A stretch of 64,000 bases of DNA from Thermoplasmata archaeon (GTDB lineage Archaea; Thermoplasmatota; Thermoplasmata; Lutacidiplasmatales; UBA184): assembly GCA_027315455.1 (NCBI GenBank), contig DAHUXZ010000004.1:9009-73008 (forward strand). The letters are read 5' to 3'. Below are positions 1 through 64,000 of the stretch, piece by piece. The notes under the pieces were generated by a model that did not search any database, was not told where the DNA came from, and was given only the letters and a program-made list of their open reading frames with translations. The position numbers and the translations under genes are program-made. Each line of letters begins with the position of its first letter. Within the stretch, counting starts at the first letter, position 1.

Positions 1-2
1 GC

Positions 3-875
3 CTAGTCGTCCTTCTTCGGAGCGGACGTCGCCGGCTTCGCGCCGGCGGCCGCCGCGGGGGCCGGGGCCGCGGTCGCCTTCGGGGCCGCCGCCTCGGTGG
101 CAGCGCCCTTCTCGGCGGCCTTGGGCTTCTCGGCCTCCTTCTTGGGGACGGGGGTCACGTACTCCTCGACGATACGGATCGTCTGCGGCTTGAGGTGGGT
201 CCGTAGCTGGTCGATCACGCGCGGCTTGGCCGCGACCCACGCGAAGTCGAACTTCGATCGGTCCGGGACCTTCACGGTGACCTCGTGGTCGTGGACCTCG
301 ATGGTGAACTCCGGACCGTGTCCGTAGGTGAGGTCGACCACCGCCCTCGCCTGGTCGGCGGGAGCGCGCACGTGCTCGACGACCTTGAACGTGCCGCGGA
401 CCTTCCGTCCCGCGAACGGCGGGTTGAAGTCGACGCGGACCCGGGCCGCGGTGAGGCTTACGACCCGTCCCCTTCGCCCCTTGATCGTGAGGACCGTACC
501 GACGTCGAGGTGGGCGTCATCCCGACGCATCTCGGGCAGGCGGGAGACCTCGTGCATCGAGAACAGCTCGATCAGCTTCGGGTCCCGCTCCCCGAACGCC
601 TCCGAGGGAGCGAACTCCTTGACGAGCTCGGTGCCGGCCTTGAGGCCCTCGAGCGCCGCCTCGATCCCCGCGGGGAAGTACTCTCCCCCGATGAGGTGGG
701 CGTGCGGACCGAACCGGTGCCCCTCGGGCACCTCGAGCTTCGCCTGCTCGGCGACCTCCTCTCGGGTCGTGTCGATCAGATCGGTGCGGCCACCGCCTTC
801 GGCCCAGAGCTCGTAATCCAAGAGAACGATCTCCCCGCTCTTCGTCGGGGCATGGTCTTCGGCGTGGGGGGACAT
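3..875 (-). CDS. FKBP-type peptidyl-prolyl cis-trans isomerase (long archaeal type) with Ala/Pro/Lys-rich C-terminal tail
   Basis: Translation shows an FKBP core with an insert-in-flap region (GGEYFPAGIEAALEGLK, VDFNPPFAGR) plus a C-terminal domain. The ORF is complete, with its stop at the window edge. Confidence 0.8.
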   Translation of the reverse strand: MSPHAEDHAPTKSGEIVLLDYELWAEGGGRTDLIDTTREEVAEQAKLEVPEGHRFGPHAHLIGGEYFPAGIEAALEGLKAGTELVKEFAPSEAFGERDPKLIELFSMHEVSRLPEMRRDDAHLDVGTVLTIKGRRGRVVSLTAARVRVDFNPPFAGRKVRGTFKVVEHVRAPADQARAVVDLTYGHGPEFTIEVHDHEVTVKVPDRSKFDFAWVAAKPRVIDQLRTHLKPQTIRIVEEYVTPVPKKEAEKPKAAEKGAATEAAAPKATAAPAPAAAAGAKPATSAPKKDD

Positions 876-899
876 GGCCGCGCGGAGCCCGGGGCCCGC

Positions 900-1964
900 T
901 TAAGGTTTTGCGGCGCCGCTCTCGGCGGCGGAACCGCTGCCGCGGCGGCCGGACCAGCCGTAGGCCAGCAGGCCGTGGAAGGCCCCCCAGAGGGTCGCCC
1001 ACCGGCGGGGGATCTCGAGGACGGCCCATCGCAGCCCCGGGTAGCGGGCGTCCTCGCGCCGCCCCCAGACGGTGAGGCCGAGCGCGAGCGCCCCGAACCC
1101 CGCCCCGGCCAGCCCGAGGAGCCACAGCCCGAGCTCTCGGGTGGACGCCGGGACGAGGAGGACCGCCCCCGCGACGGCGAGGAGCGGGAGCGCGACGTAG
1201 GGGAAGAGCCGTTGGGCGCTCGCCTCGTAGGTGCTCCGGCGACGCCGCCAGACGACGAACCCGCCCTCGGCGTAGATCCGTTGCTTGCGCAGCAGGCCGA
1301 ACGTGGAGATGTCCGAGAAGTCGTGGTCGACGCTGGCCTCCGGGACGTAGACGCCCTTCCACCCGTTCTCGAGCGCGCGCACCGCGATCTCCTGGTCCTC
1401 GCTCGCGGCGCGCCGGTAGAGCGTCGTGTCGAGGAGACCCACGGACCGGAAGACCGCGGCGCGCCAGGCGGAGTTCCCCATCGGGAGCGCGTGGGGGTTC
1501 GCCCGGGCGACCCGGTCGTAGAAGCGGCGCAGGTAGCCGTCGTAGTAGCGCGCGCCGACGCTGCGGGCGGTCCCCTCGAGCGCCGGGGTGGGGCCGCCCG
1601 TGAACCCCACCCGGGGGTCGGCGAACGGGGCGAGCAGCGCCTTCAGCCAGCCGGGGGGGGCGATCTCGTCCGCGTCCAGGAAGGCGACGAACTCCCCCGA
1701 CGCGACGCGGAGGGCGATGTTGCGGCTCTCGGGGATGTTGCCGGGAGCCGGCAGGTGCCGGATCCTCGGGTCGCGGGCGGTGAAACCCGCCGTGATCCGC
1801 TCGACCCGGTCGTCCCCGCCGCCGTCGTCGACGAGGACCTCGTCGGCCGGCCGCTCCTGGTGAAGGAGGCTCTCGAGGGTCCGCGCAATGCGGGGGTCAC
1901 GCAGCACCGTAAGGATGACCGTGACGGTGCCGGGCACGACCGGACGGAGCGGGGGCGCCGCCAT
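900..1964 (-). CDS. Family 2 glycosyltransferase with C-terminal transmembrane segments
   Basis: GT-A/GT2 hallmarks are present (VTVILTV...VDDGG...FLDADE). I chose the ATG at 1964, just downstream of the upstream gene's stop at 1970-1972. The longer tracked ORF (to 2102) would overlap the epimerase. Confidence 0.8.
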   Translation of the reverse strand: MAAPPLRPVVPGTVTVILTVLRDPRIARTLESLLHQERPADEVLVDDGGGDDRVERITAGFTARDPRIRHLPAPGNIPESRNIALRVASGEFVAFLDADEIAPPGWLKALLAPFADPRVGFTGGPTPALEGTARSVGARYYDGYLRRFYDRVARANPHALPMGNSAWRAAVFRSVGLLDTTLYRRAASEDQEIAVRALENGWKGVYVPEASVDHDFSDISTFGLLRKQRIYAEGGFVVWRRRRSTYEASAQRLFPYVALPLLAVAGAVLLVPASTRELGLWLLGLAGAGFGALALGLTVWGRREDARYPGLRWAVLEIPRRWATLWGAFHGLLAYGWSGRRGSGSAAESGAAKP

Positions 1965-1969
1965 CGCCG

Positions 1970-2932
1970 CTACGCGCGGTACCTCTCGGCGAGCTCGCGG
2001 ATGGTGAGGTCGACCGCCTGCGCGCTCGAGTAGCGTGGGCTCCATCCGAGCGCCGAGATCCGGTCGATCGCGAGAAGTTGGACCGGCACGTCGCCCGCCC
2101 AACCCCGCTCCCCGCCGCGATACTCGATCCGCGCCTTGCCCCCGCGGGCGGCGACGACCTTCTCGGCGATCTCGCGGACGCTCGTCTGGTCCTTCGTTCC
2201 GAGGTTGAAGACGCCGACCGGCGCGTTCGACCGCGCCGCGGCGACGATCATGGCGGCGACGCAGTCCTCGACCCTCAGGTAGCTCTTCGCCTGGCGTCCG
2301 TCCCCGAGGACCTCGAGGTGGCTCGGGTCCCGCTTGAGCTTCTCGAAGAAGTCGAAGATGACCCCATGGGTCATCGTCGGGCCGATGATGTTCGCGAAGC
2401 GGAAGATCGCCGCGCGCAGCCCATAGGTGTACGCATAGGCGCTCAGGAGCCCCTCGGAGGCGAGCTTGGAGGCGCCGTAGAGCGACTCAGGGAGGAGCGG
2501 GCCGTAGTCCTCGGGGGTCGGGAGCGTCTTCGGGTATCCATAGACGACGCTCGAGGAGGCGAAGAGCACCTGGGGGACCTCGGCCCGCCGGGCGGCCTCG
2601 AGGACGTTGAAGGTCGCGATCGTGCCGTGCTCGAGGTCGAGGGTCGGGTCCTCGGTCCCGCGGCGGATGTCGGGGTTCGCCGCGAGGTGCCAGGCCGCCG
2701 ACGCCCCCCGGAACGTAGAGCGGATCTCGCTGAGGTGCCGGAGGTCGGCGTGGACGACCTTGAGGCGGCCCGGAGCCGGCGGTGCGGGAAGGCGGTCGCG
2801 CCGCCCCGAGGAGAAGTTGTCGACGACCCGGACCTCGTGGCCGGCCTTGAGAAGGGCGGCGACGAGATAGACCCCGATCGCCCCTGCGCCCCCCGTCACG
2901 ACCACCGGGCTCGCCGAGGAGGAGCTCGCCAT
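1970..2932 (-). CDS. NAD-dependent epimerase/dehydratase (UDP-sugar 4-epimerase family)
   Basis: Rossmann motif VVVTGGAGAIG near the N-terminus and YGASK catalytic motif. The ATG at 2932 lies about 28 nt from the TATA-like island at 2956-2965. Confidence 0.85.
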   Translation of the reverse strand: MASSSSASPVVVTGGAGAIGVYLVAALLKAGHEVRVVDNFSSGRRDRLPAPPAPGRLKVVHADLRHLSEIRSTFRGASAAWHLAANPDIRRGTEDPTLDLEHGTIATFNVLEAARRAEVPQVLFASSSVVYGYPKTLPTPEDYGPLLPESLYGASKLASEGLLSAYAYTYGLRAAIFRFANIIGPTMTHGVIFDFFEKLKRDPSHLEVLGDGRQAKSYLRVEDCVAAMIVAAARSNAPVGVFNLGTKDQTSVREIAEKVVAARGGKARIEYRGGERGWAGDVPVQLLAIDRISALGWSPRYSSAQAVDLTIRELAERYRA

Positions 2933-2955
2933 AGGGAACGTTCGGACAAGGGAAG

Positions 2956-2965
2956 CATATATAAG
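2956..2965. promoter_or_regulatory. AT-rich TATA-like island (CATATATAAG), possibly a bidirectional promoter
   Basis: Isolated AT-rich octamer in GC-rich DNA. It lies about 28 nt upstream of the minus-strand epimerase ATG (2932, leaderless-like spacing) and about 50 nt upstream of the plus-strand ATG at 3011. Confidence 0.45.
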
Positions 2966-3010
2966 AGAAAGGTCGCCTAAAGGCGACCGAGTCTGTTCTC
3001 GGACGGTACC

Positions 3011-3235
3011 ATGCGCACCTACGTTCGGATGATCTTCCACTCGGAGGGAGCCGACCCCCAGACGGTCCTGCGTGTCATGCGCGACCTGGGGTTCGAGGAG
3101 TCAATGGGCATGCACGACTTCGTCTACAAGTGGAAGGAGAAGGCGACCTTCGACGAAGTGATCAAGCTCATCACCGAGATGCACCGGCGCATGAAGGGTC
3201 TCGACGTGAACTACGAGATCACGACCATCTCGTAG
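3011..3235 (+). CDS. Small hypothetical protein (74 aa), alpha/beta-like composition
   Basis: ATG-initiated ORF with a balanced, non-Arg/Pro-rich composition, unlike the spurious ORFs here, and a promoter-like island upstream. I recognise no family. Confidence 0.55.
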   Translation: MRTYVRMIFHSEGADPQTVLRVMRDLGFEESMGMHDFVYKWKEKATFDEVIKLITEMHRRMKGLDVNYEITTIS

Positions 3236-3260
3236 CGCGAACCCCGCGCAAGGGGCGTTC

Positions 3261-3668
3261 ATGGCCAAGGAGGACCTCGAGCCGCTCGAGCGGTCCCTCC
3301 TCGTCCACCTCCTCGATCATCGCGGCCAGCAGGTCCGTTTCGAGGCCGACCAGTGGACCACGGAGTTCGGCATCTACCGCGCGTTCGCGCAGGTGCCGAA
3401 CGGCGCCGTGAAGAACGCGCTGCGCGCCCTCGAGATGAGCCGGTACGTCTACCGCCGGGTCCAGTACGTGATCGGCTACAGCGAGCCCAAGCTCGTCTTC
3501 TCGCTCACTCCGAGCGGCCACCGCAAGGCCCTCGACCTCCGCCGGGGGGAGACCCCCATCGGCGCGATCCCCCCCGGCGCGCTCGGCAACGGCGACCCGA
3601 ACCCGCCCCCCGATGCAGACCTTGTCCCGTGGGCCCCGAACCCAGGGCCGGCCGTCCGGGACGCCTGA
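3261..3668 (+). CDS. Putative winged-helix DNA-binding protein
   Basis: The N-terminal ~100 aa resemble a wHTH (LLVHLLD...GIYRAF...VKNALRALEMSRYVYRR...YSLTPSG). The C-terminal tail is Pro-rich. Confidence 0.5.
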   Translation: MAKEDLEPLERSLLVHLLDHRGQQVRFEADQWTTEFGIYRAFAQVPNGAVKNALRALEMSRYVYRRVQYVIGYSEPKLVFSLTPSGHRKALDLRRGETPIGAIPPGALGNGDPNPPPDADLVPWAPNPGPAVRDA

Positions 3669-3672
3669 GGCC

Positions 3673-4230
3673 GTGGCGCTCCCGACGCTCGAGGGGCCCC
3701 AGGTCCGCCTCCGGCCCCCGGCACCGGCCGACTACGACCTCCTGTTCGGCTGGTACAACGACCCGGAGGTGATCGCCCCGTTCGACCGGTTCACGGCCGA
3801 CACCTACGCGTCGTTCCGCGAGGGCGTCGAGTCGGCCCCGGACGACCCCGCGTCGCTCGCCCCGCGCTTCGTCGTCGAGCTCCGCGAGGACGGACGCGTG
3901 GTCGGGCTGGTCGGCTACTATCGGGCCCATCCGGTGCTGACGCTCACGGACGTCTGGTACGTCCTCGGCGACACCACGGTGCGCGGGCGCGGTCTCGGAC
4001 GCGAGGCGGTGGGGCTGCTGGTGGACTTCCTCTTCCATGACCAACCCCTCGAGCGGGTCGGCGCGACGACGGACGTCGAGAACGGTCCGTCCTCCCGGCT
4101 CCTCGAGGGCCTCGGGTTCCGGAAAGAGGGTACGATCCGGGCCGGCCTGTTCCATCACGCCCGCTGGCACGATGTCGCCGTCTACGGCGTCACGCGCTCG
4201 GAGTGGGCGGAGCGTCCCCGGTCCGTGTGA
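3673..4230 (+). CDS. GNAT family N-acetyltransferase (RimJ/RimL-like)
   Basis: GNAT core VGLVGYY...RGRGLGREAV...LGFRKEG. An in-frame GTG at 3673 avoids overlapping the previous gene. The ATG at 3613 is an alternative start. Confidence 0.75.
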   Translation: MALPTLEGPQVRLRPPAPADYDLLFGWYNDPEVIAPFDRFTADTYASFREGVESAPDDPASLAPRFVVELREDGRVVGLVGYYRAHPVLTLTDVWYVLGDTTVRGRGLGREAVGLLVDFLFHDQPLERVGATTDVENGPSSRLLEGLGFRKEGTIRAGLFHHARWHDVAVYGVTRSEWAERPRSV

Positions 4231-4945
4231 ACGGGAGTCGGGACGCCGGCCCGGGAAGCGGCACGGTGGCGTGGAGCTGGATCCCTCCGAGCTCGGCGGT
4301 CGAGCGGACGTGGGTGCCCCCGCACGGGCACACGTCCATCCCCTCGATCTCGATGACCCGTACCGGGTCGACCTGCGGCGCGAGCGGTACGAGCCCGGAC
4401 CTCGGCGACGGCGCGCGGTCCCACTGTGCCCGGGGGACGAACGCGATGCGGACCGACCGGGCCTCCCGGATCCGTTCCTCCACGTCGTGAGCGAGGGCGT
4501 CGAGGCTCTCCGTCGGGGGCCATGGACCGTCGAGGTCGATGGTCCCACTGTCCCCGGAGAACCGGGCGTGGTGCGTCCGCCGGCCGGTCCGCTCGAACAG
4601 CCGCGCGCTCAGGAGGTGCTGGAGGGTGTGTAGACGCATGTGACGGTAGCGCCGGTCCCAATCGATCGTGCCGGTGACCGCATCGCCCACGTGCAGGGCG
4701 GGCGCCGCACGGTCTCGGTCGAGACGGTGGACGACGTGGGGGCCGCTGCGCAGCACGTCGACGACCGCCCGTCGCCGTCCGTCCGCGAGCTCGAGGCTCC
4801 CGTGATCGGCCGGCTGACCGCCGCCCTCGGGGTAGAAGAAGGTCCGGTCGAGGACGACGCCTCCCGGCGGCAGCGCGGTCACCCGGGCACGAAAGGTGCG
4901 CTCGTAGGCGGCGTCGCTGCCGGCCAGGTAGGCGAGCTCGGTCAC
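4190..4945 (-). CDS. alaX: Alanyl-tRNA editing protein AlaX (AlaRS second additional domain family)
   Basis: Zinc/editing motifs HTLQHLL and CPCGGTH. GTG start at 4945. Confidence 0.85.
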   Translation of the reverse strand: MTELAYLAGSDAAYERTFRARVTALPPGGVVLDRTFFYPEGGGQPADHGSLELADGRRRAVVDVLRSGPHVVHRLDRDRAAPALHVGDAVTGTIDWDRRYRHMRLHTLQHLLSARLFERTGRRTHHARFSGDSGTIDLDGPWPPTESLDALAHDVEERIREARSVRIAFVPRAQWDRAPSPRSGLVPLAPQVDPVRVIEIEGMDVCPCGGTHVRSTAELGGIQLHATVPLPGPASRLPFTRTGDAPPTPSA

Positions 4946-5102
4946 CGTCCTGGACGAGCCGGGGTGGGACTAAGGCGTTGCCCCTGGGGACCGGCCGATC
5001 CGCCGTCGGGTCGGCCACCGGGGCGATCGAGGCCGGACGACGGGGGTCCGGGGCCGTCGCGGCGCCGGCACCGTTCCGCGGCGGCCGGGGCGGAGAAACC
5101 CC

Positions 5103-5108
5103 TTATAA
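5103..5108 (+). promoter_or_regulatory. TATA-like box (TTATAA) upstream of PCNA
   Basis: AT island about 35-40 nt upstream of the PCNA ATG (5143), followed by GGAGG. Confidence 0.4.
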
Positions 5109-5142
5109 GGAGGCCGCTTGTAGCGCCGCCCCGAGGGTTGCG

Positions 5143-5880
5143 ATGTTCAAGGCGAAGATCAAGATGGAGGTCCTCCGGGAGCTCGTCGAGGTCATCTCGA
5201 CGCTCGTCTCCGAGGTGAAGCTCTCGATCTCCAAGGACGGCATCGGCGTCAAGGCCGTCGACCCGTCCCACGTCGCGATGCTCGTCCTCGATCTCAACAA
5301 GAGCGCCTTCGAGGAGTTCGCCGGCGAGGCGACCGAGATCGGCGTCGACATCGAGAAGCTCAAGGAGGTCCTCCGGCTCTCGAAGCCCGGCGACCTCCTC
5401 GACCTCCAGTTCGACGGCGGGAAGAACCGCCTCGTGATCAAGGTCGGGAACGTCACCCGGCACATGTCGATCGTCGACCCCGCCGGGATCACGGACCCCA
5501 AGGTCCCGAACGTCTCGCCGCCGGGCGTCGCCACGGTCAAGATGGACGAGCTCCGCCAGGGCATCCGCGGCAGCGAGAGCATCAGCGACCACGTGACCCT
5601 CACGCTCGAGCCCGAGTCGTTCACGATGCACTCCGAGGGGGAGACCGACCGCGTCGACATGCGCCTCGGCAAGGAGGCGCTCACGCGCCTCGAGAGCAAG
5701 GAGTCGGTCAAGAGCATGTACCCGCTCGACTTCTTCTCGAGCATGGTGAAGTCGATCACCTCGAGCGACGAGGTGACGCTGCACGTCGGCAACGAGTACC
5801 CGCTCAAGATCGAGTTCGACGTCGCCGGTGGAAAGGGCAAGGGCCGCTTCCTTCTCGCCCCGCGGGTCGAGGAAGACTAG
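5143..5880 (+). CDS. pcn: DNA polymerase sliding clamp PCNA
   Basis: Typical archaeal PCNA sequence from MFKAKIK... to ...FLLAPRVEED, 245 aa. The tracked ORF starts earlier (4978), but that upstream portion is Arg/Gly-rich. Confidence 0.95.
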   Translation: MFKAKIKMEVLRELVEVISTLVSEVKLSISKDGIGVKAVDPSHVAMLVLDLNKSAFEEFAGEATEIGVDIEKLKEVLRLSKPGDLLDLQFDGGKNRLVIKVGNVTRHMSIVDPAGITDPKVPNVSPPGVATVKMDELRQGIRGSESISDHVTLTLEPESFTMHSEGETDRVDMRLGKEALTRLESKESVKSMYPLDFFSSMVKSITSSDEVTLHVGNEYPLKIEFDVAGGKGKGRFLLAPRVEED

Positions 5881-5951
5881 GGCGGTCGCACCGGGGCCTG
5901 CCCGGGGCGTCCGGGCGCCAGCGTCTTAATCGCGCCCCGGGTGGACCGTCC

Positions 5952-7154
5952 GTGTCCGCTTCCCTTCCACGCGTAGCGCTCCTCAGCGCCGCCCGCACCC
6001 CGATCGGCAAGTACGGAGGGGCCCTGCGCGCGGCTCCGGCGGTCGCCCTCGGGACCGTCGCCGCCCGCGCGGCGCTCGACCGGGCGCACGTGCCGCCGGC
6101 CGAGGCGCCGGCGCTCTTCTTCGGCCACTGCATCCAGGCCGGCACGGGGCAGAACCCCGCGCGTCAGGTCCTGCGCGGCGCGGGGCTCCCCGACACGGCC
6201 GGTGGGGTCACGATCAACATGGTCTGCGGCTCGGGGATGCAGGCGATCCTGAGCGCCACGGCCGCGGTCCGCTCCGGGGACTTCGACCTGGCCGTGGCCG
6301 GCGGGATGGAGAGCATGTCGTCGGCGCCGTACCTCGTTCCCGGGGCCGCCCGATGGGGGCTCCGCTACGGGTCCGTCCCGCTCGAGGACGCGGTGCTCCG
6401 CGACAGCCTCTGGGACGCGTACGGGGAGCACGAGCACATGGGACTCACGGGCGAGCGGATCGCCCTCGACTACCACCTCACGCGCGCCGACGTCGACGCC
6501 TTCGCCCTGCGCAGCCATCTCTCCGCGGCACGCGCGGGCCGGGACGGCTCCTTCCGCGCGGAGCTCGTCGAGGTGCCGGCGGCGCTCACCCCCGGCGGCC
6601 GGGGTCTCGTCGCCGACGAGGGACCGCGCGGGGACTCGACGCTCGAGGGCCTCACCCGGTTGCGGCCCGCGTTCCGCCCGGACGGGATCCTGACGGCGGG
6701 CAACTCCTCGCAGCTCTCCGACGGGGCGGCAGCGATCGTCCTCGCCTCGGAGGCCGAGGTCGCCCGTCGCGACCTAAGACCGCTCGCCTGGATCCACAGC
6801 GGCATGGTGAGCGGGGTCGACCCGTCGCACGTCATGGCCTCGCCGATCCCCACGGTCCGCCGCCACCTCGAGCGCACCGGGTTCTCGCCCGGCGACTTCG
6901 ACCGGATCGAGCACAACGAGGCGTTCGCCTCCGCGTCGCTCGCCGTCCAGCGGGCGTTCGGCTTCGCCGACGACCGGTTCAACGTGCACGGGGGCGCCGT
7001 CGCGCTCGGCCATCCGATCGGAGCGAGCGGGGCGCGGATCGTCGTCACGCTCGCCCACGAGCTGCTCCGCGCGAAGGGCCACCTCGGTCTCGCCACCCTG
7101 TGCATGGGCGGCGGGAACGGGCTCAGCCTGATCCTCGACCGGCGGGACCTGTAG
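5952..7154 (+). CDS. Acetyl-CoA C-acetyltransferase (bacterial-type thiolase II)
   Basis: Thiolase signatures NMVCGSGMQAI (active-site Cys), GMESMS, NEAFA, GGAVALGHPIGASGARI, CMGGGNG. GTG start. Confidence 0.9.
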   Translation: MSASLPRVALLSAARTPIGKYGGALRAAPAVALGTVAARAALDRAHVPPAEAPALFFGHCIQAGTGQNPARQVLRGAGLPDTAGGVTINMVCGSGMQAILSATAAVRSGDFDLAVAGGMESMSSAPYLVPGAARWGLRYGSVPLEDAVLRDSLWDAYGEHEHMGLTGERIALDYHLTRADVDAFALRSHLSAARAGRDGSFRAELVEVPAALTPGGRGLVADEGPRGDSTLEGLTRLRPAFRPDGILTAGNSSQLSDGAAAIVLASEAEVARRDLRPLAWIHSGMVSGVDPSHVMASPIPTVRRHLERTGFSPGDFDRIEHNEAFASASLAVQRAFGFADDRFNVHGGAVALGHPIGASGARIVVTLAHELLRAKGHLGLATLCMGGGNGLSLILDRRDL

Positions 7155-8373
7155 GCCCCGCGAGACGGATCCCGAGGACCCGCTCGATGCGGGCGATCGC
7201 ACGGCGAGCGGCCGGCCCTCCGCCCCGCGCGACGCGGGGGTTCGCCCGGCCGGCGAGCTCGGCGGAGAAGGCGCGAAGCCGGTCGAACGCCTCGGCGGTG
7301 CGGAAGCCGTCCTCGAGGTCCTCGAGCACGCCGTCCGCGAGGGCAGTGAACGCGCGGGGGTCGACCGAACCACCGGCACCGGGGGCGAGCGCAAAGCGGA
7401 ACCGGCGGGCGATCTCCTCCCGCTCGTCGCTCGCCGCGGCGAGGGCCTCGGCGCTCCAGCGCAACGGCCGGTAGAACGGCGGGGCGAGCAGGTACCAGCG
7501 CAGCGCGTCCCGGCCGTGGTCGGCGAGGGCCGAGCGCAGCGGCACCAGGTTGCCGATCGACTTCGACATCTTCCGGCCGCCCTCCAGGACGAACCCGGTG
7601 TGCACGAACGTCCGCGCGAACGGGGTATGGTCGAGGGTGAGCGCGATCTCGTTGCCGGCGTAGTGGTGGGGGTAGACCAGGTCGACGCCGCCGCCGTGGA
7701 GGTCCAGGGGGACGGCGACGAGGTCGCGGGCCATCGTGTAGCACTCGAGATGCCAGCCCGGGACGCCGCGCCCCCACGGGCTCGGCCAGGAGGGGAGCGG
7801 GGGCTCCTGCCGCTTCCAGACGAGGAACTCGCGCGGGATCTCGCCGGACGGCCCGAAGGGGTGGCCCGGCTCCGGGACGGCGTGGTCCTCGAGCTCCGAG
7901 CCGACGGAGAAGTTGCGCGGGTCGTGCGCGTCCTCGGGGAAGTACATCCACCCCTCCTCGCCGCGGCGCACCCGACCGTGGCGGTCGAGGGCCCGGGCGA
8001 CCTCGATCATGCGCGGGACGAAGTCGCTCGCCCGCGGCCGCAGGTGGGGGCGCAGCACGCCGAGGCCCGCGAGGTCCCGCCAGAAGGCGCGCTCCTCCTG
8101 GCGCGCGAGGTCCTTCCAGGCGAGGCCCAGGGCGTCGGCCCGGTGGGAGATCTTGTCCTCCACGTCGGTGATGTTGAGGACGTGGCGGACCGGCACGCCG
8201 CGCTCGCCCAGGAGGCGGCGGATCACGTCGAAGTAGAGGTAGGTCCGGGCGTGGCCGACGTGGGTCAGGTCGTAGACCGTCGGCCCGCAGACGTACAGGG
8301 CCAGCGGCCGGCCGGCCTCGGGCCGCACCTCGTGGGTGTCCCCGCTGAGGGAATCGCGGACCCGGAGGACCAT
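7123..8373 (-). CDS. cysS: Cysteinyl-tRNA synthetase
   Basis: Class I motifs HVGH (HIGH) and KMSKS, with the CGPTVYD context. ATG at 8373; the tracked ORF extends spuriously to 8745. Confidence 0.9.
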   Translation of the reverse strand: MVLRVRDSLSGDTHEVRPEAGRPLALYVCGPTVYDLTHVGHARTYLYFDVIRRLLGERGVPVRHVLNITDVEDKISHRADALGLAWKDLARQEERAFWRDLAGLGVLRPHLRPRASDFVPRMIEVARALDRHGRVRRGEEGWMYFPEDAHDPRNFSVGSELEDHAVPEPGHPFGPSGEIPREFLVWKRQEPPLPSWPSPWGRGVPGWHLECYTMARDLVAVPLDLHGGGVDLVYPHHYAGNEIALTLDHTPFARTFVHTGFVLEGGRKMSKSIGNLVPLRSALADHGRDALRWYLLAPPFYRPLRWSAEALAAASDEREEIARRFRFALAPGAGGSVDPRAFTALADGVLEDLEDGFRTAEAFDRLRAFSAELAGRANPRVARGGGPAARRAIARIERVLGIRLAGPTGPAGRGSG

Positions 8374-8490
8374 CGTAGGTCGTCGGCCCGCATCCGCGTT
8401 TAACGCTTTGGACCGCGCACGACGGCACCGACGGCTCGGCAGCTTCAAGTGCCGGGCGGGGCGTAGGCCGCCCGGGACCGGTCGTCGGCG

Positions 8491-8727
8491 ATGGAGACCC
8501 TCTACCTGCTCGTCGAGACCGAGGTCGGGGGCCTGGAGGAGGTCGCCCGGCGGATCCGCGGGTTCCCGAACGTCGTCGAGGTCGAGGGCGTCACGGGACC
8601 GTTCGACCTCATCGTGAAGATCCAGGCCGACCGGATCGACACGGCCCTCGACGTCGTCATGAACCGCGTCCGGCGGGTGCCGGGGATCAAGAGCACCGAG
8701 ACCCTCGTCACCGTGAGCGGCCCCTAG
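8491..8727 (+). CDS. Stand-alone Lrp/AsnC ligand-binding (RAM) domain protein
   Basis: 78-aa protein with the pattern LVETEVG...V...I...P.V.EV..VTGPFDLIVKI, typical of AsnC_trans_reg domains. Confidence 0.7.
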   Translation: METLYLLVETEVGGLEEVARRIRGFPNVVEVEGVTGPFDLIVKIQADRIDTALDVVMNRVRRVPGIKSTETLVTVSGP

Positions 8728-8743
8728 CGCCGCCCGCGGCCGC

Positions 8744-8750
8744 ATATATA
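8744..8750 (+). promoter_or_regulatory. TATA box (ATATATA) for the peroxiredoxin gene
   Basis: AT island 22-28 nt upstream of the ATG at 8772, which is leaderless-type spacing. Confidence 0.5.
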
Positions 8751-8771
8751 CCGGCGTCTCCCTTCCGCGGC

Positions 8772-9215
8772 ATGCCCGACATCGGCGAGCCCGCCCCGGA
8801 GTTCGACGCGACGATCGCCTCGGGAGCCTCCCTGCGCCTGTCCTCGTTGCGGGGGGCCCCCGTCGTCCTGTACTTCTACCCCGAGGCCGACACCCCGGGC
8901 TGCACGATCGAATCGAAGGGGTTCCGGGACCTCTACCCCGCGCTGCGCGCGAAGGGCGTCCATGTGATCGGCGTGAGCGTCGACCCGGTCGAGGCCCAGG
9001 CGGCCTTCGCGGGCAAGTACGGGCTGCCGTTCCCGCTCGTCGCCGACACCTCGAAGGAGGTCGCGCAGCACTTCGGCGCCCTGGGACGGAACGGGAAGGC
9101 GCGCCGCATGACCTTCTTCCTCTCGCCGGAGGGGACCATCGAGGAGGTCGTGAACTCGAGCAACGCCGACGTCCACGTCGGGCGCGCCCGCGCGCGCTAC
9201 CTCGGCGGCGCCTAG
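8772..9215 (+). CDS. bcp: Thiol peroxidase / peroxiredoxin Bcp
   Basis: AhpC/TSA fold with the peroxidatic motif FYPEADTPGCT. Confidence 0.9.
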   Translation: MPDIGEPAPEFDATIASGASLRLSSLRGAPVVLYFYPEADTPGCTIESKGFRDLYPALRAKGVHVIGVSVDPVEAQAAFAGKYGLPFPLVADTSKEVAQHFGALGRNGKARRMTFFLSPEGTIEEVVNSSNADVHVGRARARYLGGA

Positions 9216-12208
9216 GTCGACCCGGGCGGCCGCCGCGGCCGCCTCAGCCCGGCCCAGACCCGGTCGCCGAGGAGGAACAAGGTCGCCGGGACGAGGTAGG
9301 TCCGCACGACCATCGCGTCCAGGAGGACCGCCGCCGCGACGGAGAACCCGATCGCCTGGAGGATGTGGAAGTCGCCGGTGAGGAGGATCGCGAAGGCGCT
9401 CGCGAGGATGACGGCGGCCGCGGTGATGATCCCTCCGGTCGTCGCGATCGCTTCGACGGTCGCCTCGCTGGCCGAGCGGCCCCGGACCCGCTCCTCCCGG
9501 ACCCGGGTCAGGAGGAAGATGTTGTAGTCGATGCCGAGCCCGAGGATGAGGATGAACAGGACCGTCGGCACGAAGAAGAACAGGGGGATCCCGAACCCGA
9601 TAGTCAGGACGAGGTGCGTGACGGCCCAGGCCCAGGCGATCGAGAGCCCGATCGTCGCGACGGCCATCGGCGGGATGAGCCACGAGCGCAGCACGGCGAA
9701 TAGGACGACGACGAGGCCGATGGAGACGGCGATCGCCATGCGCTCCGTCGCGAGCGAGGTCTGCTGCTGGAGGTCGCTCGTGACCGCGGCCCCGCCGGCC
9801 CATCCCGTCGCGACGAGGTCGGGATGCGCGCTTGCGAAGGCGTCGGTGGTCGAGCGGAGCGTCGTGAGCAGGCCGACGGTCGAACCGGAAAGGCCGCTCG
9901 TTGCCGGCTGGACGGTGAGGAGGACCGTCCGCCCGTCGTGGCCCACGTAGCCCGCGAGGAGGCCGCGCAGGTTCACCTGACCGGCCGGTGGAAGGCTCGC
10001 GAAGGACAGCCAGTCGACGAGCGAGGCGCCGTACGGACCGACGGGAGACTGCACGGCCGTGACGCCCGGGGTCGCGTTGAGGGCCTCCCCGAGGGCGGCG
10101 AGGTCGGCGAACTCCGTCGCGTTGACCGCGCTGCCCACGACGAGCGGGCTCGCGAACGTCGCGAGGAGGATCGTCGGGAAGGCGAACCCCGGCCCGAAAT
10201 GGTCGCCGAGCGCCGTGAGCCCGTCGGTCGCCGAGCGCCCGGCCGGCAGCTGCGCGTAGAAGTCGTAGGAGATCGGCGCGGTGAACGCGAGGTAGAGCAG
10301 CGGGACCGACACGAGCAGCACGGCGGCCACGACCGCCTTCGGGTGGCGCTCGACCCGGCGGCCGACCCGGTGGAAGTACGTCCGCTCCTCGCGCCGCCGG
10401 ACCGCCGCGTCGGCGGCGTGGGCCCGAAGCCGCTCGCCCGTGTACGGCCAGAAGATCCGCGCGCCGAGGAGGGTGAGGAACGCCGGGACGATCGTGAGCG
10501 AGACGAGGAGGGCGAGGAGGACGGCGAGCGAGAGGACCATCCCCCACTGGGAGAGGAGGGCCACTCCCGAGAAGGCCAGCGCGAGCGTCGCGATCACGGC
10601 CGTCGCCCCGCTCGTCGCGATCGACTGGCCGGCCCAGGTGACCGTCGTGACGACGGCCTCCTTCGGGTCGGCGCCGCGGAGGATCTCCTCCTTGAACCGT
10701 GCGACGAGGAAGATCGAGTAGTCGGTCCCCACCCCGAGGACGAACGTGTCCTCGAGGGTCTGGGTCGTCGTGTCGACGTGCGTCACGAGCGTGCCCACGA
10801 GGACGAGCCCCCCGATCCCGAGGACGAGGGCGATCCCGAGCCCGCCAAAGGTGATCAGCGGGGCGAGGGGGGCGCGGAAGTAGAGGATCGTGATCGCGAC
10901 GAGCACGAGGACCGTGAGCGGCAGCACGATCGCGAGGCTCGCGCTCAGGTCGGCGCTCTGCGCCTGGTCGAGGGCGGCCGGCCCGGTCTGCCACAGCGCG
11001 ATCCCCCCCGCCGGGTCGGCGGCGACGAGCGCGAGCGGGGCGATGCGGTTGATCTCCACGACGTCGTCGTAGATCGGCTGGTCGCCCCCGGGCGAGGAGT
11101 AGCTCGACGGCTGCGAGAACGACACGATGACGAGGGTCGCGCTACCGCTCGGGTCGACGAACTGCCGCAGGAGGCCCGGCGGGACGGCGAGGGGCCACGC
11201 GGCGACGCTCGTGTTCTCGGCGAGGGAGAGCGTCCAGGCCCCGAGCGCCGCCCCAGCGGCCGCGCCCGTCGGCCAGGTCGACCAGACGAGCGCGATCCAC
11301 GCGGGGGGGAATCCGAGGGCCACGGCGAGCACCCCGATTGCGACGGCGTGCTGCGCGGAGACGTTCGAGAAGTTCCCGAGGTCGAGCCCGGCGAGCACGG
11401 CCGTCGGCACCGCCCGGTCGGACGGGTTCGGGGCGAGGACGTTTAGGACCGGGCCGAGCGTCGCGCGCGCCGTCGCCGTCGCGCACGCGCTCACGTTCGC
11501 CGGGTCCGCGGCGCAGTCGGCCGAGCCGTTGAAGCCGGTGTTGGCGTTCGGCGGGCCGGCGTAGAACGTCGTGAGGACGAAGAGCGCCGTCGCGTTGCCG
11601 CCGAGGCCGGCGGCGGTCGCGTTGTAGGCGGGGACGTTGAACGTCGCCGGGGGGGTCGTGGGATGGGCCGCCACGAGCGCCGACCAGGTGGCGACGTACG
11701 CGCCGGGGACTCCCCAGAGGAGCCCCGCCGTCGCGTTGACGCTGGCGGGCAGCGGGGTCGGTCCGGCGAGGGCGGGCGCGATCCCGCCGAGGGCGACCTG
11801 ACCCATCCCGTCCAAGTAGCCCCCGTAGGCGCTGTAGAGCGTGCTCACCCCGTTTACGTAGCGCAGGGAGGCGTCCGCGCCGACCGCCCGGGCGACGGCG
11901 AGGGTCGCCCCTTGACCGACGGGGCCGGTGATGTTCGGCCCGGCGAGGAGGAGGTAGCTCGCCGACCCTCCCGAGGCGTTCGGGAAGAGCCGGTCGAGCT
12001 CCGCCTGGGCGACGGTGCTCGGCGCGTCGCTGGGGAGGGTCGTCGCCGAGTTCTGGGTGACCGACGAGACCCGCGAGAGGAACGGCAGCGCGACGAGGAG
12101 CAGGACGATCCAGAAGAGGATGGGGTACCAGGGGTGGCGCACGATCCCCCGGCCGAGCCGCGCGAACGGCCCCGTGGGGGCCGGGCGAGCGCTCCCCGAC
12201 GCGGCCAT
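9212..12208 (-). CDS. MMPL/RND-superfamily membrane transporter (998 aa)
   Basis: Two repeated MMPL signature blocks (GTDYSIFLVARFKEE and GIDYNIFLLTRVREE), each followed by clustered TM helices, and large extracytoplasmic loops. Confidence 0.85.
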   Translation of the reverse strand: MAASGSARPAPTGPFARLGRGIVRHPWYPILFWIVLLLVALPFLSRVSSVTQNSATTLPSDAPSTVAQAELDRLFPNASGGSASYLLLAGPNITGPVGQGATLAVARAVGADASLRYVNGVSTLYSAYGGYLDGMGQVALGGIAPALAGPTPLPASVNATAGLLWGVPGAYVATWSALVAAHPTTPPATFNVPAYNATAAGLGGNATALFVLTTFYAGPPNANTGFNGSADCAADPANVSACATATARATLGPVLNVLAPNPSDRAVPTAVLAGLDLGNFSNVSAQHAVAIGVLAVALGFPPAWIALVWSTWPTGAAAGAALGAWTLSLAENTSVAAWPLAVPPGLLRQFVDPSGSATLVIVSFSQPSSYSSPGGDQPIYDDVVEINRIAPLALVAADPAGGIALWQTGPAALDQAQSADLSASLAIVLPLTVLVLVAITILYFRAPLAPLITFGGLGIALVLGIGGLVLVGTLVTHVDTTTQTLEDTFVLGVGTDYSIFLVARFKEEILRGADPKEAVVTTVTWAGQSIATSGATAVIATLALAFSGVALLSQWGMVLSLAVLLALLVSLTIVPAFLTLLGARIFWPYTGERLRAHAADAAVRRREERTYFHRVGRRVERHPKAVVAAVLLVSVPLLYLAFTAPISYDFYAQLPAGRSATDGLTALGDHFGPGFAFPTILLATFASPLVVGSAVNATEFADLAALGEALNATPGVTAVQSPVGPYGASLVDWLSFASLPPAGQVNLRGLLAGYVGHDGRTVLLTVQPATSGLSGSTVGLLTTLRSTTDAFASAHPDLVATGWAGGAAVTSDLQQQTSLATERMAIAVSIGLVVVLFAVLRSWLIPPMAVATIGLSIAWAWAVTHLVLTIGFGIPLFFFVPTVLFILILGLGIDYNIFLLTRVREERVRGRSASEATVEAIATTGGIITAAAVILASAFAILLTGDFHILQAIGFSVAAAVLLDAMVVRTYLVPATLFLLGDRVWAGLRRPRRPPGST

Positions 12209-12238
12209 CGCGCCCCCGTAGGGTGCGGGCGCAAAAGG

Positions 12239-13198
12239 CTAACCGGTCCCCGGGGCGGCGGCCGCGCCGCCGCCCGCCGGACGGCCCCAGCGCGGGGGGA
12301 ACCGGGACGATTCGGCGAGGACGCGCTCGAGGTCGATCGCCCAGCCGTGCCGCACCCGGTCGAGCTCGCCGGAGGCGGCCCGCGCGCGGCCGATGGCGAG
12401 CGCCTCGCCGGCGGCCGTCGTGAGGACGACGTGGGCGCCCGCCGCGAAGGGGCGCGAGACGCCGAGCACTCCTCCCGCGGCGAGCCCGGCCCCGTGGACG
12501 ACGGCCGAGGCGGCCGGCTCCTTCAGGCGGACGAGCGGGAACTCGCGCAGGACCTCGTCGATCGGGTGGAGGAGGGTGAGGAGCGCCGCCGCGTCGCCCT
12601 CGCGGGCGCGCGCCGCGGCATCGGCGACGGCCGTGAGGGGCACGGCCATCGCCTCGGTGAACGGCCCGGTCCCCGTGCGCCGCAGCTCCTCGAGGTGACC
12701 CCCGACGCCCAACGCCTCGCCGAGGTCGACGGCGAGGGTGCGCACGTAGGTGCCGGAATCGCACGTCACGTCGATAAGGCAGCGCGTGCCGTCGAACTCG
12801 AATAGCTCGAGGCGGTGGATCGTCCGCACGCGCCGCTCGCGCTTGACGGCCGAGCGGACCGGTGGGGTCTGGAAGATCGGCCCGGTGAACTCCGCGACCG
12901 CCCGGGCCATCTCCTCGGCCGCGACGCGCCCGTGGAGGACGACGACGCCGATGTAGCGCTTCGGGAACTCGAGGAGGAGGGGGAGAAGCTTGAGCGCCGG
13001 GCCCACGCCGACCCAGAGGATCCCCGAGACGTTCGGGTCGAGGGTCCCGGCGTGCCCGGCCCGCTCGACCCCGAGGAGGTCGCGCGCCCACGCCGTGGCC
13101 TGGTGCGAGGTCGGCCCGCGCGGCTTGTCGACGAGGAGGAACGCTCCCGCGGCGAGTCGCTCGCGGACCGGCTCCGGGAACGCCGCGGGGGCGCTCAC
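12239..13198 (-). CDS. cbf5: H/ACA RNP pseudouridine synthase Cbf5 (TruB family with PUA domain)
   Basis: TruB catalytic block HAGTLDPNVSGIL and a C-terminal PUA-like region. Canonical position downstream of cmk in archaeal clusters. Confidence 0.9.
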   Translation of the reverse strand: MSAPAAFPEPVRERLAAGAFLLVDKPRGPTSHQATAWARDLLGVERAGHAGTLDPNVSGILWVGVGPALKLLPLLLEFPKRYIGVVVLHGRVAAEEMARAVAEFTGPIFQTPPVRSAVKRERRVRTIHRLELFEFDGTRCLIDVTCDSGTYVRTLAVDLGEALGVGGHLEELRRTGTGPFTEAMAVPLTAVADAAARAREGDAAALLTLLHPIDEVLREFPLVRLKEPAASAVVHGAGLAAGGVLGVSRPFAAGAHVVLTTAAGEALAIGRARAASGELDRVRHGWAIDLERVLAESSRFPPRWGRPAGGGAAAAPGTG

Positions 13199-13737
13199 GG
13201 GTCCCCCCGGTGGGCGCGGACGAAGTCGGCGAGCGCTTCCGCGACGGCCTCGGGCGGCCGCTGCGTCGAGTCGACGACGAAATCGGCCGGCTCCGCGTCG
13301 AGGTCGATATCGTAGTAGCGGCGGTAGCGCTCCCGCTCGCTCGCCTCGCGCGCGAGGGTCCGCGCGCGCGCCTCGGCGACGTTGAGCCCGTCGCGCCCGG
13401 CGAGGCGGCGGTAGCGCTCCTCGTCACGCGCGGTCACGACCAGGTAGAGGACGGGGAGGCCGCGGCGGCGCAAGAGCGCCCCGGTGACCCGGCCCTCGAG
13501 CAGGCGCGACGGGGCGGCGAGCCCCAGCATGCGCTCGTCCAGGTCCCGGTCGACCTCGGGATGGGCCTCGGCGTACCGGCCGAGCTCGGCGAGGGTGAGC
13601 CCCCGCTCGGCCGCCTCGGCGCGGAACAGCTCCCCCGCGCTCACGTAGTCGACGCCGAGGAGGGCCGCCGCGCGCCGCCCGGCCGTGGTCTTCCCGCTCC
13701 CGGGCGGGCCGGTGAGCGTCGCGATGCGGCCCGTCAC
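13195..13737 (-). CDS. cmk: Cytidylate kinase (archaeal type)
   Basis: P-loop GPPGSGKTT near the N-terminus. GTG at 13737 overlaps the upstream stop (GTGA). The tracked ORF extends spuriously to 13998. Confidence 0.85.
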   Translation of the reverse strand: MTGRIATLTGPPGSGKTTAGRRAAALLGVDYVSAGELFRAEAAERGLTLAELGRYAEAHPEVDRDLDERMLGLAAPSRLLEGRVTGALLRRRGLPVLYLVVTARDEERYRRLAGRDGLNVAEARARTLAREASERERYRRYYDIDLDAEPADFVVDSTQRPPEAVAEALADFVRAHRGDP

Positions 13738-14501
13738 GCGCCCCCGGCCGGGCCGGCGTCCGCCCCCGGGGCGGCGCGGGCGGCCGCGTAGCGGCGCAGC
13801 GTCACGTGCTTGAGGAGCCGGCGCAGGACGACCGAGCTCGGGACGGTGTAGAGGGTGAAGACGAGGAACCAGAGCGGCGGGTACGACCAGCCGAACGGCC
13901 CCCGGTTGAGGTCGATGACGGCCCCGCCGATGTTGACGAACGGCGCCGCGGCGACGAACAGGCCCACCCAGGTGTAGATCGCGATGACGAGGAACCACGT
14001 CACCGCCATCCCCTTGAGCTGGGCCATCGACACCTCGCTCGAGAGCGCCGTCAGGCGCTGCTGGTGCGGGCGGAGCGCCTCGATGCGGTCCTTCTTGCCG
14101 GAGCGGATCGCCGTCATCTGGACCTTGCGGAACGCGGCCGACCAGCTCTGCACCCGCGCCGCCTTGACCCAGTCGGTCGTGAAGTTGTACGCGAGCGCCG
14201 TGAGCGCCATCTCGAAGACGGCGGCGAGCAGCATCGTCAAGAGGACGTAGCTCCCGCCGAAGCCGATCACGGGGCTCAGGAGCGAGCCGATGACGCCGGC
14301 GATGGCCTCCCGCGTGCTCGTCGAGAAGAGCATGTAGATGCCCATGACGAAGAGAAAGGTGTAGACGAACGTCGAGACCTTGAACGTGGGCGGCGGCGGG
14401 CGGACCGGGCCGGCGGCGGCCGCGGTGTCCGACTGCTCCGTCTCGGACGCCGACGGGAGCGGCGAGGCGTCCTCGGCGCCGTCCTCCGCGTCGTCGGCCA
14501 C
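13734..14501 (-). CDS. DUF106-family membrane protein (archaeal YidC/Oxa1/EMC3-like insertase candidate)
   Basis: Three hydrophobic segments plus a central charged helix (KVQMTAIRSGKKDRIEALRPHQQRL). Conserved position immediately downstream of secY. Acidic N-terminal tail. Confidence 0.7.
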   Translation of the reverse strand: MADDAEDGAEDASPLPSASETEQSDTAAAAGPVRPPPPTFKVSTFVYTFLFVMGIYMLFSTSTREAIAGVIGSLLSPVIGFGGSYVLLTMLLAAVFEMALTALAYNFTTDWVKAARVQSWSAAFRKVQMTAIRSGKKDRIEALRPHQQRLTALSSEVSMAQLKGMAVTWFLVIAIYTWVGLFVAAAPFVNIGGAVIDLNRGPFGWSYPPLWFLVFTLYTVPSSVVLRRLLKHVTLRRYAAARAAPGADAGPAGGA

Positions 14502-14502
14502 G

Positions 14503-16266
14503 CTACTCGCCTCCGAGGAAGCGCCGGAGGAGCGGGTTCATCTCCATCAGCTGCTCGCGGCCCATCGCCTCGTAGAGGTTGATGATGATCCCTACGGTGA
14601 GCAGGACCCCGGTTCCGCTGGCATTGCCGACGGTGCCGATGAGGTCCGCGCCGGCGGCGAGCGCCCCGACGGCCGCACCGGAGATGACGGTGATCACCGG
14701 GATGTAGCGCGCGAGGACCCGCCGGAGCACCCGCGGCTCGCGCCGGAACCCCGGGATCTGCATGCCGCTCGCCTCGATCTGGCGCGCGACGGCCTCGGGA
14801 CCCATGTTCGTCGTCTGGATCCAGAACTTCGCGAAGAGGATGGAGCCGAGGACCATGACGGAGAAGTAGATCCCGACGTGGGCGAGGTCCTGCCACCACG
14901 CGTGGCCGACCAGGAAGCTGCCGTACTGCTGCGGGTTGAGCAGGGGGAGGAGCCATGACTCGAGCCCGTTGACCGTCGACAGGTAGTACGCCCCGCCCAT
15001 GAGCGGCGTCGTCTGGCTGACGCCGAGCTGGGTCGCCTGGGCGCTCGTCGCGTAGGCCCCGATCCACCACTGGTGGCCGAGGAGCGGGAAGTGCGCGAGC
15101 GTCGAGTTGCCCCAGAGGAGGATCGAGAACATCGAGACGTTGGCGAGGAGCGCCGCCATCAGGATGACCGGGATGTTGGACGCGTAGATCAGGCGCAGCG
15201 GATAGCGGCCGCGCGCCCCGCGGGCCTCGGCGTGCGAGAGCGGCAGCTCGATGCGGGTGGACTCCGTCCAGGCCACCAGGAAGAAGATCGCCGCGGTGCC
15301 GGCGAGCGCCACGAGGGGGTTCGGCGCATGCAAGAGGACCTGCTCCCACCCTCCGCTCGCCATGTTGCCGGCGTTGTAGTTGGTGAAGAACCAGATCGTC
15401 TTCGGGATCGTCCCGCTCGGCGGGTTCGTCGCGCTCACGGGCAGCGCCGGGTTCGCCGGCAGCCAGTTGAGCGTCCCCTGGACGATTTGCTGGGAGACCC
15501 CCGCCGCGATGAACAGCGAGATCCCGCTGCCGATCCCCCACTTGGAGACGACCTCGTCCATCAGGAAGACGAGGTAGCTGCCGAAGACGAGCTGCGCGAC
15601 GATGATCGCATCGGCGAGGAGGATCCCGTTGCCCGGGGACGACGCGTTGAGCGATGAGACGAGCGTCTGGGACGGCGAGAGGTAGCCGAAGACCTGGGGG
15701 ATCGCCTCGACGAAGATCATCGCGACGACCATCACCTTCTGGGCCCCCTGGTACATCCCCTTGTCCTCGTCGTCGGTGAGGTCCAGGTTGATGATCTTGG
15801 CCCCGGTGAACAGCTGCATGATGATCGACCCCGTGACGATGGGGCCGATCCCGAGGTGCATGAGCGTCCCCTGCTGGCCGGCGAGGATCGCCCGGTAGCT
15901 CTGGAAGAGGTCGACGACCGTCTGCTGGTCGACGCCGTAGAGGAAGATGTTCGTCAGGAGGAAGTACAGGAGGAGGATGACCACCGTCCAGAACATCTTC
16001 TGGCGGAAGTGGACGTGGCCCTTCGGCTGGGAGACGGCCGGCATCCGGGAGGTGATCGGCTTGAGCCCGTACAGCTTCGACTTGGGCCCGTCGTACGAGA
16101 GACCCAGGAAGACGAGCCCCAGGACCCCGGCGATCGCTGCGGCGGTGAGGCCGAAGGCGATGAGCGTCGGGCGCCCCCAGAACCAATCGATGACCAATAG
16201 AACGAGGCCCACCAGGAGGACCGGGGCCGCCCAGCGGTAATCGCGGGGGATCTCCTCCTCGGCCAT
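14503..16266 (-). CDS. secY: Preprotein translocase subunit SecY (587 aa, N-terminally extended)
   Basis: SecY core starts around MPAVSQPKGHVHFRQKMFWTVVILLLYF and continues through 10 TM segments. An extra ~75 aa lies upstream, in frame from the ATG at 16266. Confidence 0.95.
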   Translation of the reverse strand: MAEEEIPRDYRWAAPVLLVGLVLLVIDWFWGRPTLIAFGLTAAAIAGVLGLVFLGLSYDGPKSKLYGLKPITSRMPAVSQPKGHVHFRQKMFWTVVILLLYFLLTNIFLYGVDQQTVVDLFQSYRAILAGQQGTLMHLGIGPIVTGSIIMQLFTGAKIINLDLTDDEDKGMYQGAQKVMVVAMIFVEAIPQVFGYLSPSQTLVSSLNASSPGNGILLADAIIVAQLVFGSYLVFLMDEVVSKWGIGSGISLFIAAGVSQQIVQGTLNWLPANPALPVSATNPPSGTIPKTIWFFTNYNAGNMASGGWEQVLLHAPNPLVALAGTAAIFFLVAWTESTRIELPLSHAEARGARGRYPLRLIYASNIPVILMAALLANVSMFSILLWGNSTLAHFPLLGHQWWIGAYATSAQATQLGVSQTTPLMGGAYYLSTVNGLESWLLPLLNPQQYGSFLVGHAWWQDLAHVGIYFSVMVLGSILFAKFWIQTTNMGPEAVARQIEASGMQIPGFRREPRVLRRVLARYIPVITVISGAAVGALAAGADLIGTVGNASGTGVLLTVGIIINLYEAMGREQLMEMNPLLRRFLGGE

Positions 16267-16294
16267 CCGACTCCGTTCGACCCGCGAGGCGCCC

Positions 16295-16300
16295 TATATA
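16295..16300 (-). promoter_or_regulatory. TATA box (TATATA) upstream of secY
   Basis: AT island in the uL15-secY spacer, 29-34 nt upstream of the secY ATG (16266). Confidence 0.5.
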
Positions 16301-16316
16301 CTCTGCGGGGGTCCCA

Positions 16317-16742
16317 TCACGCCGCCGCGGGCGGGGCGCTCAGGACCTCGACCTTCTCGCGGGCGTGGCGCGTCGCGTGGGGGACGAAGACCTTCCACCC
16401 GGCGGGGGCCTCGCCCTTGCCGAGCAGGCGGTCGACCCCGATCTTCGCGAGGTCCGCCTCGACGCGGTCGCCCTCCCGACGGATCGCCCCCGCGGCCTCG
16501 AGCAGCGGGACGAGGGCGCCCAGGTCGCCGACGTTCGCCGTCCGCGGCTCCGTCACGATCTCCGGCGGGCGCTTGAACCCGTGGCGGCCGAAGTGGTCCG
16601 GCGCGTAGATCAGCATCGACTTGAACTTGTACTTGTGGAGGCCGGCGTTCCCGCGCCCGCCCTGCTTGCCGGCGCCGCGGCCCGCCTTGATCCCCCGGCC
16701 GTGGGTGCGCAGTCCCCGGAACTTCCGCGTGCGGCTCGGCAT
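16317..16742 (-). CDS. rpl15: 50S ribosomal protein uL15
   Basis: N-terminus MPSRTRKFRGLRTHGRG...GRGNAG, and operon position. Confidence 0.95.
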   Translation of the reverse strand: MPSRTRKFRGLRTHGRGIKAGRGAGKQGGRGNAGLHKYKFKSMLIYAPDHFGRHGFKRPPEIVTEPRTANVGDLGALVPLLEAAGAIRREGDRVEADLAKIGVDRLLGKGEAPAGWKVFVPHATRHAREKVEVLSAPPAAA

Positions 16743-16748
16743 GGTATC

Positions 16749-17183
16749 CTACAGCATCCTCCGCGCGAGATCGTTGATGGCGCGTCCCCGGTAGCCCAGG
16801 GCCCCGCCGACCGCGAACGCCTTCTTGGTCGAGCGCCAGCCGCCCTTCGGGGCGCGCAGGCGGAACAGCGGGCGGACCGTATGGGTCGCGGGAAGCCCCG
16901 CGGAGAGGACCGTTCGGCCCACCGCCGCGACGTCCTCGCCGGCTCCGAGCGCCGAGCCGTCGGCCCGCACGCCCCGCTGCGCCAGGAGGAGCTCAACGGT
17001 CTCCGGCTCGACCTCCCCCCAGGTGACGTAGCCCTGGACCTTCGTGAGCATCCCCCGGTAGTCGGGGGCCTCGGGGACGACGGTCGCGTGGTTCGGCCGG
17101 TTGAGGTGGAGCGCGTGCAGCGTCGCGATGATGTCGTGGCGCGCATGGATCGAGCCCCGGACCCGGATGATCATCCACGCCAT
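16749..17183 (-). CDS. rpl30: 50S ribosomal protein uL30
   Basis: IRVRGSIHARHDIIATLHALHLNRPNHA pattern, and operon position. Confidence 0.95.
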   Translation of the reverse strand: MAWMIIRVRGSIHARHDIIATLHALHLNRPNHATVVPEAPDYRGMLTKVQGYVTWGEVEPETVELLLAQRGVRADGSALGAGEDVAAVGRTVLSAGLPATHTVRPLFRLRAPKGGWRSTKKAFAVGGALGYRGRAINDLARRML

Positions 17184-17186
17184 GGC

Positions 17187-18029
17187 CTACCTCCGCACCG
17201 GTGGGCGTCCGCCCCCCGGTCCCCGGCGCGGCGGGCCGCGCCCCGGTCCCCCGCGCCCGGGGCCGCCGCGGCCCCGGCCGCGTCCCCCGGGTCCGCCGCG
17301 CGGACCGGGCGGGAGATCCTCCTTCGGCGGGAGGATCGAGGCGCCGATGGCGCCCCGGACGATCTTGAGCCGCTCGGCGTCCGTCTCCGGGACCTTGAGC
17401 TCGCTCAGCGACGTGAGCGCGCGGAAGACCGCCTGGGCGTAATTGACCGTGGTCTTCGTGTGCCCCTCGGTGAATCCCCACGCGTCGGTGAACCCCGCGA
17501 AGCGCAGGATCGGCTTCGCGACGTCGCCGACGGCGAGGCCGACGCCGCGCGGGGCGGGCTTGAGCGAGACGACGACGCTGCCGGAGCGGCCGCGGACGAG
17601 GAACGGAACGGTGTGGGACCGGCCGCAGCCGCACTCCCAGCTGCCGCATCCCCGGAGGACCTCCATGACATGGAGCTTCGCGCGGTCGATGGCCCGGCGG
17701 ATCGTCGGCCCGACCTCCTTGCCCTTCGCGCGGCCGAGACCGACGAACCCGTCGCCGTTGCCGACGACGACGGTGACGGCGAACTTGAACCGCCGTCCCG
17801 AGTCGGTCATCCGCTGGACCATGTTGACGTCGAGGACCTCGTCATGGAGCCCCGGCAGCAGCTGGTCGACGATCCCCGCCTCGCGCAGCGGGAGGCCGGT
17901 GCGGAGTGCCTCGCCCATCGAGGTGATCTCGCCGGAGTGGACCCGGCGGCCCAGCTCGGTCTTCGGCACCCACGGCGGCGCGGCGGGGCCGGGGGGCCCG
18001 GAGGACGGCCGGCCCATCGACGCGCTCAT
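17187..18029 (-). CDS. rps5: 30S ribosomal protein uS5 with RG-rich C-terminal tail
   Basis: S5 dsRBD and C-terminal domains (FKFAVTVVVGNGDGFVGLGRAKGKEV...) followed by a ~40-aa PGPRGGPGGRGRGRGG... tail. Confidence 0.95.
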   Translation of the reverse strand: MSASMGRPSSGPPGPAAPPWVPKTELGRRVHSGEITSMGEALRTGLPLREAGIVDQLLPGLHDEVLDVNMVQRMTDSGRRFKFAVTVVVGNGDGFVGLGRAKGKEVGPTIRRAIDRAKLHVMEVLRGCGSWECGCGRSHTVPFLVRGRSGSVVVSLKPAPRGVGLAVGDVAKPILRFAGFTDAWGFTEGHTKTTVNYAQAVFRALTSLSELKVPETDAERLKIVRGAIGASILPPKEDLPPGPRGGPGGRGRGRGGPGRGGPGRGPPRRGPGGGRPPVRR

Positions 18030-18553
18030 GCCGTCTCCGCGGGGCGGGCGGTGATCGTCGGGAGCTTGGCCCGGTAGGACTCGAGCGGGGCGGGGAGCGG
18101 CGGCCTGAGGTGGGTGCCGTTGAGGCGGTCGGAGGAGGGAAGGCTGCCCTCGCCGTGGGGGATCGCAAGCCCCGCGTCGAGCAGCCCCTTGAGCGCGCTC
18201 TGGAGGCGGCCGCCCGGGACCGGGCGACGCAGTCCCGCGTCGAGGACCGCCCCGGTCTCGCCCGCCCCCTTCGCCCGAAGGCCGGCGAGGTACCCCGTGA
18301 GGTACGAGGCCGGGGTCGAGACGAGTCCGTGGGCGGGGAAGCCGACGCGCGTGAGCTCGTGGCTGTCGGCCGAGGCGACGATGCGGTCGCCGACCGGGTC
18401 GAACGCCGTCACGGCGACCCAGATGCGGCCGTGGGAGAAGCGGACGACGGCGCGGGGCAGGCCCGAGCTCAGGAGCTTCAGGCGGGAGCGGTAGTCGGTC
18501 CGTGCCTCGCGGCGGCGCCGGAAGGCGACCCGGTAGCGCGGTCCCGGCTTCAT
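18026..18553 (-). CDS. rpl18: 50S ribosomal protein uL18
   Basis: MKPGPRYRVAFRRRREARTDYRSRLKLL start. ATG at 18553 overlaps the eL19 stop. Confidence 0.95.
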   Translation of the reverse strand: MKPGPRYRVAFRRRREARTDYRSRLKLLSSGLPRAVVRFSHGRIWVAVTAFDPVGDRIVASADSHELTRVGFPAHGLVSTPASYLTGYLAGLRAKGAGETGAVLDAGLRRPVPGGRLQSALKGLLDAGLAIPHGEGSLPSSDRLNGTHLRPPLPAPLESYRAKLPTITARPAETA

Positions 18554-19011
18554 GGCGACGCCTCCGTAAGGGCGCCCGCGAGCCGAAGGTTCGCGAGGAG
18601 GTGCGCCCGGCTGCGGAACATGCCGCCCTTCGCCCGGCGGTAGAACTCGCGGTAGACGGCGGGGGTGATCTGGGTCGCCCCGCGGAGCGTGCGGAGCAGC
18701 TCCCGCTGCGGACGGATCCGCCGCATCCAGCGGGCCTTGCGCGTCACGCGGGAGAACGGGGTGCCCCGGCGCGACCCCGGGCCCTGGTGGCGACCTTTCG
18801 CGAGCTCTTTGGCATGGCGCCGCGCGCGGACGCGGCTCGTCCCGACGATGCGGTGGCGGCGAATCACGCCGGACTTGATGGCGCTGCGGATGTCGGCCCG
18901 GGTGACGGCATCGGCGAGCTCCTCTTGGCTCGCCGGGTCGATCCAGATGCGGTTCTCCCCGCACTTCAGGATCTCGCTCGCGAGCCGGCGCTGGTTCGAC
19001 AGGTCGGGCAT
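18550..19011 (-). CDS. rpl19e: 50S ribosomal protein eL19
   Basis: MPDLSNQRRLASEILKCGENRIWIDP is a typical L19e N-terminus. ATG at 19011. Confidence 0.95.
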   Translation of the reverse strand: MPDLSNQRRLASEILKCGENRIWIDPASQEELADAVTRADIRSAIKSGVIRRHRIVGTSRVRARRHAKELAKGRHQGPGSRRGTPFSRVTRKARWMRRIRPQRELLRTLRGATQITPAVYREFYRRAKGGMFRSRAHLLANLRLAGALTEASP

Positions 19012-19592
19012 TACGACTCCTCCCGCTCCCGGACGATCGGGTTGAGGACGTGGAGCCCGAGGCGGCGGCACGCCTCCTCGAGGGCGAGGCGGCGGCGCGT
19101 CCCGACGGTCCGCGCGATGACGACGGCGTCGCGGGCGGCGTCGAGCGGCGAGATCTCCGTCTCGGTGCGGACGACGACGGGCCGGAAGCCGGTGGGGGTG
19201 AGGCCCCGCGTCAGGCGGGGCGAGCGGTAGCCGATCGAGACGATCTGAGGGCGGTAGCCGTAGTGGCGGCGCTGCTTCGACTGCAGGCCCCGGGGGCGCC
19301 GCCAGGCGCCGTCGCGGCCGATGCGCCAGTAGCGGTTCGCCGCCTGCCGGCCGAAGATCGGCCGGTGGAGGTCCGTGGTGTCCCGGACCGAAAGGAGCCG
19401 GGCGACCTCGGGGTCGAGCGTCGGGCGGCGGGGCGCCCTCTTCTCGGGGGCGGCCTTCTTCGCCTTCGGGGCCGGCGGGGCTTCGGGAGCGGCGGCGGGA
19501 GCCGCGCGGCGCCGGCCGGCGGACTTCTTCGGCGTGGCCTCGCCGACGGGCGTGGCGGCGGGCTCGGCGGCCTTCGTCTCGTCCTCCGCCAT
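19011..19592 (-). CDS. rpl32e: 50S ribosomal protein eL32 with Ala/Pro/Lys-rich N-terminal extension
   Basis: Core RQAANRYWRIG...WRRPRGLQSKQR...GYRSP, preceded by a ~60-aa low-complexity N-terminus. Confidence 0.9.
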   Translation of the reverse strand: MAEDETKAAEPAATPVGEATPKKSAGRRRAAPAAAPEAPPAPKAKKAAPEKRAPRRPTLDPEVARLLSVRDTTDLHRPIFGRQAANRYWRIGRDGAWRRPRGLQSKQRRHYGYRPQIVSIGYRSPRLTRGLTPTGFRPVVVRTETEISPLDAARDAVVIARTVGTRRRLALEEACRRLGLHVLNPIVREREES

Positions 19593-20149
19593 CAGGCCTC
19601 CTTGAGCCGGGCGCGCTCGACGATGTAGATGCCGTCCTGGAAGACCCGGGGGTCGTAGTCGCGGATGTTCGTCGTCCGCTCCACGTTCGCCGCGCTCTGG
19701 CCGACGAGCTCGACGTCGGGTCCGGTGAGGGTGACGAAGTCGCCGTCGACGCTCGCCCGCACCCCGGGAACGAGCGGGGCGATGCGGGGGTGCTTCTCGC
19801 CGAGGAAGTTCTCGATGACGAGGGTGGCGTCCTTCGCGGAGACCTTCATCGGGAAGTGGGCGGCGACGATCTTCATCCGGGCCTCGCAGCCCTTCGTCAC
19901 TCCGCCGCTGAGGTTGCGCACGTGCGCCTCCCAGGTGTGGAGGAGCGCCTTCGCGCGCTTACGGTTCGGGGGAATGGTGAGCGTCAGCGTGATCTCCGTC
20001 CCGGCCTGCACGAGCGAGATCGCGTCGGCCGGGAACGGCCGGGCGACGGTGCCGAGCGGCCCCTTGACCGAGAGCGAGCGGCCCTCGACGCGGGTCGTCA
20101 CCCCGGCGGGCACGCGCACGACGGCCTGGGTGGTCGCCTCAGTAGACAT
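19592..20149 (-). CDS. rpl6: 50S ribosomal protein uL6
   Basis: Two-domain L6 pattern and operon position. Confidence 0.95.
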   Translation of the reverse strand: MSTEATTQAVVRVPAGVTTRVEGRSLSVKGPLGTVARPFPADAISLVQAGTEITLTLTIPPNRKRAKALLHTWEAHVRNLSGGVTKGCEARMKIVAAHFPMKVSAKDATLVIENFLGEKHPRIAPLVPGVRASVDGDFVTLTGPDVELVGQSAANVERTTNIRDYDPRVFQDGIYIVERARLKEA

Positions 20150-20528
20150 AGGCGAGCAGCTTCCCCCCGATCTTGAGCTCGCGCGCCTTCGCGTGGCTCA
20201 TCACGCCGGGGTTCGTCGAGAGGACGAGGAGACCGAAGTCCTGGGCGGGCAGGTAGCGGGACTCGTAGCGCTCGAGCTCGCGCCCCCGGACCGACAGGCG
20301 CGGCTTGATGACGCCGCAGGAGTTGATCCGTCGGGCCAGCGTGACATCGTACTTCCCCCCGCGTCCCCCGGGGACGAAGGCGAAGTCCTCGATGTAGTGG
20401 TGCTCACGGAAGATGCGGAGCACCTCTCCGATGAGGCGGCTCGTCGGCGCGATCTCGAGGCGGCCCTTCCCGTCCTGGTCGGCGTGGCGGAGGGCAAGGA
20501 GCGCATCGTTGAGCAGGTCGTGACGCAT
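20139..20528 (-). CDS. rps8: 30S ribosomal protein uS8
   Basis: MRHDLLNDALLALRHADQDGKGRLEI... is typical of S8. Operon position agrees. Confidence 0.95.
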   Translation of the reverse strand: MRHDLLNDALLALRHADQDGKGRLEIAPTSRLIGEVLRIFREHHYIEDFAFVPGGRGGKYDVTLARRINSCGVIKPRLSVRGRELERYESRYLPAQDFGLLVLSTNPGVMSHAKARELKIGGKLLAYVY

Positions 20529-20540
20529 CGTGGAACCTCC

Positions 20541-20687
20541 CTACTGGTACTTGCGGAACCCGAGGTCGGTCGCGACCTCGCGGAAGCACTGGCGGCAGAT
20601 GTGGAGCCCGTAGCGGCGGACGATCCCGCGCTTGCGGTCGCACCGCAGGCAGCCGACCTTCCTTCCGAACTGCTTCTTCGGCTTCAT
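20541..20687 (-). CDS. rps14: 30S ribosomal protein uS14 (zinc-ribbon short form, 48 aa)
   Basis: [37 protein letters not shown] has the CxxC...CxxC pattern. It is embedded at the 3' end of a longer spurious tracked ORF. Confidence 0.9.
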
Positions 20688-20692
20688 CTCCT

Positions 20693-21235
20693 TCACTCCA
20701 GGAACGTGACCTTGAGCTGCTCGGCCAAGAAGCGGCGCGTCTCGGCGGGGGTCACCCGCTCGCGGCGGGGAAGCGGCCGCGAGGCGATGCGGCGCTCGCG
20801 GACCCGGTAGCCCGCCCGCCCCATCTCGACGCAGATGTCCATGCCGCGGACGCCGATCTCGGGGTCGTACTTCATTCCGGCGAAATCGGTGTAGTCGGCG
20901 ATCCCGAAGGAGAAGTTGCCGGCCCGGTCGATCGACACCGGGTCGAACTGCCGGTCGCGGGCGGCGAAGGCCCGGTCGAGGAAATCGAGGGCGCGGGCCC
21001 CCCTGAGGGTGACCTTCGCCCCGATCTCCTGGCCCAGCCGGATGCCGAAGTCGCGGTTGGTCGCCCGCGAGCGGGTCGCGACGGGCTTCTGGAGGGTGAT
21101 CATGTGGAGGACCTTCTCGGCCTTCGTCCGCGGCTCGCCGGATTCCCCGACGCCCGCGTTGACGACGACCTTGAGGACCCGGACGGCCCGCCACCGGTTC
21201 GCGGCGGGCGGCGCAGCGGGGGCGGTCTCGCTCAT
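20693..21235 (-). CDS. rpl5: 50S ribosomal protein uL5
   Basis: L5 core ([11 protein letters not shown]..., [11 protein letters not shown]) and operon position. Confidence 0.95.
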
Positions 21236-21948
21236 CGCGCGAGGCCCTCCGGCAGCGTGATCTGCGGCGCGGCCTCTCCGATGACGAAGACGTACTCCTT
21301 CACCGTCGAGAAGCCTTCCTTGAAGTGGACCCGGTTCGGCTGGGGGGAGTTGAGGATCTCGATGCGGTCGACGCGCGCGACCTCCCCCACGTGGGAGCCC
21401 CCCGCGACGTAGGCGAGCTGGCCCGCGGCGAGCGGGAGATGGGCGAGCACGGCCTGCTCCGGGAGCTGGATCTTGAGCGAATCGCCGACCTTGTACGGGG
21501 TCGACGCCGGGACGAGGAGGTTCCGGCCGTCATGGAGGGTCACTTCGACGCGCCCCCCGCGGACGGCGTGCTTGAAGCGGACGCGGGCGATCTTGGTGCC
21601 GGCCTCCGTCGACGGGATCGGCACGAGGATGAGCTTGCCCCGCCGGTCCTTGAGGAGGCGGAAATGCTCGTCGAGCGGGGCGCCGAAGGAGACGGTGTCC
21701 ATGATCCCGACGCCGCGCTCGAGGTCGTGGACGACCTTCCGGTCGATCTGGAGGGCGCCCGAGTTCGCGAGCATCCGCGCCTCGCGGCCGGTCGCGGCGA
21801 GGTGCCGGAGGTCCCGGACGACGAGCAGGAGCGGGATCGACTCGGCCTGGGCGTGCGGCCCCGGGGCCGGGCGCTTGATCCATTTCGTCCCCTTGCGGGG
21901 GACGGTCCACGCCTTCGGGGCGGCGCGGCGCTTGAGGCGGAACGTCAT
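21232..21948 (-). CDS. rps4e: 30S ribosomal protein eS4
   Basis: [32 protein letters not shown] start with S4/KOW-containing architecture. The ATG at 21948 overlaps the uL24 stop (ATGA). Confidence 0.95.
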
Positions 21949-22394
21949 GGCGCGTCCTCCTTCGTCCCGGCGCGCGACGGTGCCTCGACGGTCGGCGCCG
22001 CGGTAGGTTCGGCCGCCGCCTCGGTCCCCTCCGCCTCGGCGACCCGGAGGATGCGCCGGCGCCACGGGTCGGAGAGGTTGAGCTTCGTGAGGAGCAGGTG
22101 CGCCGGCTTGAGGTTGAGCGGCTTGAGCTTCGCGTCGGCGGTCTTGCCGGTGACGTTGTCGAGGGTCACGGAGTAGGAGCGCAGGATGACCTTCGCGACC
22201 CGCTCCTCGCGGCCCTTGTAGCTGCCCGTGAGGATGCGGACGGTGTCGCCCTTGCGGACGGTGAGCTGCCGGCGGCCGTAGCGGCGGCGCAGCTCGCGGG
22301 AGAGCGGCACCGCCATGCGGCGGTGGCGCTCGAAGAGGTCGGCCGTGTAGAGCGCCTTCCGCTGGCGCCGCGGGAGATGGGAGGTGGTCGACAT
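21945..22394 (-). CDS. rpl24: 50S ribosomal protein uL24
   Basis: KOW block VRKGDTVRILTGSYKGREERV, with a low-complexity C-terminal tail. Confidence 0.95.
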   Translation of the reverse strand: MSTTSHLPRRQRKALYTADLFERHRRMAVPLSRELRRRYGRRQLTVRKGDTVRILTGSYKGREERVAKVILRSYSVTLDNVTGKTADAKLKPLNLKPAHLLLTKLNLSDPWRRRILRVAEAEGTEAAAEPTAAPTVEAPSRAGTKEDAP

Positions 22395-22407
22395 CGTCGT
22401 TGCCCTC

Positions 22408-22806
22408 CTACAGAATGATGGACGAGGCCGCCGCGATCCGCGGCCATCGCTCGGCCGCCTCCTTCGCGACCGGTCCCTTGATCTGCGAGCCCTTGATCTC
22501 GCCGGTCTCCGTCGTGATGACGGCGGCGTTGTCCTCGAACTGCAGCCGCGTCCCGTCGGCGCGGCGGATCGGCGCCCGGGAGCGCACGATCACGGCGTGG
22601 ACGACCTGGCGCCGCATCTCGGGAGTGCCCTTCTTGACCGAGACGATGATCAGGTCGGCGATCCCCGCCCGCGGGTAGCGGCGGTGGGTGCCGTGCCAGT
22701 TGCGGACGGCGATGATCTCGACCACCTTCGCACCGGTGTTGTCGACGCAGTCGAGGCGGGCTCCCTTCGGGAGGCCACGGCCGCGCCGGCCGGCCAGGCC
22801 CTTCAT
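22408..22806 (-). CDS. rpl14: 50S ribosomal protein uL14
   Basis: [17 protein letters not shown]... is typical of L14. ATG at 22806. Confidence 0.95.
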
Positions 22807-23231
22807 GGCCCCGCCTCCTCGGCGGGGGCGGGCGTCGGGGCGACCTCGGTCTCCTCGCCCCGGATCTTGCGGCGCGCCTCGCCGAGGTCCTGGACGATGC
22901 AGAAGCTCACGGTCTTCGACAGCGGGCGGGTCTCCGCGATGCGGACACGGTGCCCGATCGGCACGTGCAGGCACGGGGGGCTGTGCGCCAGGTACCGGCG
23001 CCGCCGCTTCTCGTAGCGTTCGTACTTCGAGACGAAATTGAGCAGGGTGCGCTCGACGACCGCGGTGCGCTGCATCGAGATCGAGACGACGGTCCCCTCG
23101 AGGATCTGGCCCCGCACCGACAGGTGGCCGTGGAAGGGGCAGTGCCGGTCGTCGCATCCCTCCTTCGGCGCGCGGACGTCGAGGCCGATGTCCCGGCCCC
23201 GGGGGGCCCGAGGCGCGCGAACGGGGGTCAT
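22803..23231 (-). CDS. rps17: 30S ribosomal protein uS17
   Basis: [25 protein letters not shown] archaeal S17 signature. Confidence 0.95.
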
Positions 23232-23542
23232 GGTAAGCTCCTTCGACCGCGACCGAGAAGGCGCTTCGTGCGGTCTTCGGGACGCACGCGAAGGGTGTCG
23301 CCATTTAAGGGTATCTCTCGGCCACCGAGGAGGATCGTCCCCTGCGCGCCGGTCTTCGAAATCCGGACGACGCGTTCGCTCCCAACGGGCCGGACCAGGA
23401 ACGTGTTAAGCGTCTCATCGACGATCGTCCCCTCGAGGGGGACCGTCGCGACGCCCGGGTGGCGCGTGAGGGAGAGCGCCGCCCCGATGATCTCCCCGGC
23501 GAGCGCCACCGTGGACTCCGGAGCCGGTCCGTCGCGCGACAC
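23228..23542 (-). CDS. rnp1: RNase P protein component 1 (Rpp29/Pop4)
   Basis: Sm-like core [35 protein letters not shown] at the conserved slot between uL29 and uS17. The start is the GTG at 23542, preceded by GGAGGC. Start position is uncertain. Confidence 0.75.
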
Positions 23543-23553
23543 TTGCCTGCCTC

Positions 23554-23787
23554 CTACGCCGCGGGCGCCGACGGGGTCGGCGTCGCGCCGCGCTCGCGCT
23601 CGGACAGTACGGTCAGGGCGCGCGCGACGTTCGTCCGGAGCGCGCGCATGCGACCGGGGCTCGGCGGGGCGCCGCCCATCGCGGCGATCCCGCGCTCCCG
23701 CAGAAGGTCGTTCTCGATCTCGGCGATGCGGCGGCGCAGCTCGTCCTCGGCGAGCGCGCGGAGGTCCTTCATCCGCAGCAGCGTCAT
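23554..23787 (-). CDS. rpl29: 50S ribosomal protein uL29
   Basis: LRALAEDELRRRIAEIENDLLRER pattern, and operon position. Confidence 0.9.
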   Translation of the reverse strand: MTLLRMKDLRALAEDELRRRIAEIENDLLRERGIAAMGGAPPSPGRMRALRTNVARALTVLSERERGATPTPSAPAA

Positions 23788-24473
23788 TGCGCCGGTCCCT
23801 CCGGTGCGGCGACCTCGGCCGCCGGGGCGGCCCCCACCTCGACGGCGGGGACCTCCACGGGCGGGGCGGGGTGCTCGACGGCGCCGCGGACGCGGATCTC
23901 GTCCGGCAGCTTCGCCGTCGGGGCCATGATCCAGACATTGACCCCGATGACACCGGGCTTGAGCCGCGCCTGGTAGAAGCCCTTGTCCATGTGCAGGCGC
24001 ACCGCGTCACCGCAGTACTTGATCGTGCCGGCCTTGAACCGCTCGGTCCGGTGGCGCTCGCCGGTGAGCTTTCCCGAGAGGATCACCTGGCAGCCCCGGG
24101 CCCCGGCCTCCATGATGCGGCGGACCGTCGAATGGCCCGCGCGTCGGAAGTGCCAGCCGCGCTCGAGGGTCGCGGCGAGCTTCTCCGCCATCAGCTGGGC
24201 ATTGAGCGACGGCTGGCGCTCCTCCTGCACCTCGATCTGGGGATTGTCGAGCGCGAAGCGGTTCGCGATGTCCTGGGTGAGCTGCTTGATGAGCTCGCCG
24301 CGGCGGCCGATGAGAATGCCGGGGCGCTCGCAGATGAGCGTGACGCGGGTGCCCATCGGGGTCCGCTGGATGTCGAGCCCGCCGAAGCCGGCCCGGGCGC
24401 TCTCGTGGACGAGGAAGTCCTTGAGGAGGACCCGGCGGGTCGCCTCCTGGATGACCTTGCGCTCGCTCGCCAT
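23784..24473 (-). CDS. rps3: 30S ribosomal protein uS3
   Basis: KH domain and S3 C-terminal domain (GLDIQRTPMGTRVTLICERPGILIGRRG). Confidence 0.95.
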   Translation of the reverse strand: MASERKVIQEATRRVLLKDFLVHESARAGFGGLDIQRTPMGTRVTLICERPGILIGRRGELIKQLTQDIANRFALDNPQIEVQEERQPSLNAQLMAEKLAATLERGWHFRRAGHSTVRRIMEAGARGCQVILSGKLTGERHRTERFKAGTIKYCGDAVRLHMDKGFYQARLKPGVIGVNVWIMAPTAKLPDEIRVRGAVEHPAPPVEVPAVEVGAAPAAEVAAPEGPAQ

Positions 24474-24476
24474 CGC

Positions 24477-24932
24477 CTACGCCTCCCCCCGCTCCGCGAG
24501 GACGATCTCGACGTTCGTGGTCTGCTCGTTCCAGGCCGTCGCGCGGCCGTGGGCACGGGGCATGCTCGCCTTCTGGATGCGGCCCCGCCCGCTCGCGGCG
24601 ACGCGGACGACGAGCTCGTCGGTGTCGAGCCCCTCGTACTCGGCGTTCGCCTCGGCGTTCTTGAGGACCTCGAGGACCTGCGCGGCGACCTTGCGCGGAA
24701 AGCGGCCCGGCCCCGTACGGGGCTTGTGGGCGGTCTCCTGGTTGTAGCGGCGGAACGGGACGGGACGCTCGAGCGCGACGACCTCCTCGAGGAAGATCCG
24801 CGCCCGGTCGAGCGGCAGGCCCCGGATCGCGTTCAGCACCTCGTAGGTCTTCTTCGGCGAGATGGGCAGCTCGATGCCCCGCGCGCGGGCCACCGTGACC
24901 CCCGACGCTTCCGTGTACGTGTACCCGCGCAT
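24477..24932 (-). CDS. rpl22: 50S ribosomal protein uL22
   Basis: Typical archaeal L22 sequence and operon position. Confidence 0.95.
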   Translation of the reverse strand: MRGYTYTEASGVTVARARGIELPISPKKTYEVLNAIRGLPLDRARIFLEEVVALERPVPFRRYNQETAHKPRTGPGRFPRKVAAQVLEVLKNAEANAEYEGLDTDELVVRVAASGRGRIQKASMPRAHGRATAWNEQTTNVEIVLAERGEA

Positions 24933-24945
24933 CGCACCGTCCTCC

Positions 24946-25371
24946 CTACTTCAGCGGCATGAACTTCGACGACCGCGTCGCGCCGACCCCGGGTCCGGAG
25001 TGCTTCTCGAAGCGCCGCGTGAGGGCGAACTCCCCGTAGTAGTGCCCGATCATCTCGGGGCGCACCTCGAACTCCTTGAACTCCTTGCCCGTGTACACCG
25101 AGACCCGGTGCCCGACGTGGTCGGGGAGGACCAGGGCGTCCCGGACGTGGGTGCGCAGCGCCTTCTCCCGGGGGAACTCGCGGATCTTCTCGAGGAAGCG
25201 GCGCTGCTCGTCGGTGAAGCCCCGCCGGATCGATCGGCGCGCGCGGGCGGTCAGGACCTTCGACAGCTCCTCGAGGCTCATCCCCTGCAGCTCGGGCAGC
25301 GTGCGCCCGTGGAGCGTGAACTCTCGCTTGCGGCGGACCTCGACCTTCTTCGCGCGACGCGCCTTCGCCAT
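24946..25371 (-). CDS. rps19: 30S ribosomal protein uS19
   Basis: GHRVSVYTGKEFKEFEVRPEMIGHYYGEF signature. Confidence 0.95.
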   Translation of the reverse strand: MAKARRAKKVEVRRKREFTLHGRTLPELQGMSLEELSKVLTARARRSIRRGFTDEQRRFLEKIREFPREKALRTHVRDALVLPDHVGHRVSVYTGKEFKEFEVRPEMIGHYYGEFALTRRFEKHSGPGVGATRSSKFMPLK

Positions 25372-25374
25372 GGC

Positions 25375-26100
25375 CTAGAGCCCCCCGCGCTTGCCGCGGC
25401 GTCGGCGCCGCTGGGATCGGGAGAACCGTCCGACCTTGGCCCCCGGCCACGTCCCCGACGACACGGTGCTCGGGCGGCCCACGTGCTGGTGGGCGCCGCC
25501 ACCGTGGGGGTGGTTGACGGGGTTCATCGCGACGCCGCGCACGGTGAACGGCGCGCGCGCGAGGGAGCGGTAGGCGAGGACCTTCTTGCCGGCCTTGATG
25601 ATCGGGCGCTCGGCCCGGCCGCCCCCGGCGACCGCGCCGACCTGGGCGCGGCACGTGGCGAGGACGACCTTGAAGACGCCCGACGGGAGCTGGAGGGTCA
25701 CCTCGCGACCGGAATGCGCGACGACGAGGGCGTTCGTTCCCGCGGCCCGGACGAGCCGGCCGCCGTCGAACGGGTTGACCTCGATGTTCGAGACGAGCGT
25801 CCCGTCCGGGATCTCCGCGAGCGGCAGGATCCCGCCGCGAACGACCGGGCCGGCGTTGAGGCTGATGCGGTCGCCCGTCGCGAGGCCGGCCGAGGCGATG
25901 ACCCGGACGTTGCCGCCCTGGGGATCGGTGACGTCGGCGACCGGCGCCGAGCGGCCGGGGGCCTGCGCGATCGCGACCACGACGCCCTCTCCCTGGACGG
26001 AGGGGGACGGCAGGTAGACGGCGCCGTGATGGCGGTGGCTCGGCGAGCGGTAGGGCCCGGTGCCGGCCCCGCGTCGCCGGGAGATGATGCGCTTCCCCAT
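25375..26100 (-). CDS. rpl2: 50S ribosomal protein uL2
   Basis: VRGVAMNPVNHPHGGG signature. Confidence 0.97.
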   Translation of the reverse strand: MGKRIISRRRGAGTGPYRSPSHRHHGAVYLPSPSVQGEGVVVAIAQAPGRSAPVADVTDPQGGNVRVIASAGLATGDRISLNAGPVVRGGILPLAEIPDGTLVSNIEVNPFDGGRLVRAAGTNALVVAHSGREVTLQLPSGVFKVVLATCRAQVGAVAGGGRAERPIIKAGKKVLAYRSLARAPFTVRGVAMNPVNHPHGGGAHQHVGRPSTVSSGTWPGAKVGRFSRSQRRRRRGKRGGL

Positions 26101-26363
26101 CAGAACACTCCCGCCCGGCTCCCGATGTCCTCAGCGGAGAACGGGGGCGCGAACTTCACGGTCGCGATCTTGCCGGTCCGTACGATCTTCACCGTGACCT
26201 TCGCGACCTTGCACTGGTAGACCTCCTCGACGGCCCGGCGGATCTCGGCGCGGTTGGCGCGCCGGTCGACGACGAACTCGAGCTTGTTCTGCCGCTCCAT
26301 CTCGTCCATCGACTTCTCCGTGACGTAGGCGTGCAGGAGGATGCGGTGGCGCAGGTTGGTCAT
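26100..26363 (-). CDS. rpl23: 50S ribosomal protein uL23
   Basis: 87-aa L23 sequence (LHAYVTEKSMDEMERQNKLEFVVDRRANRAEI). ATG at 26363 overlaps the uL4 stop. Confidence 0.93.
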   Translation of the reverse strand: MTNLRHRILLHAYVTEKSMDEMERQNKLEFVVDRRANRAEIRRAVEEVYQCKVAKVTVKIVRTGKIATVKFAPPFSAEDIGSRAGVF

Positions 26364-27193
26364 GCCGCACCTCCGGTCCCGCGCTCCCCGAGCGCGGCGA
26401 GGGCGGCCTGCGAGTAGAGGGTGAGGCGGCCCGCATCGCCCCCGGGGGCGAGGTCCTCGGCCCCGAGGCGGTGGACCCAGACGACATCGACGCCGGGAAA
26501 GTTGCGGAAGCCCCGGGCCTTTCCGGGGGCGCTCGTGACGAGGAGAAGGCTCCGCGGCTCGCGGCGGGGCCGCCCGCGGCGCCGGCCCCGGCCGGCCCGA
26601 AGGTGGACGCCGTCGCCGGCGCGTTCGACGTCGGCCCAGAGCTTGAGCCGGGTCAGAAGGTCGCGCGCCTGCGCGCTCGTCAGGATCTCCTCGACCTTCG
26701 CGTCGAGGACGACCGGGAAGTGGAGGTCGTCGGGGACCCGATGGCCCCGCGCCCGGACGAGCCGCCCCTCGCGGGTCGCCGCGAGGGCGCTCGCGAAGGC
26801 GAGGCGGCGCTCCTTGGTGTTGATCTTCTTCGTCCAGATCGTGTCGACGCGCGGAGGATGCGCCGGGCGCCCGCCCACGGTGTTCGGGGCCTGGGCGCCG
26901 GTCATGGAGTTCATCAGTCGGGGCGTTCGGGAGACCCCCTTCCCCTTCCCCGACCACTCGACGGAGTGGCGAAGGCCCGCCGTCAGGCTCGTCCCGTGCG
27001 GCTGCCGCCGGGCGGCCTGGGCGGAGACCACGGCCCGCCGGATGAGGTCGGGCCGTAGGGGGGCCGAGAAAGCGAGCGGGAGGCTCACGAGGTCGCCCGG
27101 GCTCCCCTGAAGGCTCAGGAGGTGGACGCGGTGATGCGGCGCGTGGTGCTCCGTGGGGGCCGGCTCGGCCCCCGTCTTCCTCGTGGCGCTCAT
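26360..27193 (-). CDS. rpl4: 50S ribosomal protein uL4
   Basis: L4 core (GKGKGVSRTPRL...GGRPAHPP). ATG at 27193 overlaps the uL3 stop (ATGA). Confidence 0.93.
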   Translation of the reverse strand: MSATRKTGAEPAPTEHHAPHHRVHLLSLQGSPGDLVSLPLAFSAPLRPDLIRRAVVSAQAARRQPHGTSLTAGLRHSVEWSGKGKGVSRTPRLMNSMTGAQAPNTVGGRPAHPPRVDTIWTKKINTKERRLAFASALAATREGRLVRARGHRVPDDLHFPVVLDAKVEEILTSAQARDLLTRLKLWADVERAGDGVHLRAGRGRRRGRPRREPRSLLLVTSAPGKARGFRNFPGVDVVWVHRLGAEDLAPGGDAGRLTLYSQAALAALGERGTGGAA

Positions 27194-28191
27194 GCTCCCT
27201 GCTTCGAGCGCGTGCTCAGATAGCGGATGTCGACCTTCTCGACGGCCGCCACATGGCCCCGCATGGGGGCGCGGAAGCGGAGCAGCCGCTTCGACGGGCC
27301 CGGGAGCGAACCGTGGAGGACGACGCACGCCGACCGTACCTCGCCGTAGTGGGGGAACCCTCCGGCCGGGGTCACGTTGTCGGTCCGGGGGTCCTTGACG
27401 ATCTTGAGGACGCGGAGGTTGTACTGGGTCCGGCGATGGTAGCCCATCTGGCCGGCCTGGGGGATGCGGTAGGAGACGAAGCTCGGATTGTGGGGACCGA
27501 GCGTGCCGATCATCCGGCGGTGCTTGGAGTTCTTCCGCGGCTGGAGCTTGACCCCCCAGCGCTGGATGTGGCCCTGGAACCCCTTGCCCTTGGTCACGCC
27601 GATGACGTCCAGGAACTCCCCTTCCTTGGTGAGCTGCTCGACGGGGGCCTCGCTGCCGATCTTCGCGAGCGCGAACTGCCGCCGCTCCTCGAACTTCTCG
27701 CCCGAGACCCGGACCTCGAACAGCTGCGGGCTCTTCGCCCCGACGCCGCTGACGAGCTGGGGCTGGGTATGGACGATCAGGCGCACCTCGTCCGCGGGCA
27801 CGGAGGTGAAGGCCTCTCGGGCCGCGTCCGGGCTCGCCGGGTGCGGCGGGATCCGCCGCGCGAGCTCCTCGGCGGGCTTGTCGGCCCAGACCTCGGCGAC
27901 GACGCGCGCGCCGTAGGGGTCGCGGCGATAGAGCCGCGCGCCGACGATGCGCAGCGGAGGGACCTCGACGACCGTCACGGGGACGGAGACCTCCTGACCC
28001 GCCGTCGTCGAGCGCTTGCGGTAATCGACGATGAAGGCGTGGGTCATGCCGACCTTGAAGCCGGCGAACCCCTCGATGGCCGGGGCCTTCGGACCCGCCG
28101 GCCAGGCGCGGATGCGGGGCACCGGTCGGGCGGAGCGGGAACGCGGGGAGAAGCCGAGGGAGCCTCGGCGGGGACGGTGACGTCGGGCCAT
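27190..28191 (-). CDS. rpl3: 50S ribosomal protein uL3
   Basis: MARRHRPRRGSLGFSPR... archaeal L3. First gene of the cluster. Confidence 0.97.
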   Translation of the reverse strand: MARRHRPRRGSLGFSPRSRSARPVPRIRAWPAGPKAPAIEGFAGFKVGMTHAFIVDYRKRSTTAGQEVSVPVTVVEVPPLRIVGARLYRRDPYGARVVAEVWADKPAEELARRIPPHPASPDAAREAFTSVPADEVRLIVHTQPQLVSGVGAKSPQLFEVRVSGEKFEERRQFALAKIGSEAPVEQLTKEGEFLDVIGVTKGKGFQGHIQRWGVKLQPRKNSKHRRMIGTLGPHNPSFVSYRIPQAGQMGYHRRTQYNLRVLKIVKDPRTDNVTPAGGFPHYGEVRSACVVLHGSLPGPSKRLLRFRAPMRGHVAAVEKVDIRYLSTRSKQGA

Positions 28192-28242
28192 GGGTCGATG
28201 GGGAGTGCTGCCTCCAGTGGGGGGGCCGGAGAAACGTGCTCT

Positions 28243-28249
28243 ATATAAC
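28243..28249 (-). promoter_or_regulatory. TATA box (TTATATA on the minus strand) of the r-protein supraoperon
   Basis: AT island 52-58 nt upstream of the uL3 ATG (28191). Confidence 0.5.
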
Positions 28250-28274
28250 GCTACGGACGAACACGGGCCGTCCT

Positions 28275-28301
28275 CCTCGAGAATTCACGTTTTTCTCGAG
28301 G
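28275..28301. promoter_or_regulatory. Perfect 9-bp inverted repeat CCTCGAGAA-N9-TTCTCGAGG upstream of the r-protein promoter
   Basis: Read directly from the sequence. AT-enriched palindrome with a T5 run, in the 286-bp divergent intergenic region. Confidence 0.4.
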
Positions 28302-28446
28302 GAGCGCGGGCACGGCCGGGCCCGCGGTCCCGAACGCGCGCGTAGAGGCGCCCCGCCCGGAGCGTCCTCCGCCCAACGCGCCCGGGCCGTCCCACGGGGG
28401 CGGTCGTCTCGCCGCCGCGGCATTGGCGCGCGCCGCGTCGAAGGTG

Positions 28447-28452
28447 TATATA
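28447..28452 (+). promoter_or_regulatory. TATA box (TATATA) for the DUF2203 gene
   Basis: 26-31 nt upstream of the ATG at 28478, which is leaderless-type spacing. Confidence 0.5.
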
Positions 28453-28477
28453 CTCCGCTCCACTAGGACGGGTGCCC

Positions 28478-28969
28478 ATGGACACCGACCGGGAAGGGGC
28501 CAGGGTCCCGTTCACCGAACCCGCCCGCCTCTGGAGCGTCGACGAGGCGAACCAGCGCCTTGACGATCTCCGCGAGCTCCTTCCCCAGCTGCGGGCGTGG
28601 GTCGTCCGCCTGCGCAAGGTCCACGACGAGATCCACCGCCTCTCGGCGTTCTGGGGCCGGGAGGTCGACGCCTCCGACCACCCCGACCGCGCCCTCAAGC
28701 GCCGCCTGGACGCCGAGTGGCGCGACCTGTCGCACCGCCTCGAGGAGAAGGTCGACGCGCTGCGCGACGAGGGGATCGAGGTCAAGGACCTCGAGAGCGG
28801 GCTCATCGACTTCTACGCCCTGCGGGACAACGAGGTCGTCTTCCTCTGCTGGCAGCGCGGGGAGGACGAGGTGGCCTTCTTCCACACCCTGGACGGCGGC
28901 TACACGACGCGGCGGTCCCTGACCGAGGGCCGGCACCGCACCCCGACGCGCTCCCACCGCGGCGCCTAG
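28478..28969 (+). CDS. DUF2203 family protein
   Basis: N-terminal coiled-coil region followed by GIEVKDLESGLIDFYAL.DNEVVFLCWQRGEDEVAFFH, which matches my recollection of DUF2203. The ATG at 28478 is preferred over the tracked GTG at 28472. Confidence 0.65.
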   Translation: MDTDREGARVPFTEPARLWSVDEANQRLDDLRELLPQLRAWVVRLRKVHDEIHRLSAFWGREVDASDHPDRALKRRLDAEWRDLSHRLEEKVDALRDEGIEVKDLESGLIDFYALRDNEVVFLCWQRGEDEVAFFHTLDGGYTTRRSLTEGRHRTPTRSHRGA

Positions 28970-28975
28970 GCGCCG

Positions 28976-29902
28976 TCAGAAGGGGTCGGGCGGCCGTCCG
29001 ACCCAGATCATCGCGCTCGCGGAAAGGAGGAAGGCGACGACCCCGAGGGCGGTCGCGGCGGTGATCGCCCAGTCGAGGAGAGGAAAGGCGGTCGTCGCGC
29101 CGAGCTCGACGAGGGCGATCGGCGCGACCATCGCGCCGACCCCCGCCGACGCGGCGACGACCGGCCGGCGCCCGCGGTAGGCGAAGAGCGCCCCCGCCGC
29201 GGCGAGGAAGCCGCCGATGGCGAGAAGGACCGTCGCCGACCAGAGGTTCGCGACGTACGTCTCGAGGTTGGCGAACGGGCTCTCCGCGATCTGGTCGGCG
29301 GGGTACGTCGCTCCCCCCGACATCGCGACGCTCACCTGCCCGCCGGGCCCGGCGCCGGTCGCCCGGTAGGACGCCGACAGGAACACCGCGATGTTCACCG
29401 TGCGGTAGCCCGGTGCGCTCACGTTGAGGACGGCGGCCCCGGCCGGGATGCCGCGGAATCCGAACTCGCCCGAGGCCGAGGTGGTCACGGTGGTGTTGTA
29501 GCCGGCCTCGGACCGGAGGTTGACGGTCGCTCCGGCGAGCGGAGCGCCGGAGGCGAGGACGACCTTCCCCCCCAGCGAGAACTGCCCCGGCGCGAGCGAG
29601 GAGGCCCCGCCCCAGAGGAGGAAGCCGGCGATCCCGAGGAGGAGCAGCGCGGTCGCGACGAGCGCGGCCGCGGTCACGCGGCCGATGGCCGGTGCGGGCC
29701 GCCGGGGGGCGGGGAGCGCGGGATAAAGGCCCGGGTACGCTTCCCAGCTGAACAGGGGGGGAGGGTCGCGGGGAGCCAGGACCGGAAAGGTCGCACCGCA
29801 CGCCGGGCAGATCACCCAGCCGGCCGCGGTGGTCATCGGCGGGGGGACCGCGACGGCCGCGGCGCATCGCGGGCAGCGCAGCGGGACCCACGGCGTCGCC
29901 AC
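28976..29902 (-). CDS. Membrane protein: N-terminal zinc ribbon, TM, CarboxypepD_reg-like beta-sandwich, C-terminal TM bundle
   Basis: CPRC...CPAC ribbon, then a hydrophobic helix, then GGKVVLASGAPLAGATVNLRS...TSASGEFGFRGIPAG...VSAPGY (carboxypeptidase-regulatory-like pattern), then 3-4 hydrophobic segments. Confidence 0.6.
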   Translation of the reverse strand: MATPWVPLRCPRCAAAVAVPPPMTTAAGWVICPACGATFPVLAPRDPPPLFSWEAYPGLYPALPAPRRPAPAIGRVTAAALVATALLLLGIAGFLLWGGASSLAPGQFSLGGKVVLASGAPLAGATVNLRSEAGYNTTVTTSASGEFGFRGIPAGAAVLNVSAPGYRTVNIAVFLSASYRATGAGPGGQVSVAMSGGATYPADQIAESPFANLETYVANLWSATVLLAIGGFLAAAGALFAYRGRRPVVAASAGVGAMVAPIALVELGATTAFPLLDWAITAATALGVVAFLLSASAMIWVGRPPDPF

Positions 29903-29935
29903 GGCGCTCCCCAGAGGGCGGGGGGCGGATTAGGC

Positions 29936-30535
29936 TTGAGGCGGGCCCTCGCGAAGGTCCATCTGCGCGTCGCGGCGGTCGATGACGGGGCGTTCACCCG
30001 CCGCCACCGCAGCGCCCCCATCGCGGCGGTCATCGTCTCGGTGCCGGGGACGATCGAGGCGGTCCTCCTCGACCGGGTCGAGGTCGACGGGAACGACGCC
30101 ACGGATCGCATCGCGCACCTCCTGAAGGGCTCCGACCACCTCGAGGGGGTCCGCGCGGTGCTGCTCGACGGGGTCGTCGTCGGTGGCTTCAACGTCATCG
30201 ACCTCCCCGCGCTCGCCCGGCGCCTTAACCGTCCGCTCGTCGCCGTCACCCGGCGGCGGCCGGACCTTCCCCGCCTCCGGGCGGCGATCGGGAAGTACTT
30301 CCCGCAGGATGCGGCGCGACGGTGGCGCCGGCTCACCGCCCGACCGCTGTTCCGGGTGCCGACCGCCGGGGCCCCGATCTACGCCGCGTGCGTCGGCTGC
30401 ACCCGGGCCGAGGCGATCGAGCTCGTGCGCCGCACGACGGTCCGCGGCTTTTGGCCGGAGCCGCTCAAGGTCGCGCATCTCATCGCGAGCGCCGCCGGGA
30501 CCCCGGGCGCCCGACGCGTACGGACGAACGCTTAA
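29936..30535 (+). CDS. DUF99/UPF0215 family protein (endonuclease-V-like fold)
   Basis: AAVDDGAF..., VDGNDATD, LLDGVVVGGFNVIDL and PEPLKVAHLIASA blocks are typical of archaeal UPF0215. A non-ATG (TTG) start is inferred. Confidence 0.75.
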   Translation: MRRALAKVHLRVAAVDDGAFTRRHRSAPIAAVIVSVPGTIEAVLLDRVEVDGNDATDRIAHLLKGSDHLEGVRAVLLDGVVVGGFNVIDLPALARRLNRPLVAVTRRRPDLPRLRAAIGKYFPQDAARRWRRLTARPLFRVPTAGAPIYAACVGCTRAEAIELVRRTTVRGFWPEPLKVAHLIASAAGTPGARRVRTNA

Positions 30536-30560
30536 GGGGGCGGCCGGGGATGTGGAGGCC

Positions 30561-30668
30561 GGGCCTGTAGCTTAGCTTGGACAAAGTACTGGCCTTCTAA
30601 GCCAGCAATCTCGGGTTCAAACGCCGCCGGGGGACGGACCCTCGCGGGGGAGACTCCCGACAGGCCCG
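30561..30668 (+). tRNA. tRNA-Arg (anticodon UCU) interrupted by a 33-nt insertion in the T-loop
   Basis: Manual cloverleaf:
- Acceptor GGGCCTG/CAGGCCC.
- D-arm GCTT-AGCTTGGACA-AAGT.
- Anticodon arm CTGGC-CTTCTAA-GCCAG.
- Variable loop CAATC.
- T-stem TCGGG/CCCGA, all paired.
The T-loop TTCAAA is separated from T+CCCGA by 33 nt. No CCA is encoded. Confidence 0.85.
30622..30654 (+). other. Putative non-canonical tRNA intron (T-loop, position about 59/60)
   Basis: Sequence CGCCGCCGGGGGACGGACCCTCGCGGGGGAGAC. Removing it restores the 7-nt T-loop TTCAAAT. It contains an internal hairpin (GGGGG-ACGGA-CCCTC). Confidence 0.7.
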
Positions 30669-30669
30669 T

Positions 30670-31746
30670 CTACGCCGGTCCGGCCCCTGCGCTCCCTTGG
30701 ACCTCCGCGTCGCAGCGGGCGCACACGATCCCCTTCCAGTTCGGGGGGAGGGCGTCGCCGCAGAGCGGGCAGGTGGCGCGGGCGTCGGCCGCCGCGATGA
30801 GCTCGAGGACGCTCGTCCGCAACTGGGGGTTCGGCAGCGGGGGAAGGGCGTCGTCCCGCGGCGCCGGCACGAGGGGAAGGACCGGGTCGAAGCGCGGGCG
30901 GTAGATCCCCGTCCGCCGGTCGAGGGTCGCGAGCCCCCGGGCGGCCAGCGCGTCGAGCGCCGAGGCCGCCAGCTCGCGGACCCCCCCGAGGACCTGGCCG
31001 AGCTCGAGCGGGCTTATCCCGTGCGTCTCGCTCAGCACCTCGAGCGCACGGGCGGTGATCGGGGAGAGCTCGCCCCGGGCGACGAGGCTGTCGAGGGCGT
31101 AGGCGAGGCGCGGGGGCCGCCGGACGCGGCGGGACAGGGCGAGGCGGCCGGCGCGCCGGTCCCTCAGGAGGTGGCCGCTGACCAGGTCGAGGTCGTAGCG
31201 CAGCCGGTCGTCGGAGCGGTAGACGAGCAGGGTCGTCGAGAGCGGGACGATCCCCGTCGTCCGGACCAGCTCGGCGACCTCGGGGAGCGTGAGCAGGCGG
31301 TCGATGCGGCCCCGCGCGGCGGCGACCGGGTCGCCGGCCTCCTCCTCGACGCGGGAGCGGGGCACGTACAGCTCCCGGAGGGCGAAGCGGCCGATCGCCC
31401 GGCGGGCCGGGGCCGATCCGAGGGGGGTGATGTCGGCGCTCCCGTCGGCGTTGAGCTCGATCGACCGGAACGGCACGAGCCAGTCCCACGCGCTCCCGTC
31501 GGGCGGGGGCGCGGCGAGGAAGATCTTCCCCCGGTCGAACGGCGCCGAGTCGTCGCCGAGGGCGTCGAAGACGGACCAGACCGGACGCCCGCCGAACTCG
31601 AGCGAGAGCTCGGCGAGCGGCGGCGGACGATGGGCGAGGTACTCCTGGACCGTCCGCCCGAGCGCGGACTCGGAGTAGGCGTCGTGGCTGGCCGGGCTGC
31701 GCCGCCGCGCGAAGGCGTTGAGCTCATCGAGCGACGCGCCGGGCAC
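30670..31746 (-). CDS. Hypothetical protein with central wHTH-like segment and C-terminal zinc ribbon
   Basis: 358-aa ORF overlapping the upstream GT4 gene by 23 nt (coupled). C-terminus CPLCGDALPPNWKGIVCARC. I recognise no family for the N-terminal ~200 aa. Confidence 0.6.
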   Translation of the reverse strand: MPGASLDELNAFARRRSPASHDAYSESALGRTVQEYLAHRPPPLAELSLEFGGRPVWSVFDALGDDSAPFDRGKIFLAAPPPDGSAWDWLVPFRSIELNADGSADITPLGSAPARRAIGRFALRELYVPRSRVEEEAGDPVAAARGRIDRLLTLPEVAELVRTTGIVPLSTTLLVYRSDDRLRYDLDLVSGHLLRDRRAGRLALSRRVRRPPRLAYALDSLVARGELSPITARALEVLSETHGISPLELGQVLGGVRELAASALDALAARGLATLDRRTGIYRPRFDPVLPLVPAPRDDALPPLPNPQLRTSVLELIAAADARATCPLCGDALPPNWKGIVCARCDAEVQGSAGAGPA

Positions 31747-32929
31747 CTTGAGCTCGCTCCCCCAAGAGCAACTCGTAGAGAGAGATAAACCGTCGGGCGG
31801 TCGCGTCGATCGAGGCGGTGCGGCCCACGTAGCGTCGCGCCGCCTCGCCGAGCCGCCGGCGCCCGTCCGGGTCGGTCAAGAGGCCGGCGATCGCCGACGC
31901 GAGGCCGGCGGAAGACCGCGGGTCGACGACGCGACCGGTCGTCCCGTCCTCGACGATGTCCGCGGGCCCGCCGACGCTCGACACGACGCACGCGGCGCCG
32001 GCCGCCATCGCCTCGAGCAGCGCGACGGAGGAGGTGTCCGAGGTCGACGGAAGGACGAAGACCGAGGTCTGGGCGAGGAGCGCCGGCTTCTCCTCCTCGG
32101 CGACGGGTCCCAGGTAGCGGACCCGGCGCGCGAGCACCGCCTCGTCGCGCAGGCGCGCGCGGACCCGGTCGGCCTCGGGGCCGCTGCCGGCGACGACCGC
32201 CCGGAACGGCGGGTCCCCGGGGATCGCCGCGACGGCGTCCAGGAAGCGGTGGACGCCCTTGTCCACCGTCAGGCGGCCGAGGTAGGTGACGAGCGGGGCG
32301 TCGGGGAGCCCGCAGCGCTCCCTCCAGTCGGGGACCGAGATCCCCGGGCGGAAGCGGTCGACCTCGATGCCGTTCGGGACGACCTCCACGGCCCGCCGGA
32401 ACGGCTTGCCGGCGCTCCCGAGGAGGGCGCGCCGGGCGGCGTCGGTCGGGGCGGTCGTGATATCGCACCTCCAGTAGGTGCCGAGGGTGTACCACCGGGC
32501 GGCCGCGAAGAACAACCCGACGAGCGGGTTCGCCGGGAAGCTCGAGCGCATCTCCCAGACGTTCGTGTGGAACGTGCCCACGAGGGGCTTGCCGTAACGG
32601 CGGGCGGACAAGAAGCCGGCGCTCCCCATCATCCCCGGGGTGTGGACGTGGACGACATCCACCCCGGCCAGGTGCTCGCCGCGGAGCCGAAGGAACGGGA
32701 ACAGGGCCCAGCGGTACTCGGCGTAGAGCGGGACCGGGAGCGAGCGCACGCGGACGACGGGGATCCCGTCGACCACGTCCCGGCGGCTCGGCGCGCCGAC
32801 GGTGGGATGCGTCGTGAAGACGCGGACCCCATGGCCGAGGCGCACGAGCGCGCGGGCGAGATCGCTCACCTCGACGGCGACGCCATCGCGGGTGGGGGGG
32901 AAGGTCTCCGTGAAGAACGCGATCTCCAT
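31724..32929 (-). CDS. Family 4 glycosyltransferase (GT-B, GT4)
   Basis: MEIAFFTETFPPTRDGVAVEV N-terminus and the C-terminal EX7E-type region (PSTSDTSSVALLEAMAAGAACV). Confidence 0.85.
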   Translation of the reverse strand: MEIAFFTETFPPTRDGVAVEVSDLARALVRLGHGVRVFTTHPTVGAPSRRDVVDGIPVVRVRSLPVPLYAEYRWALFPFLRLRGEHLAGVDVVHVHTPGMMGSAGFLSARRYGKPLVGTFHTNVWEMRSSFPANPLVGLFFAAARWYTLGTYWRCDITTAPTDAARRALLGSAGKPFRRAVEVVPNGIEVDRFRPGISVPDWRERCGLPDAPLVTYLGRLTVDKGVHRFLDAVAAIPGDPPFRAVVAGSGPEADRVRARLRDEAVLARRVRYLGPVAEEEKPALLAQTSVFVLPSTSDTSSVALLEAMAAGAACVVSSVGGPADIVEDGTTGRVVDPRSSAGLASAIAGLLTDPDGRRRLGEAARRYVGRTASIDATARRFISLYELLLGERAQGARRVAR

Positions 32930-32944
32930 CGGTGCGGCCCGCCG

Positions 32945-33718
32945 TCAGAGTAGGTTGGTGAAGGAACGCTGGAGCAGGCTCAACGTCCGGTCCTCGACGC
33001 CCTTCGGGTCGACGGAGAGGACCACCGTCGACCCCGTCGCCTGCGCCGTCTGGGTCGCCCAGGCGACGAACCGCAGCATCGGGTCGACGCCGTGCTCCGT
33101 CGCCATGATCTCGAAGACGTCGAGGTAGACGAGGGCGCCGCCGGGTCCCTCCATCGCGGCGCGCAGACGGCCCGAGAGGTCCGTCGGCGAGGTCGGGCCG
33201 GTCGCGCCGGGGCCGACCCGCAGGACGGTGAGACGCCCCGGGTCGATGCCCGGAAGCGCGGGGGGCCGGAAGCTCGCGACCAGGAGACGGGGGTAGGCGG
33301 CCCCGTTCGCCTCGACGAACGCGACGGCGCGCAGGGGGCGCTCCTCCCGGAAGAGATAGCTCTCCCCGGGGGAGAGGACGGGGACGACCCGCTCCCCGGG
33401 GGCGGGACGCGCGGCCGCGGGGACGAGGGGGGCCGGAGCCGGGGGCCGGAAAAGGGCGCTCCAGCTCGGCTGGCGGGGGGGACCGGTGAGGCTGCGGCGC
33501 TTGAGCTCGACGTCGTCCCGGAGGCGGGCGAGCCGGCTCTCGATGAGCATCCGGAGCTCCTGGACGGTGTGGCCGCGCGCGGCGTGCCCGAGGACCTCGC
33601 GCAGCGCCTCCCGTAGGCCTTCGCCGTACCCGTCCGCGTACGCCCGGGCGAACTCATCGTCGGCCCCGGGGTCGGGCCGGCGGGGGCCGTTCCCGTTCGA
33701 CGGGGACGGGCCGCTCAC
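32945..33718 (-). CDS. DUF835 domain-containing protein
   Basis: The C-terminal ~140 aa (SPGESYLFREERP...VYLDVFEIMATEHGVDPMLRFVAWATQTAQATGSTVVLSVDPKGVE) resemble the archaeal DUF835 pattern. The call rests on my recollection of the family. Confidence 0.5.
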   Translation of the reverse strand: MSGPSPSNGNGPRRPDPGADDEFARAYADGYGEGLREALREVLGHAARGHTVQELRMLIESRLARLRDDVELKRRSLTGPPRQPSWSALFRPPAPAPLVPAAARPAPGERVVPVLSPGESYLFREERPLRAVAFVEANGAAYPRLLVASFRPPALPGIDPGRLTVLRVGPGATGPTSPTDLSGRLRAAMEGPGGALVYLDVFEIMATEHGVDPMLRFVAWATQTAQATGSTVVLSVDPKGVEDRTLSLLQRSFTNLL

Positions 33719-34206
33719 GCCCGCGCGGCCCCGGCCCCGGGACCCGGGGCTACCGGGGCCGTCCCGCGGGGCCCGCGGGGCGCCGGGGCCGCGCCGCCGC
33801 TGTCCGCCGGGGCGAACTTGTAGCCGTAGTGGATGACGCCGGCCCGGCCGTCCTCGCGCAGCTTGCGGAAGGTGGCCCGTACCTTGAGGCCGATCCGGAC
33901 CGTGTGCGGGTCGACGTCGACGACCTGACCGGTGAGCGTCGGGCCTTCGCGGGTCCGCACGAGGGCGACCACGTACGGGACCTGCATCTCGAAGCCCTCG
34001 GCGGCGTCGTGGACGACGGAATAGGTGATGACCTCGCCCTCACCCGAAAGCTGGAACGGCTCGAGCTTGCCGATCGACTGGCGGTGCGTCGAGCAGGTCG
34101 GGCAGACCGACCGGGGCGGGAAGTACACCGTCCGGCAGTTCGTGCAGCGCGACCCGCCGAGGTTGTAGCGTCGGGGCGTCTCTCTCCAGAATCGTGCGAT
34201 CGCCAT
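33715..34206 (-). CDS. DUF35 OB-fold/zinc-ribbon protein (scaffold of the archaeal thiolase/HMGCS complex)
   Basis: CTNCRTVYFPPRSVCPTC ribbon plus an OB fold. It sits immediately downstream of the thiolase and HMG-CoA synthase genes. Confidence 0.85.
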   Translation of the reverse strand: MAIARFWRETPRRYNLGGSRCTNCRTVYFPPRSVCPTCSTHRQSIGKLEPFQLSGEGEVITYSVVHDAAEGFEMQVPYVVALVRTREGPTLTGQVVDVDPHTVRIGLKVRATFRKLREDGRAGVIHYGYKFAPADSGGAAPAPRGPRGTAPVAPGPGAGAARA

Positions 34207-34219
34207 GACACTCCTCCGT

Positions 34220-35389
34220 TCAGTTGACCCTCTCGAGCAGGTGGACGACGCTCGTCGCCCCCGTGCCTCCCACGTCGTGGAGGAGGCCGAGGTTCGTCGC
34301 GGGGGCCTGCCGTTCCTTCGCCTCGCCCCTCAGCTGGCGGACGACCTCGACGGCCTGGGCGACGCCCACGGCCCCGAACGGGCAGCCCTGCGCCTTGAGC
34401 CCACCGGACGGGTTGACGGTGAGCTTCTGGCCCAGGGCGAACTGGCCCGCGGCGAACGCGGGTCCGCTCTGGCCCTTCGGCACGAAGCCGAGGTCCTCGA
34501 GCGCGAGCAGCGCCGAGATCGTGAAGCCATCGTGGACCTCGGCGACCCCGACGTCCTCCGGCGCCCGCCGCGCCTGGGCGAACGCCCGCTTCGCGGCGAC
34601 GACCGTCGAATCGATCGTCGTGAGGTCCCGGCGATGATGGAGCGCCATCGTATCGCAGGCGACCTGGCTGGCCACGATGCGGATGGGGGTATCGGTGAAC
34701 TTGCGCGCCCGCTCGAGCGGGCCGAGGACGACCGCGGCCGCCCCGTCGGAGAGCGGGGCGCAGTCGAGCATCCCGAGCGGTTCCGCGACCGGCGTCGCCC
34801 GGAGGACCTGGTCGAGCGTGAGGCGGTTGCGGTAGTGGGCGTTCGGGTTCTTCGCCCCCATCTCGTGCGCCTGGACGGCGACGCTCGCGAGCGCCTCGCG
34901 GGTGGTGCCGTAGTCGTGCATGTGGCGACGGGCCATCATCGCCCAGAGGGCGGGCAGGGTCGCCCCGAAGACCTCCTCCCACTCGTGGTCCGCCGTCGAA
35001 TTGATGATGCGGTTCGCCTCGGTGTCGGCGACATCGGTGAGCTTCTCCGCCCCGCCGACGACGACGAAGTCGTGCGCCCCGCTCGCCACGGCGAGGTATC
35101 CCTGGTGGAGGGCGAGCGCCCCGGAGGCGCCGCCGCCCTCGATCCGGACCGCCTCGAGGTGGTGGCCGGCGAGGCCGGCGTAGTCGAGGATGAGGGGCGC
35201 GATGTGCTCCTGGTCGATCAGCGAGCCGCTGGCCATGTTGCCCATGTAGAGCGCGCCGAGGTCCCCGCTCGAGAGCTTCGCGTCGACGAGCGCCTGGAAG
35301 CCGGCTTCGATCCCGATCTCCCGGAACGACCGGTCCCAGAGCTCGCCGAACCGCGTCATCCCGGCGCCGAGGATCGCGACCTCGCGCAT
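34220..35389 (-). CDS. Archaeal-type acetoacetyl-CoA thiolase
   Basis: SCP-x-like thiolase fold. C-terminal block GGLKAQGCPFGAVGVAQAVEVVRQLRGEA. Confidence 0.9.
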   Translation of the reverse strand: MREVAILGAGMTRFGELWDRSFREIGIEAGFQALVDAKLSSGDLGALYMGNMASGSLIDQEHIAPLILDYAGLAGHHLEAVRIEGGGASGALALHQGYLAVASGAHDFVVVGGAEKLTDVADTEANRIINSTADHEWEEVFGATLPALWAMMARRHMHDYGTTREALASVAVQAHEMGAKNPNAHYRNRLTLDQVLRATPVAEPLGMLDCAPLSDGAAAVVLGPLERARKFTDTPIRIVASQVACDTMALHHRRDLTTIDSTVVAAKRAFAQARRAPEDVGVAEVHDGFTISALLALEDLGFVPKGQSGPAFAAGQFALGQKLTVNPSGGLKAQGCPFGAVGVAQAVEVVRQLRGEAKERQAPATNLGLLHDVGGTGATSVVHLLERVN

Positions 35390-35391
35390 CG

Positions 35392-36444
35392 TTACGTCCC
35401 CCCCATGTGGATCTTCCCGCGGTACTTCGCGTACGTCGCGTAGTTCAGCTCGATGCCCTGGTCGAGATACTCCTGGACCGGAAGACCGTAGCTCCGGTCG
35501 AACCGGGCGATCTCGTCCGTCGTCTCGATGTCGAACGCGTCCGAGCCGGCGCCGCTCCCGTAGCCGACGACGAGGATCCGCTGGCCGGGGGCGGCGCGGT
35601 CGAGGACGTTCGCGAGGCCGAGGAGGGCGGCCCCGGAGTAGGTGTTGCCGATGTAGGGGGTGACGAGGCCGTAGCGCATCTGCTCGTCGGTGAACCCGAG
35701 CTGCTTACCGATGCGCTGGGGGAACTTCCCGTTCGGCTGGTGGAAGACGACGTGGGCGTAGTCGCGCGGCGTCGTGCCGACCTCCTCCATGATGCGCCGG
35801 GCGCACTCGCCGACGTGGCGGAAGTAGGCCGGCTCGCCGGTGAAGCGGCCGCCATGGCTCGGGTAGCGCTGGCCCTCGCGGCGCCAGAAGTCGGGCGTGT
35901 CGGTCGTGTAGGAGAGGGTGCGGTGCACCTGCGCGATCACCCGTTCCCTCCCGATGACGAGCGCCGCGCCGCCCGCGCTCGCGCTGTACTCGAGCGCGTC
36001 TCCCGGGGCGCCCTGCGACGTGTCGGAGCCGATGGCGACCCCGTAGCGGATCATCCCCGAGGCGACGAGGCCGAGGCACGTCTGGATCGCCGCCGTCCCC
36101 GCCTTGCAGGCGAACTCGAAGTCGGCCGCCGTCAGGTTCGGGGTCGCCCCCACGGCCTGCGCCACCACGGAGGCCGTCGGCTTGACCGCGTAGGGGTGGG
36201 ACTCGCTCCCCACGTAGATCGCCCCGAGCTCCTGCGGGTCGATGGCCCCGCGGAGGAGCGCCGTCCGCAGCGCCTCGGTGCTGATCGTGATCGTGTCCTC
36301 GTCCGGCGCCGGCACGCTCTTGCGGTGGACGTTCAGGCCCTGGCCCATCGCCGTCCCGTCGGTCCCCCAGACCTTCCCGATCTCCTCCGGCGTGATCCGG
36401 TAGCGCGGCACGTAGGCGCCGTAACTCACGATCCCTGCGTCCAT
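35392..36444 (-). CDS. Hydroxymethylglutaryl-CoA synthase (archaeal)
   Basis: Conserved blocks [20 protein letters not shown] and HQPNGKFP. First gene of the HMGCS-thiolase-DUF35 trio. Confidence 0.9.
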
Positions 36445-36466
36445 GGCTGCTTCACTCCCCCTTCGC

Positions 36467-37144
36467 CTAGAGCTCCTCGAGGCGCTCGAGCACCTCGGCG
36501 GCGCCGTACGGCGTGGTCAGGAGAGGGATGTTCTCGACCTCACTGAGCCGGACCGCGAGCGGGTCGACGCGGCCGGGGTTAGAGAGGACGACGGCCGCCG
36601 GCTTGAGCGGGTGGGCGCGGATCGCCACCATCGGGGAGCGGCCGTACTTGACGTTGGCGAAGATCAGCGCCCGCTGGGTCGTCCAGCCGTACATCTCCAC
36701 GAAGTGGGAGGCGTCGATCGACAGGATCGCCCGGGGGGCATCGACCAGGGTAAACCCATGGATGTCCCGGTGAAGGTCGACGCGGCTCGCCATCTTCGCC
36801 TCGAGGGCGTCGGCGAGGGATTTGAGCGGCACCGCGACGGAGAACTCGCGCATCCCCAGGATCCCCTCGGAGTGCGGGCGCCGCCCGAGCCGCGCCGACA
36901 CCTTCCCGCCGCTCTGCTGGTCGAGCGCGAGGAGGGCGTGGACGTACTTCCGGATGAAGCCGGCACCGGGACTCGCCCGGCGCTCCGCCTCGTAGTCGCT
37001 GACGACCGACGGGACGGTCGAGAGGGACCGGGCCAGGTCCCGCTGCGAGACCCCGAAGTCCTCGCGCCACTTGCGAAGGGTGCGTCCCGGGTGGGCCGAG
37101 AGGACGACCTCCCCGGCGATCTTCTCCTCGATGGTGGTGTCCAC
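36467..37144 (-). CDS. Archaeal HTH (XRE-type) transcriptional regulator, COG1395-like
   Basis: [37 protein letters not shown]...[14 protein letters not shown]. The GTG at 37144 lies 25-30 nt downstream of TTTATA (leaderless spacing). An in-frame ATG at 37189 is the alternative start. Confidence 0.7.
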
Positions 37145-37168
37145 GGGTCCCTCGGAGGAGGGGTGCGG

Positions 37169-37174
37169 TATAAA
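37169..37174 (-). promoter_or_regulatory. TATA box (TTTATA on the minus strand) for the COG1395-like regulator
   Basis: AT island 25-30 nt upstream of the GTG at 37144. Confidence 0.45.
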
Positions 37175-37247
37175 GCGGTGCCTCCGCATGTCGTCCGGGG
37201 GGTTCGACACCGGACGAACTCGCCCGCGATCCGGGCGAGCGGAGGAG

Positions 37248-37354
37248 TGGACCGGGCGAGAGTTTCCGGCGCGGGGGGAGGTCCCCCGCGTCCGTTTGAA
37301 CTCGCGGCCTCTACCTTGCCAAGGTAGCGATCTTCCGGACTGATCTACCGGCCC
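37248..37354 (-). tRNA. tRNA-Ala (anticodon GGC) interrupted by a 33-nt insertion in the T-loop
   Basis: Manual cloverleaf on the minus strand:
- Acceptor GGGCCGG/CCGGTCC, with the G3:U70 Ala identity pair and A73.
- D-arm GATC-AGTCCGGAA-GATC.
- Anticodon arm CTACC-TTGGCAA-GGTAG.
- T-stem GCGAG/CTCGC.
The T-loop TTCAAA is separated from T+CTCGC by 33 nt. Confidence 0.85.
37262..37294 (-). other. Putative non-canonical tRNA intron (T-loop, position about 59/60)
   Basis: Minus-strand sequence CGGACGCGGGGGACCTCCCCCCGCGCCGGAAAC. It has the same length and position as the tRNA-Arg insert and a 7-bp internal hairpin GCGGGGG/CCCCCGC. Confidence 0.7.
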
Positions 37355-37459
37355 ACGCCGACTCGGCGACGCGGCTCGACACATAACCGTTGTCACCCGT
37401 CCGAGCCGGCGCTCCGGCCCCCGACGAGGGTTTGAACGCGGCCGGGCCTGAGGGGCGGC

Positions 37460-37999
37460 ATGGCCCGCACGCACGCCGCGGGGCGCCCCCGCTACCGGCT
37501 GCGGCGGGTCGCCTTGACCGACCTCGAGCTCCTCGGCAAGCACCGCGCGGGAATGTGGCGGGACATCGGGGGCCGGTCCGAGCGGGCGATCGCCGGCCAC
37601 CTGCCCGCGTACCGCCGGTGGCTGCGCACGGCATTCGCGCGTCGCCGGGTGACCGGGTTCGTCGCCGAGGATGCGGACGGTGCTCCGGTCGCGAGCGGTC
37701 TCGTCTGGTTCCAGGACGCCCAGCCCCGGCCCGGGGAGCTCGCGCCGCAGGCGCCGTACATCCTCTCGATGTACACCGAACCCGCGCATCGGGGCCACGG
37801 TCTCGCCACCCAGATCGTCCGGGCCCTCATCGCCCTCTGCCGGTCGCGGGGCTACCGGCGGGTGACCCTCCACGCGAGCGAAGCCGGGCGGCCCGTCTAC
37901 GCACGCCTCGGGTTCGTCCCCACCCGCGAGATGCGCCGGTTCCTTTCGGCCCGGACCCGGTCGGCGGCCCGCGCCCCGGCGGTCCGCCGGTCCCGATAG
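37460..37999 (+). CDS. GNAT family N-acetyltransferase
   Basis: Acetyl-CoA binding block HRGHGLATQIVRALIALCRSRGYRRVTLHASEAGRPVYARLGF. Confidence 0.75.
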   Translation: MARTHAAGRPRYRLRRVALTDLELLGKHRAGMWRDIGGRSERAIAGHLPAYRRWLRTAFARRRVTGFVAEDADGAPVASGLVWFQDAQPRPGELAPQAPYILSMYTEPAHRGHGLATQIVRALIALCRSRGYRRVTLHASEAGRPVYARLGFVPTREMRRFLSARTRSAARAPAVRRSR

Positions 38000-38053
38000 C
38001 CCTCGGCGTGCCGACGCAAACTGTTATGCCCCGGGGGCCGCTCAGCGCCCGGG

Positions 38054-38413
38054 ATGACCGAGGACTCCTCCGGAACGGAACCCCTCGAGGTGCTCCTGAA
38101 GAGCACCCAGGACCTCCTGAAGCCCGAGGTCCTTGTCCGCGAGGCGACGCGGGACATCGTCAAGGAGGAGATCCGCCGCCACCTCGAAAAGACCCTCCAC
38201 GAAGACCCTTCGCTCGAGCACGATCTGAAGGACGCGGTCCGGGCCCTTCTCGAGGCGCGGGCCCTCGAGTACGCCGCGGTCCTCCGGGTCGGCACCGTCA
38301 CGGCCCGGCTCGGGATGGCCGCGATCCCGCCGGAGCTGCGCAGCGCGCTGACCCGCGACGTCGTCGACCTGATCAGCAAGGAGCTCGGACAGATTGTCGA
38401 GAAATCCCTCTAG
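38054..38413 (+). CDS. Hypothetical helical protein (119 aa)
   Basis: ATG-initiated ORF with balanced composition that overlaps the start of the downstream PAC2 gene by 20 nt. I recognise no family. Confidence 0.5.
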   Translation: MTEDSSGTEPLEVLLKSTQDLLKPEVLVREATRDIVKEEIRRHLEKTLHEDPSLEHDLKDAVRALLEARALEYAAVLRVGTVTARLGMAAIPPELRSALTRDVVDLISKELGQIVEKSL

Positions 38414-39227
38414 CGCCTCCCTCGCGCCCGATGAGGTCCGGATCTACGAGCTCAAGCGGATCGACGTCGAGGGGGCCATCGTCATCGACGGCTTCCCGTC
38501 CGTCGGGCTCGTGAGCTCGATCGTCGCGAACTACCTGATCGATACCCTCCAGATGGAGCAGATCGGGATCGTCGAATCTCCCGCGTTCCCGACCGTCTCG
38601 CTCGTCCGTAACGGGAACCCGCACCATCCGGTGCGCATCTACGCCGGTCGGCCGGCGGCCGACCGCACCGGCCGCGTGGCCGACCGGATCGTCGCCTTCG
38701 TTTCGGAGTTCCATCCGGCGCCGACGGTGATCCACCCGCTCGCGACGACGATCATGGACTGGATCCAGGAGCAGCGCTGCGGGCTCCTCGTCTCCCCCGA
38801 GGGCCTCGTCGTCGACCGCCCCGAGGGCGAGCCCCGGGGCCGGCCGACGAAGCTCGCCGACGTCAAGGTCTACGGCGTCGCAAGCACCCGGAAGGCGAGC
38901 GAGCTCTACATCGAGCCGAACACGCTCCCGTTCATCGAGGGGGTCATCACCGGGATCGCCGGGGTCCTGCTCAACGAGGGCCGGCGCCGGGGCTTTGACG
39001 TCCTGACGTTCCTCGCCGAGGCCCAGTCCGACTACCCCGACGCCCGCGCGGCGGCGAAGGTGATCGAGACGATCAATCGCATCCTGCTGCGGACCCCGCT
39101 CGACCCGGTCCCGCTCTACCACGAGGCGGAGCGGATCGAGCAGCAGCTCCTGTCGATCCAGCGGCATGCCTCCGACAAGGGCCACACCGAGCGCCCGCCG
39201 GCCGCCTCTCCCCCCATGTACCGGTAG
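38394..39227 (+). CDS. PAC2-family proteasome assembly chaperone (PbaA/PbaB-like) with C-terminal HbYX motif
   Basis: COG1938/PAC2-like N-terminus (AIVIDGFPSVGLVSSIVANYLI) and a C-terminus ending ...PPMYR (hydrophobic-Tyr-X). A TTG start is inferred. Confidence 0.7.
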   Translation: MSRNPSSASLAPDEVRIYELKRIDVEGAIVIDGFPSVGLVSSIVANYLIDTLQMEQIGIVESPAFPTVSLVRNGNPHHPVRIYAGRPAADRTGRVADRIVAFVSEFHPAPTVIHPLATTIMDWIQEQRCGLLVSPEGLVVDRPEGEPRGRPTKLADVKVYGVASTRKASELYIEPNTLPFIEGVITGIAGVLLNEGRRRGFDVLTFLAEAQSDYPDARAAAKVIETINRILLRTPLDPVPLYHEAERIEQQLLSIQRHASDKGHTERPPAASPPMYR

Positions 39228-39233
39228 CCCGGC

Positions 39234-40511
39234 TCAGCGTCGGCGGCGACCCACCGCCCGCGGACGGGGCGCGACCTTCGGAGGGCGAGGGCCCTTTCCC
39301 TCCGTGCGCCGGAGCAGCTCCCGGACACCGCGGACGAGCGCGTCGACGTCCGTCCCGTCGTTGTAGAGATAGAACGAGGCGCGGACGTTGCCCGTGAGGC
39401 CGCGTCGGTCGTACCAGGAGTGCACGCAGTGCCGGCCCGAGCGGACCAGGACCGAGTGCCCCGCGTCCAGGAAGAGGGCGGCGTCGTGGCTGTCGACCCC
39501 GTCGAGCGCGAAGGCGAGGATGCTCGGTCGGTCGGCGGGGTCCGCCGGTCCGAGCGGGTGGAACCGGTCCTCGCCGGCGAGGGCGGCCGTCGCGCGCGCG
39601 TTGAGGCGGCGGTCGTGGTCGGCGATCGTGTCCCGGCCGGCCGCCTCGAGGTAGCGGACCGCCGCGTGGCTTCCGAGGACGCCGGCGTAGTTCTGGAGGC
39701 CGGCCTCGAAGCGGTGGGGCGGGGGCCGGAGGGCGTGCTCGGTCAGCGTCGTCCATTCGACCGTCTCCCCGCCCACCAAAAGCGGCTCGAGCGTGTCGAG
39801 GGCGCCGGGGGCGGCCGCAAGGACCCCGGTGCCGGTCGGCCCGAGCATCTTGTGGCCGGAGAGGGCGTAGAAATCCGCGCCGAGGCGGGCGAGGTCGATG
39901 GGGACGTGCGGCGCCGCCTGGCATCCATCCAACAGGACGCGCGCGCCGTGGGCATGGGCGCGCTCGACGATCTCGGCGACGGGCAACGAGCGCCCGTCGA
40001 GGTTCGAGGTGTGGAACAGGCTCACCAGCGTCACGCCGCGCGCGACGCGCTCCTCGAACGCCTCGAGGTCGAACGACCCGTCCTCCGGGAGCGGGAGGAC
40101 GTCGAGGCCGACGCCCCGCTCGGTGCCCAGGCGTTGCCAGAGCACGAGGTTGGAGTTGTGCTCCTGGTCGGAGACGAGCACGCGGTCGCCCCGCCCCAGC
40201 GAGAGCCCCCGGCCCACGAGGTTGATCGCTTCGGTCGCGTTGCGGACAAAGACGATGGACGCGGCGTCCCGGGTCCCCAGGAACCGGGCGAACCCCTCCC
40301 TCGCCGCCTCGAAGCGGTGGGAGACCTCCTCGGAGAACCGATGGAGGCTGCGCCCGGCGCAGCCCGGAAAGTCCCGGTAGTACTCCTCCATCGCCCGGAG
40401 CACCGGGCGCGGGACGAGCGACATGCACGCCGAATCGAGATAGTGGATCATCGGGCGGCCGGGACGGCGCGCGAGCGCCGGAAAGTCGGCCCGACACCCG
40501 GCCCGGGGCAT
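39234..40511 (-). CDS. Cysteine desulfurase, SufS-like (class V aminotransferase)
   Basis: PLP-lysine block ALSGHKMLGPTGTG and the catalytic-Cys block RSGRHC. ATG at 40511; the tracked ORF extends spuriously to 41387. Confidence 0.9.
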   Translation of the reverse strand: MPRAGCRADFPALARRPGRPMIHYLDSACMSLVPRPVLRAMEEYYRDFPGCAGRSLHRFSEEVSHRFEAAREGFARFLGTRDAASIVFVRNATEAINLVGRGLSLGRGDRVLVSDQEHNSNLVLWQRLGTERGVGLDVLPLPEDGSFDLEAFEERVARGVTLVSLFHTSNLDGRSLPVAEIVERAHAHGARVLLDGCQAAPHVPIDLARLGADFYALSGHKMLGPTGTGVLAAAPGALDTLEPLLVGGETVEWTTLTEHALRPPPHRFEAGLQNYAGVLGSHAAVRYLEAAGRDTIADHDRRLNARATAALAGEDRFHPLGPADPADRPSILAFALDGVDSHDAALFLDAGHSVLVRSGRHCVHSWYDRRGLTGNVRASFYLYNDGTDVDALVRGVRELLRRTEGKGPRPPKVAPRPRAVGRRRR

Positions 40512-40513
40512 CG

Positions 40514-41806
40514 TCAGGCCCCCTGGAGCGCGACGGTGGCGGCGGCGAGGCCCGCCGAACCCATGACCAGCGCGGCGTCGGTCGGGGCGAACGTGGCGCT
40601 GTGGAGGGTGGCCGGAGCGGCGGCGGTCCCGGTCCCGAGGAACAGGAGCGTTCCGGGAACCCGCTCGAGGTAGCGCGAGAAGTCCTCCGCGCCGAGGACG
40701 GGCCGCTCGAGCTCGCGGACCGCCCGCTCGCCGAACTCCTCGGCGAGCCCGCTCACGACCACTTCGGTCGCGGCGGGGGAATTGACGGTCACCGGGTAGC
40801 CCCGCCGGTAGACGATGCGGACCCGCGCGCCCAACCCGGCGGCAAGGGCGCGGACGCGGCGACGGAACGCGCGTTCCATGAGGTCGCGGGTCCCCGGGCT
40901 CAGCGTGCGGACCGTGCCCTCGATGACCACCTCGTCCGGGAGGATGTTGTGCCGGGTGCCCCCGTGCACCGACCCGACGCTCACCACGACCGGGTCGAGC
41001 GGGTCGCGCACGCGGCTCACGAGCGCCGGAAGACCCGCCACGATCTCGGCCGCGGCGAGGATCGCGTCCGGACCGCGATGGGGGTAGGCCGCATGCCCGC
41101 CGCGGCCGAGGACGGTGACGCGGAAGCGGTCCGCGGCCGCCATGATCGGTCCCTTGCGCCAGCCGTAGCTGCCGAGGGGGAGGCCCGGCTCGACGTGCTG
41201 GCCGAGGACGTAGTCGACCGGGGGGTCGTCGAACGCCCCCCGCTCGAGGAACGGCGCCGCGCCGCCCCGTTCGCCATCCTCCTCCGCGGGCTGGAAGATC
41301 AGCTTGACCGGGCCGGCGAGCGAGGAACGGCGGGCGAGGAGCGCGGCCGCGCCGAGGAGACAGGTCATGTGGACGTCGTGGCCGCACGCGTGCATGCGCC
41401 CCCGGCGGGTCGAGGTGAACGGAAGTCCCGTCGCCTCGGTGACCGGGAGGGCATCCATGTCGGCCCGGACGGCGACCACCGGCCCCCGCCGGTCGCGGCC
41501 GATCACCCCGAGGACGCCGGTGAAATCCGGGTACGTCGTCGCGGGGATCCCGAGCTCGCCCAGGATGCGCACGAGGCGGTCCCGGGTCCGTCGCTCCTCG
41601 TTCGCGAGCTCCGGGTCGCGGTGGAACTCTTCGCGCCAGCGCTTGAGCCGCGGAAGGAGGCGACGCGCTTCGCGCGAGAATGGGCCGGACCGCGGCGGCA
41701 CGCTCGGGTGGGAGACCCCGAACGGTATATGACGGGAGGCGGCGATGGGCCCCACGGTCTCCGCACGGCGGTGGGCCCGGCGCCGGAGCGGGGGGGCAAA
41801 ATACAT
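40514..41806 (-). CDS. M20D-family amidohydrolase (N-acyl-amino acid amidohydrolase/hippuricase-like)
   Basis: Metal-binding block MHACGHDVH and the typical HRDPELANEE start region. The start is uncertain: the ATG at 41806 sits only a few nt from the TATA-like island, and the GTG at 41755 is an alternative. Confidence 0.8.
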   Translation of the reverse strand: MYFAPPLRRRAHRRAETVGPIAASRHIPFGVSHPSVPPRSGPFSREARRLLPRLKRWREEFHRDPELANEERRTRDRLVRILGELGIPATTYPDFTGVLGVIGRDRRGPVVAVRADMDALPVTEATGLPFTSTRRGRMHACGHDVHMTCLLGAAALLARRSSLAGPVKLIFQPAEEDGERGGAAPFLERGAFDDPPVDYVLGQHVEPGLPLGSYGWRKGPIMAAADRFRVTVLGRGGHAAYPHRGPDAILAAAEIVAGLPALVSRVRDPLDPVVVSVGSVHGGTRHNILPDEVVIEGTVRTLSPGTRDLMERAFRRRVRALAAGLGARVRIVYRRGYPVTVNSPAATEVVVSGLAEEFGERAVRELERPVLGAEDFSRYLERVPGTLLFLGTGTAAAPATLHSATFAPTDAALVMGSAGLAAATVALQGA

Positions 41807-41808
41807 AG

Positions 41809-41818
41809 TTATTTATAG
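41809..41818. promoter_or_regulatory. AT-rich island (TTATTTATAG) in the divergent amidohydrolase/dnaK spacer
   Basis: The longest AT-rich stretch I noticed in the window (about 41797-41820). It lies about 75-80 nt upstream of the dnaK ATG, which is itself preceded by GGAG. Confidence 0.45.
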
Positions 41819-41891
41819 TAACGCAGGCTTACACTTGCTGTAAAGTCGGGTGCGAGGGCTCTGTCCCTCCTCGCCCGCCGGAGTTCACCGT

Positions 41892-43790
41892 ATGGCCAAG
41901 ATCATCGGAATCGACCTCGGAACGAGCAACTCGGCCGCCGCCGTGCTGGAGGCAGGACGCCCCGTCATCATCCCTAGCGCCGAAGGGACGACCGTGGGGG
42001 GCGGGAAGGCGTTCCCGTCCTACGTCGCCTTCACGAAGGACGGCCAGCTCATCGTCGGAGAGCCCGCGCGGCGCCAGGCGATCTCGAATCCCGAGGGGAC
42101 CATCACCGCGTTCAAGCGGAAGATGGGCACCGACCACAAGTACCACATCCTCGGAAAGGAGTACACGCCCCAGCAGCTGAGCGCCTTCCTCCTGCAGAAG
42201 ATCAAGCGGGACGCGGAGGCGTTCCTCGGCGAGAAGGTCGAGAAGGCCGTCATCACCGTCCCCGCCTACTTCAACGACAACCAGCGCCAGGCGACCAAGG
42301 ATGCGGGCGCGATCGCCGGTCTCGAGGTCGTCCGCATCATCAACGAGCCCACGGCCGCGTCGCTCGCCTACGGACTCGACAAGGGGGCGAAGTCGCAGAA
42401 GATCCTCGTCTTCGACCTCGGCGGAGGAACCCTCGATGTCACGATCATGGAGTTCGGCGAGGGGGTCTTCGAGGTCATCTCGACGAGCGGGGACACCCAG
42501 CTCGGCGGGACCGACATGGACAGCTCGCTCAGCGAGTTCATCGCCGCCGAGTTCCAGAAGGAGAGCGGCATCGACGTCCGTCGCGACAAGATGGCGATGC
42601 AGCGGGTCCGCGACGCCGCGGAGAAGGCGAAGATCGAGCTCTCCTCGACGCTCGAGACGCAGATCAACCTGCCGTTCCTGACCGCGACCCAGGACGGGCC
42701 GAAGCATCTAGCCCTTCCGCTCTCGCGCGCGAAGCTCGAGGAGCTCATCCGCCCGATCATCGAGCGGTGCCGGGGGCCGGTCGACCAGTCGATCCGCGAC
42801 GCGAAGCTCGCGAAGGAGCAGATCGACCGGATCGTCCTGGTCGGAGGGCCGACGCGGATGCCGATCGTCCAGCGGTTCGTCGAGCAGTCGGTCGGCCGCC
42901 CCATCGAGCGCGGCGTCGACCCGATGGAGTGCGTCGCCATGGGCGCGGCGATCCAGGGTGGCGTCCTCGCCGGCGAGGTCAAGGACGTCCTCCTCCTCGA
43001 CGTGACGCCGCTGTCCCTCGGGGTCGAGACGCTCGGCGGCGTCTTCACCAAGCTCATCGAGCGCAACACGACGATCCCGACGCGCAAGAGCCAGATCTTC
43101 ACCACGGCCAGCGACAGCCAGAGCTCCGTCGAGATCAAGGTCTACCAGGGCGAGCGGCCGATCGCGGTGGACAACGTCGCCCTCGGCGACTTCATGCTCA
43201 CCGGCATCCCGCCGGCCCCCCGCGGCACCCCGCAGATCGAGGTGTCGTTCGACATCGACGCGAACGGCATCCTCAACGTCTCGGCGAAGGACCTCGCGAC
43301 GGGGAAGAAGCAGGGCATCACGATCACGGCGTCGACGAAGCTGTCGAAGGACGAGGTCGCGAAGATGGTCCATCAGGCGGAGGAGTTCGCCGACCGGGAC
43401 CGCGAGCGGGCCCAGTCGATCGAGGCGCGGAACCGCGCCGAGTCGCTCTCGTACGAGGCCGAGCGTCTCATCGCCGAGAACAAGGACAAGATCCCCGAGC
43501 CCGACCAGGCCGAGGTCCGCGAGAAGGTCGCGGCGCTACGGACCGCGCTCGAGGGGAAGGACGCCGGCGCGGTGACGTCACGGGCCGATGAGCTCACGAA
43601 GACCCTCCACCGGATCTCCCAGCGGATGTACGAATCCGCCCGCGCCTCGGGCGGCGGCGCTCCCGGGGAGGCCCAGGGCGGGGCTCCGCCGGGCGAGGGC
43701 TCCCCGACGGGTCGCGGCTCCGCCTCGGGCCCCGTCGACGCCGACTTCAAGGTCGTCGACAAGGAACCCGGCGAGGAGAAGGGCGCGTAG
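41892..43790 (+). CDS. dnaK: Molecular chaperone DnaK (Hsp70)
   Basis: [33 protein letters not shown] signatures. 632 aa. Confidence 0.97.
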
Positions 43791-43808
43791 GCCCGGCCCC
43801 GCGGGCGG

Positions 43809-44942
43809 CTACCCCCGGGCGACCTCGGCCGGCCACGCGCGGCCGGTCGGCGGGCCGACGTAGCGGACGTCGGGCCGGATGAGGCGGTTGTCGCCGACCT
43901 GCTCGAGCGCGTGCGCGGCCCATCCGGCCGTGCGCGCGACGGCGAAGGTCGGCGTGAAGAGCGCCGGAGGGAGTCCGACGGACTCGAGGGCGACGGCGCC
44001 GTAGTACTCGACGTTCGTGTAGAGCCGGCGCCCCGCCCGCTGCCGCTCGAGCGCGGCGAGCGCCTCGCGCTCCACGGCCTCCGCGAGGGCGAGGCGATCC
44101 GACGACGCGATCGCTCGGGCGATGGCGTGGAGCACGATCGCCCGGGGGTCCTCGGTCTTGTAGGCACGGTGCCCGAAACCGTAGAGCCGCTCCTTCCGTG
44201 CGAGGGTCGCCTCGATCCACCCGGGCGCCGCGGACGCGCGGCCGATCGCGTCGAGCATCGCCGCGACGCGGGCGGGGGCGCCGCCGTGCGCCGGCCCCTT
44301 GAGGGCCCCGAGGGCCGCGGTGGCCGCCGAGACGAGGTCCGAGCCGGTGGAGAGCACGACCCGGAGGGCGAAGGTCGAGGCGTTCATGCCGTGGTCGGCG
44401 AGCAGGATGAGGTACTGCTCGAGGGCGCGCGACGCGGCGGCCGAAGGTTCTTCGCCGGTCAGCATCCACAGGTAGTTCGCGGCGTGCCCGAGGTCCGGGC
44501 GCGGGGCGACCGGGGCGAGGCCGCGGGACCGGCGGACGTGGCGCGCGAGGAGGGTCGGTGCCTGGGCGATCAGGGTGAGCCCCTGCTCCCGGGTCGGCGG
44601 GGCCGGGAACGTCCCGTCCCCGAGGGCGCTCAGGCCGGTCCGCATCGCCTCGAGCGGGTCGAGGCCGGGGGGGAGGGCGTCGAGGACCCGGAGCACCCCC
44701 GCCGGTAGCGCTCGCCGCGAGGCGAGGTCGGCCGTGAGCCGGTCGAGCTCGGCCGGCCCGGGCGGGCGGCCCTGGACCAGCAGATGGACGACGCCCTCGA
44801 ACGACGCCGAGCGGGCGAGGGTGTCGATCGCGAAGCCCCGGTAGTGGAGCTCCCCCGTCTCGCCGCCGACGTACGCGATCGTAGAGTCGCCCATGACGAC
44901 ATGCTCGAGCCCCTTCTGGGGGACCGACCGTGGTGCTTCCAT
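43809..44942 (-). CDS. Citrate synthase (small archaeal/type I-like form)
   Basis: LLADHGMNASTF, GPAHGGA and GFGHRAYKTEDPR signatures. ATG at 44942. Confidence 0.9.
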   Translation of the reverse strand: MEAPRSVPQKGLEHVVMGDSTIAYVGGETGELHYRGFAIDTLARSASFEGVVHLLVQGRPPGPAELDRLTADLASRRALPAGVLRVLDALPPGLDPLEAMRTGLSALGDGTFPAPPTREQGLTLIAQAPTLLARHVRRSRGLAPVAPRPDLGHAANYLWMLTGEEPSAAASRALEQYLILLADHGMNASTFALRVVLSTGSDLVSAATAALGALKGPAHGGAPARVAAMLDAIGRASAAPGWIEATLARKERLYGFGHRAYKTEDPRAIVLHAIARAIASSDRLALAEAVEREALAALERQRAGRRLYTNVEYYGAVALESVGLPPALFTPTFAVARTAGWAAHALEQVGDNRLIRPDVRYVGPPTGRAWPAEVARG

Positions 44943-45021
44943 CGCCGCGGGGAGAGTCGCCCGTGAGATAGCGTTGTGCGCGCGACAAAGCTTATTGGAG
45001 CCGCCCGGGTCCTCCTCGGAG

Positions 45022-45267
45022 ATGGCCGTTCCGCCCGCCCAGCTGCTCGAGCGCATGGTCCAGCAGAAGGTCGCCCTCCGGCTGAAGGACGGCCGTGAGC
45101 TGGTGGGGCGCCTCGTCGCCGCCGATGAGCACATGAACGTCGTCCTGGACGAGGCCGAGGAGGTCCAGTCCGACTCCCGCCGTCGGCTCGGCCGGGTCGT
45201 CCTGCGCGGGTCGAACGTCGTGAGCCTGAACGCTCCCGGGGGCGCCTCCGCGCCGTCGCGCGGATGA
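45022..45267 (+). CDS. Sm-like archaeal protein (SmAP/LSm)
   Basis: Sm1/Sm2 motifs VALRLKDGRELVGRLVAADEHMNVVLDEAEE...LGRVVLRGSNVVSL. Confidence 0.9.
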   Translation: MAVPPAQLLERMVQQKVALRLKDGRELVGRLVAADEHMNVVLDEAEEVQSDSRRRLGRVVLRGSNVVSLNAPGGASAPSRG

Positions 45268-45974
45268 CGGCCGTGACCCCCGCGACCTCCGCGACCCCCG
45301 CCCCCCGCACGCGTCCCCGGGGGGAGGAGCGGGAGCTCCTCAAGCTCCTCGCGCTCGCCGGGGCGCACCATACCCCGGCCGTCCTCACGAGCGGAGAGCT
45401 CGGTCGTCGCCTGGGCGTGAGCCAGCAGGCCGCCGACCGCTACCTGGTCGCTCTCGAGAAGCGCGGCCTCCTCACCCGGCAGTTCGCGGCGCGCCGCCAG
45501 CGGATCACCCTCACCCCGCCCGCCCTCGAGCTCCTCCGGGCCGACTACCACGTCTACCGGCGCATCTTCGAGGGACCGGCGTCGATGCGCTTCTCCGGGG
45601 TCGTCACGAGCGGGCTCGGGGAAGGCCGCTACTACCTGAGCCAGCCGGGCTACGTGGTCCAGTTCAGCGAGCGCCTCGGCTACGCGCCGTACCCCGGGAC
45701 CCTCAACGTGAAGCTCCGGCCCGAGGACCTGGCGCGCGTCTCATCGGTCCGGGGGTGGAACGGCCTCCGGATCGACGGCTTCCAGGCGGCCGGGAGGACG
45801 TTCGGCGGCGCGACGTGCCACGCCGCCCGCCTGTCGGGCCGGCCCTGCCACCTCATCGTCCCCGACCGCACGAGCCACCAGGACGTGGTCGAGTTCGTCG
45901 CTCCGGAGTTCCTCCGCGAGGCGCTCCACCTCAAGGACGGCGATCCCCTCGACGTCGAGATCCAGGAGGCCTAG
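45264..45974 (+). CDS. ribK: CTP-dependent riboflavin kinase fused to an N-terminal wHTH (RbkR-like)
   Basis: The C-terminal domain VVTSGLGEGRYYLS...YPGTLNVKL... matches the archaeal riboflavin kinase family. The N-terminal half contains HTH-like LTSGELGRRLGVSQQAADRYLVALEKRGLL. Confidence 0.85.
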   Translation: MTAVTPATSATPAPRTRPRGEERELLKLLALAGAHHTPAVLTSGELGRRLGVSQQAADRYLVALEKRGLLTRQFAARRQRITLTPPALELLRADYHVYRRIFEGPASMRFSGVVTSGLGEGRYYLSQPGYVVQFSERLGYAPYPGTLNVKLRPEDLARVSSVRGWNGLRIDGFQAAGRTFGGATCHAARLSGRPCHLIVPDRTSHQDVVEFVAPEFLREALHLKDGDPLDVEIQEA

Positions 45975-45976
45975 CC

Positions 45977-46996
45977 GTGGGCGGTTCGGTGGCCCGGGTC
46001 GTCGCGCGCGATCGCCGCCCCGACCCCGCCCCGCCCGGCTCGGCCCGCCGCTACGTCAACCAGTGGACCGAGGACGAGGCGCTCGACGGCGCGCGGGTCC
46101 GCGCGTTCGTGCTGATCCTCCGGACCCGGGGCTGCTACTGGGCGGACGTCAAGGGCTGCTCGATGTGCGGCTACGCGCGTGACACCCTCGGCCGCTCGGC
46201 GACGGCCGCCGAGATCGCCGCCCAGGTCGAGTCGGCGCTCCGCGATTACCGCGGCGAGCCGTACGTGAAGATCTACACCTCGGGAAGCTTCCTGGACGAC
46301 CGGGAGGTCGACCCGGGAAGCCGGGTCGCGATCGCCCAGGCGTTCCACGGCCGCGCCCGCCGGCTCCTGTTCGAGACGCTCCCCGAGTTCGTCCGGGACG
46401 ACACGCTTCTCCCGCTCCGGGAGGCGTTCGGGGGCGAGGTCGAGGTCGCCCAGGGCCTCGAGTCGACGCAGCCCGAGGTGCTGAACCGGCTGATCAACAA
46501 GGGCTCCACTCCGGCCGAGTACCTGGCGGCGGGCGACCGCATCCGCGCCCTCGGCCTCCGGGCGAAGGCCTACCTACTGCTCAAGCCGCCGTACCTGACC
46601 GAGGCCGAGGCCGTCGAGGACGTCGTCCGCTCGGTGGAGGTCGCGGCCGGGCACTTCGACGCGTTCTCGATCAACCCCGTCCACATCCAGGGGGGCACCG
46701 TCGTCGAATGGCTCTACCAGCGGGGGCGCTACCGACCCCCCTGGCTGTGGAGCCTCGTGAGCGCGATGGAGCGGTCCGCGTCGTTGCGCGGGGCCGCCCG
46801 GCTCGTGACGTTCCCGACGGCCGGCGGGCTGCCCCGCGGGCCGCACAACTGCGGGTCGTGCGACGCCCGGGTCCTCGCCGCGCTCGAGAGCGCGTCGCTC
46901 GACCAGCGCTTCGATGGCTTGGCCGCCCTCGACTGCACGTGCCGGGCCGACTGGCGCGCCCTGGGCGAGCTCGAGCCGATCGGGGTCGAGGCATGA
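45977..46996 (+). CDS. Radical-SAM protein of the COG1244/TIGR01210 type (archaeosine synthesis RaSEA-like)
   Basis: Cys cluster RTRGCYWADVKGCSMCGY near the N-terminus. GTG start 2 nt after the ribK stop. The family assignment is from memory of the motif. Confidence 0.65.
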   Translation: MGGSVARVVARDRRPDPAPPGSARRYVNQWTEDEALDGARVRAFVLILRTRGCYWADVKGCSMCGYARDTLGRSATAAEIAAQVESALRDYRGEPYVKIYTSGSFLDDREVDPGSRVAIAQAFHGRARRLLFETLPEFVRDDTLLPLREAFGGEVEVAQGLESTQPEVLNRLINKGSTPAEYLAAGDRIRALGLRAKAYLLLKPPYLTEAEAVEDVVRSVEVAAGHFDAFSINPVHIQGGTVVEWLYQRGRYRPPWLWSLVSAMERSASLRGAARLVTFPTAGGLPRGPHNCGSCDARVLAALESASLDQRFDGLAALDCTCRADWRALGELEPIGVEA

Positions 46997-47799
46997 GCCT
47001 CGCCCCGCGGCTCCCCGCGCACGCCGAGGCGACGATCCACCAGTTCCTGCGCGCCCACATCCGCCCGCCCGTCGCCGAAGGGGTCGTCGTCGGGTTGAGC
47101 GGCGGCATCGACTCGGCGCTCGTCGCCCGCCTCGCCGCCGACGCGCTCGGTCCCGGCCGGGTCCTCGGCGTCCTGTTGCCCGACCGCGCGTTCCCGGCGG
47201 AGCTGCGGACGGAGACCGAGGGGTACGCGCGGGAGCTCGGCATCGCGACGCGGACCCTTCCGATCGCCGAGGTCGAGGACGCGGTCCACGGGATGTTCCC
47301 CGAGGTTCACGACCTCGCGACGTGGGGCAACGTGAAGTCCCGCGTCCGGATGATGGTCCTCTACACGCTCGCCCGCGAGCTCCGCCGTCTCGTCGTCGGC
47401 ACGGGGAACAAGTCGGAGCTCCTCCTCGGCTACTTCACGAAGCACGGCGATGGCGGGGTCGACCTCCTCCCGATCGGCGACCTGTACAAGACCGAGGTCC
47501 GCGCCCTCGCCCGCCACCTCGGCCTCCCGGCGCCGATCCTCGAGCGGGCCCCGACGGCCGGCCTGTGGGAGGGTCAGACCGACGAGGCGGAGCTCGGCGC
47601 GCCGTACGAGGACCTCGACCGGGTCCTCCGGGGGCTCGAGGAGCTCCGCCCGCCGGACGACATCGCACGCGCGACGGGGCTCCCGCTCGAGGAGGTCCGC
47701 CGCATCGAGGCGCGGGTGGCGGTTCACCGCCACAAGCGGCGCCCGCCCCCGATCCCGAAGATCGGCCTGCGGACCGTGGGGATCGACTGGCGCGACTGA
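46993..47799 (+). CDS. nadE: NH3-dependent NAD+ synthetase
   Basis: PP-loop GLSGGIDSA plus the GTGNKSELLLGYFTKHGDGG block. The ATG overlaps the upstream stop (ATGA). Confidence 0.9.
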   Translation: MSLAPRLPAHAEATIHQFLRAHIRPPVAEGVVVGLSGGIDSALVARLAADALGPGRVLGVLLPDRAFPAELRTETEGYARELGIATRTLPIAEVEDAVHGMFPEVHDLATWGNVKSRVRMMVLYTLARELRRLVVGTGNKSELLLGYFTKHGDGGVDLLPIGDLYKTEVRALARHLGLPAPILERAPTAGLWEGQTDEAELGAPYEDLDRVLRGLEELRPPDDIARATGLPLEEVRRIEARVAVHRHKRRPPPIPKIGLRTVGIDWRD

Positions 47800-47889
47800 T
47801 CGCGGGGCGGCGCGAAAGGTTTTAGCGCCCCACCGCTCGGCGTAGTCACAGTTCTCGGGGGCGGGAGCCGTCCCCCCGACCGCATCCAC

Positions 47890-48819
47890 ATGGACCGCGC
47901 CACCTACCAGCGCCTCTACGAAGCCCTCCCGACCATGGACGACGTGCGCCGCGTCGCGAACGAGGAGGCGCTTGACGAGGAGCTGCTGTTCGTCATCCAC
48001 ACCCATCGCGTCACGCGCGACGCGACCCGGCGCTTCTACGTGGTGAAGCGCCAGATCCCGCGCCTGGTCCGCGACTGGCACCATGGGCGCACGATCCTCG
48101 ACATCGCGCGCGAGTGGCGCTTCCCGCCGGTCCTCATGGGCCAGATGATGCTCGGGGAGCTCAAGATCCCGAGGAAGAAGGTCTGGCAGACGTTCCTCCA
48201 CCCGGACACGGCCCCCGACGCGCGCCTGAGGACCGAGGTCCACGCGCTCCTCGACGCGGACCCGATCTACTCCCCCCGCGGGATGGAGCTGCAGCGCGAG
48301 CGCGGCCGCCGCGGCGAGGAGCGGCTCTACCACTGGCTCGAGCGCCACGGGATCGGCTACCGGACCGAGAAGGACCTCCGCGGGAAGTACGCGAAGACGC
48401 CGGACGCCCTGCTCGACCATCCGATCATCTTCTACGGCCAGAAGCTCGCGTGGATCGAGTCGAAGGCGAACTTCGGCGACGACGTCGAGCTGCGCAAGAA
48501 CCTCAAGCGCCAGCTCGCCCCGTACACCGAGCTCTTCGGCGAGGGGGCCGTCGTCTACTGGTACGGGTTCGTGGACGGCGCGGAGTCGCCGGCCGGCATC
48601 CTTTTGTGGGACGCTCCGACGCTCGAGTCGATCACTCCGACGCTCGCCCCGAAGGGCGCGACGGCGCACCCGGCCCATCGACCCCCGGCAGGAGCTCCGA
48701 CCGCGGAATCTCCCGCTGAGCCCCCGTCGCGAGATCCCGCTCGACGACCGCACCCCGCGCGAGCTCCCTCGGACCCACGATCAGGGCCCGACGAGCCTTC
48801 CGACGGGCTGCCTCTTTGA
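47890..48819 (+). CDS. PD-(D/E)XK-type nuclease-like protein with TPD motif (CDIN1/C15orf41-like), Pro-rich C-terminal tail
   Basis: The block YAKTPDALLDHPIIFYGQKLAWIESKANFGDD matches my recollection of the TPD-motif domain. The N-terminal half is helical. Confidence 0.55.
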   Translation: MDRATYQRLYEALPTMDDVRRVANEEALDEELLFVIHTHRVTRDATRRFYVVKRQIPRLVRDWHHGRTILDIAREWRFPPVLMGQMMLGELKIPRKKVWQTFLHPDTAPDARLRTEVHALLDADPIYSPRGMELQRERGRRGEERLYHWLERHGIGYRTEKDLRGKYAKTPDALLDHPIIFYGQKLAWIESKANFGDDVELRKNLKRQLAPYTELFGEGAVVYWYGFVDGAESPAGILLWDAPTLESITPTLAPKGATAHPAHRPPAGAPTAESPAEPPSRDPARRPHPARAPSDPRSGPDEPSDGLPL

Positions 48820-49978
48820 GCTGGCGGGAGAGCGACCGTTCCATGAGGTCCGCGTCGGCCGCGACGCCGGCGCGGCGCAGGCCCTCGACGAGCTCCCGGG
48901 CGACCGGGGCCTCGGCCGGGGAGACCGCGACCACGTAGGTGTCGAGCGCGGGCTCCCCGTCCGGCCAGCGCCCGTGGCGGCGCAGAAGGAGCTCGAGCGT
49001 CTGGTCGCCGATCGCGAGCCCGACGGCGGGCGTCGCCGGCCCGCCGAACAGCTCGATGAGGTGGTCGTAGCGGCCGCCGCCGAACAGCGCCCGGCTGTCC
49101 CCGGCCCGGTCGAACGCCTCGAAGACCGTCGAGGTGTAGTAGGCGAGGCCCCGGACGACCGTGGGGTCGAAGACGATGCGGTCGCCGAGCCCGAGGCGGT
49201 CAAGCTCGGCGAGGAGGCGCGAGATCCGGGCGGCGCCGGCCTGGCCGTCGGCATCGAGCGAGCCCGCGTCGAGCGCCGCGAGGACGTCGCCCATCTCCGA
49301 CGGGGCCACGCCGCGGCCGACGCGCTCAAGCAGCTCCGATAGCGCCGCGATCCCCTCCTCGGCCGCCCCGGCGGCGGCGAGCTCCGACCGGAACTCGGCC
49401 GGGGCGCTCTTGCGGTAGCGGTCGAGGGCGCGGAAGAACCCGTCGCGGTCCGCCACCCCGAGCCGGCGGCCGAGGCTTTCGGCGAGCGCCCGGTCGTTGA
49501 CCCGGAAGGCGTAGAGGCCCTCGGCCCCGGCCTCGTCGAGCACCAGCGCGGCCGAAGCGAGGACCTCGACCTCGGCGGCCGGCCCCGCGACCCCGAGGAT
49601 GTCGAGGTTGAACTGGGCGAACTCGCGCGTGCGGCCCGACTGCGGCTCCTCGTAGCGCCAGAGCCGCGAGATGGTGAACCACTTCACGGGGAGCGGCTCG
49701 GCCTTCGCCCGGTCGACGAAGACGCGGGCGAGCGACGGGGTCGTCTCGGCGACGAGCGTCACGTCCCGACCGGATTTGTCCGCGAACGCCCAGAGCTGCT
49801 GGGAGATCTCCTCCCCGCTCTTGACGCGGAAGAGGTCGAGGCTCTCGAGGCTCGGCGTCTCGAGCTCGGCGAAGCCGCAGCGCCGCGCGACGGAGCGCAT
49901 CCGTCGCAGGATCTCCGAGCGGGCCCCGGCGTCCGGAGGGGCGTAGTCGCGGAATCCGCGGAGCGGCGCGAACGGCAC
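48632..49978 (-). CDS. hisS: Histidyl-tRNA synthetase
   Basis: Class II motifs, including LWRYEEPQSGRTREFAQFNLDILG and GGGRYD, plus a C-terminal anticodon-binding domain. Confidence 0.9.
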   Translation of the reverse strand: MPFAPLRGFRDYAPPDAGARSEILRRMRSVARRCGFAELETPSLESLDLFRVKSGEEISQQLWAFADKSGRDVTLVAETTPSLARVFVDRAKAEPLPVKWFTISRLWRYEEPQSGRTREFAQFNLDILGVAGPAAEVEVLASAALVLDEAGAEGLYAFRVNDRALAESLGRRLGVADRDGFFRALDRYRKSAPAEFRSELAAAGAAEEGIAALSELLERVGRGVAPSEMGDVLAALDAGSLDADGQAGAARISRLLAELDRLGLGDRIVFDPTVVRGLAYYTSTVFEAFDRAGDSRALFGGGRYDHLIELFGGPATPAVGLAIGDQTLELLLRRHGRWPDGEPALDTYVVAVSPAEAPVARELVEGLRRAGVAADADLMERSLSRQLKEAARRKARRALIVGPRELARGAVVERDLATGAQREIPRSELLPGVDGPGAPSRPSGRASE

Positions 49979-50003
49979 GGGCGGCGAAGCGGGCTCCCCT
50001 CTC

Positions 50004-51110
50004 TTAAGTGCTCCCCCGGGGCGTGCCGGGAGGGGCCGCTGCGGCGTCGTCGATCCCCGGCGCGAGCGTGGCGGCCGGCCCGTCGGCCAGGGGGCGCAGC
50101 CGGCGGTAGGCGGCGATCGCCGCCGCGAAGTTCCGATGCTTGAGCTCCAGCGCGAGGCCCCGCAGCTCGTGGACCCACGGGCCCACCTCGGTGCCCGCGG
50201 CCCGCTCGCGCAGGAGGGCGTCCTTGACCCGTCCGAGCTCGGCGAGGAGCCGGGGGGCGAGGACGGCCCAGAGGGCGACGGCGGACCGCGCCAGGACCGG
50301 CTCGGCGGCCGAGCGCTGGCCGGCGCGCGCGAGACGCCGCCCCTCGGCGAGGGGGCCGAGGGCCGGCTCCGGGTCGCCGCCGAGCTCCCGGATCGTCGCG
50401 GCCATGAGGTCGCACTCGGCGATGAGGATCTGGACCGTGGCCCACTGGTCCTCGAGGTCGCCCAGCTCCTGCTCGATGTGGCGGAGGCGGCGCTGCGCGC
50501 CGGCGAGGTCCCCCATGCCGAGGGCGGCCCGGCACGCCTCGAGCTCGACGTCCGGGCTCGCCGTCGGCACGAGGGCGCTCAGCTCGTTGCGCCGGGCGAC
50601 GACGGTGTCGTACTCCTCGGTGAGGACCGCCGCCAGGTGGACGAACAGCTCCCGGGCGAGCGATTCGAGGGCGTCCCGGTCGCGGGCCCCCGCGGCCGCC
50701 TGGACCCGGTCGGCGAACGCGCCGAGGTCGACGCCCTGGCGCCGGCCGACCTGGAGGAAGTCATTGACCTGCCGAAGGAGGATCGGCACGTCGCCCGCCG
50801 GCGGGAGCGCCGGCAGCCCGACCGCGCCCGCGGGGGGCGGGGGGGGTGCCGCCGGGCGGCCGGCGGGGCGCAGGGACGGAAAGCGCCCGGCCGAGGACAG
50901 CACGGCCTCTTCCGGACCGGACGGCTCCGACGCGGGGTCGGCCTCGACGGCGGTGAGCAGCTCGCTCACGGCCCGCACGTACTGCGGGTCGGAGGCGGCG
51001 TCGCCGGCCGCCTCGCGGACCGCGTCGAACAGGCCGAGCGCGAGGTGGCAGCGCCCGCATTCGGTCGCGTCATCGGGCGACACGAACCCGCAGACCGGAC
51101 AGGAGGACAC
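50004..51110 (-). CDS. Hypothetical protein: N-terminal zinc ribbon, Pro-rich linker, long helical domain
   Basis: CPVCGF...CGRCH at the N-terminus. The remainder is Ala/Leu/Glu/Arg-rich and helical. I recognise no family. Confidence 0.55.
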   Translation of the reverse strand: MSSCPVCGFVSPDDATECGRCHLALGLFDAVREAAGDAASDPQYVRAVSELLTAVEADPASEPSGPEEAVLSSAGRFPSLRPAGRPAAPPPPPAGAVGLPALPPAGDVPILLRQVNDFLQVGRRQGVDLGAFADRVQAAAGARDRDALESLARELFVHLAAVLTEEYDTVVARRNELSALVPTASPDVELEACRAALGMGDLAGAQRRLRHIEQELGDLEDQWATVQILIAECDLMAATIRELGGDPEPALGPLAEGRRLARAGQRSAAEPVLARSAVALWAVLAPRLLAELGRVKDALLRERAAGTEVGPWVHELRGLALELKHRNFAAAIAAYRRLRPLADGPAATLAPGIDDAAAAPPGTPRGST

Positions 51111-51123
51111 GCCGGCCCCTCGG

Positions 51124-52059
51124 TCAGTTCCTCAGGGTGCGGCCGACGGCCGGCGCGCGGAAGGTCGGGGAGCGGATCTCGGGGTCGTAGCGGTGGTCCG
51201 CCGCCATCGCCCGGAGCGCCTCGATCCGCCGCTCGATGGGCGGATGCGTCGAGAACAGCGCCGTGAGCGAGCTGCCCCGGAACGGATTGACGATGAACAG
51301 GCTCGACGAGGCCGGCGAGCCGAACGGCATCGGGCGGCGCTCGTTGTAGTGCTCGAGCTTGACGAGGGCGTCGGCGAGGGCGTTCGGGTCCCGGATCGTC
51401 CGTGCCCCGACCTCGTCGGCCCGCGACTCCCGGGCCCGGGAGATCCCGAGCTGGATCAGCAGCGCGGCGATCGGCGCCGTGACCGCCGCCACGAGGATGA
51501 GCCAGCCGTTGCCCTGGCCCCGGTTCGACCCGCCCCCGAAGATCGAGGAGAAGATCACCCACTGCGAGACGTAGGAGATCGCGCCGGCGAGGGTCGCGGC
51601 GAACGTCATGACGAGAATGTCGTGGTCCTTGATGTGGGCGAGCTCGTGCGCGAGGACGCCCGTGAGCTCCCGGTCGTTGAGGAGGCGGAGGGCGCCTTCC
51701 GTCGCCGCGACGACCGCGTGGGCGGAGTCGCGCCCGGTCGCGAAGGCGTTGGGGGTCTGCGTCGGGACGATCGCGAGGCGGGGGCTCGTCAACCCGAAGC
51801 GCGGGGCGAGGTCGCGCACGATCTTCGCGAGGCGCGGTGCCTCGGCCTCGGTGACGAGCTGCGCCCGGTTCGCCCAGAGGACGAACCGGTCGCAGAGGAA
51901 GTAGGAGACGAGGTTGAGGACGAGCGACAGGCCGAGGGCGATGACCAGCCCGCCGAGGAAGCTTCCGAGGAGGTACTCGCCGAGCAGGCCTCCGATCACG
52001 ACGAACAGGCCGATGATGGCGGCGAAGAGCACCGCCGTCCTGACGCGGGGTCCGACCAT
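51124..52059 (-). CDS. htpX: Zinc metalloprotease HtpX (peptidase M48)
   Basis: HELAHIKDHD zinc motif flanked by TM segments. Confidence 0.9.
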   Translation of the reverse strand: MVGPRVRTAVLFAAIIGLFVVIGGLLGEYLLGSFLGGLVIALGLSLVLNLVSYFLCDRFVLWANRAQLVTEAEAPRLAKIVRDLAPRFGLTSPRLAIVPTQTPNAFATGRDSAHAVVAATEGALRLLNDRELTGVLAHELAHIKDHDILVMTFAATLAGAISYVSQWVIFSSIFGGGSNRGQGNGWLILVAAVTAPIAALLIQLGISRARESRADEVGARTIRDPNALADALVKLEHYNERRPMPFGSPASSSLFIVNPFRGSSLTALFSTHPPIERRIEALRAMAADHRYDPEIRSPTFRAPAVGRTLRN

Positions 52060-52080
52060 CGGCTGCGGCTCCGGCCCCCT

Positions 52081-53436
52081 TCAGCCGCCGCCGGTATAAA
52101 TCCGTCCCCCGGCGCGGCCCCGCCAGGGCACCTCGGGTCCGCGCGGGGCGAGGTGGCGCCTCGCCGACGGGGTGGGGTGGTACTCTCCCGGCGCGGGCGC
52201 GGACGGCGGGGGCCCCGACCGCGCGTGCTCCGGGGCGAAGCGGCGTCGGCAGCCCTCGCAGCGGAACCCGCGCGACGCGCCGAGCGAGTGGGCCGGCCGC
52301 TGACAGCCGGGGCAGAGGGGGGGGAGCCGGGGGCCCCGACGCGGCGCGACGCGCGAGAGGACGATCCCCTCGAGCCGGAACGTCGGGTCCTCGGCCCGAC
52401 CTCCCCAGACCTCGACCCGGTCCCCCGGGGCGAGCTGGCGGGCGATCTGCGGTAGGGTCTTCGTCGGCTCAAACGCGATGCAGTCGAGCCGGTCCCCCGC
52501 CCGGTCCTGGACCGTGAAGGCGATGTGACCACCCGCCAGCGGCCGCGGCGTCCCGACGACCGTCCCGCGGACCCGGCCGGCCGAGTAGGGGGCGAGCGTG
52601 CCGGCGGCGCGACGAAGGAGATGGTCGCCGGTCCCTTGATTGGTCCGGAAGATGACCCAGCGGTCGACCGCCTCGGAGCGCACCGACCGACGGGCCCGGG
52701 GGAGCACCGCGGGGTCGGTCGAGCGAAGTCCGTAGAGGATCGGGCACGCCGTGTGCGGGGCGACGAGCAGACGCCGCGTCCGCCCGTCCGCGCAGAGGAA
52801 GAGCTCCGGGTGCGCCGCCTGCGCCGCGAGCACGCTCGCCCGGCTGACCCGCCGGGGCCGCCCCGTCGTCTCGGGTCGGCGGTAGGCGATGAGCTCCCAG
52901 GTCGACCGGCGGGCCGGCCAGGCGATCGCGGCGGCCGCCCCCACGAGGCCCCGACGCGAACCGGACGTGCGGGATTCGACCCCGGCCGTCGCCACCCACG
53001 GCTCGACCTCGCCGAGCGCCACCTCGTCGCGTACGGCCTTCCAGTACAGACGCTCCGGAAGCCGGCGGGGGCTCACCACCATCGCCGGGTCGACCCGATC
53101 CTCGCCCGTCCGTGCCGTCGCGAGCACCGTCGCCCACGCTTCCTGCGCGAACCCGGCGCGCGCCGACGCGGTCGGCGGGCGGCCGCGCGCGAAGGCGAGG
53201 ACCGGACGGCCGGCGATCCGACCGACGACGCGGGAGGGGCCGACCCCGTGGCCGAACCGGGCCGCCAGCGCCGCGTTCCCCCGGGTCTTCCAGGGGACGT
53301 TGGGGTTGAGCCGGACCAGGCGCGGCTCCCCGAGGAGGTCCAGGCCGCGACCGCGGGCGACGCGCAGCAGCTCGGTGAGGACGTAGGTCGTGCATCCGCC
53401 GCGCGGGCTGTCGGTGTCGTCGATCCCGACCCACAC
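52081..53436 (-). CDS. tiaS: tRNA(Ile2) 2-agmatinylcytidine synthetase TiaS
   Basis: N-terminus MWVGIDDTDSPRGGCTTYV and a C-terminal zinc ribbon CPGC...CEGC. Confidence 0.85.
   Translation of the reverse strand: MWVGIDDTDSPRGGCTTYVLTELLRVARGRGLDLLGEPRLVRLNPNVPWKTRGNAALAARFGHGVGPSRVVGRIAGRPVLAFARGRPPTASARAGFAQEAWATVLATARTGEDRVDPAMVVSPRRLPERLYWKAVRDEVALGEVEPWVATAGVESRTSGSRRGLVGAAAAIAWPARRSTWELIAYRRPETTGRPRRVSRASVLAAQAAHPELFLCADGRTRRLLVAPHTACPILYGLRSTDPAVLPRARRSVRSEAVDRWVIFRTNQGTGDHLLRRAAGTLAPYSAGRVRGTVVGTPRPLAGGHIAFTVQDRAGDRLDCIAFEPTKTLPQIARQLAPGDRVEVWGGRAEDPTFRLEGIVLSRVAPRRGPRLPPLCPGCQRPAHSLGASRGFRCEGCRRRFAPEHARSGPPPSAPAPGEYHPTPSARRHLAPRGPEVPWRGRAGGRIYTGGG
52095..52100 (-). promoter_or_regulatory. 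TATA box (TTTATA on the minus strand) upstream of htpX, inside the 3' end of tiaS
   Basis: AT island 36-41 nt upstream of the htpX ATG (52059). Confidence 0.4.
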
Positions 53437-53438
53437 GG

Positions 53439-54305
53439 CTACCGCCGGGCGCGCCGACGGCGCCTCCAGAGGAGGAGGGCGCCGAGCAGAACGAGCGCGG
53501 CTACGGCCGCCCCGAGCGCCACGTAGGCCGTGGGGAACGCCGGCCCGAACGCGATCGAGACGGGGTGGCCGGAGCTCGAGTCGTAGGTGCCGGAGAAGTG
53601 GGCCGGCCCGAGGCCCCAGAGGTCGTTCGCGACCGACGTGGTGTTGAAGCCGGTCGCCCCCGTGACCGCGGTGGCGGCGGGGGTCGTCAGCGATACCGTG
53701 ACGGAGACCTCGCCGCCCGCGGGAACGAGCCCTGTAGAGGAGTTGTTGAACGTCAGGGCCAGCGAATGGGACCCCGAACCGTAGGTGAACTGGTAGGAGA
53801 GCGCCGACGTGACGAGGATCGGTTGGCTCGAGCTGACCGGGCCGGTCGCGTTCGCGAAACTGACGGAGTCGAGGTGGGCCGAGGTCGGCGGCGCGCCGTC
53901 GAGCACCAATCCGACCCCCCCGCCGCCCGTGAGGCTGCTCGCCGGCAGCAGCTGGACCTGCTGCTCGATGAGGCTCTCGAAGAGCGTCACTTCGCTCGGC
54001 TCGACGGTCCCGTCGCGGTTGCCGAAGAACGCGCCGATGATCGGGGTCGACTCGGCCGTCGCGATCTGAGCCAGGATCGTCGCGCGCTGCGTGGCGTTCG
54101 TGACGAGGGCGTCGACGAGGGGCGTGAAGTTCCCGTCCATCGCATAGCGGAGCGCGGAGCCGTTCGGATCCGTGAACGCCACGGTGGCGTTGAGCGCGCC
54201 GGAGGCGCCGAGCGTGAGGGATACCGAGCCACCGGGCGACCCTGCCGCCGGGGCCGTGGCGGCGGCGACCAGGAGGAGGACCGCCGCCATCGGGGCAACG
54301 CGCAT
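53439..54305 (-). CDS. Secreted, C-terminally membrane-anchored protein rich in N-glycosylation sequons
   Basis: Signal-peptide-like MRVAPMAAVLLLVAAATAPAAG, at least seven N-x-S/T sequons, and a C-terminal hydrophobic helix followed by RRRRRARR. Confidence 0.6.
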   Translation of the reverse strand: MRVAPMAAVLLLVAAATAPAAGSPGGSVSLTLGASGALNATVAFTDPNGSALRYAMDGNFTPLVDALVTNATQRATILAQIATAESTPIIGAFFGNRDGTVEPSEVTLFESLIEQQVQLLPASSLTGGGGVGLVLDGAPPTSAHLDSVSFANATGPVSSSQPILVTSALSYQFTYGSGSHSLALTFNNSSTGLVPAGGEVSVTVSLTTPAATAVTGATGFNTTSVANDLWGLGPAHFSGTYDSSSGHPVSIAFGPAFPTAYVALGAAVAALVLLGALLLWRRRRRARR

Positions 54306-54340
54306 CTGCGGGCCGTCCGGACGAGGGGGTCCTCTCTCCC

Positions 54341-55213
54341 CTACGTGACGCTCTGGATCAGCCGTTCGTAGGCGGCGCGGTTCGGCTCGAGCGCGATGTC
54401 GGTCACCGCGGGCCCCACCCGGTCGGGGAGGAGCTTGAGCTCCAGGGCGGCCGTCTCCGGGTCGACGCTCTTCGGGCGGTGCATCACACCGACCGGGATG
54501 CGCCCGGACTCCATCGTCTCGAGGCAGAGCCGGAAGACCGTCTTGCGGTCCGTGGCGTCGTAGCCCGGCAGCTTGGCCACGTCGACGATCTTCTCGCGCC
54601 AGAGCTTGAACGTGTCATTGTACGTCACGCAGGGTGAGAGGTCCTCGACGAACGCGAAGCCCCCGTTGGCCCGATTGAAGCGGATCGCCTCGGCCAGGAC
54701 CTGCATCATCCCCTTCGGGTCCCCCGAGAACGTCCGGGCGATGAAGTTCGGGACCGGGATCGACAGCGCGGTCAAGATGGCGTCGAACGGGTGCTCGATG
54801 TTCCCTTCGAACCCGATCTGGCTGGTGGGAGACGCCTGGCCCTTCGTGAGCCCATAGGTCTCGTTGTTCATGACGATGTAGAGGATCGAGGCGTTCTTCT
54901 TGAACGCGTGCATGAAGTGGCCCATGCCGATGGCGTAGCCGTCGCCGTCCCCTCCGGCCGCGATCACGGTCAGCCGCGGGTTGGCAAGCTTCACGCCGAT
55001 GGCCTGCGCGAGCAGGCGGCCGTGGAGCGCGTGGATGCCGTTGATCTCGATGAAATTGTGGATCCCTCCCGAGCAGCCGATCCCGCCGACGAGGACCTGC
55101 TCGTGCACCGGGACCCCGACCTCGGCCGCGGCCTTCTTCACCGCCGCGAGGACACCGAAGTCGCCGCACCCGGGGCACCAGGTCGAGGGGATCGGCTTGA
55201 CCGATTGCACCAT
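54341..55213 (-). CDS. 2-oxoacid:ferredoxin oxidoreductase, beta (TPP-binding) subunit
   Basis: WCPGCGDFG N-terminal block and the GGDGDGYAIG TPP motif. Confidence 0.9.
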   Translation of the reverse strand: MVQSVKPIPSTWCPGCGDFGVLAAVKKAAAEVGVPVHEQVLVGGIGCSGGIHNFIEINGIHALHGRLLAQAIGVKLANPRLTVIAAGGDGDGYAIGMGHFMHAFKKNASILYIVMNNETYGLTKGQASPTSQIGFEGNIEHPFDAILTALSIPVPNFIARTFSGDPKGMMQVLAEAIRFNRANGGFAFVEDLSPCVTYNDTFKLWREKIVDVAKLPGYDATDRKTVFRLCLETMESGRIPVGVMHRPKSVDPETAALELKLLPDRVGPAVTDIALEPNRAAYERLIQSVT

Positions 55214-55215
55214 CG

Positions 55216-57003
55216 TCAGGCCTCCGTGACGCGGCCGACGATCTCGGGGGCGCGGAAGGAATGGCCGTCGTACTTGAGGATCGAGCGGAGCTTGCCATGC
55301 TGCTCCGGGAGCGCCTCGCGGATGAGCCGGCCGAACTGGCCGGTGAAGTTGTGCTCGACCACGTAGGCGGCGTCGACGCTGTCCAGGAACGGACGGAGCG
55401 TCTCGGTCGGCACCGGGAAGAGGGTCCGCGCCTGGTAGAACTTCGAGCGGACCCCGCGACGCTCGAGCAGGGACTGGGCCTCCCGGATCGGTCCCCAGGT
55501 GCTGCCGAACCCGATGAGCCCGATGCGCGCCGAATCGTCACCGAAGAGCCGTGGGGAGGGAAGGTCCTCGCGCGCCTGGAGCATCTTGTCCATGCGCTTG
55601 TGCATCATCTTCACCCGGTTCGCCGGGTTCACGGAGACGTGCCCCCACTCGTCGTGCTCGTTGCCCGTGACCTGGGCGAAGGCGCCGGGGGTCCCGGGCG
55701 GCACGTGCGGGGAGATCCCGTCGGGCGTGAACTGGTAGTACTTGTACGTCTCGAGCTTCGCGAACTCCTCCGCGGTCAGCAGCTTGCCGCGATCGAGGCG
55801 CACGCGGGCGAGGTCGACCGGTGCGCTGGTGACCGTGTTCTGCGACAGGGCCTGGTCCAGCAGGAGGAGCACCGGCACGCGCCACTTGTCGGCGAGGTTG
55901 AGCGCGTCGATCGTGAGGTAGAAGCAGTCCTCGACGGTCCCCGGGGCGAGGATGAAGCGCGGGTACTCGCCGTGGCCCAGGTTCGCGAGATGCGACAGGT
56001 CGGACTGCTCGTGGCGTGTCGGCTCGCCCGTCGACGGACCGACCCGCGCGCAATCGGCGACGACGATCGGGAGCTCGGCGGTGCCGGCGTGGCCGATCCC
56101 CTCGGTCATGAGCGAGAGTCCCGGGCCGCTCGTGCTCGTCATGGCGCGGGCGCCGGCGTAGGCCGCCCCGATCACCATGTTGATCGCCGCGAGCTCGTCC
56201 TCGGCTTGGCGGACGATGCCGTGGAACGGCGGAAGGTAGCGCATCAGGTACTCCATGATCTCCGTGGCCGGGGTGATCGGGTAGCCGGCGAAGAACCGAC
56301 CGCCGCCGACGACGAACCCGAGGGCGACCATCTGGTTGCCGGTGGTGAGCACCTGGTCGCGGGCCTCACCGTCGAGGACCACGCTGCGCGGTCCCATGCC
56401 CGCGTCGATCGCCGCCTGGCGGCCGATCTCGAGGGCCTTGAGGTTCTTCTCGAGGGCTTCCGGGCTCCGCCGGCGGAACCGGCCCTCGATCACCTGCCGC
56501 GTGAGCGCCGGGTCGAAACCCAGCATGACCGAGATGGCGCCGTACGCCGCGGTGTTCTTGTAGATCGGGGCACCGAGCTGGCCACCGGCGAGGGTGGCGA
56601 ACGGAAAGCCGACGGCGTTCGGCAGGTCCGAATGGAAGACGGAGGAATCGTAGAGGATCGTCCCGTCCGGCGCGAGCTCCGCGCGGCTCACGTCGACGGC
56701 CTCGCTATCGAACGCGACGATGAGGTCGACCTGCGACTTCATGGCGGCGATCGGTTCCCGGGAGGCGCGAATGGAGGCGTCCGCGTGTCCTCCCCGGATG
56801 CGGGAGAGCACGTTGCGGGAAGTGTAGATGTACAGGCCCTTGAGGCGGAAGTAGCGACCGAGGAGGTCCGAGACGGTCAGCGTCCCGTCGCCGCCCTGGC
56901 CGCCGATCAGCACGGCCAGGTCGCTGAGCTCCTTCGGCCGACGCGCTTCGCCGGGTCCGGATTCCGCAGGGAGGGCCGTGGTGCGGGCAGCAGGGGTCGT
57001 CAT
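55216..57003 (-). CDS. 2-oxoacid:ferredoxin oxidoreductase, alpha subunit (fused gamma+alpha domains)
   Basis: N-terminal gamma-like GGQGGDG block followed by the alpha-domain blocks AGYPITPATEI and TSGPGLSLM. Confidence 0.9.
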   Translation of the reverse strand: MTTPAARTTALPAESGPGEARRPKELSDLAVLIGGQGGDGTLTVSDLLGRYFRLKGLYIYTSRNVLSRIRGGHADASIRASREPIAAMKSQVDLIVAFDSEAVDVSRAELAPDGTILYDSSVFHSDLPNAVGFPFATLAGGQLGAPIYKNTAAYGAISVMLGFDPALTRQVIEGRFRRRSPEALEKNLKALEIGRQAAIDAGMGPRSVVLDGEARDQVLTTGNQMVALGFVVGGGRFFAGYPITPATEIMEYLMRYLPPFHGIVRQAEDELAAINMVIGAAYAGARAMTSTSGPGLSLMTEGIGHAGTAELPIVVADCARVGPSTGEPTRHEQSDLSHLANLGHGEYPRFILAPGTVEDCFYLTIDALNLADKWRVPVLLLLDQALSQNTVTSAPVDLARVRLDRGKLLTAEEFAKLETYKYYQFTPDGISPHVPPGTPGAFAQVTGNEHDEWGHVSVNPANRVKMMHKRMDKMLQAREDLPSPRLFGDDSARIGLIGFGSTWGPIREAQSLLERRGVRSKFYQARTLFPVPTETLRPFLDSVDAAYVVEHNFTGQFGRLIREALPEQHGKLRSILKYDGHSFRAPEIVGRVTEA

Positions 57004-57238
57004 CGGTTTCGTCGCGTCCGGCCCTCGAGAGCCGACCGCGTCCGTTCGATTCGATGCGCGTATTTAACGGTGGGGGCGCGCGGTCCCGGTCGGTGTAAAT
57101 TCCCGCCGGTTCCGGCGCGCCGTCTCCGCGCCTCCCCGAACGGTGGGCGTCGGATGGAGCGGTCGACGACGTACGCTATCGTGGGCCGGCCGTCGGCGCC
57201 GACAAGCCTTATGTCGCATTCACCGTTTCGCCGGCCGA

Positions 57239-58486
57239 ATGGCGGACGCGCCCCTCGTCGAGGACTATCACCGGGCGACGGCGCAGGAGCGACACGTCGT
57301 TGAGCACCTCGAGATCTGGGACGAAACGCTCCGGGACGGCGAGCAGATGCCCGGGGTGCATTTCTCCCCCGAGGAGAAGCTCCGCATCGCCGAGGCGCTG
57401 AGCGACGCGGGCGTCGGCCTGCTGAACGCCGGCATCCCGGTCGTGTCGGAGGAGGAGACCCGGGCCGTGAAGCTCCTCGTGGACGCCGGCCTTCGCGCCA
57501 AGGTCCTCGCCGCCGGCCGCACCGTCCCCGGGGACGTCGACGCGATCATCCGCAGCGGGGCGAAACACGCGGCGATCTTCGTCGCCGCGAGCGACGTCCA
57601 TCTGCGCTACAAGCTCAAGATGACCCGGGAGGCGGTCCTCGACGCGTCGGTCCGGGCGGTGCGGCAGGCGAAGGCGGCCGGGCTCCACGTGGCGTTCGTG
57701 ACGGAGGACACGACCCGGGCGCCGTTCGATTTCGTCGAGCGGTTGTACGCGGCCGTGGTCGAGGAAGGTGCGGACCGTCTCGTGATCGCCGACACGGTCG
57801 GCGTCATGACCCCGCTGACCTTCCGCTGGTTCCTCCGGGAGTTCGCGCGTCGGGTCCATCCCCGGGACTGGTCCGTCCACTGCCACAACGACTTCGGCCT
57901 CGCGGTCGCCAACACGCTCACCGCGCTCGAGGAGGGCGTGACGAGCCCCCAGGTCTGCGTCAACGGCCTCGGCGAGCGCGCCGGCAACGCGTCGCTCGAG
58001 GAGGTCGTGATGGGGCTCGAGGTTCTCTACGGGGTGCGCACCGGCATCGCGACGGAGAAGCTCTACGGCCTCTCCCGGCTCGTGGAGGAGATCGCCGGGG
58101 TGCCCCTGCCCCCCAACAAGGCGCTCGTGGGGTACAATTCCTTCTCGCACGAGGCCGGTATCCACACCCACGGAATCCTCCAGCACACCCTCACCTACGA
58201 GCCGCTCCAGCCGGGGATGGTCGGCCGCGAGCGGCAGATGATCCTAGGTAAGCACACCGGCAAGGCGGCCCTCGTCGAGAAGCTCAAGGAGCGCAAGGCG
58301 AACCCGAGCGACGAACTGCTGGGCCAGCTTCTGCGTCGCCTCAAGCGGGCGAGCGAGAACCACGGTAAGGAGGAGCTGCAGCGCTTCCTCGAGCAGTACC
58401 GGCGGATCTACGCCCGGCCGGGGATCTCCGACGAGGAGTTCTGGCGCTTGGTGGACGACCTCGGGATCCGGACGGAGCGATCATGA
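57239..58486 (+). CDS. Homocitrate / 2-isopropylmalate / citramalate synthase family enzyme (short form, no LeuA-dimer domain)
   Basis: HMGL-like barrel with TLRDGEQ and HCHNDFGLAVANT motifs. Substrate cannot be assigned from sequence alone. Confidence 0.85.
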   Translation: MADAPLVEDYHRATAQERHVVEHLEIWDETLRDGEQMPGVHFSPEEKLRIAEALSDAGVGLLNAGIPVVSEEETRAVKLLVDAGLRAKVLAAGRTVPGDVDAIIRSGAKHAAIFVAASDVHLRYKLKMTREAVLDASVRAVRQAKAAGLHVAFVTEDTTRAPFDFVERLYAAVVEEGADRLVIADTVGVMTPLTFRWFLREFARRVHPRDWSVHCHNDFGLAVANTLTALEEGVTSPQVCVNGLGERAGNASLEEVVMGLEVLYGVRTGIATEKLYGLSRLVEEIAGVPLPPNKALVGYNSFSHEAGIHTHGILQHTLTYEPLQPGMVGRERQMILGKHTGKAALVEKLKERKANPSDELLGQLLRRLKRASENHGKEELQRFLEQYRRIYARPGISDEEFWRLVDDLGIRTERS

Positions 58487-59766
58487 ACCGAAACAACGGG
58501 AACGGCCAGACCTTGGCCGAGAAGATACTGGCCCGCGCCGCGGGCCGCGAAACGCTGGCGCCCGGCGAGATCGTCGAGGGCCGGGTCGACCTGGCCATGA
58601 TGCACGAGGCCGGCGCGCAGACCGTGGGGCCGTTCCACGAGATGGGCGCGCCGCGGGTCTGGGATCCGGACCGGGTGGTCATCGCCATCGACCACTGGGT
58701 TCCGGCCTCGACGGAGAGCGCTGCGGTCCTCCACCGCATCCTGCGGCGGTTCGCGGCGGAACAGCACCTCCCGCACTTCTACGATGTCGGCCAGCACGGC
58801 ATCTGCCATCAGATCCTGGCCGAGAACGGATGGGTCGTGCCGGGCGACCTGGCCGTCGGGACGGACTCCCACACGAACATGCTCGGGGCGGTCGGGGCGG
58901 TCGCCGCGGGGATCGGTCCCACGGAGATGGCCGCGGTCCTCGCCCTGGGCCGCCTCTGGCTCAAGGTCCCGCCGACGCTCCGCATCCGCGTCCGGGGCCG
59001 GCTCGGAAAGGGCGTCACGGCGAAGGACGTCATCCTCCGCATCCTCGGTGAGGTCAAGACGACCGGGGCGACGTACAAGGCGGTCGAGTTCAGCGGGCCG
59101 ACGATCGAAGGGCTCTCGATGCCCGAGCGGTTCACGCTCTGCAACATGACGACGGAGATGGGGGCGAAGTGCGGCATGGTCGCGCCCGATCCGCGGACGT
59201 TCGAGTACCTCGCGTCGACGGCGAAGCATCCGATGCACCCGCTCACGCCCGATGCCGATGCCCGCTACGAGCGCACGGTCGAGATCGACGTCGAGGGGAT
59301 GCCACCGATGGTGGCCTGCCCGTACTCCCCGGACAACGTCCGGCCCCTCCCGGACGTGGCGCGCGAGCACGTGCGGGTCGACCAGGTCTTCCTTGGTTCC
59401 TGCACGAACGCCCGCATCGAGGACCTGCGCGAGGCCGCCGCCCTCATGAAGGGGGCCAAGGTCCATCCCTCGGTCCGTTACATCGTCTCGCCGGCGTCGA
59501 CCGCGATCTATCAGCAGTGCCTGCGGGAAGGGATCATCGACATCTTCACCGAGGCGGGGGCGGTCTTCACGAACTCGAGCTGCTCGGCCTGCTTCGGGGG
59601 GAACATGGGCATCATCGCGCCGGACGAGGTGTGCGCCTCCTCCTCCAACCGCAACTTCCCCGGCCGCATGGGCGCGAAGAACGGACGGATCTACCTGATG
59701 TCGCCGGCCGCGACGGCGGCGGCGGCGATCCGCGGCGAGATCGCCGACCCGAGGGAGCTGCTCTAG
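58483..59766 (+). CDS. 3-isopropylmalate dehydratase / homoaconitase large subunit
   Basis: Aconitase-family blocks, including the Fe-S Cys ligands (GSCTNARIEDL, SSCSACFGG). The ATG overlaps the upstream stop (ATGA). Confidence 0.9.
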   Translation: MNRNNGNGQTLAEKILARAAGRETLAPGEIVEGRVDLAMMHEAGAQTVGPFHEMGAPRVWDPDRVVIAIDHWVPASTESAAVLHRILRRFAAEQHLPHFYDVGQHGICHQILAENGWVVPGDLAVGTDSHTNMLGAVGAVAAGIGPTEMAAVLALGRLWLKVPPTLRIRVRGRLGKGVTAKDVILRILGEVKTTGATYKAVEFSGPTIEGLSMPERFTLCNMTTEMGAKCGMVAPDPRTFEYLASTAKHPMHPLTPDADARYERTVEIDVEGMPPMVACPYSPDNVRPLPDVAREHVRVDQVFLGSCTNARIEDLREAAALMKGAKVHPSVRYIVSPASTAIYQQCLREGIIDIFTEAGAVFTNSSCSACFGGNMGIIAPDEVCASSSNRNFPGRMGAKNGRIYLMSPAATAAAAIRGEIADPRELL

Positions 59767-59779
59767 GCGAGGTCAGGCC

Positions 59780-60292
59780 ATGCAGGATGTCATCACCGGA
59801 CGCGTGTGGGTCCTCGGCAAGGACGTCGACACGGACCAGATCATCCAGGGGAAGTATCTCACGATCATCGACCCGAACGAGCTCGCCCAACACGTGCTCG
59901 AACTCGTCATGCCCGAGTTTGCCAAGGAGGCGAAGCCCGGGGACATCGTCATTGCGGACGAGAACTTCGGGTGCGGCTCGAGCCGCGAGCACGCCCCCGC
60001 GGGCTTCAAGGCCCTCGGGATCGGGGCGATCGTCGCGGACTCCTTCGCGCGGATCTTCTTCCGCAATACCATCAACCTCGGGGTCCCGGCGATCGAGGCG
60101 CGGGGCGTGCGCGCGATGTTCGAGGCCGGGGACTCGGCCCGCATCGAGCTGAAGGCGGGCCGCATCACGAACCCGCGGACGGGCGCTACCCTGGCGTTCT
60201 CCCCCCTGCCCGAGCATCTCCTCGGGCTCCTCGAGGCGGGCGGGCTCGTCGAGAAGGTCCGCGCCGAGCTCCGGGCGAAGGCCGACGCATGA
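59780..60292 (+). CDS. 3-isopropylmalate dehydratase / homoaconitase small subunit
   Basis: GKDVDTDQIIQGKYL... and ENFGCGSSREHAP blocks. Confidence 0.9.
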   Translation: MQDVITGRVWVLGKDVDTDQIIQGKYLTIIDPNELAQHVLELVMPEFAKEAKPGDIVIADENFGCGSSREHAPAGFKALGIGAIVADSFARIFFRNTINLGVPAIEARGVRAMFEAGDSARIELKAGRITNPRTGATLAFSPLPEHLLGLLEAGGLVEKVRAELRAKADA

Positions 60293-61422
60293 GCTCCGCC
60301 GGCTACCGCATCGTGCTCCTTCCCGGCGACGGCACCGGGCCCGAGGTCATCGCCGAAGGGCGAAAGATCCTGGACACCCTCGCCGAGGGGGACGCCGCGC
60401 CCTGGCGGCTCGAGGAGCACGCGGGCGGGGGGCAGTACTACCTTGCCCACGGGCGGGAGTGGGAACCTGAGGCGGAGGCCGCGACGCGGGCGGCCGACGC
60501 GATCCTCCTCGGGGCTGTCGGGTGGCCCGGCGCGCGGCTCCCCAACGGGGACATGGCGGGCGGGGCGCTCGTGCTCGGTCTGCGCTCGCGCCTCGACCTC
60601 TTCGCGAACGTTCGCCCCTGTCGTCTCTACCCGGGCGTCCTCCACCGCATCAGCGGGGAGTACCGCCAGGTGTGGGACCCGAAGCACGTGGACATGGTCA
60701 TCGTGCGGGAGAACACCGAAGGGCTCTACACCCCCGCCCGGGGGGTGCTCCGGAGGGCCGACGAGACCGAGGTCGCCGTCGACACCCGGATCATCACGAA
60801 GAAGGGCGCCGAGCGGGTGATCCGCTACGCCTTCGACCTCGCGCGCGCCCGGCCCCGGGGCGCCCCCGAGGACGGCACGCGGCGGGTGACGTGCGTCGAC
60901 AAGTCGAACGTCCTCGAGGGCTGCCGCTTCTTCCGCTCGACGTTCGACCGGATCGCGAAGGAGTATCCCGAGATCGAACTCGACTATGCCTACGTGGACG
61001 CGTTCACCCAGTGGATCGTCCGCAATCCCGAGCGCTACGACGTCGTCGTCTCGACGAACATGATGGGGGACATCATCACCGACCTCGCCAGCGTTCTGCA
61101 GGGCGGCATGGGGTTCGCGGCCGGCGGGAACATCGGCACCGACCACGCCATGTTCGAACCGGTGCACGGGAGCGCGCCGAAGTACGCGGGCCAGCACCGT
61201 GTCAACCCGTTCGCGACGTTCTTCGCCGTTGAGATGCTCCTCCGGTGGCTCGGGGAGCGGCGCGCGGACGGCCGCCTCGTCCGCCAGGCCGACCGTCTCG
61301 AGGCCGCGATCGCCTCGACCCTGGCCCGGGGCGACGCCCGGACCTACGACCAGGGCGGCGCGGTCACGACGACCGGGGCGGGGGACCGGCTCGCTGAGGC
61401 GATCCGGGGGATCCCCCGATGA
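60289..61422 (+). CDS. Isopropylmalate / homoisocitrate / tartrate dehydrogenase family enzyme
   Basis: [20 protein letters not shown] and [12 protein letters not shown] blocks. The ATG overlaps the upstream stop. Confidence 0.85.
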
Positions 61423-62600
61423 GCGCCCGCCGGGACGTCGCGGTCGTCGGCGGCGCCACGGTGAAGTTCGGGATCCGGCCGGCGACGTGGCCCGAGCTCG
61501 CCCAGGAGGCCGGGCTCGCGCTCTTCCGCGCGGTCCCCGCGCTCGCGTCGGCCGACGTCGACTCGTTGTTCGTCGGCGCGGCCGAGCCCGAGCGCTTCGC
61601 GTTCCAGTCGCATGTCGCCCCGCTCGCCGCCGAGCAGATGGGGCTCACCCCTCACCGCATCCTGCAGCGGACCGAGCTCGCGTGCGCGTCGGGCCAGTCG
61701 GCGATCCGCAGCGCCTACGCGGCGATCGCCTCCGGGCTCAGCGACGTGGCCGTCGCCGTCGGGGTCGAGAAGATGAACCTCCCCTCGATGGCCGAGGCGA
61801 ACACCGCGATGGCCTGCGTGATGGACCGCCCGTGGGACGGCGTCCACGGGGCGACGGCGCCCCCGTTCTTCGCGATGGTCGCGCAGCGCCACATGCTCGA
61901 GTACGGGACGACCGAGGACCAGCTCGCGGCGGTGTCGGAGAAGAACCATCGGTTCGCGAACGCGAACCCGACGGCCCAGTTTCACGAGAAGACGTTCGCG
62001 CGGGAGAAGCTCCTTAGCCTTCCGCTCGTCGCCCCGCCGCTGCGCCTCGGCGACTGCTCGTCGATGACCGACGGGGCGGCCGCCGTCGTCCTCACGTCCG
62101 GCGAGCTCGCCCGGCGCTACACCGACTCGCCGGCGTGGATCCGCGGCTCCGGCCAGTACTCCGACTTCCACAATCTGGCGAACGCCGGCTCCCTGACCGA
62201 CTGGGTCGGCCTCCGCCGGGCGGGCGCCGAGGCGTTCCGGTCGGCCGGGATCACCCCGGGCGACCTCGACATGGCCGAGCTCCACGACTGCTTCACGATC
62301 TCGGAGATCGTGGAGTACGAGGCGCTCGGCCTCTGCCCGAAGGGCGAGGGGGGGCGCTTCGTGGCCGACGGGCGGTCGGACCTCGGCGGCGACCTCGTGG
62401 TGAACCCGCGCGGGGGTCTCCTCGGCTGCGGGCACCCGCTCGGGGCAACGGGGGTCGCGCAGGCCGTCGAGGTCTTCGAGCAGTTCGCGCAGAAGGTCGA
62501 CCCGCGGCGCCAGGTGCCCGACCCCCACTGGGCGCTCGTCCACAACCTGAGCGGGAGCGCCAACGTCCATTCGTTGATGGTCTACGAGCGGGGAGGCTAG
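61419..62600 (+). CDS. SCP-x/archaeal-type thiolase-like protein
   Basis: Thiolase fold (ACASGQSAI active-site Cys region; GGLLGCGHPLGATGVAQAVEVFEQ). The ATG overlaps the dehydrogenase stop (ATGA). Confidence 0.85.
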   Translation: MSARRDVAVVGGATVKFGIRPATWPELAQEAGLALFRAVPALASADVDSLFVGAAEPERFAFQSHVAPLAAEQMGLTPHRILQRTELACASGQSAIRSAYAAIASGLSDVAVAVGVEKMNLPSMAEANTAMACVMDRPWDGVHGATAPPFFAMVAQRHMLEYGTTEDQLAAVSEKNHRFANANPTAQFHEKTFAREKLLSLPLVAPPLRLGDCSSMTDGAAAVVLTSGELARRYTDSPAWIRGSGQYSDFHNLANAGSLTDWVGLRRAGAEAFRSAGITPGDLDMAELHDCFTISEIVEYEALGLCPKGEGGRFVADGRSDLGGDLVVNPRGGLLGCGHPLGATGVAQAVEVFEQFAQKVDPRRQVPDPHWALVHNLSGSANVHSLMVYERGG

Positions 62601-62601
62601 C

Positions 62602-63105
62602 ATGACCGAGGCGGCCGTCGAGCTGGCGAAGAAGAAGCGACCGGTCGAGGCGGCGCCGTCGGCGACCGGGGCGGCGTCCGTCCCGTTCCTGCTCGACTTC
62701 TATCCCCTCGAGCGCGACGATCAGACCCGCCTCGCCCGGTTCTACGCGGCGCTCCGGGACGGCCGACTCACGACCACCCGCTGCCGCCGCGATGGCGGCC
62801 TCCTCTGGCCCCCGAGGACCGTCTGCCCCCGGTGCCACGACGACGCCCTCGACTGGGTCGACCTGCCGATGCGCGGGCAGATCTACGCGTTCAGCGCGGT
62901 CCTCGCCGGTGCCCCCCTCGGCATGGAGGGCGAGGTCCCGTTCGTCGTGGGCCTGGTCGACCTCGACGGAGCGCCGTTGCGCCTCTTCGGCCGGATCGAG
63001 GGCACGCCGTGGACCGGGGTGCGGATCGGCCAGGCGGTGCGGGTCGAGGCCTACACGATCCCGGACGGCCGCGTCTTCTACCGCTTCCGGATGGACGGCC
63101 GCTGA
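62602..63105 (+). CDS. DUF35 OB-fold/zinc-ribbon protein
   Basis: C...CPRC ribbon (CRRDGGLLWPPRTVCPRC) plus an OB-fold region. It starts 1 nt after the thiolase stop. Confidence 0.8.
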   Translation: MTEAAVELAKKKRPVEAAPSATGAASVPFLLDFYPLERDDQTRLARFYAALRDGRLTTTRCRRDGGLLWPPRTVCPRCHDDALDWVDLPMRGQIYAFSAVLAGAPLGMEGEVPFVVGLVDLDGAPLRLFGRIEGTPWTGVRIGQAVRVEAYTIPDGRVFYRFRMDGR

Positions 63106-63140
63106 GCCCGGGCGCCGTCGCGGGCCGTCCGAGTGAAGTC

Positions 63141-63148
63141 TATTTATA
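63141..63148 (+). promoter_or_regulatory. TATA box (TATTTATA) upstream of the AglB-like gene
   Basis: AT island 48-55 nt upstream of the ATG at 63196. Confidence 0.45.
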
Positions 63149-63195
63149 GACCCCCTTGGTCTCGCGCGCCGCCGTCAGGGGAAGGTCTCTCATCG

Positions 63196-64000
63196 ATGGT
63201 CTCCGCCAGTTCGGATTGGTGGCGCCGCCACGGCTGGACGGTCGTCCTGCTGCTGTCGGCCTTCGGCATCGCCCTGCTCATTCGCACGGTCTTCATGGCC
63301 CCGGTGATCGAGCTGTTCGGGCCGCTCAACGTCTACGGCGGCGGCTCGGACTCGTTCTACCACAGCCGGGTGATGACCTACATCATCCAGACCCACACGA
63401 ACCTCGTCCGGGACCCCGGCCTCCACTACCCGTTCGGGGCCGTCAACCCGCGCGAGCCGCTGTTCGACTGGATGAACGCGATCCTCGGGATCCTCTTCGC
63501 GCCGCTCTTCGGCGGCAACGCGGTCGTGGCCGGCGCGTGGTGGCTCGACTTCCAGGGCCCGCTCTGGGCCGCGCTCGGCGTCTTCCCCGTCTACCTGATC
63601 GGCCGCGAGGTCAGCTCGCGGCGGATGGCCCTCGTCGCGGCGCTCCTCTACCCCTTCCTCGTCGCGAACATCGACTCCTCGACGTTCGGCTACGCGAACT
63701 ACCTGTCGTTCTACACCTTCTTCATCCTCCTCACGCTCTACGGCTACCTGCGCACGATCAAGGCGACGGGGAACCGGCGCTGGGTCGATAGCTACCGGCA
63801 CCCGCGGCAGATCCCCGGCGCGCTCCGGGCCTTCGCGCGGACCGAGCGGCAATCGGTCAAGTGGGCGGTCTTCACCGGGGTTTCCTTCGGCGCGCTCGCG
63901 CTCGCCTGGCAGGGGTACACGTACGCGGTGGCCGCGATCGTGGTCTTCCTCGTCGTGACGCTCATCGTCGAGCGCATCCGGCGCGTCGACTCCTTCGGCC
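63196..64000 (+). CDS. aglB: Oligosaccharyltransferase AglB/STT3-family protein, 5' partial (runs off the window)
   Basis: My own translation of frame 1 from the ATG at 63196 gives 268 codons with no stop. It is multi-TM with the N-terminal loop GGGSDSFYHSR, like the first acidic loop of STT3/AglB. It is absent from the supplied ORF track because no stop falls in the window. Confidence 0.7.
   Translation, partial: MVSASSDWWRRHGWTVVLLLSAFGIALLIRTVFMAPVIELFGPLNVYGGGSDSFYHSRVMTYIIQTHTNLVRDPGLHYPFGAVNPREPLFDWMNAILGILFAPLFGGNAVVAGAWWLDFQGPLWAALGVFPVYLIGREVSSRRMALVAALLYPFLVANIDSSTFGYANYLSFYTFFILLTLYGYLRTIKATGNRRWVDSYRHPRQIPGALRAFARTERQSVKWAVFTGVSFGALALAWQGYTYAVAAIVVFLVVTLIVERIRRVDSFG

What the first reader, a model, noticed from the sequence alone, without database searches (positions are those of the whole stretch)
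30561..30668. tRNA-Arg(UCU) gene split by a 33-nt insertion inside the T-loop
All four arms of a canonical cloverleaf can be read directly from the sequence. The acceptor pairs 7/7, the T-stem 5/5 and the anticodon stem 5/5, and A14, G18G19 and A21 are in place. However, the T-loop TTCAAA (30616-30621) is separated from T+CCCGA+CAGGCCC by 33 nt (30622-30654). Removing the insert gives the common archaeal T-loop TTCAAAT.

By hand I can fold a relaxed bulge-helix-bulge. U54-U55-C56 pair with G-A-G near the 3' end of the insert. This helix is flanked by a 3-nt bulge AAC on one strand and a 3-nt bulge ACU abutting the T-stem on the other, and an internal hairpin closes the insert.

Archaeal tRNA introns are overwhelmingly at position 37/38. 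T-loop introns are known mainly from Thermoproteales-type crenarchaea. Standard gene finders without a non-canonical intron mode would miss this gene.
Basis: partly seen in the sequence, partly recalled or inferred. Interest (0 to 1): 0.7.

Follow-up and report, generated by a model that had tools for sequence, protein, structure and literature searches.

The report
Conserved T-loop intron in archaeal tRNA-Arg
This is a real arginine tRNA gene of an uncultured soil archaeon (class Thermoplasmata) interrupted by a short intron in its T-loop; the type of intron is known, but it is conserved across a whole clade where such introns had not been reported, and it hides the gene from standard tRNA finders.

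Summary
Window 30561-30668 (+) is a tRNA-Arg(UCU) gene whose T-loop is split after TTCAAA by 33 nt (30622-30654).

I found 98 distinct orthologous sequences in 114 loci. These include 75 of 80 species-representative Thermoplasmata MAGs, among them Lutacidiplasmatales/UBA184. All carry a 28-37 nt insert at the same site and none lacks it.

The exons are nearly invariant and the insert sequences diverge. The bulge-helix-bulge (BHB) geometry is nevertheless kept:
- T-stem;
- 3-nt bulge N-N-U60;
- central helix U54:R, U55:R, C56:G plus a conserved A57·G mismatch;
- 3-nt bulge A58-A59-N;
- an intron hairpin with compensatory changes in 7 of 8 pairs.

A BRE/TATA-like box lies at -35 to -24. ARAGORN finds nothing in the unspliced gene but recognises the spliced product.

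A second gene in the window, tRNA-Ala(GGC) at 37248-37354 (-), has the same kind of intron. So both tRNA genes in the window are interrupted at 59/60.

The host is a Thermoplasmata-class euryarchaeon, not a crenarchaeon. 59/60 is a known non-canonical intron site, so this is a new member of a known kind.

Splicing itself, the exact junction (59/60 or 58/59) and the endonuclease type are inferred, not shown.

The parts
30561..30668 (+). Complete tRNA-Arg(UCU) gene (pre-tRNA body, 108 nt including discriminator G; no encoded CCA)
   Evidence: Orthologues in 114 loci.
30561..30621 (+). 5' exon: nucleotides 1-59 (acceptor 5' strand, D arm, anticodon arm with TCT at 30596-30598, variable loop, T-stem 5' strand, T-loop U54-A59)
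   Evidence: Most of its columns are invariant across 98 sequences.
30622..30654 (+). 33-nt intron at position 59/60 (CGCCGCCGGGGGACGGACCCTCGCGGGGGAGAC)
   Evidence: The insert is 28-37 nt (mode 32) at the same site in all 98 distinct orthologues. It occurs once in the window.
30655..30668 (+). 3' exon: U60, T-stem 3' strand CCCGA, acceptor 3' strand CAGGCCC, discriminator G
   Evidence: Invariant across orthologues except the discriminator, which is G in 94 and A in 4.
30616..30619 (+). Exon strand of the central BHB helix H: U54, U55, C56, A57
   Evidence: These pair with 30652, 30651 and 30650. A57 faces G30649. The three pairs are kept in 98/98 sequences and A57 is never Watson-Crick paired.
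30649..30652 (+). Intron strand of the central helix H: G(n-5), G(n-4), A(n-3), G(n-2)
   Evidence: Across the clade n-2 is R in 98/98 (G 51, A 47), n-3 is R in 98/98, n-4 is G in 98/98 and n-5 is G in 97/98.
30620..30622 (+). 5' three-nucleotide bulge A58-A59-C(i1); predicted 5' cleavage between 30621 and 30622
   Evidence: This is the canonical BHB register. i1 is G in 90/98 relatives and C here. Cleavage is inferred.
30653..30655 (+). 3' three-nucleotide bulge A-C-U60, directly abutting the T stem; predicted 3' cleavage between 30654 and 30655
   Evidence: n-1 and n vary freely in relatives (nine different dinucleotides), whereas n-2 is always a purine. Cleavage is inferred.
30623..30648 (+). 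Intron hairpin (helix h'): G·G at 30623/30648, then C3:G26 to C6:G23, a C7 bulge, G8:C22 to G12:C18, and loop ACGGA
   Evidence: minimum-free-energy fold. In relatives the helix starts exactly at i2:(n-6), which is G:C in 96/98. 7 of 8 pairs show changes on both sides.
30526..30537 (+). Putative archaeal promoter: GAA (BRE-like, -35 to -33) and TTAAGG (TATA-like, -29 to -24). It overlaps the stop codon of the upstream Endo_dU gene.
   Evidence: In columns anchored on tRNA position +1 across 97 loci, T is present in 72-76 at -29/-28, A in 66-71 at -27/-26 and A in 67-69 at -34/-33, within DNA of about 72% GC. Function is inferred.
29936..30535 (+). Upstream neighbour: Endo_dU (DUF99) gene, used as the synteny anchor
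   Evidence: Pfam PF01949, E = 5e-50. Synteny is conserved in relatives.
37248..37354 (-). Second interrupted gene of the same kind: tRNA-Ala(GGC) with G3:U70. 5' exon 37354-37295, 33-nt intron 37294-37262 at 59/60, 3' exon 37261-37248. TTATGT box at -32 to -27.
   Evidence: Rfam gives 23.4 bits, below the gathering score. ARAGORN finds nothing before and tRNA-Ala(ggc) after in-silico splicing. Orthologues with the intron are in L095, L115 and L121.

Best explanation
Window 30561-30668 is the functional tRNA-Arg(UCU) gene of an uncultured, high-GC soil Thermoplasmata archaeon. It is interrupted between nucleotides 59 and 60 by a 33-nt archaeal-type intron.

Proposed pathway (steps are shown or inferred as marked):
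1. The gene is transcribed from a BRE/TATA-like promoter about 25-35 nt upstream (inferred from conservation).
2. The transcript folds into a cloverleaf in which the T stem (helix h) is extended by a bulge-helix-bulge motif. The pairings are shown to be conserved:
   - a 3-nt bulge N-N-U60;
   - a central helix of U54:R, U55:R and C56:G plus an A57·G apposition;
   - a 3-nt bulge A58-A59-N;
   - the intron's own GC-rich hairpin (helix h').
3. The archaeal splicing endonuclease EndA cuts two nucleotides into each bulge, after A59 and before U60 (inferred from the established BHB mechanism).
4. An RtcB-type ligase joins the exons, giving a 75-nt tRNA with the usual archaeal T loop UUCAAAU (inferred).
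5. CCA is added afterwards, because it is not encoded (inferred).

On the exon side the BHB is built only from the T stem and the near-universal T-loop bases. Such an intron therefore fits any tRNA without compensatory exon changes. This is consistent with the same kind of intron sitting in tRNA-Ala(GGC) 6.7 kb away.

The intron is ancient in this clade, which includes Lutacidiplasmatales/UBA184. It is retained in every sampled member.
For: Anatomy.

Host: archaeal L3, SecY/Sec61 and Endo_dU genes. The window is MAG GCA_027315875.1. Homologues are named Thermoplasmata archaeon. Relatives include the Lutacidiplasmatales MAGs AcS5-107, SubAcS15-120 and UBA184.

Conservation:
- 114 of 123 loci, giving 98 distinct sequences, have the insert at the same site, 28-37 nt long.
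- 0 loci are intron-less. This includes 31/31 metagenome hits to a pattern that ends at TTCAAA and so would also match an uninterrupted gene.

Structure:
- The central-helix pairs are kept in 98/98 sequences.
- i2:(n-6) is G:C in 96/98.
- The bulge bases n-1 and n vary freely.
- RNAalifold, given no guidance, returns the cloverleaf across the insert plus the hairpin from i2:(n-6).
- In the count of structure pairs, 98.0% of cells are paired, against 94.0% in shuffles (0/500 shuffles reach it) and 31-55% in slid registers. 7 of 8 hairpin pairs have changes on both sides.

Expression: a conserved GAA...TTAAGG box at -35 to -24.

Product: ARAGORN calls tRNA-Arg(tct) only after the insert is removed.

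Chance: 1 hit in 300 simulated windows against 2 in the real one.

Precedent: 59/60 is a documented intron site with BHB motifs in ARMAN-2 and was cleaved in vitro (PMC3239211). It is listed among known non-canonical sites (PMC4090602).
Against: - No RNA data exist. Transcription, cleavage and ligation are all inferred.
- The fourth position of the central helix is a conserved A·G mismatch rather than a base pair, so the motif is not a textbook 3-4-3 BHB.
- In the window's own copy the first hairpin pair is G·G, and i1 = C could pair with G(n-5). That would change the 5' bulge to A57-A58-A59.
- The nearest-neighbour model puts the BHB conformation a median 3.2 kcal/mol above the unconstrained fold.
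- The endonuclease of this clade was not identified. If it is the alpha'2 type reported for Thermoplasmata and other 'Cluster II' Euryarchaeota (PMC5829648), published work says that type needs a strict BHB. It also barely cleaves a relaxed T-loop intron (PMC3488258).
- A slipped register (U54:n-3, U55:n-4, C56:n-5, with 4-nt bulges) pairs equally well and would place the junction at 58/59.
Confidence: 0.85

Rival explanations
1. It is the same intron, but spliced one position earlier (58/59). The central helix would be the slipped register U54:(n-3), U55:(n-4), C56:(n-5), flanked by two 4-nt bulges. The cuts would fall after A58 and after n-1. The mature T loop would then be UUCAA-N-U, which in this window is UUCAACU.
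For: - The slipped register is fully pairable: 98/98, 98/98 and 97/98.
- It would explain why n-5 is an almost invariant G.
- The spliced product in this register is also accepted as a tRNA by ARAGORN.
- Position 59 is not strongly conserved in tRNAs generally (own knowledge).
Against: - It leaves unexplained why n-2 is always a purine and why n-4 is always G rather than R.
- It needs a 3-bp helix with 4-nt bulges, which does not fit the 3-4-3 spacing between the two active sites described for archaeal EndA (PMC3239211).
- It is less stable than the canonical register in 98/98 sequences, though only by about 0.5 kcal/mol.
- Nucleotide 59 of the mature tRNA would then vary (C 72, G 10, A 10, T 6) in a tRNA body that is otherwise almost invariant.
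Confidence: 0.1
2. It is a disrupted tRNA pseudogene, or the scar of a mobile-element insertion. The 33 nt would be junk that inactivated the gene.
For: - Gene finders reject or mis-model the locus.
- One relative (L053) does show this tRNA cut off after 19 nt next to lower-GC DNA, so the locus can be hit by rearrangements.
Against: - The exons are almost invariant, with perfect stems, across 98 distinct sequences from about 75 species-level genomes, while the insert itself diverges. That is purifying selection on a working gene.
- The insert keeps its BHB geometry through length changes of 28-37 nt, with compensatory substitutions.
- No uninterrupted copy was found.
- A promoter-like box is conserved upstream.
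- The insert is not repeated in the window and has no match in viral contigs.
Confidence: 0.02
3. The insert is transcribed but never removed, so the tRNA works with a 40-nt T loop carrying an extra hairpin.
For: - The insert is conserved in position and folds into a stable hairpin.
- No RNA data exclude it.
Against: - The T loop must form the U54-A58 reverse-Hoogsteen pair and dock with G18/G19 of the D loop. Both G18/G19 and the T-loop bases are perfectly conserved here, and a 33-nt hairpin between positions 59 and 60 would disturb that elbow (own knowledge of tRNA structure).
- The conserved features are exactly those of a splicing motif: two 3-nt bulges a fixed distance apart, with free sequence in the bulge tips and the hairpin loop. 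They do not look like a functional appendage.
- I know of no cellular tRNA with such an expansion.
Confidence: 0.03

Closest known systems
ARMAN-2 (Candidatus Micrarchaeum acidiphilum) pre-tRNA-Pro(GGG) and pre-tRNA-Cys(GCA) introns at 59/60 (PMC3239211)
   Same: - The insertion point in the T loop (59/60) is the same.
- The BHB is built in the same way, from the T stem, T-loop bases and the intron.
- The tRNA-Pro(GGG) 59/60 intron is described as forming a strict hBHBh' motif, close to the clade consensus here.
- The ARMAN-2 tRNA-Cys intron was shown to be cleaved in vitro.
   Different: - ARMAN-2 is a DPANN archaeon with a special three-unit epsilon2 endonuclease of broad specificity, and 56% of its tRNA genes are disrupted at many positions.
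- Its tRNA-Cys intron is 13 nt with a relaxed hBH motif.
- Here the host is a Thermoplasmata archaeon and the intron is 28-37 nt with both bulges.
- The central helix here carries a conserved A57·G mismatch.
- The endonuclease here is unknown.
Non-canonical tRNA introns of Crenarchaeota (Thermoproteales, Aeropyrum pernix), cleaved by (alpha-beta)2 EndA (PMC3241643, PMC4090602)
   Same: - They are short protein-spliced introns at positions other than 37/38, and 59/60 is among the listed sites.
- They are recognised through a BHB-type motif.
- Standard gene finders miss such genes.
   Different: - Those lineages carry introns at many different positions, often several per gene and often with relaxed HBh'/hBH motifs.
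- In Thermoproteales they show signs of recent transposition.
- Here both observed introns are at one site and keep both bulges.
- They are old (clade-wide) and show no elevated similarity between tRNA-Arg and tRNA-Ala introns of one genome.
Canonical 37/38 BHB introns of Euryarchaeota (for example tRNA-Trp and tRNA-Met), cleaved by alpha4 or alpha'2 EndA
   Same: - The architecture is the same (h, 3-nt bulge, 4-position helix, 3-nt bulge, h'), with cleavage predicted two nucleotides into each bulge.
- The host belongs to the same broad group of archaea.
- Orthologous introns are conserved over long periods.
   Different: - The position differs: the T loop instead of the anticodon loop.
- Reviews state that euryarchaeal tRNA genes have introns only at the canonical position (PMC4090602).
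- They also state that Korarchaeum was the only alpha2-type archaeon with non-canonical introns (PMC4033280).
Korarchaeum cryptofilum: alpha2-type EndA together with non-canonical introns (PMC4033280, PMC3239211)
   Same: If this clade has the alpha'2 enzyme, as reported for Thermoplasmata, it would be a second case of a dimeric EndA coexisting with non-canonical introns.
   Different: - The korarchaeal enzyme carries the crenarchaeal-type specific loop and is thought to derive from an alpha-beta fusion.
- Nothing is known about the enzyme here.

Membership tests
Archaeal BHB (protein-spliced) tRNA intron at a non-canonical position (59/60) | Removing the insert restores a canonical cloverleaf with standard conserved bases | tested here: met
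   The product is 75 nt with acceptor 7/7, D stem 4 pairs, anticodon stem 5/5, T stem 5/5 and T loop UUCAAAU. ARAGORN calls tRNA-Arg(tct) only on the spliced sequence.
Archaeal BHB (protein-spliced) tRNA intron at a non-canonical position (59/60) | Exon-side helix h of at least 2 bp next to the 3' bulge | tested here: met
   The T stem (5 bp) directly abuts the bulge A-C-U60. It is invariant in 98/98 sequences.
Archaeal BHB (protein-spliced) tRNA intron at a non-canonical position (59/60) | Two 3-nt bulges on opposite strands separated by a 4-bp helix (strict 3-4-3) | tested here: inconclusive
   The bulges and their spacing fit. The central helix has 3 conserved pairs (98/98 each), but its fourth position is A57·G in 97/98 and never a standard pair. 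A slipped 4-3-4 register is also possible.
Archaeal BHB (protein-spliced) tRNA intron at a non-canonical position (59/60) | Intron-side helix h' closing the 5' bulge | tested here: met
   The hairpin starts at i2:(n-6), which is G:C in 96/98. 7 of 8 pairs show compensatory changes. In the window itself the first pair is G·G and the helix starts one pair further in.
Archaeal BHB (protein-spliced) tRNA intron at a non-canonical position (59/60) | Structure, not sequence, of the intron is conserved among orthologues | tested here: met
   There are 98 distinct sequences with inserts of 28-37 nt and variable hairpin loops. 98.0% of cells are paired, against 31-55% in slid registers and 0/500 shuffles.
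Archaeal BHB (protein-spliced) tRNA intron at a non-canonical position (59/60) | Cleavage by the splicing endonuclease EndA and ligation by RtcB, giving a mature tRNA and a free or circular intron | not testable with these tools
   No RNA or enzymatic data are available. This step is inferred from the motif.
Archaeal BHB (protein-spliced) tRNA intron at a non-canonical position (59/60) | Host genome encodes EndA of a type able to cut this motif | not tested
   No EndA domain was found among the 40 window ORFs scanned. PDB bait searches did not give a usable query for this clade. The literature assigns alpha'2 to Thermoplasmata and other Cluster II Euryarchaeota (PMC5829648).
Functional tRNA-Arg(UCU) gene | Anticodon UCU in a 7-nt loop flanked by U33 and a purine at 37, with A20 in the D loop | tested here: met
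   The loop is CTTCTAA and the D loop is AGCTTGGACA. The loop is invariant in 98/98. A20 as an Arg identity element is from my own knowledge.
Functional tRNA-Arg(UCU) gene | Under purifying selection and equipped with a promoter | tested here: met
   63 columns are invariant, almost all of them exonic. A BRE/TATA-like box is conserved at -35 to -24. Transcription itself is not shown.
tRNA pseudogene or integration-disrupted tRNA | Decay of stems and conserved bases; patchy presence among relatives; an intact paralogue elsewhere | tested here: not met
   There is no decay in 98 sequences and the insert is present in every locus that has the gene. No intron-less copy appeared among 31 pattern hits or 80 syntenic loci.
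Self-splicing group I intron in a tRNA gene (bacterial/organellar type) | An intron of roughly 200 nt or more with the P1-P9 ribozyme core, usually in the anticodon loop | tested here: not met
   The insert is 33 nt and sits in the T loop. There is no Rfam intron hit in the window.

The most novel reading that the evidence does not exclude
Lutacidiplasmatales and their relatives, a whole order-level clade of soil Thermoplasmata, may carry 59/60 T-loop introns in a large share of their tRNA genes. Both tRNA genes in this window have one. The introns would be processed by an alpha'2-type (or a so far undescribed) endonuclease that accepts a BHB variant with a conserved A57·G in the central helix.

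That would break the textbook link 'alpha4/alpha'2 euryarchaea = canonical 37/38 introns only'. It would also show single-site intron proliferation made possible by the universal T-loop sequence. Finally, it would mean that tRNA counts for these MAGs are systematically too low whenever a finder without a non-canonical intron mode is used.
Probability: 0.3. Interest if true: 0.6.

Novelty: new member of a known kind. Interest (0 to 1): 0.4.

Why it matters
Practical: tRNA genes of this widespread acidic-soil clade are invisible to ARAGORN or mis-modelled by it, and they sit at or below threshold for Rfam's tRNA model. This affects tRNA counts, MAG quality calls and codon-usage inferences.

Biological: published reviews state that euryarchaeal tRNA introns sit only at 37/38. 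They also tie non-canonical introns to endonucleases of broad specificity. Here a clade-wide intron at 59/60, retaining both bulges, occurs in Thermoplasmata, and a second tRNA carries the same kind. This gives a natural test of whether an alpha'2-type enzyme handles BHB motifs outside the anticodon loop, and of whether an A·G position in the central helix is tolerated or required.

It also illustrates why 59/60 recurs as an intron site. The exon half of the motif consists only of the T stem and near-universal T-loop bases.

Tried and rejected
1. ARAGORN and Rfam on the window. ARAGORN finds nothing. Rfam mis-models tRNA-Arg at 33.8 bits and leaves tRNA-Ala below threshold at 23.4 bits. In relatives, ARAGORN calls truncated or wrong tRNA-Arg models (L007, L008). 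With introns allowed it produces implausible models with introns of up to about 2 kb.

2. Repeat or mobile-element origin of the insert. It occurs once in the window. Viral-contig scans with the tRNA 5' end, and with the uninterrupted T arm plus 3' end, gave 0 hits.

3. Recent intron copying between tRNA-Arg and tRNA-Ala. Same-genome intron similarity is not higher than cross-genome similarity.

4. Looking for the splicing endonuclease. None was found among the 40 window ORFs scanned with Pfam. PDB bait searches confirmed my remembered M. jannaschii EndA sequence (1a79). They never printed the Thermoplasma enzyme (2ohc), so I had no suitable query. I chose not to spend a whole-database protein search that cannot be restricted to this clade.

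5. A kink-turn reading of the conserved A·G. Rejected by inspection, because the mismatch lies 5' of the bulge rather than 3' of it.

6. C/D-box guide RNA in the intron, as in haloarchaeal tRNA-Trp. Rejected: the intron is only 28-37 nt, has no C or D boxes and has a variable loop.

7. Loci without the gene.
   - L003-L006, L042 and L064 are cut off by contig ends. L042 already shows the start of the insert.
   - L032 and L081 have lost the synteny.
   - L053 is rearranged.

8. Literature searches for T-loop introns in Thermoplasmatota or Lutacidiplasmatales found no description of them.
Full report
**1. Observation**

- The acceptor stem is 7/7 (GGGCCTG with CAGGCCC).
- The D arm has A14, G18, G19, A20 and A21.
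- The anticodon stem is 5/5, around the loop CTTCTAA (anticodon TCT at 30596-30598).
- The variable loop is 5 nt.
- The T stem is 5/5 (TCGGG at 30611-30615 with CCCGA at 30656-30660).
- The T loop reads TTCAAA, then 33 nt (30622-30654), then T.

Removing the 33 nt gives a 75-nt tRNA with the T loop UUCAAAU.

ARAGORN reports no tRNA in the window. Rfam's tRNA model reaches only 33.8 bits over 30564-30631, because it uses the start of the insert as a false T arm and acceptor.

As a chance control I ran a scanner that requires perfect acceptor, anticodon and T stems plus TTCRA. It fires twice in the real window. It fires once in total across 300 simulated windows with the same dinucleotide composition.

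**2. Host and surroundings**

The window is 72.5% G+C and is archaeal.
- It carries the large ribosomal-protein operon (L3, L2, S19, L22, S3, S8, L6, L30) and SecY with a Sec61 plug.
- It also carries Cbf5, DnaK, citrate synthase and other housekeeping genes.
- It is identical to a contig of NCBI MAG GCA_027315875.1.

The tRNA lies 25 nt downstream of an Endo_dU (DUF99) gene. It is 2 nt from the stop codon of a convergent 358-aa hypothetical gene. Other ORFs overlapping the tRNA are alternative-frame artefacts of GC-rich DNA.

Homologues of the Endo_dU protein are named 'Thermoplasmata archaeon'. The syntenic relatives include UBA184 and the AcS and SubAcS genomes. These are the Lutacidiplasmatales (TMEG) of acidic soils, with about 69% GC (PMC9287336). 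The host is therefore a Thermoplasmata-class euryarchaeon, not a Thermoproteales-type crenarchaeon.

**3. Comparative evidence**

I collected related loci in three ways.
- Look-ups of Endo_dU homologues.
- One scan of species-representative genomes anchored on Endo_dU, giving 80 loci.
- One metagenome scan with the pattern CCTTCTAAGSCNGCAANCTCGGGTTCAAA, giving 31 loci. This pattern stops before the insert, so it would also match an uninterrupted gene.

A structure-aware scanner found a tRNA-Arg(UCU) with a perfect acceptor, anticodon stem and T stem in 114 of 123 loci. Every one has a 28-37 nt insert (mode 32) after TTCAAA. There are 98 distinct sequences and no intron-less copy.

The nine loci without a hit are explained as follows.
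- L003-L006, L042 and L064 are cut off by contig ends. L042 already shows the start of the insert.
- L032 and L081 have lost the synteny.
- L053 is rearranged.

The exons are almost invariant and the inserts differ widely in sequence.

**4. The splicing motif**

I used coordinates anchored on the two intron ends, so nothing was fitted to a structure.
- The base opposite U54 (n-2) is a purine in 98/98 sequences (G 51, A 47).
- The base opposite U55 (n-3) is a purine in 98/98.
- The base opposite C56 (n-4) is G in 98/98.
- The last two intron bases (n-1, n) occur as nine different dinucleotides.
- The hairpin always begins at i2:(n-6), which is G:C in 96/98.

This is the canonical BHB layout. 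The T stem is helix h. The 3' bulge is N-N-U60. The central helix has four positions. The 5' bulge is A58-A59-i1. The intron hairpin is helix h'. The predicted cuts fall two nucleotides into each bulge, after A59 and before U60.

MAFFT placed all gaps in the middle of the insert. RNAalifold on that alignment, given no guidance, recovered the cloverleaf across the insert and the hairpin from i2:(n-6).

The formal count gave 98.0% of cells paired. Shuffles gave 94.0%, and 0 of 500 reached the observed value. Slid registers gave 31-55%. Changes on both sides occur in 7 of the 8 hairpin pairs.

**5. Departures from the textbook motif**

Three features depart from the standard BHB.
- The fourth position of the central helix is A57 opposite G in 97/98 sequences. 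It is never a standard pair.
- A slipped register also pairs fully: U54:(n-3), U55:(n-4), C56:(n-5), with 4-nt bulges. It would place the junction at 58/59 and give the T loop UUCAA-N-U.
- In the window's own copy the first hairpin pair is G·G and the first intron base is C rather than the usual G.

I favour the canonical register for four reasons.
- It explains the purine at n-2 and the invariant G at n-4.
- It keeps the 3-4-3 spacing.
- It is slightly more stable in all 98 sequences.
- It gives an invariant A59.

Sequence alone cannot settle this. The nearest-neighbour model puts the BHB conformation a median 3.2 kcal/mol above the free fold. That is plausible for a motif the enzyme clamps, but it is not positive evidence.

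**6. Expression and product**

Upstream columns were anchored on tRNA position +1 across 97 loci. In DNA of about 72% GC, they show a conserved TTAAGG at -29 to -24 and AA at -34/-33. This is the spacing of an archaeal BRE/TATA promoter. In the window it lies at 30526-30537.

ARAGORN rejects the unspliced sequence. It calls a clean tRNA-Arg(tct) once the insert is removed, in either register.

**7. A second interrupted tRNA**

A weak Rfam hit in locus L095 led me to a tRNA-Ala(GGC) with a 28-nt insert at the same T-loop position.

A generic scanner then found the orthologue in the window itself, on the minus strand at 37354 to 37248.
- It has the G3:U70 identity pair.
- Its T stem is GCGAG/CTCGC.
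- Its T loop reads TTCAAA, then 33 nt (37294-37262), then T.
- It has the same intron ends (G at i2, C-G-G-A-A at n-6 to n-2).
- It has a TTATGT box at -32 to -27.

ARAGORN misses it and Rfam gives 23.4 bits, below threshold. After in-silico splicing it is called tRNA-Ala(ggc). Orthologues with the intron occur in L095, L115 and L121.

So both tRNA genes in this 64-kb window carry a 59/60 intron. No ordinary uninterrupted tRNA gene occurs in the 565 kb of clade DNA I hold. That DNA is one syntenic region sampled many times, not a genome census. tRNA-Arg and tRNA-Ala introns of the same genome are not unusually similar, so I see no sign of recent copying.

**8. Mechanism**

What is shown: the anatomy, its conservation, the covariation, the promoter-like box, and the absence of an intron-less copy.

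What is inferred from the established archaeal pathway:
- cleavage by EndA at the two bulges;
- ligation by RtcB;
- CCA addition;
- T-loop modification only after splicing.

The endonuclease of this clade was not identified. The literature reports only alpha'2 enzymes in 'Cluster II' Euryarchaeota, which include the Thermoplasmata (PMC5829648). It says alpha4 and alpha'2 enzymes need a strict 3-4-3 hBHBh' motif (PMC3239211, PMC3488258). The clade-wide retention of both bulges and both flanking helices is what one would expect if such a strict enzyme does the work.

On the exon side the motif uses only the T stem and near-universal T-loop bases. An intron at 59/60 therefore fits any tRNA. That may explain why this site recurs in distant archaea and in two tRNAs here.

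A protective role against integrases that target tRNA 3' halves (Randau and Söll, discussed in PMC4090602) is possible. My data do not support it: the two viral-contig scans were empty.

**9. Comparison with what is known**

59/60 is an established non-canonical intron site.
- It is listed in PMC4090602.
- ARMAN-2 tRNA-Cys and tRNA-Pro have introns there, and the tRNA-Cys intron was cleaved in vitro (PMC3239211).

The kind of element is therefore known.

What is not described in the literature I could search is such introns in Thermoplasmatota. Reviews state that euryarchaeal tRNA genes have introns only at the canonical position (PMC4090602). They also state that Korarchaeum was the only alpha2-type archaeon with non-canonical introns (PMC4033280).

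I file this as a new member of a known kind. It adds a lineage, shows clade-wide conservation, and has a small structural peculiarity (the A57·G).

**10. Verdict**

- Confidence that this is a genuine, spliced BHB intron in a functional tRNA-Arg(UCU) gene: about 0.85.
- Within that, I put about 0.75-0.8 on the 59/60 junction rather than 58/59.
- Interest is moderate (0.4). It would rise if a whole-genome tRNA census shows many such introns, or if the endonuclease proves to be a plain alpha'2 type.

Noticed in passing
window 37248-37354 (- strand): A second interrupted tRNA gene: tRNA-Ala(GGC) with a 33-nt intron (37294-37262) at the same 59/60 T-loop position and the same BHB ends. ARAGORN misses it and Rfam scores it below the gathering threshold (23.4 bits). 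Orthologues with the intron are in L095, L115 and L121. Both tRNA genes in the window are therefore T-loop-interrupted.
   Followed up: yes
window 30622 and 37294: The first intron base is C in both window introns. It is G in 90 of the 98 distinct tRNA-Arg introns and in the tRNA-Ala introns of the three other genomes. C could pair with the conserved G at n-5 and shift the 5' bulge to A57-A58-A59. This may be co-evolution with the enzyme, gene conversion or coincidence.
   Followed up: partly
window 30649 (and position n-5 in all relatives): The base facing A57 in the central BHB helix is G in 97/98 tRNA-Arg introns and 4/4 tRNA-Ala introns. It is never the U that would make a Watson-Crick pair. 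I have no explanation for why this A·G apposition is conserved.
   Followed up: partly
L053 2121-2140 and downstream (Lutacidiplasmatales MAG AcS1-36, contig JAKIVU010000001.1): Only the first 19 nt of the tRNA-Arg gene are present next to Endo_dU, followed by lower-GC DNA with no rest of the tRNA within 1.4 kb. This may be an integration or rearrangement inside the D loop.
   Followed up: partly
L003-L006 (Logan assemblies SRR10333326, SRR13766252, SRR10333328, SRR10333329): Four short-read contigs all break inside the 5' half of this tRNA, three of them after ...GGACAAAGTAC(T). This is most simply explained by co-occurring strains that differ at the first variable anticodon-stem pair (T30:A40 or C30:G40), which splits the assembly graph.
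   Followed up: partly
L007 2625-2703 and L008 2650-2723: In two relatives ARAGORN does report a 'tRNA-Arg (tct)', but with wrong boundaries (79 and 74 nt). It builds a T arm and acceptor from intron sequence. Automated annotation of these genomes may therefore contain mis-delimited tRNA genes.
   Followed up: partly
window 12239-13423 (- strand): A Cbf5-type pseudouridine synthase (TruB_N, TruB_C_2 and PUA domains) is encoded 17 kb from the tRNA, at the end of the ribosomal-protein/SecY cluster. This is ordinary archaeal gene order. I mention it only because Cbf5 can make the T-loop pseudouridine at position 55.
   Followed up: no
window 900-959 (-) and 34274-34331 (+): There are sub-threshold Rfam matches to an H/ACA sRNA (PyrR209, 27.7 bits, gathering score 42) and a C/D-box sRNA (sR45, 21.9 bits, gathering score 40). 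They are probably chance matches in GC-rich DNA.
   Followed up: no

Follow-up and report, generated by a model that had tools for sequence, protein, structure and literature searches.

Two tRNA genes in this DNA are interrupted within their T-loops by short inserts of equal length, which raises the question of what these inserts are and whether they were copied from one tRNA to another. The window, by which we mean the whole 64-kb stretch that was analysed, belongs to a genome of 72.5% GC within the Lutacidiplasmatales clade of soil Thermoplasmata, and MAGs related to it, AcS5-116, SubAcS15-25 and SubAcS15-31, are placed in Lutacidiplasmatales by PMC9287336. Based on sequence comparisons, we consider both inserts to be archaeal tRNA introns of the ordinary endonuclease-spliced (BHB) type, located at tRNA position 59/60, inherited vertically and presumably spliced, a reading to which we assign a probability of about 0.8.

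Two tRNA genes with a 33-nt insert in the T-loop

Each 33-mer occurs once, at 30622-30654 on the forward strand and at 37262-37294 on the reverse strand. The TTCAAA of the T-loop lies 5' of either insert, a T followed by the T-stem complement lies 3' of it, and the insertion point in both cases is tRNA position 59/60. When the inserts were excised in silico, ARAGORN returned perfect 75-nt cloverleaves for tRNA-Arg(UCU) and tRNA-Ala(GGC), and such recovery of a canonical cloverleaf by precise excision is one of the features expected of an archaeal BHB tRNA intron. With the inserts in place, ARAGORN called no tRNA at all in the window (0/2), and Rfam gave only partial matches to the unspliced genes, at 30564-30631 for tRNA-Arg and, weakly, at 37297-37354 for tRNA-Ala. 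Within both inserts, nucleotides 8-12 pair with 18-22, one of these pairs being G-U in one insert and G-C in the other. The preliminary description of this locus had reported equal lengths, a shared T-loop site, unrelated hosts (Arg and Ala) on opposite strands, hairpins at matching positions with this single difference and an intron nature for both inserts, all of which held.

The tRNA-Arg gene spans 30561-30668 (+), with a 5' exon at 30561-30621, a 3' exon at 30655-30668 and G as the discriminator, and has orthologues in 18 related loci. Its intron opens with a C (i1, 30622), continues as an imperfect GC hairpin (h', 30623-30648) and an exon-binding segment GGAG (H', 30649-30652), and closes with the bulge nucleotides A and C (30653-30654), which precede U60 (30655). 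The tRNA-Ala gene spans 37248-37354 (-), with a 5' exon at 37354-37295, a 3' exon at 37261-37248, A as the discriminator and the G3:U70 pair, and has orthologues in 24 related loci. Its intron also opens with a C (i1, 37294), forms a hairpin with an 8-bp GC stem, carries the exon-binding segment GGAA (H', 37267-37264) and closes with the bulge nucleotides A and C (37263-37262), which precede U60 (37261). Against the GC-rich background, a TATA-like AT-rich box, gcTTAAgg (30530-30537, +), lies approximately 27 nt upstream of tRNA-Arg, and another, ggTTATgt (37381-37388, -), lies approximately 27-34 nt upstream of tRNA-Ala; each is a putative promoter element of the gene that follows it.

The failure of ARAGORN and Rfam to call the unspliced genes would fit inserts that are kept in the mature RNA as T-loop expansions, or genes that are pseudogenes. 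We find either hardly credible, because strong purifying selection acts on the exons in approximately 25 species, compensatory changes maintain the BHB register precisely, both genes have upstream TATA-like boxes, and a 33-nt insert would destroy the interaction between the T-loop and D-loop. Furthermore, GCC is the major Ala codon of this genome, and tRNA-Ala(GGC) would read it.

Group I and group II self-splicing introns were ruled out, since their ribozyme core needs at least 200 nt and the inserts and their orthologues are simple hairpins of 28-35 nt; an Rfam search of the window gave no intron-family match. In covariance-model and pattern searches, the unit occurred solely inside the T-loops of tRNA genes, which does not fit a MITE-like repeat, with its many scattered copies, terminal inverted repeats and duplicated target site.

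Geometry and covariation of the splicing motif

The BHB motif comprises two 3-nt bulges with 4 bp between them (PMC4033280). In the precursor that we propose, the T-stem would form the outer helix, and the T-loop nucleotides U54-U55-C56-(R57) would pair with the 3' segment of the intron, (G/C/U)-G-R-R, giving a central helix of 4 bp. One 3-nt bulge would hold A58 and A59 together with i1, the other U60 together with the two final intron bases, and the remaining intron would fold into a GC-rich hairpin that begins right at the bulges. EndA would cleave within both bulges, and an RtcB-type ligase would then rejoin the exons to restore TTCAAAT. In pre-tRNA-Arg, the complete unit of T-arm and intron occupies 30611-30660 (+), as assigned from tabulated geometry and covariation, with a T-stem of 30611-30615 paired with 30656-30660, a central helix of T54-A57 (30616-30619) paired with 30652-30649, and a 5' bulge of A58, A59 and i1 (30620-30622). 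The covariance model R1 scored this unit at 51.6 bits and the corresponding Ala unit (37256-37305) at 56.1 bits; across the 64-kb window it found no third copy, the next score being 14.5 bits.

Of 44 Arg and Ala orthologues, 43 show this geometry, as do all other hosts. In the Arg/Ala set, pairing reaches 88% of cells, with a covariation score of 0.434 vs 0.186 in shuffles (0/500), and sliding the register by one position in either direction lowers pairing to 47-63%. A set drawn from nine host tRNAs behaves likewise, with 84% of cells paired and a covariation score of 0.516 vs 0.195. These results identify an hBHBh' arrangement (3-nt bulges, a 4-bp helix and flanking helices) that is register-specific and supported by covariation. 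The fourth central pair also covaries: A57 mostly faces G, but pairs with U in the tRNA-Ala of the basal relative L026, and G57-C occurs in five of five tRNA-Gln. In hosts with A57, the central helix consists of three standard pairs and a conserved A-G opposition, which makes the motif near-strict, not strict. Minimum free energy (MFE) folding did not predict the short central helix. The Ala T-arm and intron fold better than shuffles (z = -4.93); the Arg intron of the window is the least regular member of the class, with a G-G mismatch as its first hairpin pair, and its T-arm folds no better than shuffles (z = -1.14).

A tblastn search of 2.05 Mb of DNA with M. jannaschii EndA as query did not find an EndA gene. 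Thermoplasmata belong to Cluster II, whose enzymes are described as exclusively alpha'2 (PMC5829648), and we assume on that authority that the endonuclease of the host lineage is alpha'2.

Inheritance and likeness of the two introns

The preliminary description had argued that the introns arose by transposition or copying and were not inherited vertically with their tRNAs. For the observable past this is wrong: 18 related genomes for Arg and 24 for Ala, from about 25 related species, have orthologous tRNAs interrupted at this very site. Synteny is kept, with nucS followed by tRNA-Arg and with tRNA-Ala upstream of the HMGCS-thiolase-DUF35 genes. Among orthologues, exons are 92-100% identical, introns average 64-69% identity and intron lengths range from 28 to 35 nt. 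Because the site is the same across the clade and structure has been kept despite strong divergence in sequence, we take each intron to be old and vertically inherited. Each has been passed down with its own tRNA across the sampled clade, evolving rapidly in sequence, with its helices kept by compensatory change.

We next consider how alike the two inserts are. An earlier count of 23 identical positions out of 33 was not reproduced, ungapped comparison giving 22/33 and a gapped alignment 24/34, although the level of approximately 70% stands. Against mononucleotide shuffles, this likeness has P = 1e-4; with the splice-motif ends held fixed, P is 0.019 (ungapped) or 0.036-0.054 (global score). 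In the statistical alignment that had been proposed as a check, the likeness thus exceeds chance against the naive null only. Arg and Ala introns from different genomes (n = 457 pairs) share 61.0 +/- 5.9% identity, and the window pair ranks 24th-28th among all 475 Arg-Ala pairs, 18 same-genome pairs included. Its z of 1.9 places it among the highest ~5% of background values, and a weak residual signal of homology may be present. Identical positions cluster at the ends, which the BHB constrains, and in the G-rich and C-rich hairpin arms, and the level of ~70% follows from shared constraints, namely pairing with the universal T-loop sequence, the same hairpin start, a G-rich 5' arm and a C-rich 3' arm. 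The preliminary description had taken this level as paralogy. Likeness of this degree is the background between any two introns of the class and is no sign of paralogy, which cannot be shown for the window inserts from their sequences. The equal length of 33 nt is a coincidence.

The same data bear on the proposal that the inserts are recent copies of each other, from a family of mobile introns that is active or was so until recently. Their 22/33 identity would be consistent with it, as would an 8-nt run, CGGGGGAC, at the same offset in both, and the C at i1 that the two window introns share, unlike most orthologues. A run of that length is equalled or exceeded in 1.9% of 1611 between-host pairs. 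However, both introns are found, diverged, in orthologues throughout the clade. The window Arg intron shares 71% identity with the window Ala intron, and is just as near to its orthologues in L014 and L017 (73%) and to a Gln intron on a different contig (71%). With motif ends fixed in the shuffles, mean z is 0.29 for between-host pairs, 0.32 for between-host pairs of the same genome and 1.65 for within-host orthologues, and same-genome pairs, whether Arg/Ala or Gln/Leu, are not more alike than cross-genome pairs. The similarity well beyond the splice motif in non-orthologous tRNAs that would mark a recently transposed family is lacking, and no further copy lies in the window. We therefore judge recent mobility very improbable and favour vertically inherited BHB introns.

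Breadth and origin of the intron class

The class extends well beyond the two window genes, as the preliminary description had supposed. In this high-GC lineage, introns at 59/60 occur in at least nine tRNAs, Arg UCU, Ala GGC, Met CAU, Ser CGA, Ser GCU, Leu UAG, Leu UAA, His GUG and Gln CUG, and in relatives their excision yields canonical tRNAs for eight tRNA types. The tRNA-Leu(UAG) has two introns, one in the D-loop and one in the T-loop. The suggested search for further members thus succeeded in related genomes and not in the rest of the window. No 59/60 intron was found in 53 outgroup Thermoplasmata/Methanomassiliicoccales loci, which together with five other loci made up the 820 kb of the outgroup search. 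ARAGORN made several wrong, shortened tRNA calls in relatives.

Whether the class arose through the ancient spread of one intron can no longer be told from the sequences. Such spread is possible, as hinted by the number of host tRNAs and by one intronless orthologue. A single BHB intron, whose 3' segment pairs with UUCR, may have been copied early into site 59/60 of many tRNAs and have diverged until only structure was left, a scenario that we hold as tentative, at somewhat below even odds. It is consistent with the same site, architecture and length range in at least nine tRNAs of one lineage, with their absence from the 53 outgroup loci, and with L026, which lies outside a crown clade supported by 99/100 bootstraps and whose syntenic tRNA-Arg(UCU) has no intron although its tRNA-Ala has one, as expected of stepwise gain. 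All 18 crown Arg orthologues have the intron, but a single loss would explain the state of L026 equally well. A slight excess of between-host pairs at z > 2 (6.3%) also points to early copying, as does a comparison of consensus sequences among all hosts, in which Arg and Ala come out closest (68%, middle region); however, such convergence of consensus sequences is expected from G-rich and C-rich arms and larger sample sizes, and the mean z places likeness between hosts within constraints and composition. Site 59/60 is, moreover, used by unrelated archaea (ARMAN-2, Thermoproteales), which favours recurrent gain.

That recurrence in distant archaea would also suit separate gains of a T-loop intron in each tRNA, with convergence arising from the BHB geometry that the endonuclease demands on the same T-loop sequence. 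Homology between hosts is not detectable, and UUCR pairing, bulge positions and hairpin composition account for all shared positions. Nevertheless, for a 28-35-nt hairpin to arise de novo at least nine times at one phosphodiester bond in one lineage, within a narrow length range, is unparsimonious without a copying mechanism, which makes fully independent origins doubtful. More speculatively than early copying as such, BHB introns may have proliferated in a lineage- and site-specific manner into 59/60 of a large fraction of Lutacidiplasmatales-type tRNA genes, and into other non-canonical sites, as the first intron-rich tRNA set in a Cluster II euryarchaeal lineage with a presumed strict alpha'2 enzyme; the at least nine isoacceptors behind this suggestion come from a small sample. 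Spread of this kind would be feasible because the exon-binding segment GGRR/CGRR pairs with the universal UUCR, so that one cassette could give a valid near-strict BHB in any tRNA.

The intron kind is known, and its lineage and breadth are unexpected. Reviews allow only canonical 37/38 introns in Euryarchaeota with alpha4 or alpha'2 endonucleases (PMC4090602, PMC5829648), in agreement with the preliminary remark that such introns are not expected in this lineage. In the accepted view, non-canonical and multiple tRNA introns track endonucleases of broad specificity, (alpha-beta)2, epsilon2 and loop-bearing alpha4 (PMC4090602, PMC3239211, PMC5829648). The canonical 37/38 introns have an identical geometry, with a stem of 5 bp, a loop of 7 nt that is interrupted after base 6, two 3-nt bulges and loop bases 1-4 paired with the intron 3' segment, and presumably the same enzymes; they lie in the anticodon arm, where the exon half-helix is tRNA-specific, whereas the introns described here lie in the T-arm, where it is the near-universal UUCR. 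Site 59/60 is itself known, with strict hBHBh' examples (PMC3239211). Pre-tRNA-Cys(GCA) and pre-tRNA-Pro(GGG) of ARMAN-2 (Candidatus Micrarchaeum) share the T-loop insertion point and a BHB-type junction, the latter with a strict hBHBh' (PMC3239211). However, ARMAN-2 belongs to another phylum and has an epsilon2 endonuclease of broad specificity, and its tested 59/60 intron is a relaxed hBH of 13 nt, whereas the introns described here measure 28-35 nt and combine a long GC hairpin with a 3-4-3 motif that is strict or nearly so. Methanopyrus kandleri is also a "euryarchaeal" species with non-canonical and multiple tRNA introns, but belongs to Cluster I; its enzyme is of the (alpha-beta)2 type and its D-loop intron is a relaxed HBh' (PMC5829648). 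The transposed introns of Thermoproteales, as far as PMC4090602 and PMC4033280 relate the work of Fujishima et al. (2010), are likewise non-canonical introns in many tRNAs of one lineage, multi-intron tRNAs being common to both groups. By those accounts, near-alike introns in unrelated tRNAs are the defining evidence in Thermoproteales, where the hosts have (alpha-beta)2 endonucleases and introns sit at many positions, whereas likeness between hosts is at background here and one site dominates.

A widespread order of soil Thermoplasmata thus has conserved T-loop introns in many tRNAs, at least one tRNA with two introns, and a strict or near-strict BHB throughout. If its enzyme is an ordinary alpha'2, then the enzyme would limit the strictness of the motif, not the position of the intron, and the account of intron-endonuclease coevolution would need refining; if proliferation did occur, strict enzymes would be no bar to the expansion of non-canonical introns. 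The clade could serve as a test bed for intron gain, since it offers species-level genomes by the dozen, a single fixed site, nine or more hosts and an orthologous tRNA that occurs both interrupted and intronless. In addition, standard tRNA finders miss or mis-call the interrupted genes, and therefore tRNA-based estimates of MAG completeness can be too low.

Two interrupted tRNA genes and their T-loop junctions

The window's tRNA-Arg(UCU) gene (30561-30668, + strand) and tRNA-Ala(GGC) gene (37354-37248, − strand) are both broken after the TTCAAA of the T-loop and resume with T and the 3′ strand of the T-stem. The intervening 33-mers, at 30622-30654 (+) in tRNA-Arg and 37262-37294 (−) in tRNA-Ala, each occur once in the window and contain a 5-bp G/C stem (positions 8-12 with 18-22), one pair of which is G-U in one insert and G-C in the other. 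The preliminary description of 33-nt inserts with a shared T-loop site and a hairpin at the same positions was therefore essentially right, except that its count of 23/33 identical positions becomes 22/33 in an ungapped comparison. Because of the inserts, ARAGORN found no tRNA in all 64 kb of the raw window, and Rfam returned only partial tRNA matches there (33.8 and 23.4 bits). Deleting the inserts in silico yielded perfect 75-nt cloverleaves for both tRNAs in ARAGORN, with G3:U70 in tRNA-Ala. Rfam also gave two weak, sub-threshold matches, to the Pyrobaculum H/ACA sRNA PyrR209 (900-959, −; 27.7 bits, E = 0.4) and to the C/D box sR45 (34274-34331, +; 21.9 bits, E = 1.4), both of which are probably due to chance.

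With the T-stem taken as the outer helix, one bulge-helix-bulge (BHB) arrangement is common to all orthologues. The partners of U54, U55 and C56 are intron bases N-2 (R), N-3 (R) and N-4 (G), counted from the intron end, and base 57 lies opposite N-5. The 5′ bulge of 3 nt comprises A58, A59 and intron base 1, the other 3-nt bulge comprises the last two intron bases and U60, and the intron hairpin begins at once, with base 2 paired to N-6. Pair counts and covariation support this structure: 88% of cells were paired across 44 Arg/Ala junctions (covariation 0.434 vs 0.186 shuffled) and 84% across 26 junctions from nine hosts (0.516 vs 0.195), and the observed score was reached in 0/500 shuffles for either set. 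Sliding the register by one reduced pairing to 47-63% in the Arg/Ala set. U54 and U55 stand opposite A or G interchangeably, and C56 always opposite G. At 57:N-5, most introns have A facing G, the tRNA-Ala of the basal relative L026 has A-U and 5/5 tRNA-Gln have G-C, variants that fix the register of the central helix. We rejected a central helix shifted by one (4-3-4), since the introns of tRNA-Gln (CGRR) and of L026 tRNA-Ala (UGAA) pair in the 3-4-3 register only.

Canonical introns at position 37/38 of the anticodon arm have the same geometry as these T-arm introns: the stem is 5 bp, the loop 7 nt, and the intron follows the sixth loop base. An analogy can be drawn with the anticodon-intron pair at position 32. 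We infer that the introns are cleaved by the splicing endonuclease EndA and their exons ligated; no EndA gene was found in the window and the DNA of the related loci searched. The inserts are genuine, structurally conserved T-loop introns that are presumably spliced, and an alternative reading as MITEs or dispersed repeats was rejected by covariance-model and pattern searches.

Position 59/60 is a documented intron site, with a strict hBHBh′ case in ARMAN-2 (PMC3239211). This kind of element is already known; the unusual part is the lineage. According to reviews, Euryarchaeota with α4 or α′2 endonucleases have single canonical introns only, and Cluster II Euryarchaeota, including Thermoplasmata, are described as exclusively α′2, an enzyme that needs strict BHB motifs. 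All introns found here are strict or near-strict, including one in the D-loop of tRNA-Leu(UAG), which is consistent with a strict enzyme acting at non-canonical sites. The literature searched contained no report of non-canonical tRNA introns in Thermoplasmatota, which is not proof of novelty, and tRNAscan-SE 2.0 may be annotating the introns described here already, without comment.

Host lineage and inheritance of the Arg and Ala introns

The window has a GC content of 72.5%, and its genes include those for archaeal ribosomal protein L3, DnaK and a protein resembling HMG-CoA synthase. Assembly GCA_027315875.1 contains an identical L3 protein. Among species-representative genomes, the closest HMG-CoA synthases belong to soil and peat MAGs named 'Thermoplasmata archaeon' (79-87% identity), followed by Methanomassiliicoccales and others at 64-70%. 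The close set includes AcS5-116, SubAcS15-25 and SubAcS15-31, which a paper that nowhere mentions introns (PMC9287336) lists under Lutacidiplasmatales (formerly TMEG; about 69% GC). Single-gene and three-protein trees both nested the window within the Lutacidiplasmatales clade. Two loci titled Dialister hominis (L052) and Bacteroides ovatus (L057) encode an archaeal HMG-CoA synthase that is 66-67% identical to that of the window and nested within Methanomethylophilaceae in the tree; both are probably contigs of archaea that were mis-binned.

BLAST of both precursors against the related loci identified syntenic orthologues of tRNA-Arg in 18 and of tRNA-Ala in 24, all of them interrupted at precisely this position. 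Exon identity is 92-100%, whereas the introns range from 28 to 35 nt and differ in sequence, with a mean identity of 68.5% among Arg and 63.7% among Ala orthologues. Gene order is also conserved: tRNA-Arg follows nucS, and tRNA-Ala lies upstream of the HMGCS-thiolase-DUF35 genes. In the window, the nucS/Endo_dU-family gene (29936-30535, +) stops 25 nt upstream of tRNA-Arg. We conclude that both inserts are old and were inherited along with their tRNAs.

The exception is L026, in which an intronless tRNA-Arg(UCU) (18551-18625, −; T-loop TTCGAAT, T-stem TGGGG/CCCCA) lies directly downstream of nucS, while its tRNA-Ala bears the T-loop intron. L026 branches as the sister of all the other members sampled; the clade has a bootstrap value of 100/100, and the crown excluding L026 one of 99/100. 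This placement implies a gain of the Arg intron on the crown stem or else its loss in L026, and on the present sampling the two are equally parsimonious. In another locus, L093 (6330-7580, −), an insertion of ~1.15 kb interrupts the intron-bearing tRNA-Arg(UCU) between about nt 46 and nt 50. It encodes a fragment of an IS630/Tc1-mariner-like transposase (...NPDEWVW...) and apparently entered the variable loop at a TA.

Further tRNAs with introns at position 59/60

A covariance model of the T-arm and intron (R1) recovered no unit in the window besides the two already known (56.1 and 51.6 bits; next match 14.5 bits), and no members in 53 outgroup Thermoplasmata/Methanomassiliicoccales loci, which together with five other loci amount to 820 kb searched. 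We also scanned public metagenome contigs with the host-neutral pattern GTTCAAAGG-N19-26-CGGRRANTC, which gave at least 120 matches. Among the matches listed, a perfect T-stem is present in 23, of which 21 are tRNA genes, all on contigs of 63-73% GC; the mean for chance matches is 53% GC. R1 gives 44-63 bits for true members and at most 33 bits for chance matches to the pattern. After in-silico splicing, ARAGORN identified Met(CAU), Ser(CGA), Ser(GCU), Leu(UAA), His(GUG), Arg(UCU) and Ala(GGC) among the matches listed, and tRNA-Leu(UAG) was recognized by eye as a further host. The per-host counts in the sample (5, 4, 4, 3, 2, 1, 1, 1) suggest, by a very rough extrapolation, that pattern-fitting hosts number a dozen or more. 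Intact tRNAs, Asn(GUU) and Ala(CGC), occur on the same contigs.

About 175 nt upstream of tRNA-Leu(UAG), a tRNA-Gln(CUG) carries the same kind of T-loop intron, with T-loop TTCGAA, an intron ending in CGRR and a fully Watson-Crick central helix. The tandem, with 59/60 introns in both tRNAs, is found in L145, L184, L198 and L202-L210 (e.g., L202 7772-7490, −). It adjoins a gene for a class I aldolase, every named relative of which is a 'Thermoplasmata archaeon' protein, and it also occurs with its T-loop introns in NCBI MAGs, three of them from the JAKIW* series that holds the AcS5-116 and SubAcS15 MAGs, which ties the pair directly to the same order as the window. tRNA-Leu(UAG) has a second intron of 27 nt in the D-loop, after nt 24, in L145, L184, L198, L202 and L206 (tRNA at, e.g., L202 7640-7500, −). 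The hBHBh′ motif of this intron is perfect in each of the four orthologues tested, which makes tRNA-Leu(UAG) a two-intron tRNA in a Thermoplasmata lineage. Taken together, the search for further members, which the preliminary description had suggested, revealed same-site introns in many other tRNAs of related contigs and MAGs, and the idea of such introns in a lineage not expected to have them was borne out beyond what could be seen in the window.

In several loci (L003, L004, L006, L013-L015, L017 and L022), ARAGORN mis-called the intron-bearing tRNA-Arg as genes of 76-80 nt, using the intron as a false T-arm. Its 'tRNA-Pro(CGG)' in L014 (1718-1792) and 'tRNA-Asp' in L146 (1155-1231) lie inside coding sequence and, judged from sequence, are likely false positives. 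These errors indicate that tRNA counts obtained with standard tools are unreliable for such MAGs.

Similarity between introns of different tRNAs

The preliminary description took the ~70% identity of the Arg and Ala inserts as evidence of paralogy, and the outcome of the statistical check that it had proposed depends on the null. A plain composition shuffle of the window pair (22/33) returned P = 1e-4, which made the similarity look significant, and we dropped it as the wrong null given the BHB constraints. With the first 2 and last 6-7 bases held fixed, the ungapped comparison gave P = 0.019 and the global-alignment score P = 0.036-0.054. Arg and Ala introns from different genomes already share a mean identity of 61.0 ± 5.9%, and the window pair (70.6% gapped identity) ranks 24-28 among 475 Arg × Ala pairs. 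Using ends-fixed shuffles as the null for pooled z-scores over all hosts, between-host pairs averaged 0.29 (n = 1611; z > 2 in 6.3%) and within-host orthologues 1.65 (n = 600; z > 2 in 36%), and the window pair scored 1.9. The claim of paralogy from identity thus fails, as the pair lies within the background of between-host pairs. That both introns are 33 nt long is coincidental, since lengths in the set vary from 28 to 35 nt.

We also rejected gene conversion and recent copying inside a single genome, because same-genome pairs are no more alike than cross-genome pairs (62.0% vs 61.0% for Arg × Ala; mean z of 0.32 for 21 same-genome between-host pairs). This result and the age of the introns contradict the suggestion of an active or recently active family. 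High similarity between introns of unrelated tRNAs defines the 'transposed intron' families of Thermoproteales (PMC4090602, PMC4033280); the introns examined here, in contrast, did not display this mark when tested for it. Ancient copying of an intron among tRNAs is a live but unproven hypothesis; one suggested mechanism is that pairing of the exon-binding segment with the universal T-loop UUCR would make such an intron portable to any tRNA.

The window Arg intron shows the same 71-74% similarity whether compared with Arg orthologues, with Ala introns from two genomes or with one metagenome Gln intron, and identity is uninformative on phylogeny at such divergence. Its match to the Gln intron of L145 (25/35, P = 4e-4) is non-significant after 1611 comparisons. 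The Arg and Ala consensus sequences are 68% alike in the middle region, a figure confounded by sample size and by arm composition, which in every host is 52% G in the 5′ arm and 55% C in the 3′ arm. The window pair has in common an 8-nt run, CGGGGGAC, a length equalled in 1.9% of between-host pairs, among which the maximum is 10 nt.

What the first reader, a model, noticed from the sequence alone, without database searches (positions are those of the whole stretch)
37248..37354. tRNA-Ala(GGC) gene on the minus strand with a 33-nt T-loop insertion, hidden under a spurious long ORF
The minus strand reads GGGCCGG-TA-GATC-AGTCCGGAA-GATC-G-CTACC-TTGGCAA-GGTAG-AGGCC-GCGAG-TTCAAA-[33 nt]-T-CTCGC-CCGGTCC-A. 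The G3:U70 pair and A73, the alanine identity elements, are both present, which argues strongly for a functional tRNA-Ala.

The insertion sits at exactly the same T-loop position as in the tRNA-Arg 6.6 kb away. It contains a perfect 7-bp hairpin GCGGGGG/CCCCCGC. The same relaxed BHB can be drawn: UUC pairs with GAA, with AAC and ACU bulges.

The locus is covered in the ORF track by a 468-aa minus-strand ORF whose upstream part is not coding.
Basis: partly seen in the sequence, partly recalled or inferred. Interest (0 to 1): 0.7.

Follow-up and report, generated by a model that had tools for sequence, protein, structure and literature searches.

The report
Hidden alanine tRNA gene with T-loop intron
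This is a real alanine tRNA gene of an uncultured soil archaeon, interrupted by a 33-base intron in an unusual place (the T-loop); the intron is kept in every relative examined, hides the gene from standard tRNA finders, and belongs to a known type of archaeal intron.

Summary
Window 37354..37248 (minus strand) reads exactly as described. Removing 33 nt between tRNA positions 59 and 60 gives a clean tRNA-Ala(GGC) with G3:U70 and A73.

The gene lies in a non-coding gap. The 468-aa ORF over it is coding only in its C-terminal third.

The organism is a ~72% GC member of the soil order Lutacidiplasmatales (Thermoplasmata). All 24 related species-level genomes examined carry the same gene at the same locus, each with a 28-34 nt insert at the same position. 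Exons are 97.7% identical on average; introns are only 66% identical but keep one fold.

That fold is a 3-4-3 bulge-helix-bulge. The T stem is the outer helix. U54-U55-C56 pair with the intron's 3' end, and a conserved A57·G takes the fourth place. A covarying intron hairpin is the inner helix.

tRNA-Arg(UCU) in the window has the same intron. So does tRNA-Asn(GUU) on metagenome contigs that probably belong to the same order. Neighbouring tRNA-Met and tRNA-Arg(CCG) genes lack it.

A genome bin that carries the intron-bearing Ala gene encodes a 354-aa two-repeat (alpha'2-type) splicing endonuclease with no broad-specificity insert. Splicing itself is inferred, not shown.

Verdict: a new member of a known kind, and moderately interesting.

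The parts
37248..37354 (-). Whole tRNA-Ala(GGC) precursor gene (107 nt, G1 at 37354, discriminator A73 at 37248; no encoded CCA)
   Evidence: Sequence. ARAGORN calls tRNA-Ala(ggc) after in-silico splicing. The MFE fold is a cloverleaf plus an intron hairpin. Orthologues are present in 24 related loci.
37295..37354 (-). 5' exon (tRNA positions 1-59); anticodon GGC at 37320..37318
   Evidence: Exons are 97.7% identical on average across 25 genomes.
37262..37294 (-). 33-nt intron between tRNA positions 59 and 60. Hairpin h' is at 37293..37268. The 3' segment GGAA (37267..37264) faces U54 U55 C56 A57. The last two nt, AC (37263..37262), lie in the 3' bulge.
   Evidence: RNAalifold and pair counts show covariation in the hairpin. 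Introns are only 66% identical on average and all 25 differ.
37248..37261 (-). 3' exon (positions 60-73)
   Evidence: Acceptor pair 5-68 changes C-G to U-A together across the intron in 5 of the 22 precursors aligned (6 of all 25).
37297..37300 (-). T-loop U54 U55 C56 A57, the 5' strand of the central BHB helix in the precursor
   Evidence: Pairs 54, 55 and 56 are standard in 41 of 41 Ala and Arg precursors. Position 57 faces G in 40 of 41 and U in 1.
37381..37390 (-). A/T-rich BRE/TATA-like box (ACGGTTATGT) 27-36 nt upstream of the mature 5' end
   Evidence: An equivalent box (consensus about gaAGGnCTTATC) sits at the same distance in almost all the orthologues, within about 70% GC DNA. Its function is inferred.
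36467..37156 (-). Real gene downstream of the tRNA: an XRE/HTH_31-family regulator. It is the coding C-terminal part of the 468-aa ORF 36467..37873. The start codon is approximate.
   Evidence: GC at the third codon position is 0.90-0.98 only in this stretch. Pfam HTH_31.
37460..37999 (+). GNAT acetyltransferase gene on the other side of the tRNA. It accounts for the composition of the upstream part of the spurious ORF.
30561..30668 (+). Sister case: tRNA-Arg(TCT). 5' exon 30561-30621, 33-nt intron 30622-30654 at 59/60, 3' exon 30655-30668.
   Evidence: Conserved with a 29-35 nt intron in 15 related loci.

Best explanation
This is a functional archaeal tRNA-Ala(GGC) gene, transcribed from its own BRE/TATA-type promoter as a 107-nt-plus precursor.

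In the precursor the acceptor, D and anticodon arms and the T stem form as usual. The T-loop cannot form. U54, U55 and C56 pair with the G-R-R near the intron's 3' end, and A57 lies opposite a conserved G. Together these make the 4-position central helix of a bulge-helix-bulge motif.

The T stem (49-53/61-65) is the outer helix. The G+C-rich intron hairpin is the inner helix. The two 3-nt bulges are A58-A59-i1 and i32-i33-U60. This geometry is the exact T-loop counterpart of the canonical 37/38 anticodon-loop intron: a 7-nt loop with the intron after the sixth loop nucleotide.

The splicing endonuclease EndA cuts after the second nucleotide of each bulge, that is at 59|i1 and i33|60. An RNA ligase (RtcB in archaea) joins the exons. 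The T-loop UUCAAAU then forms and the tRNA matures.

Shown here: the sequence, the fold, its conservation and covariation, and the presence of an alpha'2-type EndA in a genome bin of the same order that carries the same intron. Inferred: transcription, cleavage at these exact bonds, ligation, and that this alpha'2 enzyme is the one that does the cutting.
For: - Gene identity. In-silico splicing gives a tRNA-Ala(ggc) that ARAGORN accepts; the unspliced form is missed. The precursor MFE fold is a cloverleaf plus an intron hairpin, z = -3.55.
- Setting. The gene lies in a non-coding gap between an HTH gene and a GNAT gene.
- Conservation. The gene is syntenic in 24 related species-level genomes, and every one has a 28-34 nt insert at 59/60. 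Exons are 97.7% identical on average; introns are 65.9% identical, with 25 distinct sequences.
- BHB register. It is conserved in 41 Ala and Arg precursors. Pairs 54, 55 and 56 are standard in 41 of 41, A57 faces G in 40 of 41, and the first inner-helix pair is G-C in 39 of 41.
- Consensus fold. RNAalifold predicts a cloverleaf plus an intron hairpin. Of paired cells, 93.9% are standard pairs against 88.8% in shuffles (0 of 500 shuffles reach this) and 33-52% in slid registers. Six of eight hairpin pairs show two-sided changes, and acceptor pair 5-68 covaries across the intron.
- Promoter. A promoter-like box is conserved upstream.
- Same intron elsewhere. It occurs in tRNA-Arg(TCT) in the window and in 15 relatives, and in tRNA-Asn(GTT) on 6 high-GC metagenome contigs.
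- Enzyme. EndA P0605 lies on DASWZL010000047.1. That is the same assembly as L011 (DASWZL010000104.1), which carries the intron-bearing Ala gene. It has two tRNA_int_endo_N + tRNA_int_endo repeats. The catalytic Tyr, His and Lys are present in the C-terminal repeat.
- Precedent. 59/60 BHB introns have been cleaved in vitro in ARMAN-2 (PMC3239211).
Against: - There are no RNA data. Neither the precursor nor the spliced tRNA has been observed.
- In the nearest-neighbour energy model the 3-bp central helix is not part of the MFE. Forcing it costs +2.5 kcal/mol in the window's Ala precursor and 3.5 kcal/mol on average. The predicted probability of these pairs is 2-3%.
- The central helix has only three standard pairs plus A·G. 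It is therefore not a textbook strict BHB, and alpha'2/alpha4 enzymes are described as needing the strict motif (PMC3239211, PMC6379350).
- The link between EndA and the tRNA rests on a metagenome bin, and binning can err. A second endonuclease in these genomes was not excluded.
Confidence: 0.88

Rival explanations
1. The insert is not removed. The mature tRNA keeps a 33-nt extra hairpin emerging from the T-loop between positions 59 and 60. This spot lies outside the five-nucleotide T-loop core (own knowledge of T-loop motifs), so an insertion there might be tolerated.
For: The hairpin is stable and conserved as a structure. No RNA evidence for splicing exists.
Against: A retained arm would not need the intron's 3' end to stay complementary to U54-U55-C56, yet these pairs are standard in 41 of 41 precursors. 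It would not need two 3-nt bulges spaced by exactly four helix positions. Insert length varies from 28 to 35 nt and sequence drifts freely, as expected for a discarded spacer. The genome bin encodes an intact splicing endonuclease. 59/60 inserts of this form are spliced in ARMAN-2.
Confidence: 0.04
2. The intron is a relaxed BHB that needs a broad-specificity endonuclease, (alpha-beta)2 or epsilon2 type. The alpha'2 enzyme found would then not be the enzyme that cuts it.
For: The central helix has only 3 standard pairs plus A·G, and in the window's copy it can be drawn as a 3-bp helix. The literature states that only (alpha-beta)2 and epsilon2 enzymes efficiently cut relaxed motifs.
Against: Both flanking helices and both 3-nt bulges are present and conserved. 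That is the hBHBh' layout, not hBH or HBh'. The only EndA recovered from this order is alpha'2. Its catalytic repeat aligns with M. jannaschii EndA over residues 4-171 without large gaps. Its Tyr-to-His loop is the shortest of those aligned and lacks the loop-lengthening extra residues that the ARMAN-2 enzyme has there. The profile searches returned two-repeat enzymes of about 340-375 aa for every high-GC Thermoplasmata-like group.
Confidence: 0.06
3. This is a disrupted, non-functional tRNA pseudogene, or the scar of a mobile-element insertion.
For: Standard tRNA finders reject it.
Against: The exons are near-invariant over 25 species-level genomes while the insert drifts. A compensatory change in the acceptor stem spans the insert. 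The promoter box, G3:U70 and A73 are conserved. The sequences flanking the insert (TTCAAA before it, TCTCGC after it) are not a target-site duplication, by reading. The same arrangement holds in two further isoacceptors.
Confidence: 0.02

Closest known systems
59/60 (T-loop) BHB introns of Candidatus Micrarchaeum acidiphilum ARMAN-2: pre-tRNA-Cys(GCA) and pre-tRNA-Pro(GGG) (Fujishima et al. 2011, PMC3239211)
   Same: The intron lies between positions 59 and 60 of the T-loop. It is a short intron removed through a bulge-helix-bulge built on the T stem. Such genes are missed by ordinary tRNA finders. In ARMAN-2, cleavage was shown in vitro.
   Different: ARMAN-2 uses a three-unit epsilon2 endonuclease with a specific loop and broad specificity. 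Its tRNA-Cys intron is 13 nt and of the relaxed hBH type. Here the host is a Thermoplasmata order whose EndA is a plain alpha'2 type. The introns are 28-35 nt with both flanking helices, and a conserved A·G sits in the central helix. No biochemistry exists for the present case.
Non-canonical and multiple tRNA introns of Crenarchaeota/Thermoproteales and Thaumarchaeota (reviewed in PMC4033280 and PMC8450103)
   Same: BHB-type introns at positions other than 37/38, including in the T arm. They are conserved among related species, and similar introns occur in several tRNAs of one genome.
   Different: Those lineages have (alpha-beta)2 endonucleases with the Crenarchaea-specific loop, many intron positions and often several introns per gene. 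Here only one position (59/60) was seen, in three isoacceptors. The Ala and Arg introns of one genome are no more alike than those of different genomes, so there is no sign of recent intron transposition.
Canonical 37/38 anticodon-loop introns of Euryarchaeota cut by alpha'2 EndA (e.g. Archaeoglobus fulgidus, PDB 2GJW; Thermoplasma acidophilum, 2OHC)
   Same: The geometry is identical. A 5-bp stem serves as the outer helix, the first four nucleotides of a 7-nt loop pair with the 3' end of the intron, the intron follows the sixth loop nucleotide, and there are two 3-nt bulges and an inner helix. The enzyme architecture is the same (two tandem repeats, with the catalytic Tyr/His/Lys in the second).
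   Different: The loop used is the T-loop, not the anticodon loop. The fourth central-helix position is a conserved A·G mismatch. The published generalisation is that alpha'2 lineages ('Cluster II' Euryarchaeota) cut only canonical BHB motifs and have few tRNA genes with non-canonical introns.

Membership tests
tRNA-Ala gene (archaeal) | Cloverleaf with 7-bp acceptor stem, D arm, anticodon arm and 5-bp T stem with a 7-nt T-loop, once the insert is removed | tested here: met
   ARAGORN calls a 74-nt tRNA-Ala(ggc) on the spliced sequence. RNAalifold gives a cloverleaf on 22 orthologues.
tRNA-Ala gene (archaeal) | Alanine identity elements G3:U70 and A73; anticodon GGC | tested here: met
   Read directly from the sequence. 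G3:U70 is invariant in 22 of 22 aligned orthologues.
tRNA-Ala gene (archaeal) | Expressed and aminoacylated | not testable with these tools
   No RNA data. The only indirect support is the conserved promoter-like box and purifying selection on the exons.
Archaeal bulge-helix-bulge (BHB) tRNA intron | Two 3-nt bulges on opposite strands, separated by a 4-position helix, with the splice sites inside the bulges so that excision gives a correct mature sequence | tested here: met
   The register is conserved in 41 precursors. The bulges are A58-A59-i1 and i(n-1)-i(n)-U60. Excision restores UUCAAAU.
Archaeal bulge-helix-bulge (BHB) tRNA intron | Flanking helices h (exon) and h' (intron), i.e. the hBHBh' layout | tested here: met
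   h is the T stem, invariant at 5 bp. h' is the intron hairpin, with compensatory changes in 6 of 8 pairs.
Archaeal bulge-helix-bulge (BHB) tRNA intron | Strict form: four Watson-Crick or wobble pairs in the central helix | tested here: not met
   Three standard pairs plus A57·G in 40 of 41 precursors; a full 4 bp only in L025. The helix is not in the MFE and costs +2.5 to +3.8 kcal/mol to force.
Archaeal bulge-helix-bulge (BHB) tRNA intron | A splicing endonuclease (EndA) encoded by the same organism | tested here: met
   P0605 lies on DASWZL010000047.1, the same assembly as the intron-bearing L011. The catalytic triad is conserved. Caveat: this is a metagenome bin, and not the window's own genome.
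Archaeal bulge-helix-bulge (BHB) tRNA intron | Cleavage at the predicted bonds and ligation (RtcB) | not testable with these tools
   This needs an in vitro assay or RNA sequencing. RtcB was not searched for.
Lineages with broad-specificity EndA ((alpha-beta)2 or epsilon2 with a CSL/ASL loop) | Separate alpha and beta subunits, or a three-unit protein, with a Lys-bearing specific loop | tested here: not met
   The enzyme is 354 aa with two repeats. Its catalytic repeat aligns with M. jannaschii EndA over residues 4-171 without large gaps. Its Tyr-to-His loop is 7 residues shorter than in ARMAN-2. An additional enzyme elsewhere in the genome was not excluded.

The most novel reading that the evidence does not exclude
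Lutacidiplasmatales may be a whole order of 'Cluster II' Euryarchaeota in which a plain alpha'2 endonuclease, without any broad-specificity loop, routinely services T-loop (59/60) introns in several tRNAs.

The central BHB helix always carries an A57·G instead of a fourth base pair. Under this reading, the introns would have been gained in or before the order's ancestor and kept since. Possible reasons are that they break up the T-arm sequences that integrating elements use as attachment sites, or that they impose an order on T-loop modification.

This would be a natural counter-example to the rule that alpha'2 lineages only hold canonical-position introns. It would also point to a lineage-specific recognition feature.
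Probability: 0.3. Interest if true: 0.6.

Novelty: new member of a known kind. Interest (0 to 1): 0.45.

Why it matters
1. Annotation. ARAGORN finds no tRNA in this 64-kb window. Rfam finds only a partial hit to the Arg gene, and the Ala hit (23.4 bits) stays below Rfam's curated threshold of 29. Tools of this kind will therefore miss these tRNA genes in this abundant soil order, and the 468-aa ORF over the gene is a trap for gene callers.

2. Enzyme-substrate coevolution. The textbook picture ties non-canonical tRNA introns to (alpha-beta)2 and epsilon2 endonucleases. Here an order-wide, multi-isoacceptor set of T-loop introns sits beside an ordinary alpha'2 enzyme. The pair offers a clean natural substrate-enzyme system for testing how strict alpha'2 enzymes really are, and what the conserved A·G does.

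3. Intron evolution. The introns are old (present in all 24 relatives examined), confined to one position, and show no sign of recent copying between genes. This differs from the Thermoproteales pattern.

Tried and rejected
- ARAGORN and Rfam (gathering threshold) on the raw window miss the Ala gene. Rfam in E-value mode gives only a sub-threshold 23.4-bit hit.
- A search for more hidden tRNAs found only the Ala and Arg genes in the window. Nothing turned up in the about 10 kb recovered beyond each end of the window on contigs of a near-identical genome bin.
- A generic T-loop-intron DNA pattern run on viral contigs returned only chance matches.
- No EndA is present in the window or in the first 80 loci.
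- The first EndA family found (350 aa, 'group X', loci L081-L085 and L222) turned out to belong to Lunaplasmatales/RBG-16-68-12. JAKIWT is isolate SubAcS15-131 according to the supplement of PMC9287336. It was therefore rejected as this lineage's enzyme.
- Attempts to link EndA and HMG-CoA synthase through equal contig lengths or neighbouring protein accession numbers failed. The link finally came from a shared assembly prefix, DASWZL01.
- Tetranucleotide similarity separates the two orders only weakly.
- A test for concerted evolution or transposition between the Ala and Arg introns of one genome was negative (permutation p = 0.41).
- A 'tRNA-Pro(ggg)' with a 27-nt insert in L025, from my own scan, looks like a G+C-rich false positive.
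- Whether the genome has a second tRNA-Ala(GGC) could not be tested.

Full report
**What is in the sequence**

ARAGORN finds no tRNA in the whole 64-kb window. Rfam at its curated threshold reports only a partial tRNA at 30564-30631. In the permissive mode the Ala locus appears as a sub-threshold 23.4-bit hit. Once the 33 nt after TTCAAA are removed, ARAGORN calls a 74-nt tRNA-Ala(GGC) with G3:U70 and A73.

The same operation at 30561..30668 (+) gives tRNA-Arg(TCT), which also carries a 33-nt insert.

The unspliced Ala sequence folds into a cloverleaf whose T-loop carries an 8+3 bp hairpin. The MFE is -55.8 kcal/mol, z = -3.55, and none of 200 shuffles folds as well.

**The setting**

The window is about 72% G+C, so long spurious ORFs are everywhere. 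GC by codon phase shows that the 468-aa ORF 36467..37873 (-) is coding only from 36467 to about 37150. This part is an HTH_31/XRE-type regulator (Pfam).

The signal is flat over 37200-37350, where the tRNA lies. From 37460 a plus-strand GNAT acetyltransferase gene takes over.

An A/T-rich box, ACGGTTATGT, lies 27-36 nt upstream of the mature 5' end. This is where an archaeal BRE/TATA element is expected (placement is from established knowledge of archaeal promoters).

**Whose genome**

The neighbouring HMG-CoA synthase (35392..36444, -) was used to fetch related loci from one genome per species. The best 26 hits (79-87% identity, 66-74% G+C) are uncultured 'Thermoplasmata archaeon' genome bins from soil and peat. 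The next tier (64-70%) is Methanomassiliicoccales and relatives.

Three of the close bins are listed as Lutacidiplasmatales in Sheridan et al. 2022: SubAcS15-25, SubAcS15-31 and AcS5-116. This order corresponds to the Terrestrial Miscellaneous Euryarchaeota Group and GTDB order UBA184, with about 69% G+C (PMC9287336). That paper never mentions introns.

Proteins from both ends of the window are 100% identical to genes in bin GCA_027315875.1.

**Comparative test of the tRNA**

All 24 close loci that cover the region hold a tRNA-Ala(GGC) about 850 nt upstream of the synthase gene. Every one has an insert of 28-34 nt after TTCAAA.

The exons are almost frozen: 6 distinct sequences, mean pairwise identity 97.7%. 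All 25 introns differ, with a mean identity of 65.9% and a minimum of 46%.

Acceptor pair 5-68 changes from C-G to U-A on both sides of the insert in five of the 22 precursors aligned, and in six of all 25. This ties the two exons together as one molecule.

A box of the form gaAGGnCTTATC sits at the same distance upstream in almost all the orthologues.

These are the marks of a working gene with a discarded spacer. They are not the marks of a pseudogene.

**The splicing motif**

I anchored the register on the exon borders, so that no alignment was needed, and tabulated 25 Ala and 16 Arg precursors.

- U54 pairs with A or G at intron position n-2.
- U55 pairs with A or G at n-3.
- C56 pairs with G at n-4. 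All three pairs are standard in 41 of 41 precursors.
- A57 faces G at n-5 in 40 precursors and U in one (L025).
- The 5' bulge is A58-A59-i1, where i1 is G in 36 precursors and C in 5.
- The 3' bulge is i(n-1)-i(n)-U60.
- The inner helix starts at i2-i(n-6), which is G-C in 39 of 41. It continues with many compensatory changes.

RNAalifold on 22 Ala precursors independently returns a cloverleaf plus the intron hairpin. On that alignment the full structure has 93.9% standard pairs. Shuffles give 88.8%, and 0 of 500 reach the observed value. Slid registers give 33-52%. Six of eight hairpin pairs show two-sided changes.

This is the hBHBh' layout. The T stem is h and the intron hairpin is h'. Two 3-nt bulges are separated by four helix positions. 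It is the exact T-loop analogue of the canonical 37/38 intron: a 7-nt loop, the intron after the sixth loop nucleotide, and the first four loop nucleotides paired to the intron's 3' end. This comparison rests on established knowledge of the BHB motif.

Thermodynamically the short central helix is not part of the MFE. Forcing it costs 2.5 kcal/mol in the window's Ala precursor and 3.5-3.8 kcal/mol on average. It remains a genuine weakness.

**How widespread**

tRNA-Arg(TCT), 6.6 kb away, has the same kind of intron (29-35 nt) in the window and in 15 relatives.

One scan of public metagenome contigs used a pattern that excludes the known Ala and Arg genes. It returned six high-GC contigs (0.67-0.71) with tRNA-Asn(GTT) carrying a 31-33 nt intron of the same design at 59/60. 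An intron-free tRNA-Met(CAT) follows 30-45 nt downstream, and an intron-free tRNA-Arg(CCG) lies a few kb away.

Tetranucleotide composition places those contigs nearer to the Lutacidiplasmatales loci than to the sister order. That assignment is only probable.

At least three isoacceptors therefore carry the T-loop intron, and others do not. The Ala and Arg introns of one genome are no more alike than introns of different genomes (permutation p = 0.41). There is thus no sign of recent copying.

The loci of the second tier (sister orders, 64-70% synthase identity) held only ordinary tRNA-Pro(CGG) genes and one tRNA-Ile(GAT) gene. Whether the trait extends beyond the order is unknown.

**The endonuclease**

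The M. jannaschii EndA sequence, recalled from memory and verified as identical to PDB 1A79, seeded two profile searches and one exhaustive search.

A first family of 350-aa enzymes proved to belong to Lunaplasmatales. One member lies in JAKIWT, which is isolate SubAcS15-131, GTDB order RBG-16-68-12. It was set aside.

A second family (354 aa, cluster P0463/P0603/P0605) has the gene order CarS-like, phosphoribosyltransferase, EndA, then chorismate synthase either directly or after a short semialdehyde-dehydrogenase-like ORF. One member lies on DASWZL010000047.1. This is the same assembly as locus L011 (DASWZL010000104.1), which carries the tRNA-Ala gene with a 33-nt 59/60 intron.

The protein has two tRNA_int_endo_N plus tRNA_int_endo repeats, which is the alpha'2 architecture. 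Its best matches among solved structures that are natural proteins are the A. fulgidus alpha'2 enzymes; the top match overall is the engineered M. kandleri alpha-beta fusion 5X89.

The second repeat aligns with the M. jannaschii enzyme over residues 4-171 without large gaps. It keeps the catalytic Tyr, His and Lys, at positions 292, 300 and 331. Its Tyr-to-His loop is the shortest of those aligned, seven residues shorter than the ARMAN-2 enzyme's loop.

By sequence, then, the lineage has the 'narrow' type of enzyme. It fits the near-strict form of the motif. A second endonuclease in these genomes was not excluded.

**Comparison with what is known**

BHB introns at 59/60 are documented. ARMAN-2 pre-tRNA-Cys(GCA) and pre-tRNA-Pro(GGG) have them, and the tRNA-Cys intron was cleaved in vitro by the epsilon2 enzyme (PMC3239211). 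Reviews list T-loop positions among the non-canonical sites (PMC6379350).

Non-canonical introns are described mainly from Crenarchaeota, Thaumarchaeota, Nanoarchaeota, Korarchaeota and ARMAN (PMC8450103, PMC4033280). 'Cluster II' Euryarchaeota, to which Thermoplasmata belong by my reading, are said to encode exclusively alpha'2 EndA (PMC5829648). That type is said to require a strict BHB.

I found no paper that reports T-loop introns in Thermoplasmata. Such searches cannot prove absence, and tRNAscan-SE 2 in archaeal mode may well detect these genes.

The finding is therefore a new member of a known kind. What is new is the host lineage, the enzyme type that accompanies it, its order-wide conservation in several isoacceptors, and the conserved A·G.

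**Verdict**

Two points need correcting: how relaxed the motif is, and which enzyme type is present.

Confidence that this is a functional tRNA-Ala gene whose 33-nt insert is removed by the archaeal splicing endonuclease is 0.88. The rivals together take about 0.12: a retained arm, a need for a broad-specificity enzyme, and a pseudogene.

Interest is moderate (0.45). The finding is ordinary in mechanism. It is useful for annotation of an abundant soil archaeal order, and it gives a clean natural test of what alpha'2 endonucleases will accept.

Noticed in passing
window 30561-30668 (+): tRNA-Arg(TCT) with a 33-nt intron at 59/60 (5' exon 30561-30621, intron 30622-30654). It has the same BHB design and is conserved with 29-35 nt introns in 15 related genomes. 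In the window's copy the first inner-helix pair is a G·G mismatch.
   Followed up: yes
loci L206, L208, L209, L212, L217, L218 (JGI metagenome contigs, GC 0.67-0.71): tRNA-Asn(GTT) with a 31-33 nt intron of the same design at 59/60. An intron-free tRNA-Met(CAT) follows 30-45 nt downstream, and an intron-free tRNA-Arg(CCG) lies 3-4 kb upstream in L209 and L212. In L206 and L208 the 3' bulge is one nucleotide short. Assignment to the same order rests on composition only.
   Followed up: partly
locus L215, about 3166-3257 (-) (FWWM01001734.1, GC 0.46): tRNA-Cys(GCA) with a 22-nt insert at 59/60 in an unrelated low-GC archaeal contig. It recalls the ARMAN-2 tRNA-Cys 59/60 intron. Its BHB looks more relaxed.
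   Followed up: no
all Ala, Arg and Asn precursors; in the window 37297 (A57) opposite 37267 (G28 of the intron): A non-Watson-Crick A57·G is conserved at the fourth position of the central BHB helix: 40 of 41 Ala and Arg precursors, and also in Asn. A U at that intron position would give a perfect helix. No explanation was tested.
   Followed up: partly
whole window: ARAGORN reports no tRNA in 64 kb, and Rfam at its curated threshold reports only a partial hit. The only two tRNA genes in the window are both intron-bearing, so tRNA counts for this order made with such tools will be too low.
   Followed up: yes
window about 52081-53436 (-), 61419-62600 (+), 62602-63105 (+): A TiaS (tRNA-Ile2 agmatidine synthetase) homologue. 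Also an acetoacetyl-CoA thiolase plus DUF35-like pair that lies 25 kb away from the HMG-CoA synthase gene (35392-36444). In archaea these three genes usually sit together (own knowledge).
   Followed up: no
window 900-959 (-): A weak, sub-threshold Rfam match to Pyrobaculum H/ACA-like sRNA PyrR209 (27.7 bits against a gathering score of 42). The same match appears in the near-identical bin (L220 9917-9976). It is probably chance.
   Followed up: no
loci L081-L085, L222 versus L221, L223-L237: Two soil Thermoplasmata orders have alpha'2 EndA genes in different, internally conserved neighbourhoods. In Lunaplasmatales-type loci EndA lies between a PDDEXK_19+HTH_3 gene and a HAD hydrolase. In the Lutacidiplasmatales-type loci L223-L237 it follows CarS-like and phosphoribosyltransferase genes and precedes the shikimate-pathway genes; L221 shares only the upstream CarS-like and phosphoribosyltransferase pair. 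The enzymes are about 48% identical.
   Followed up: partly
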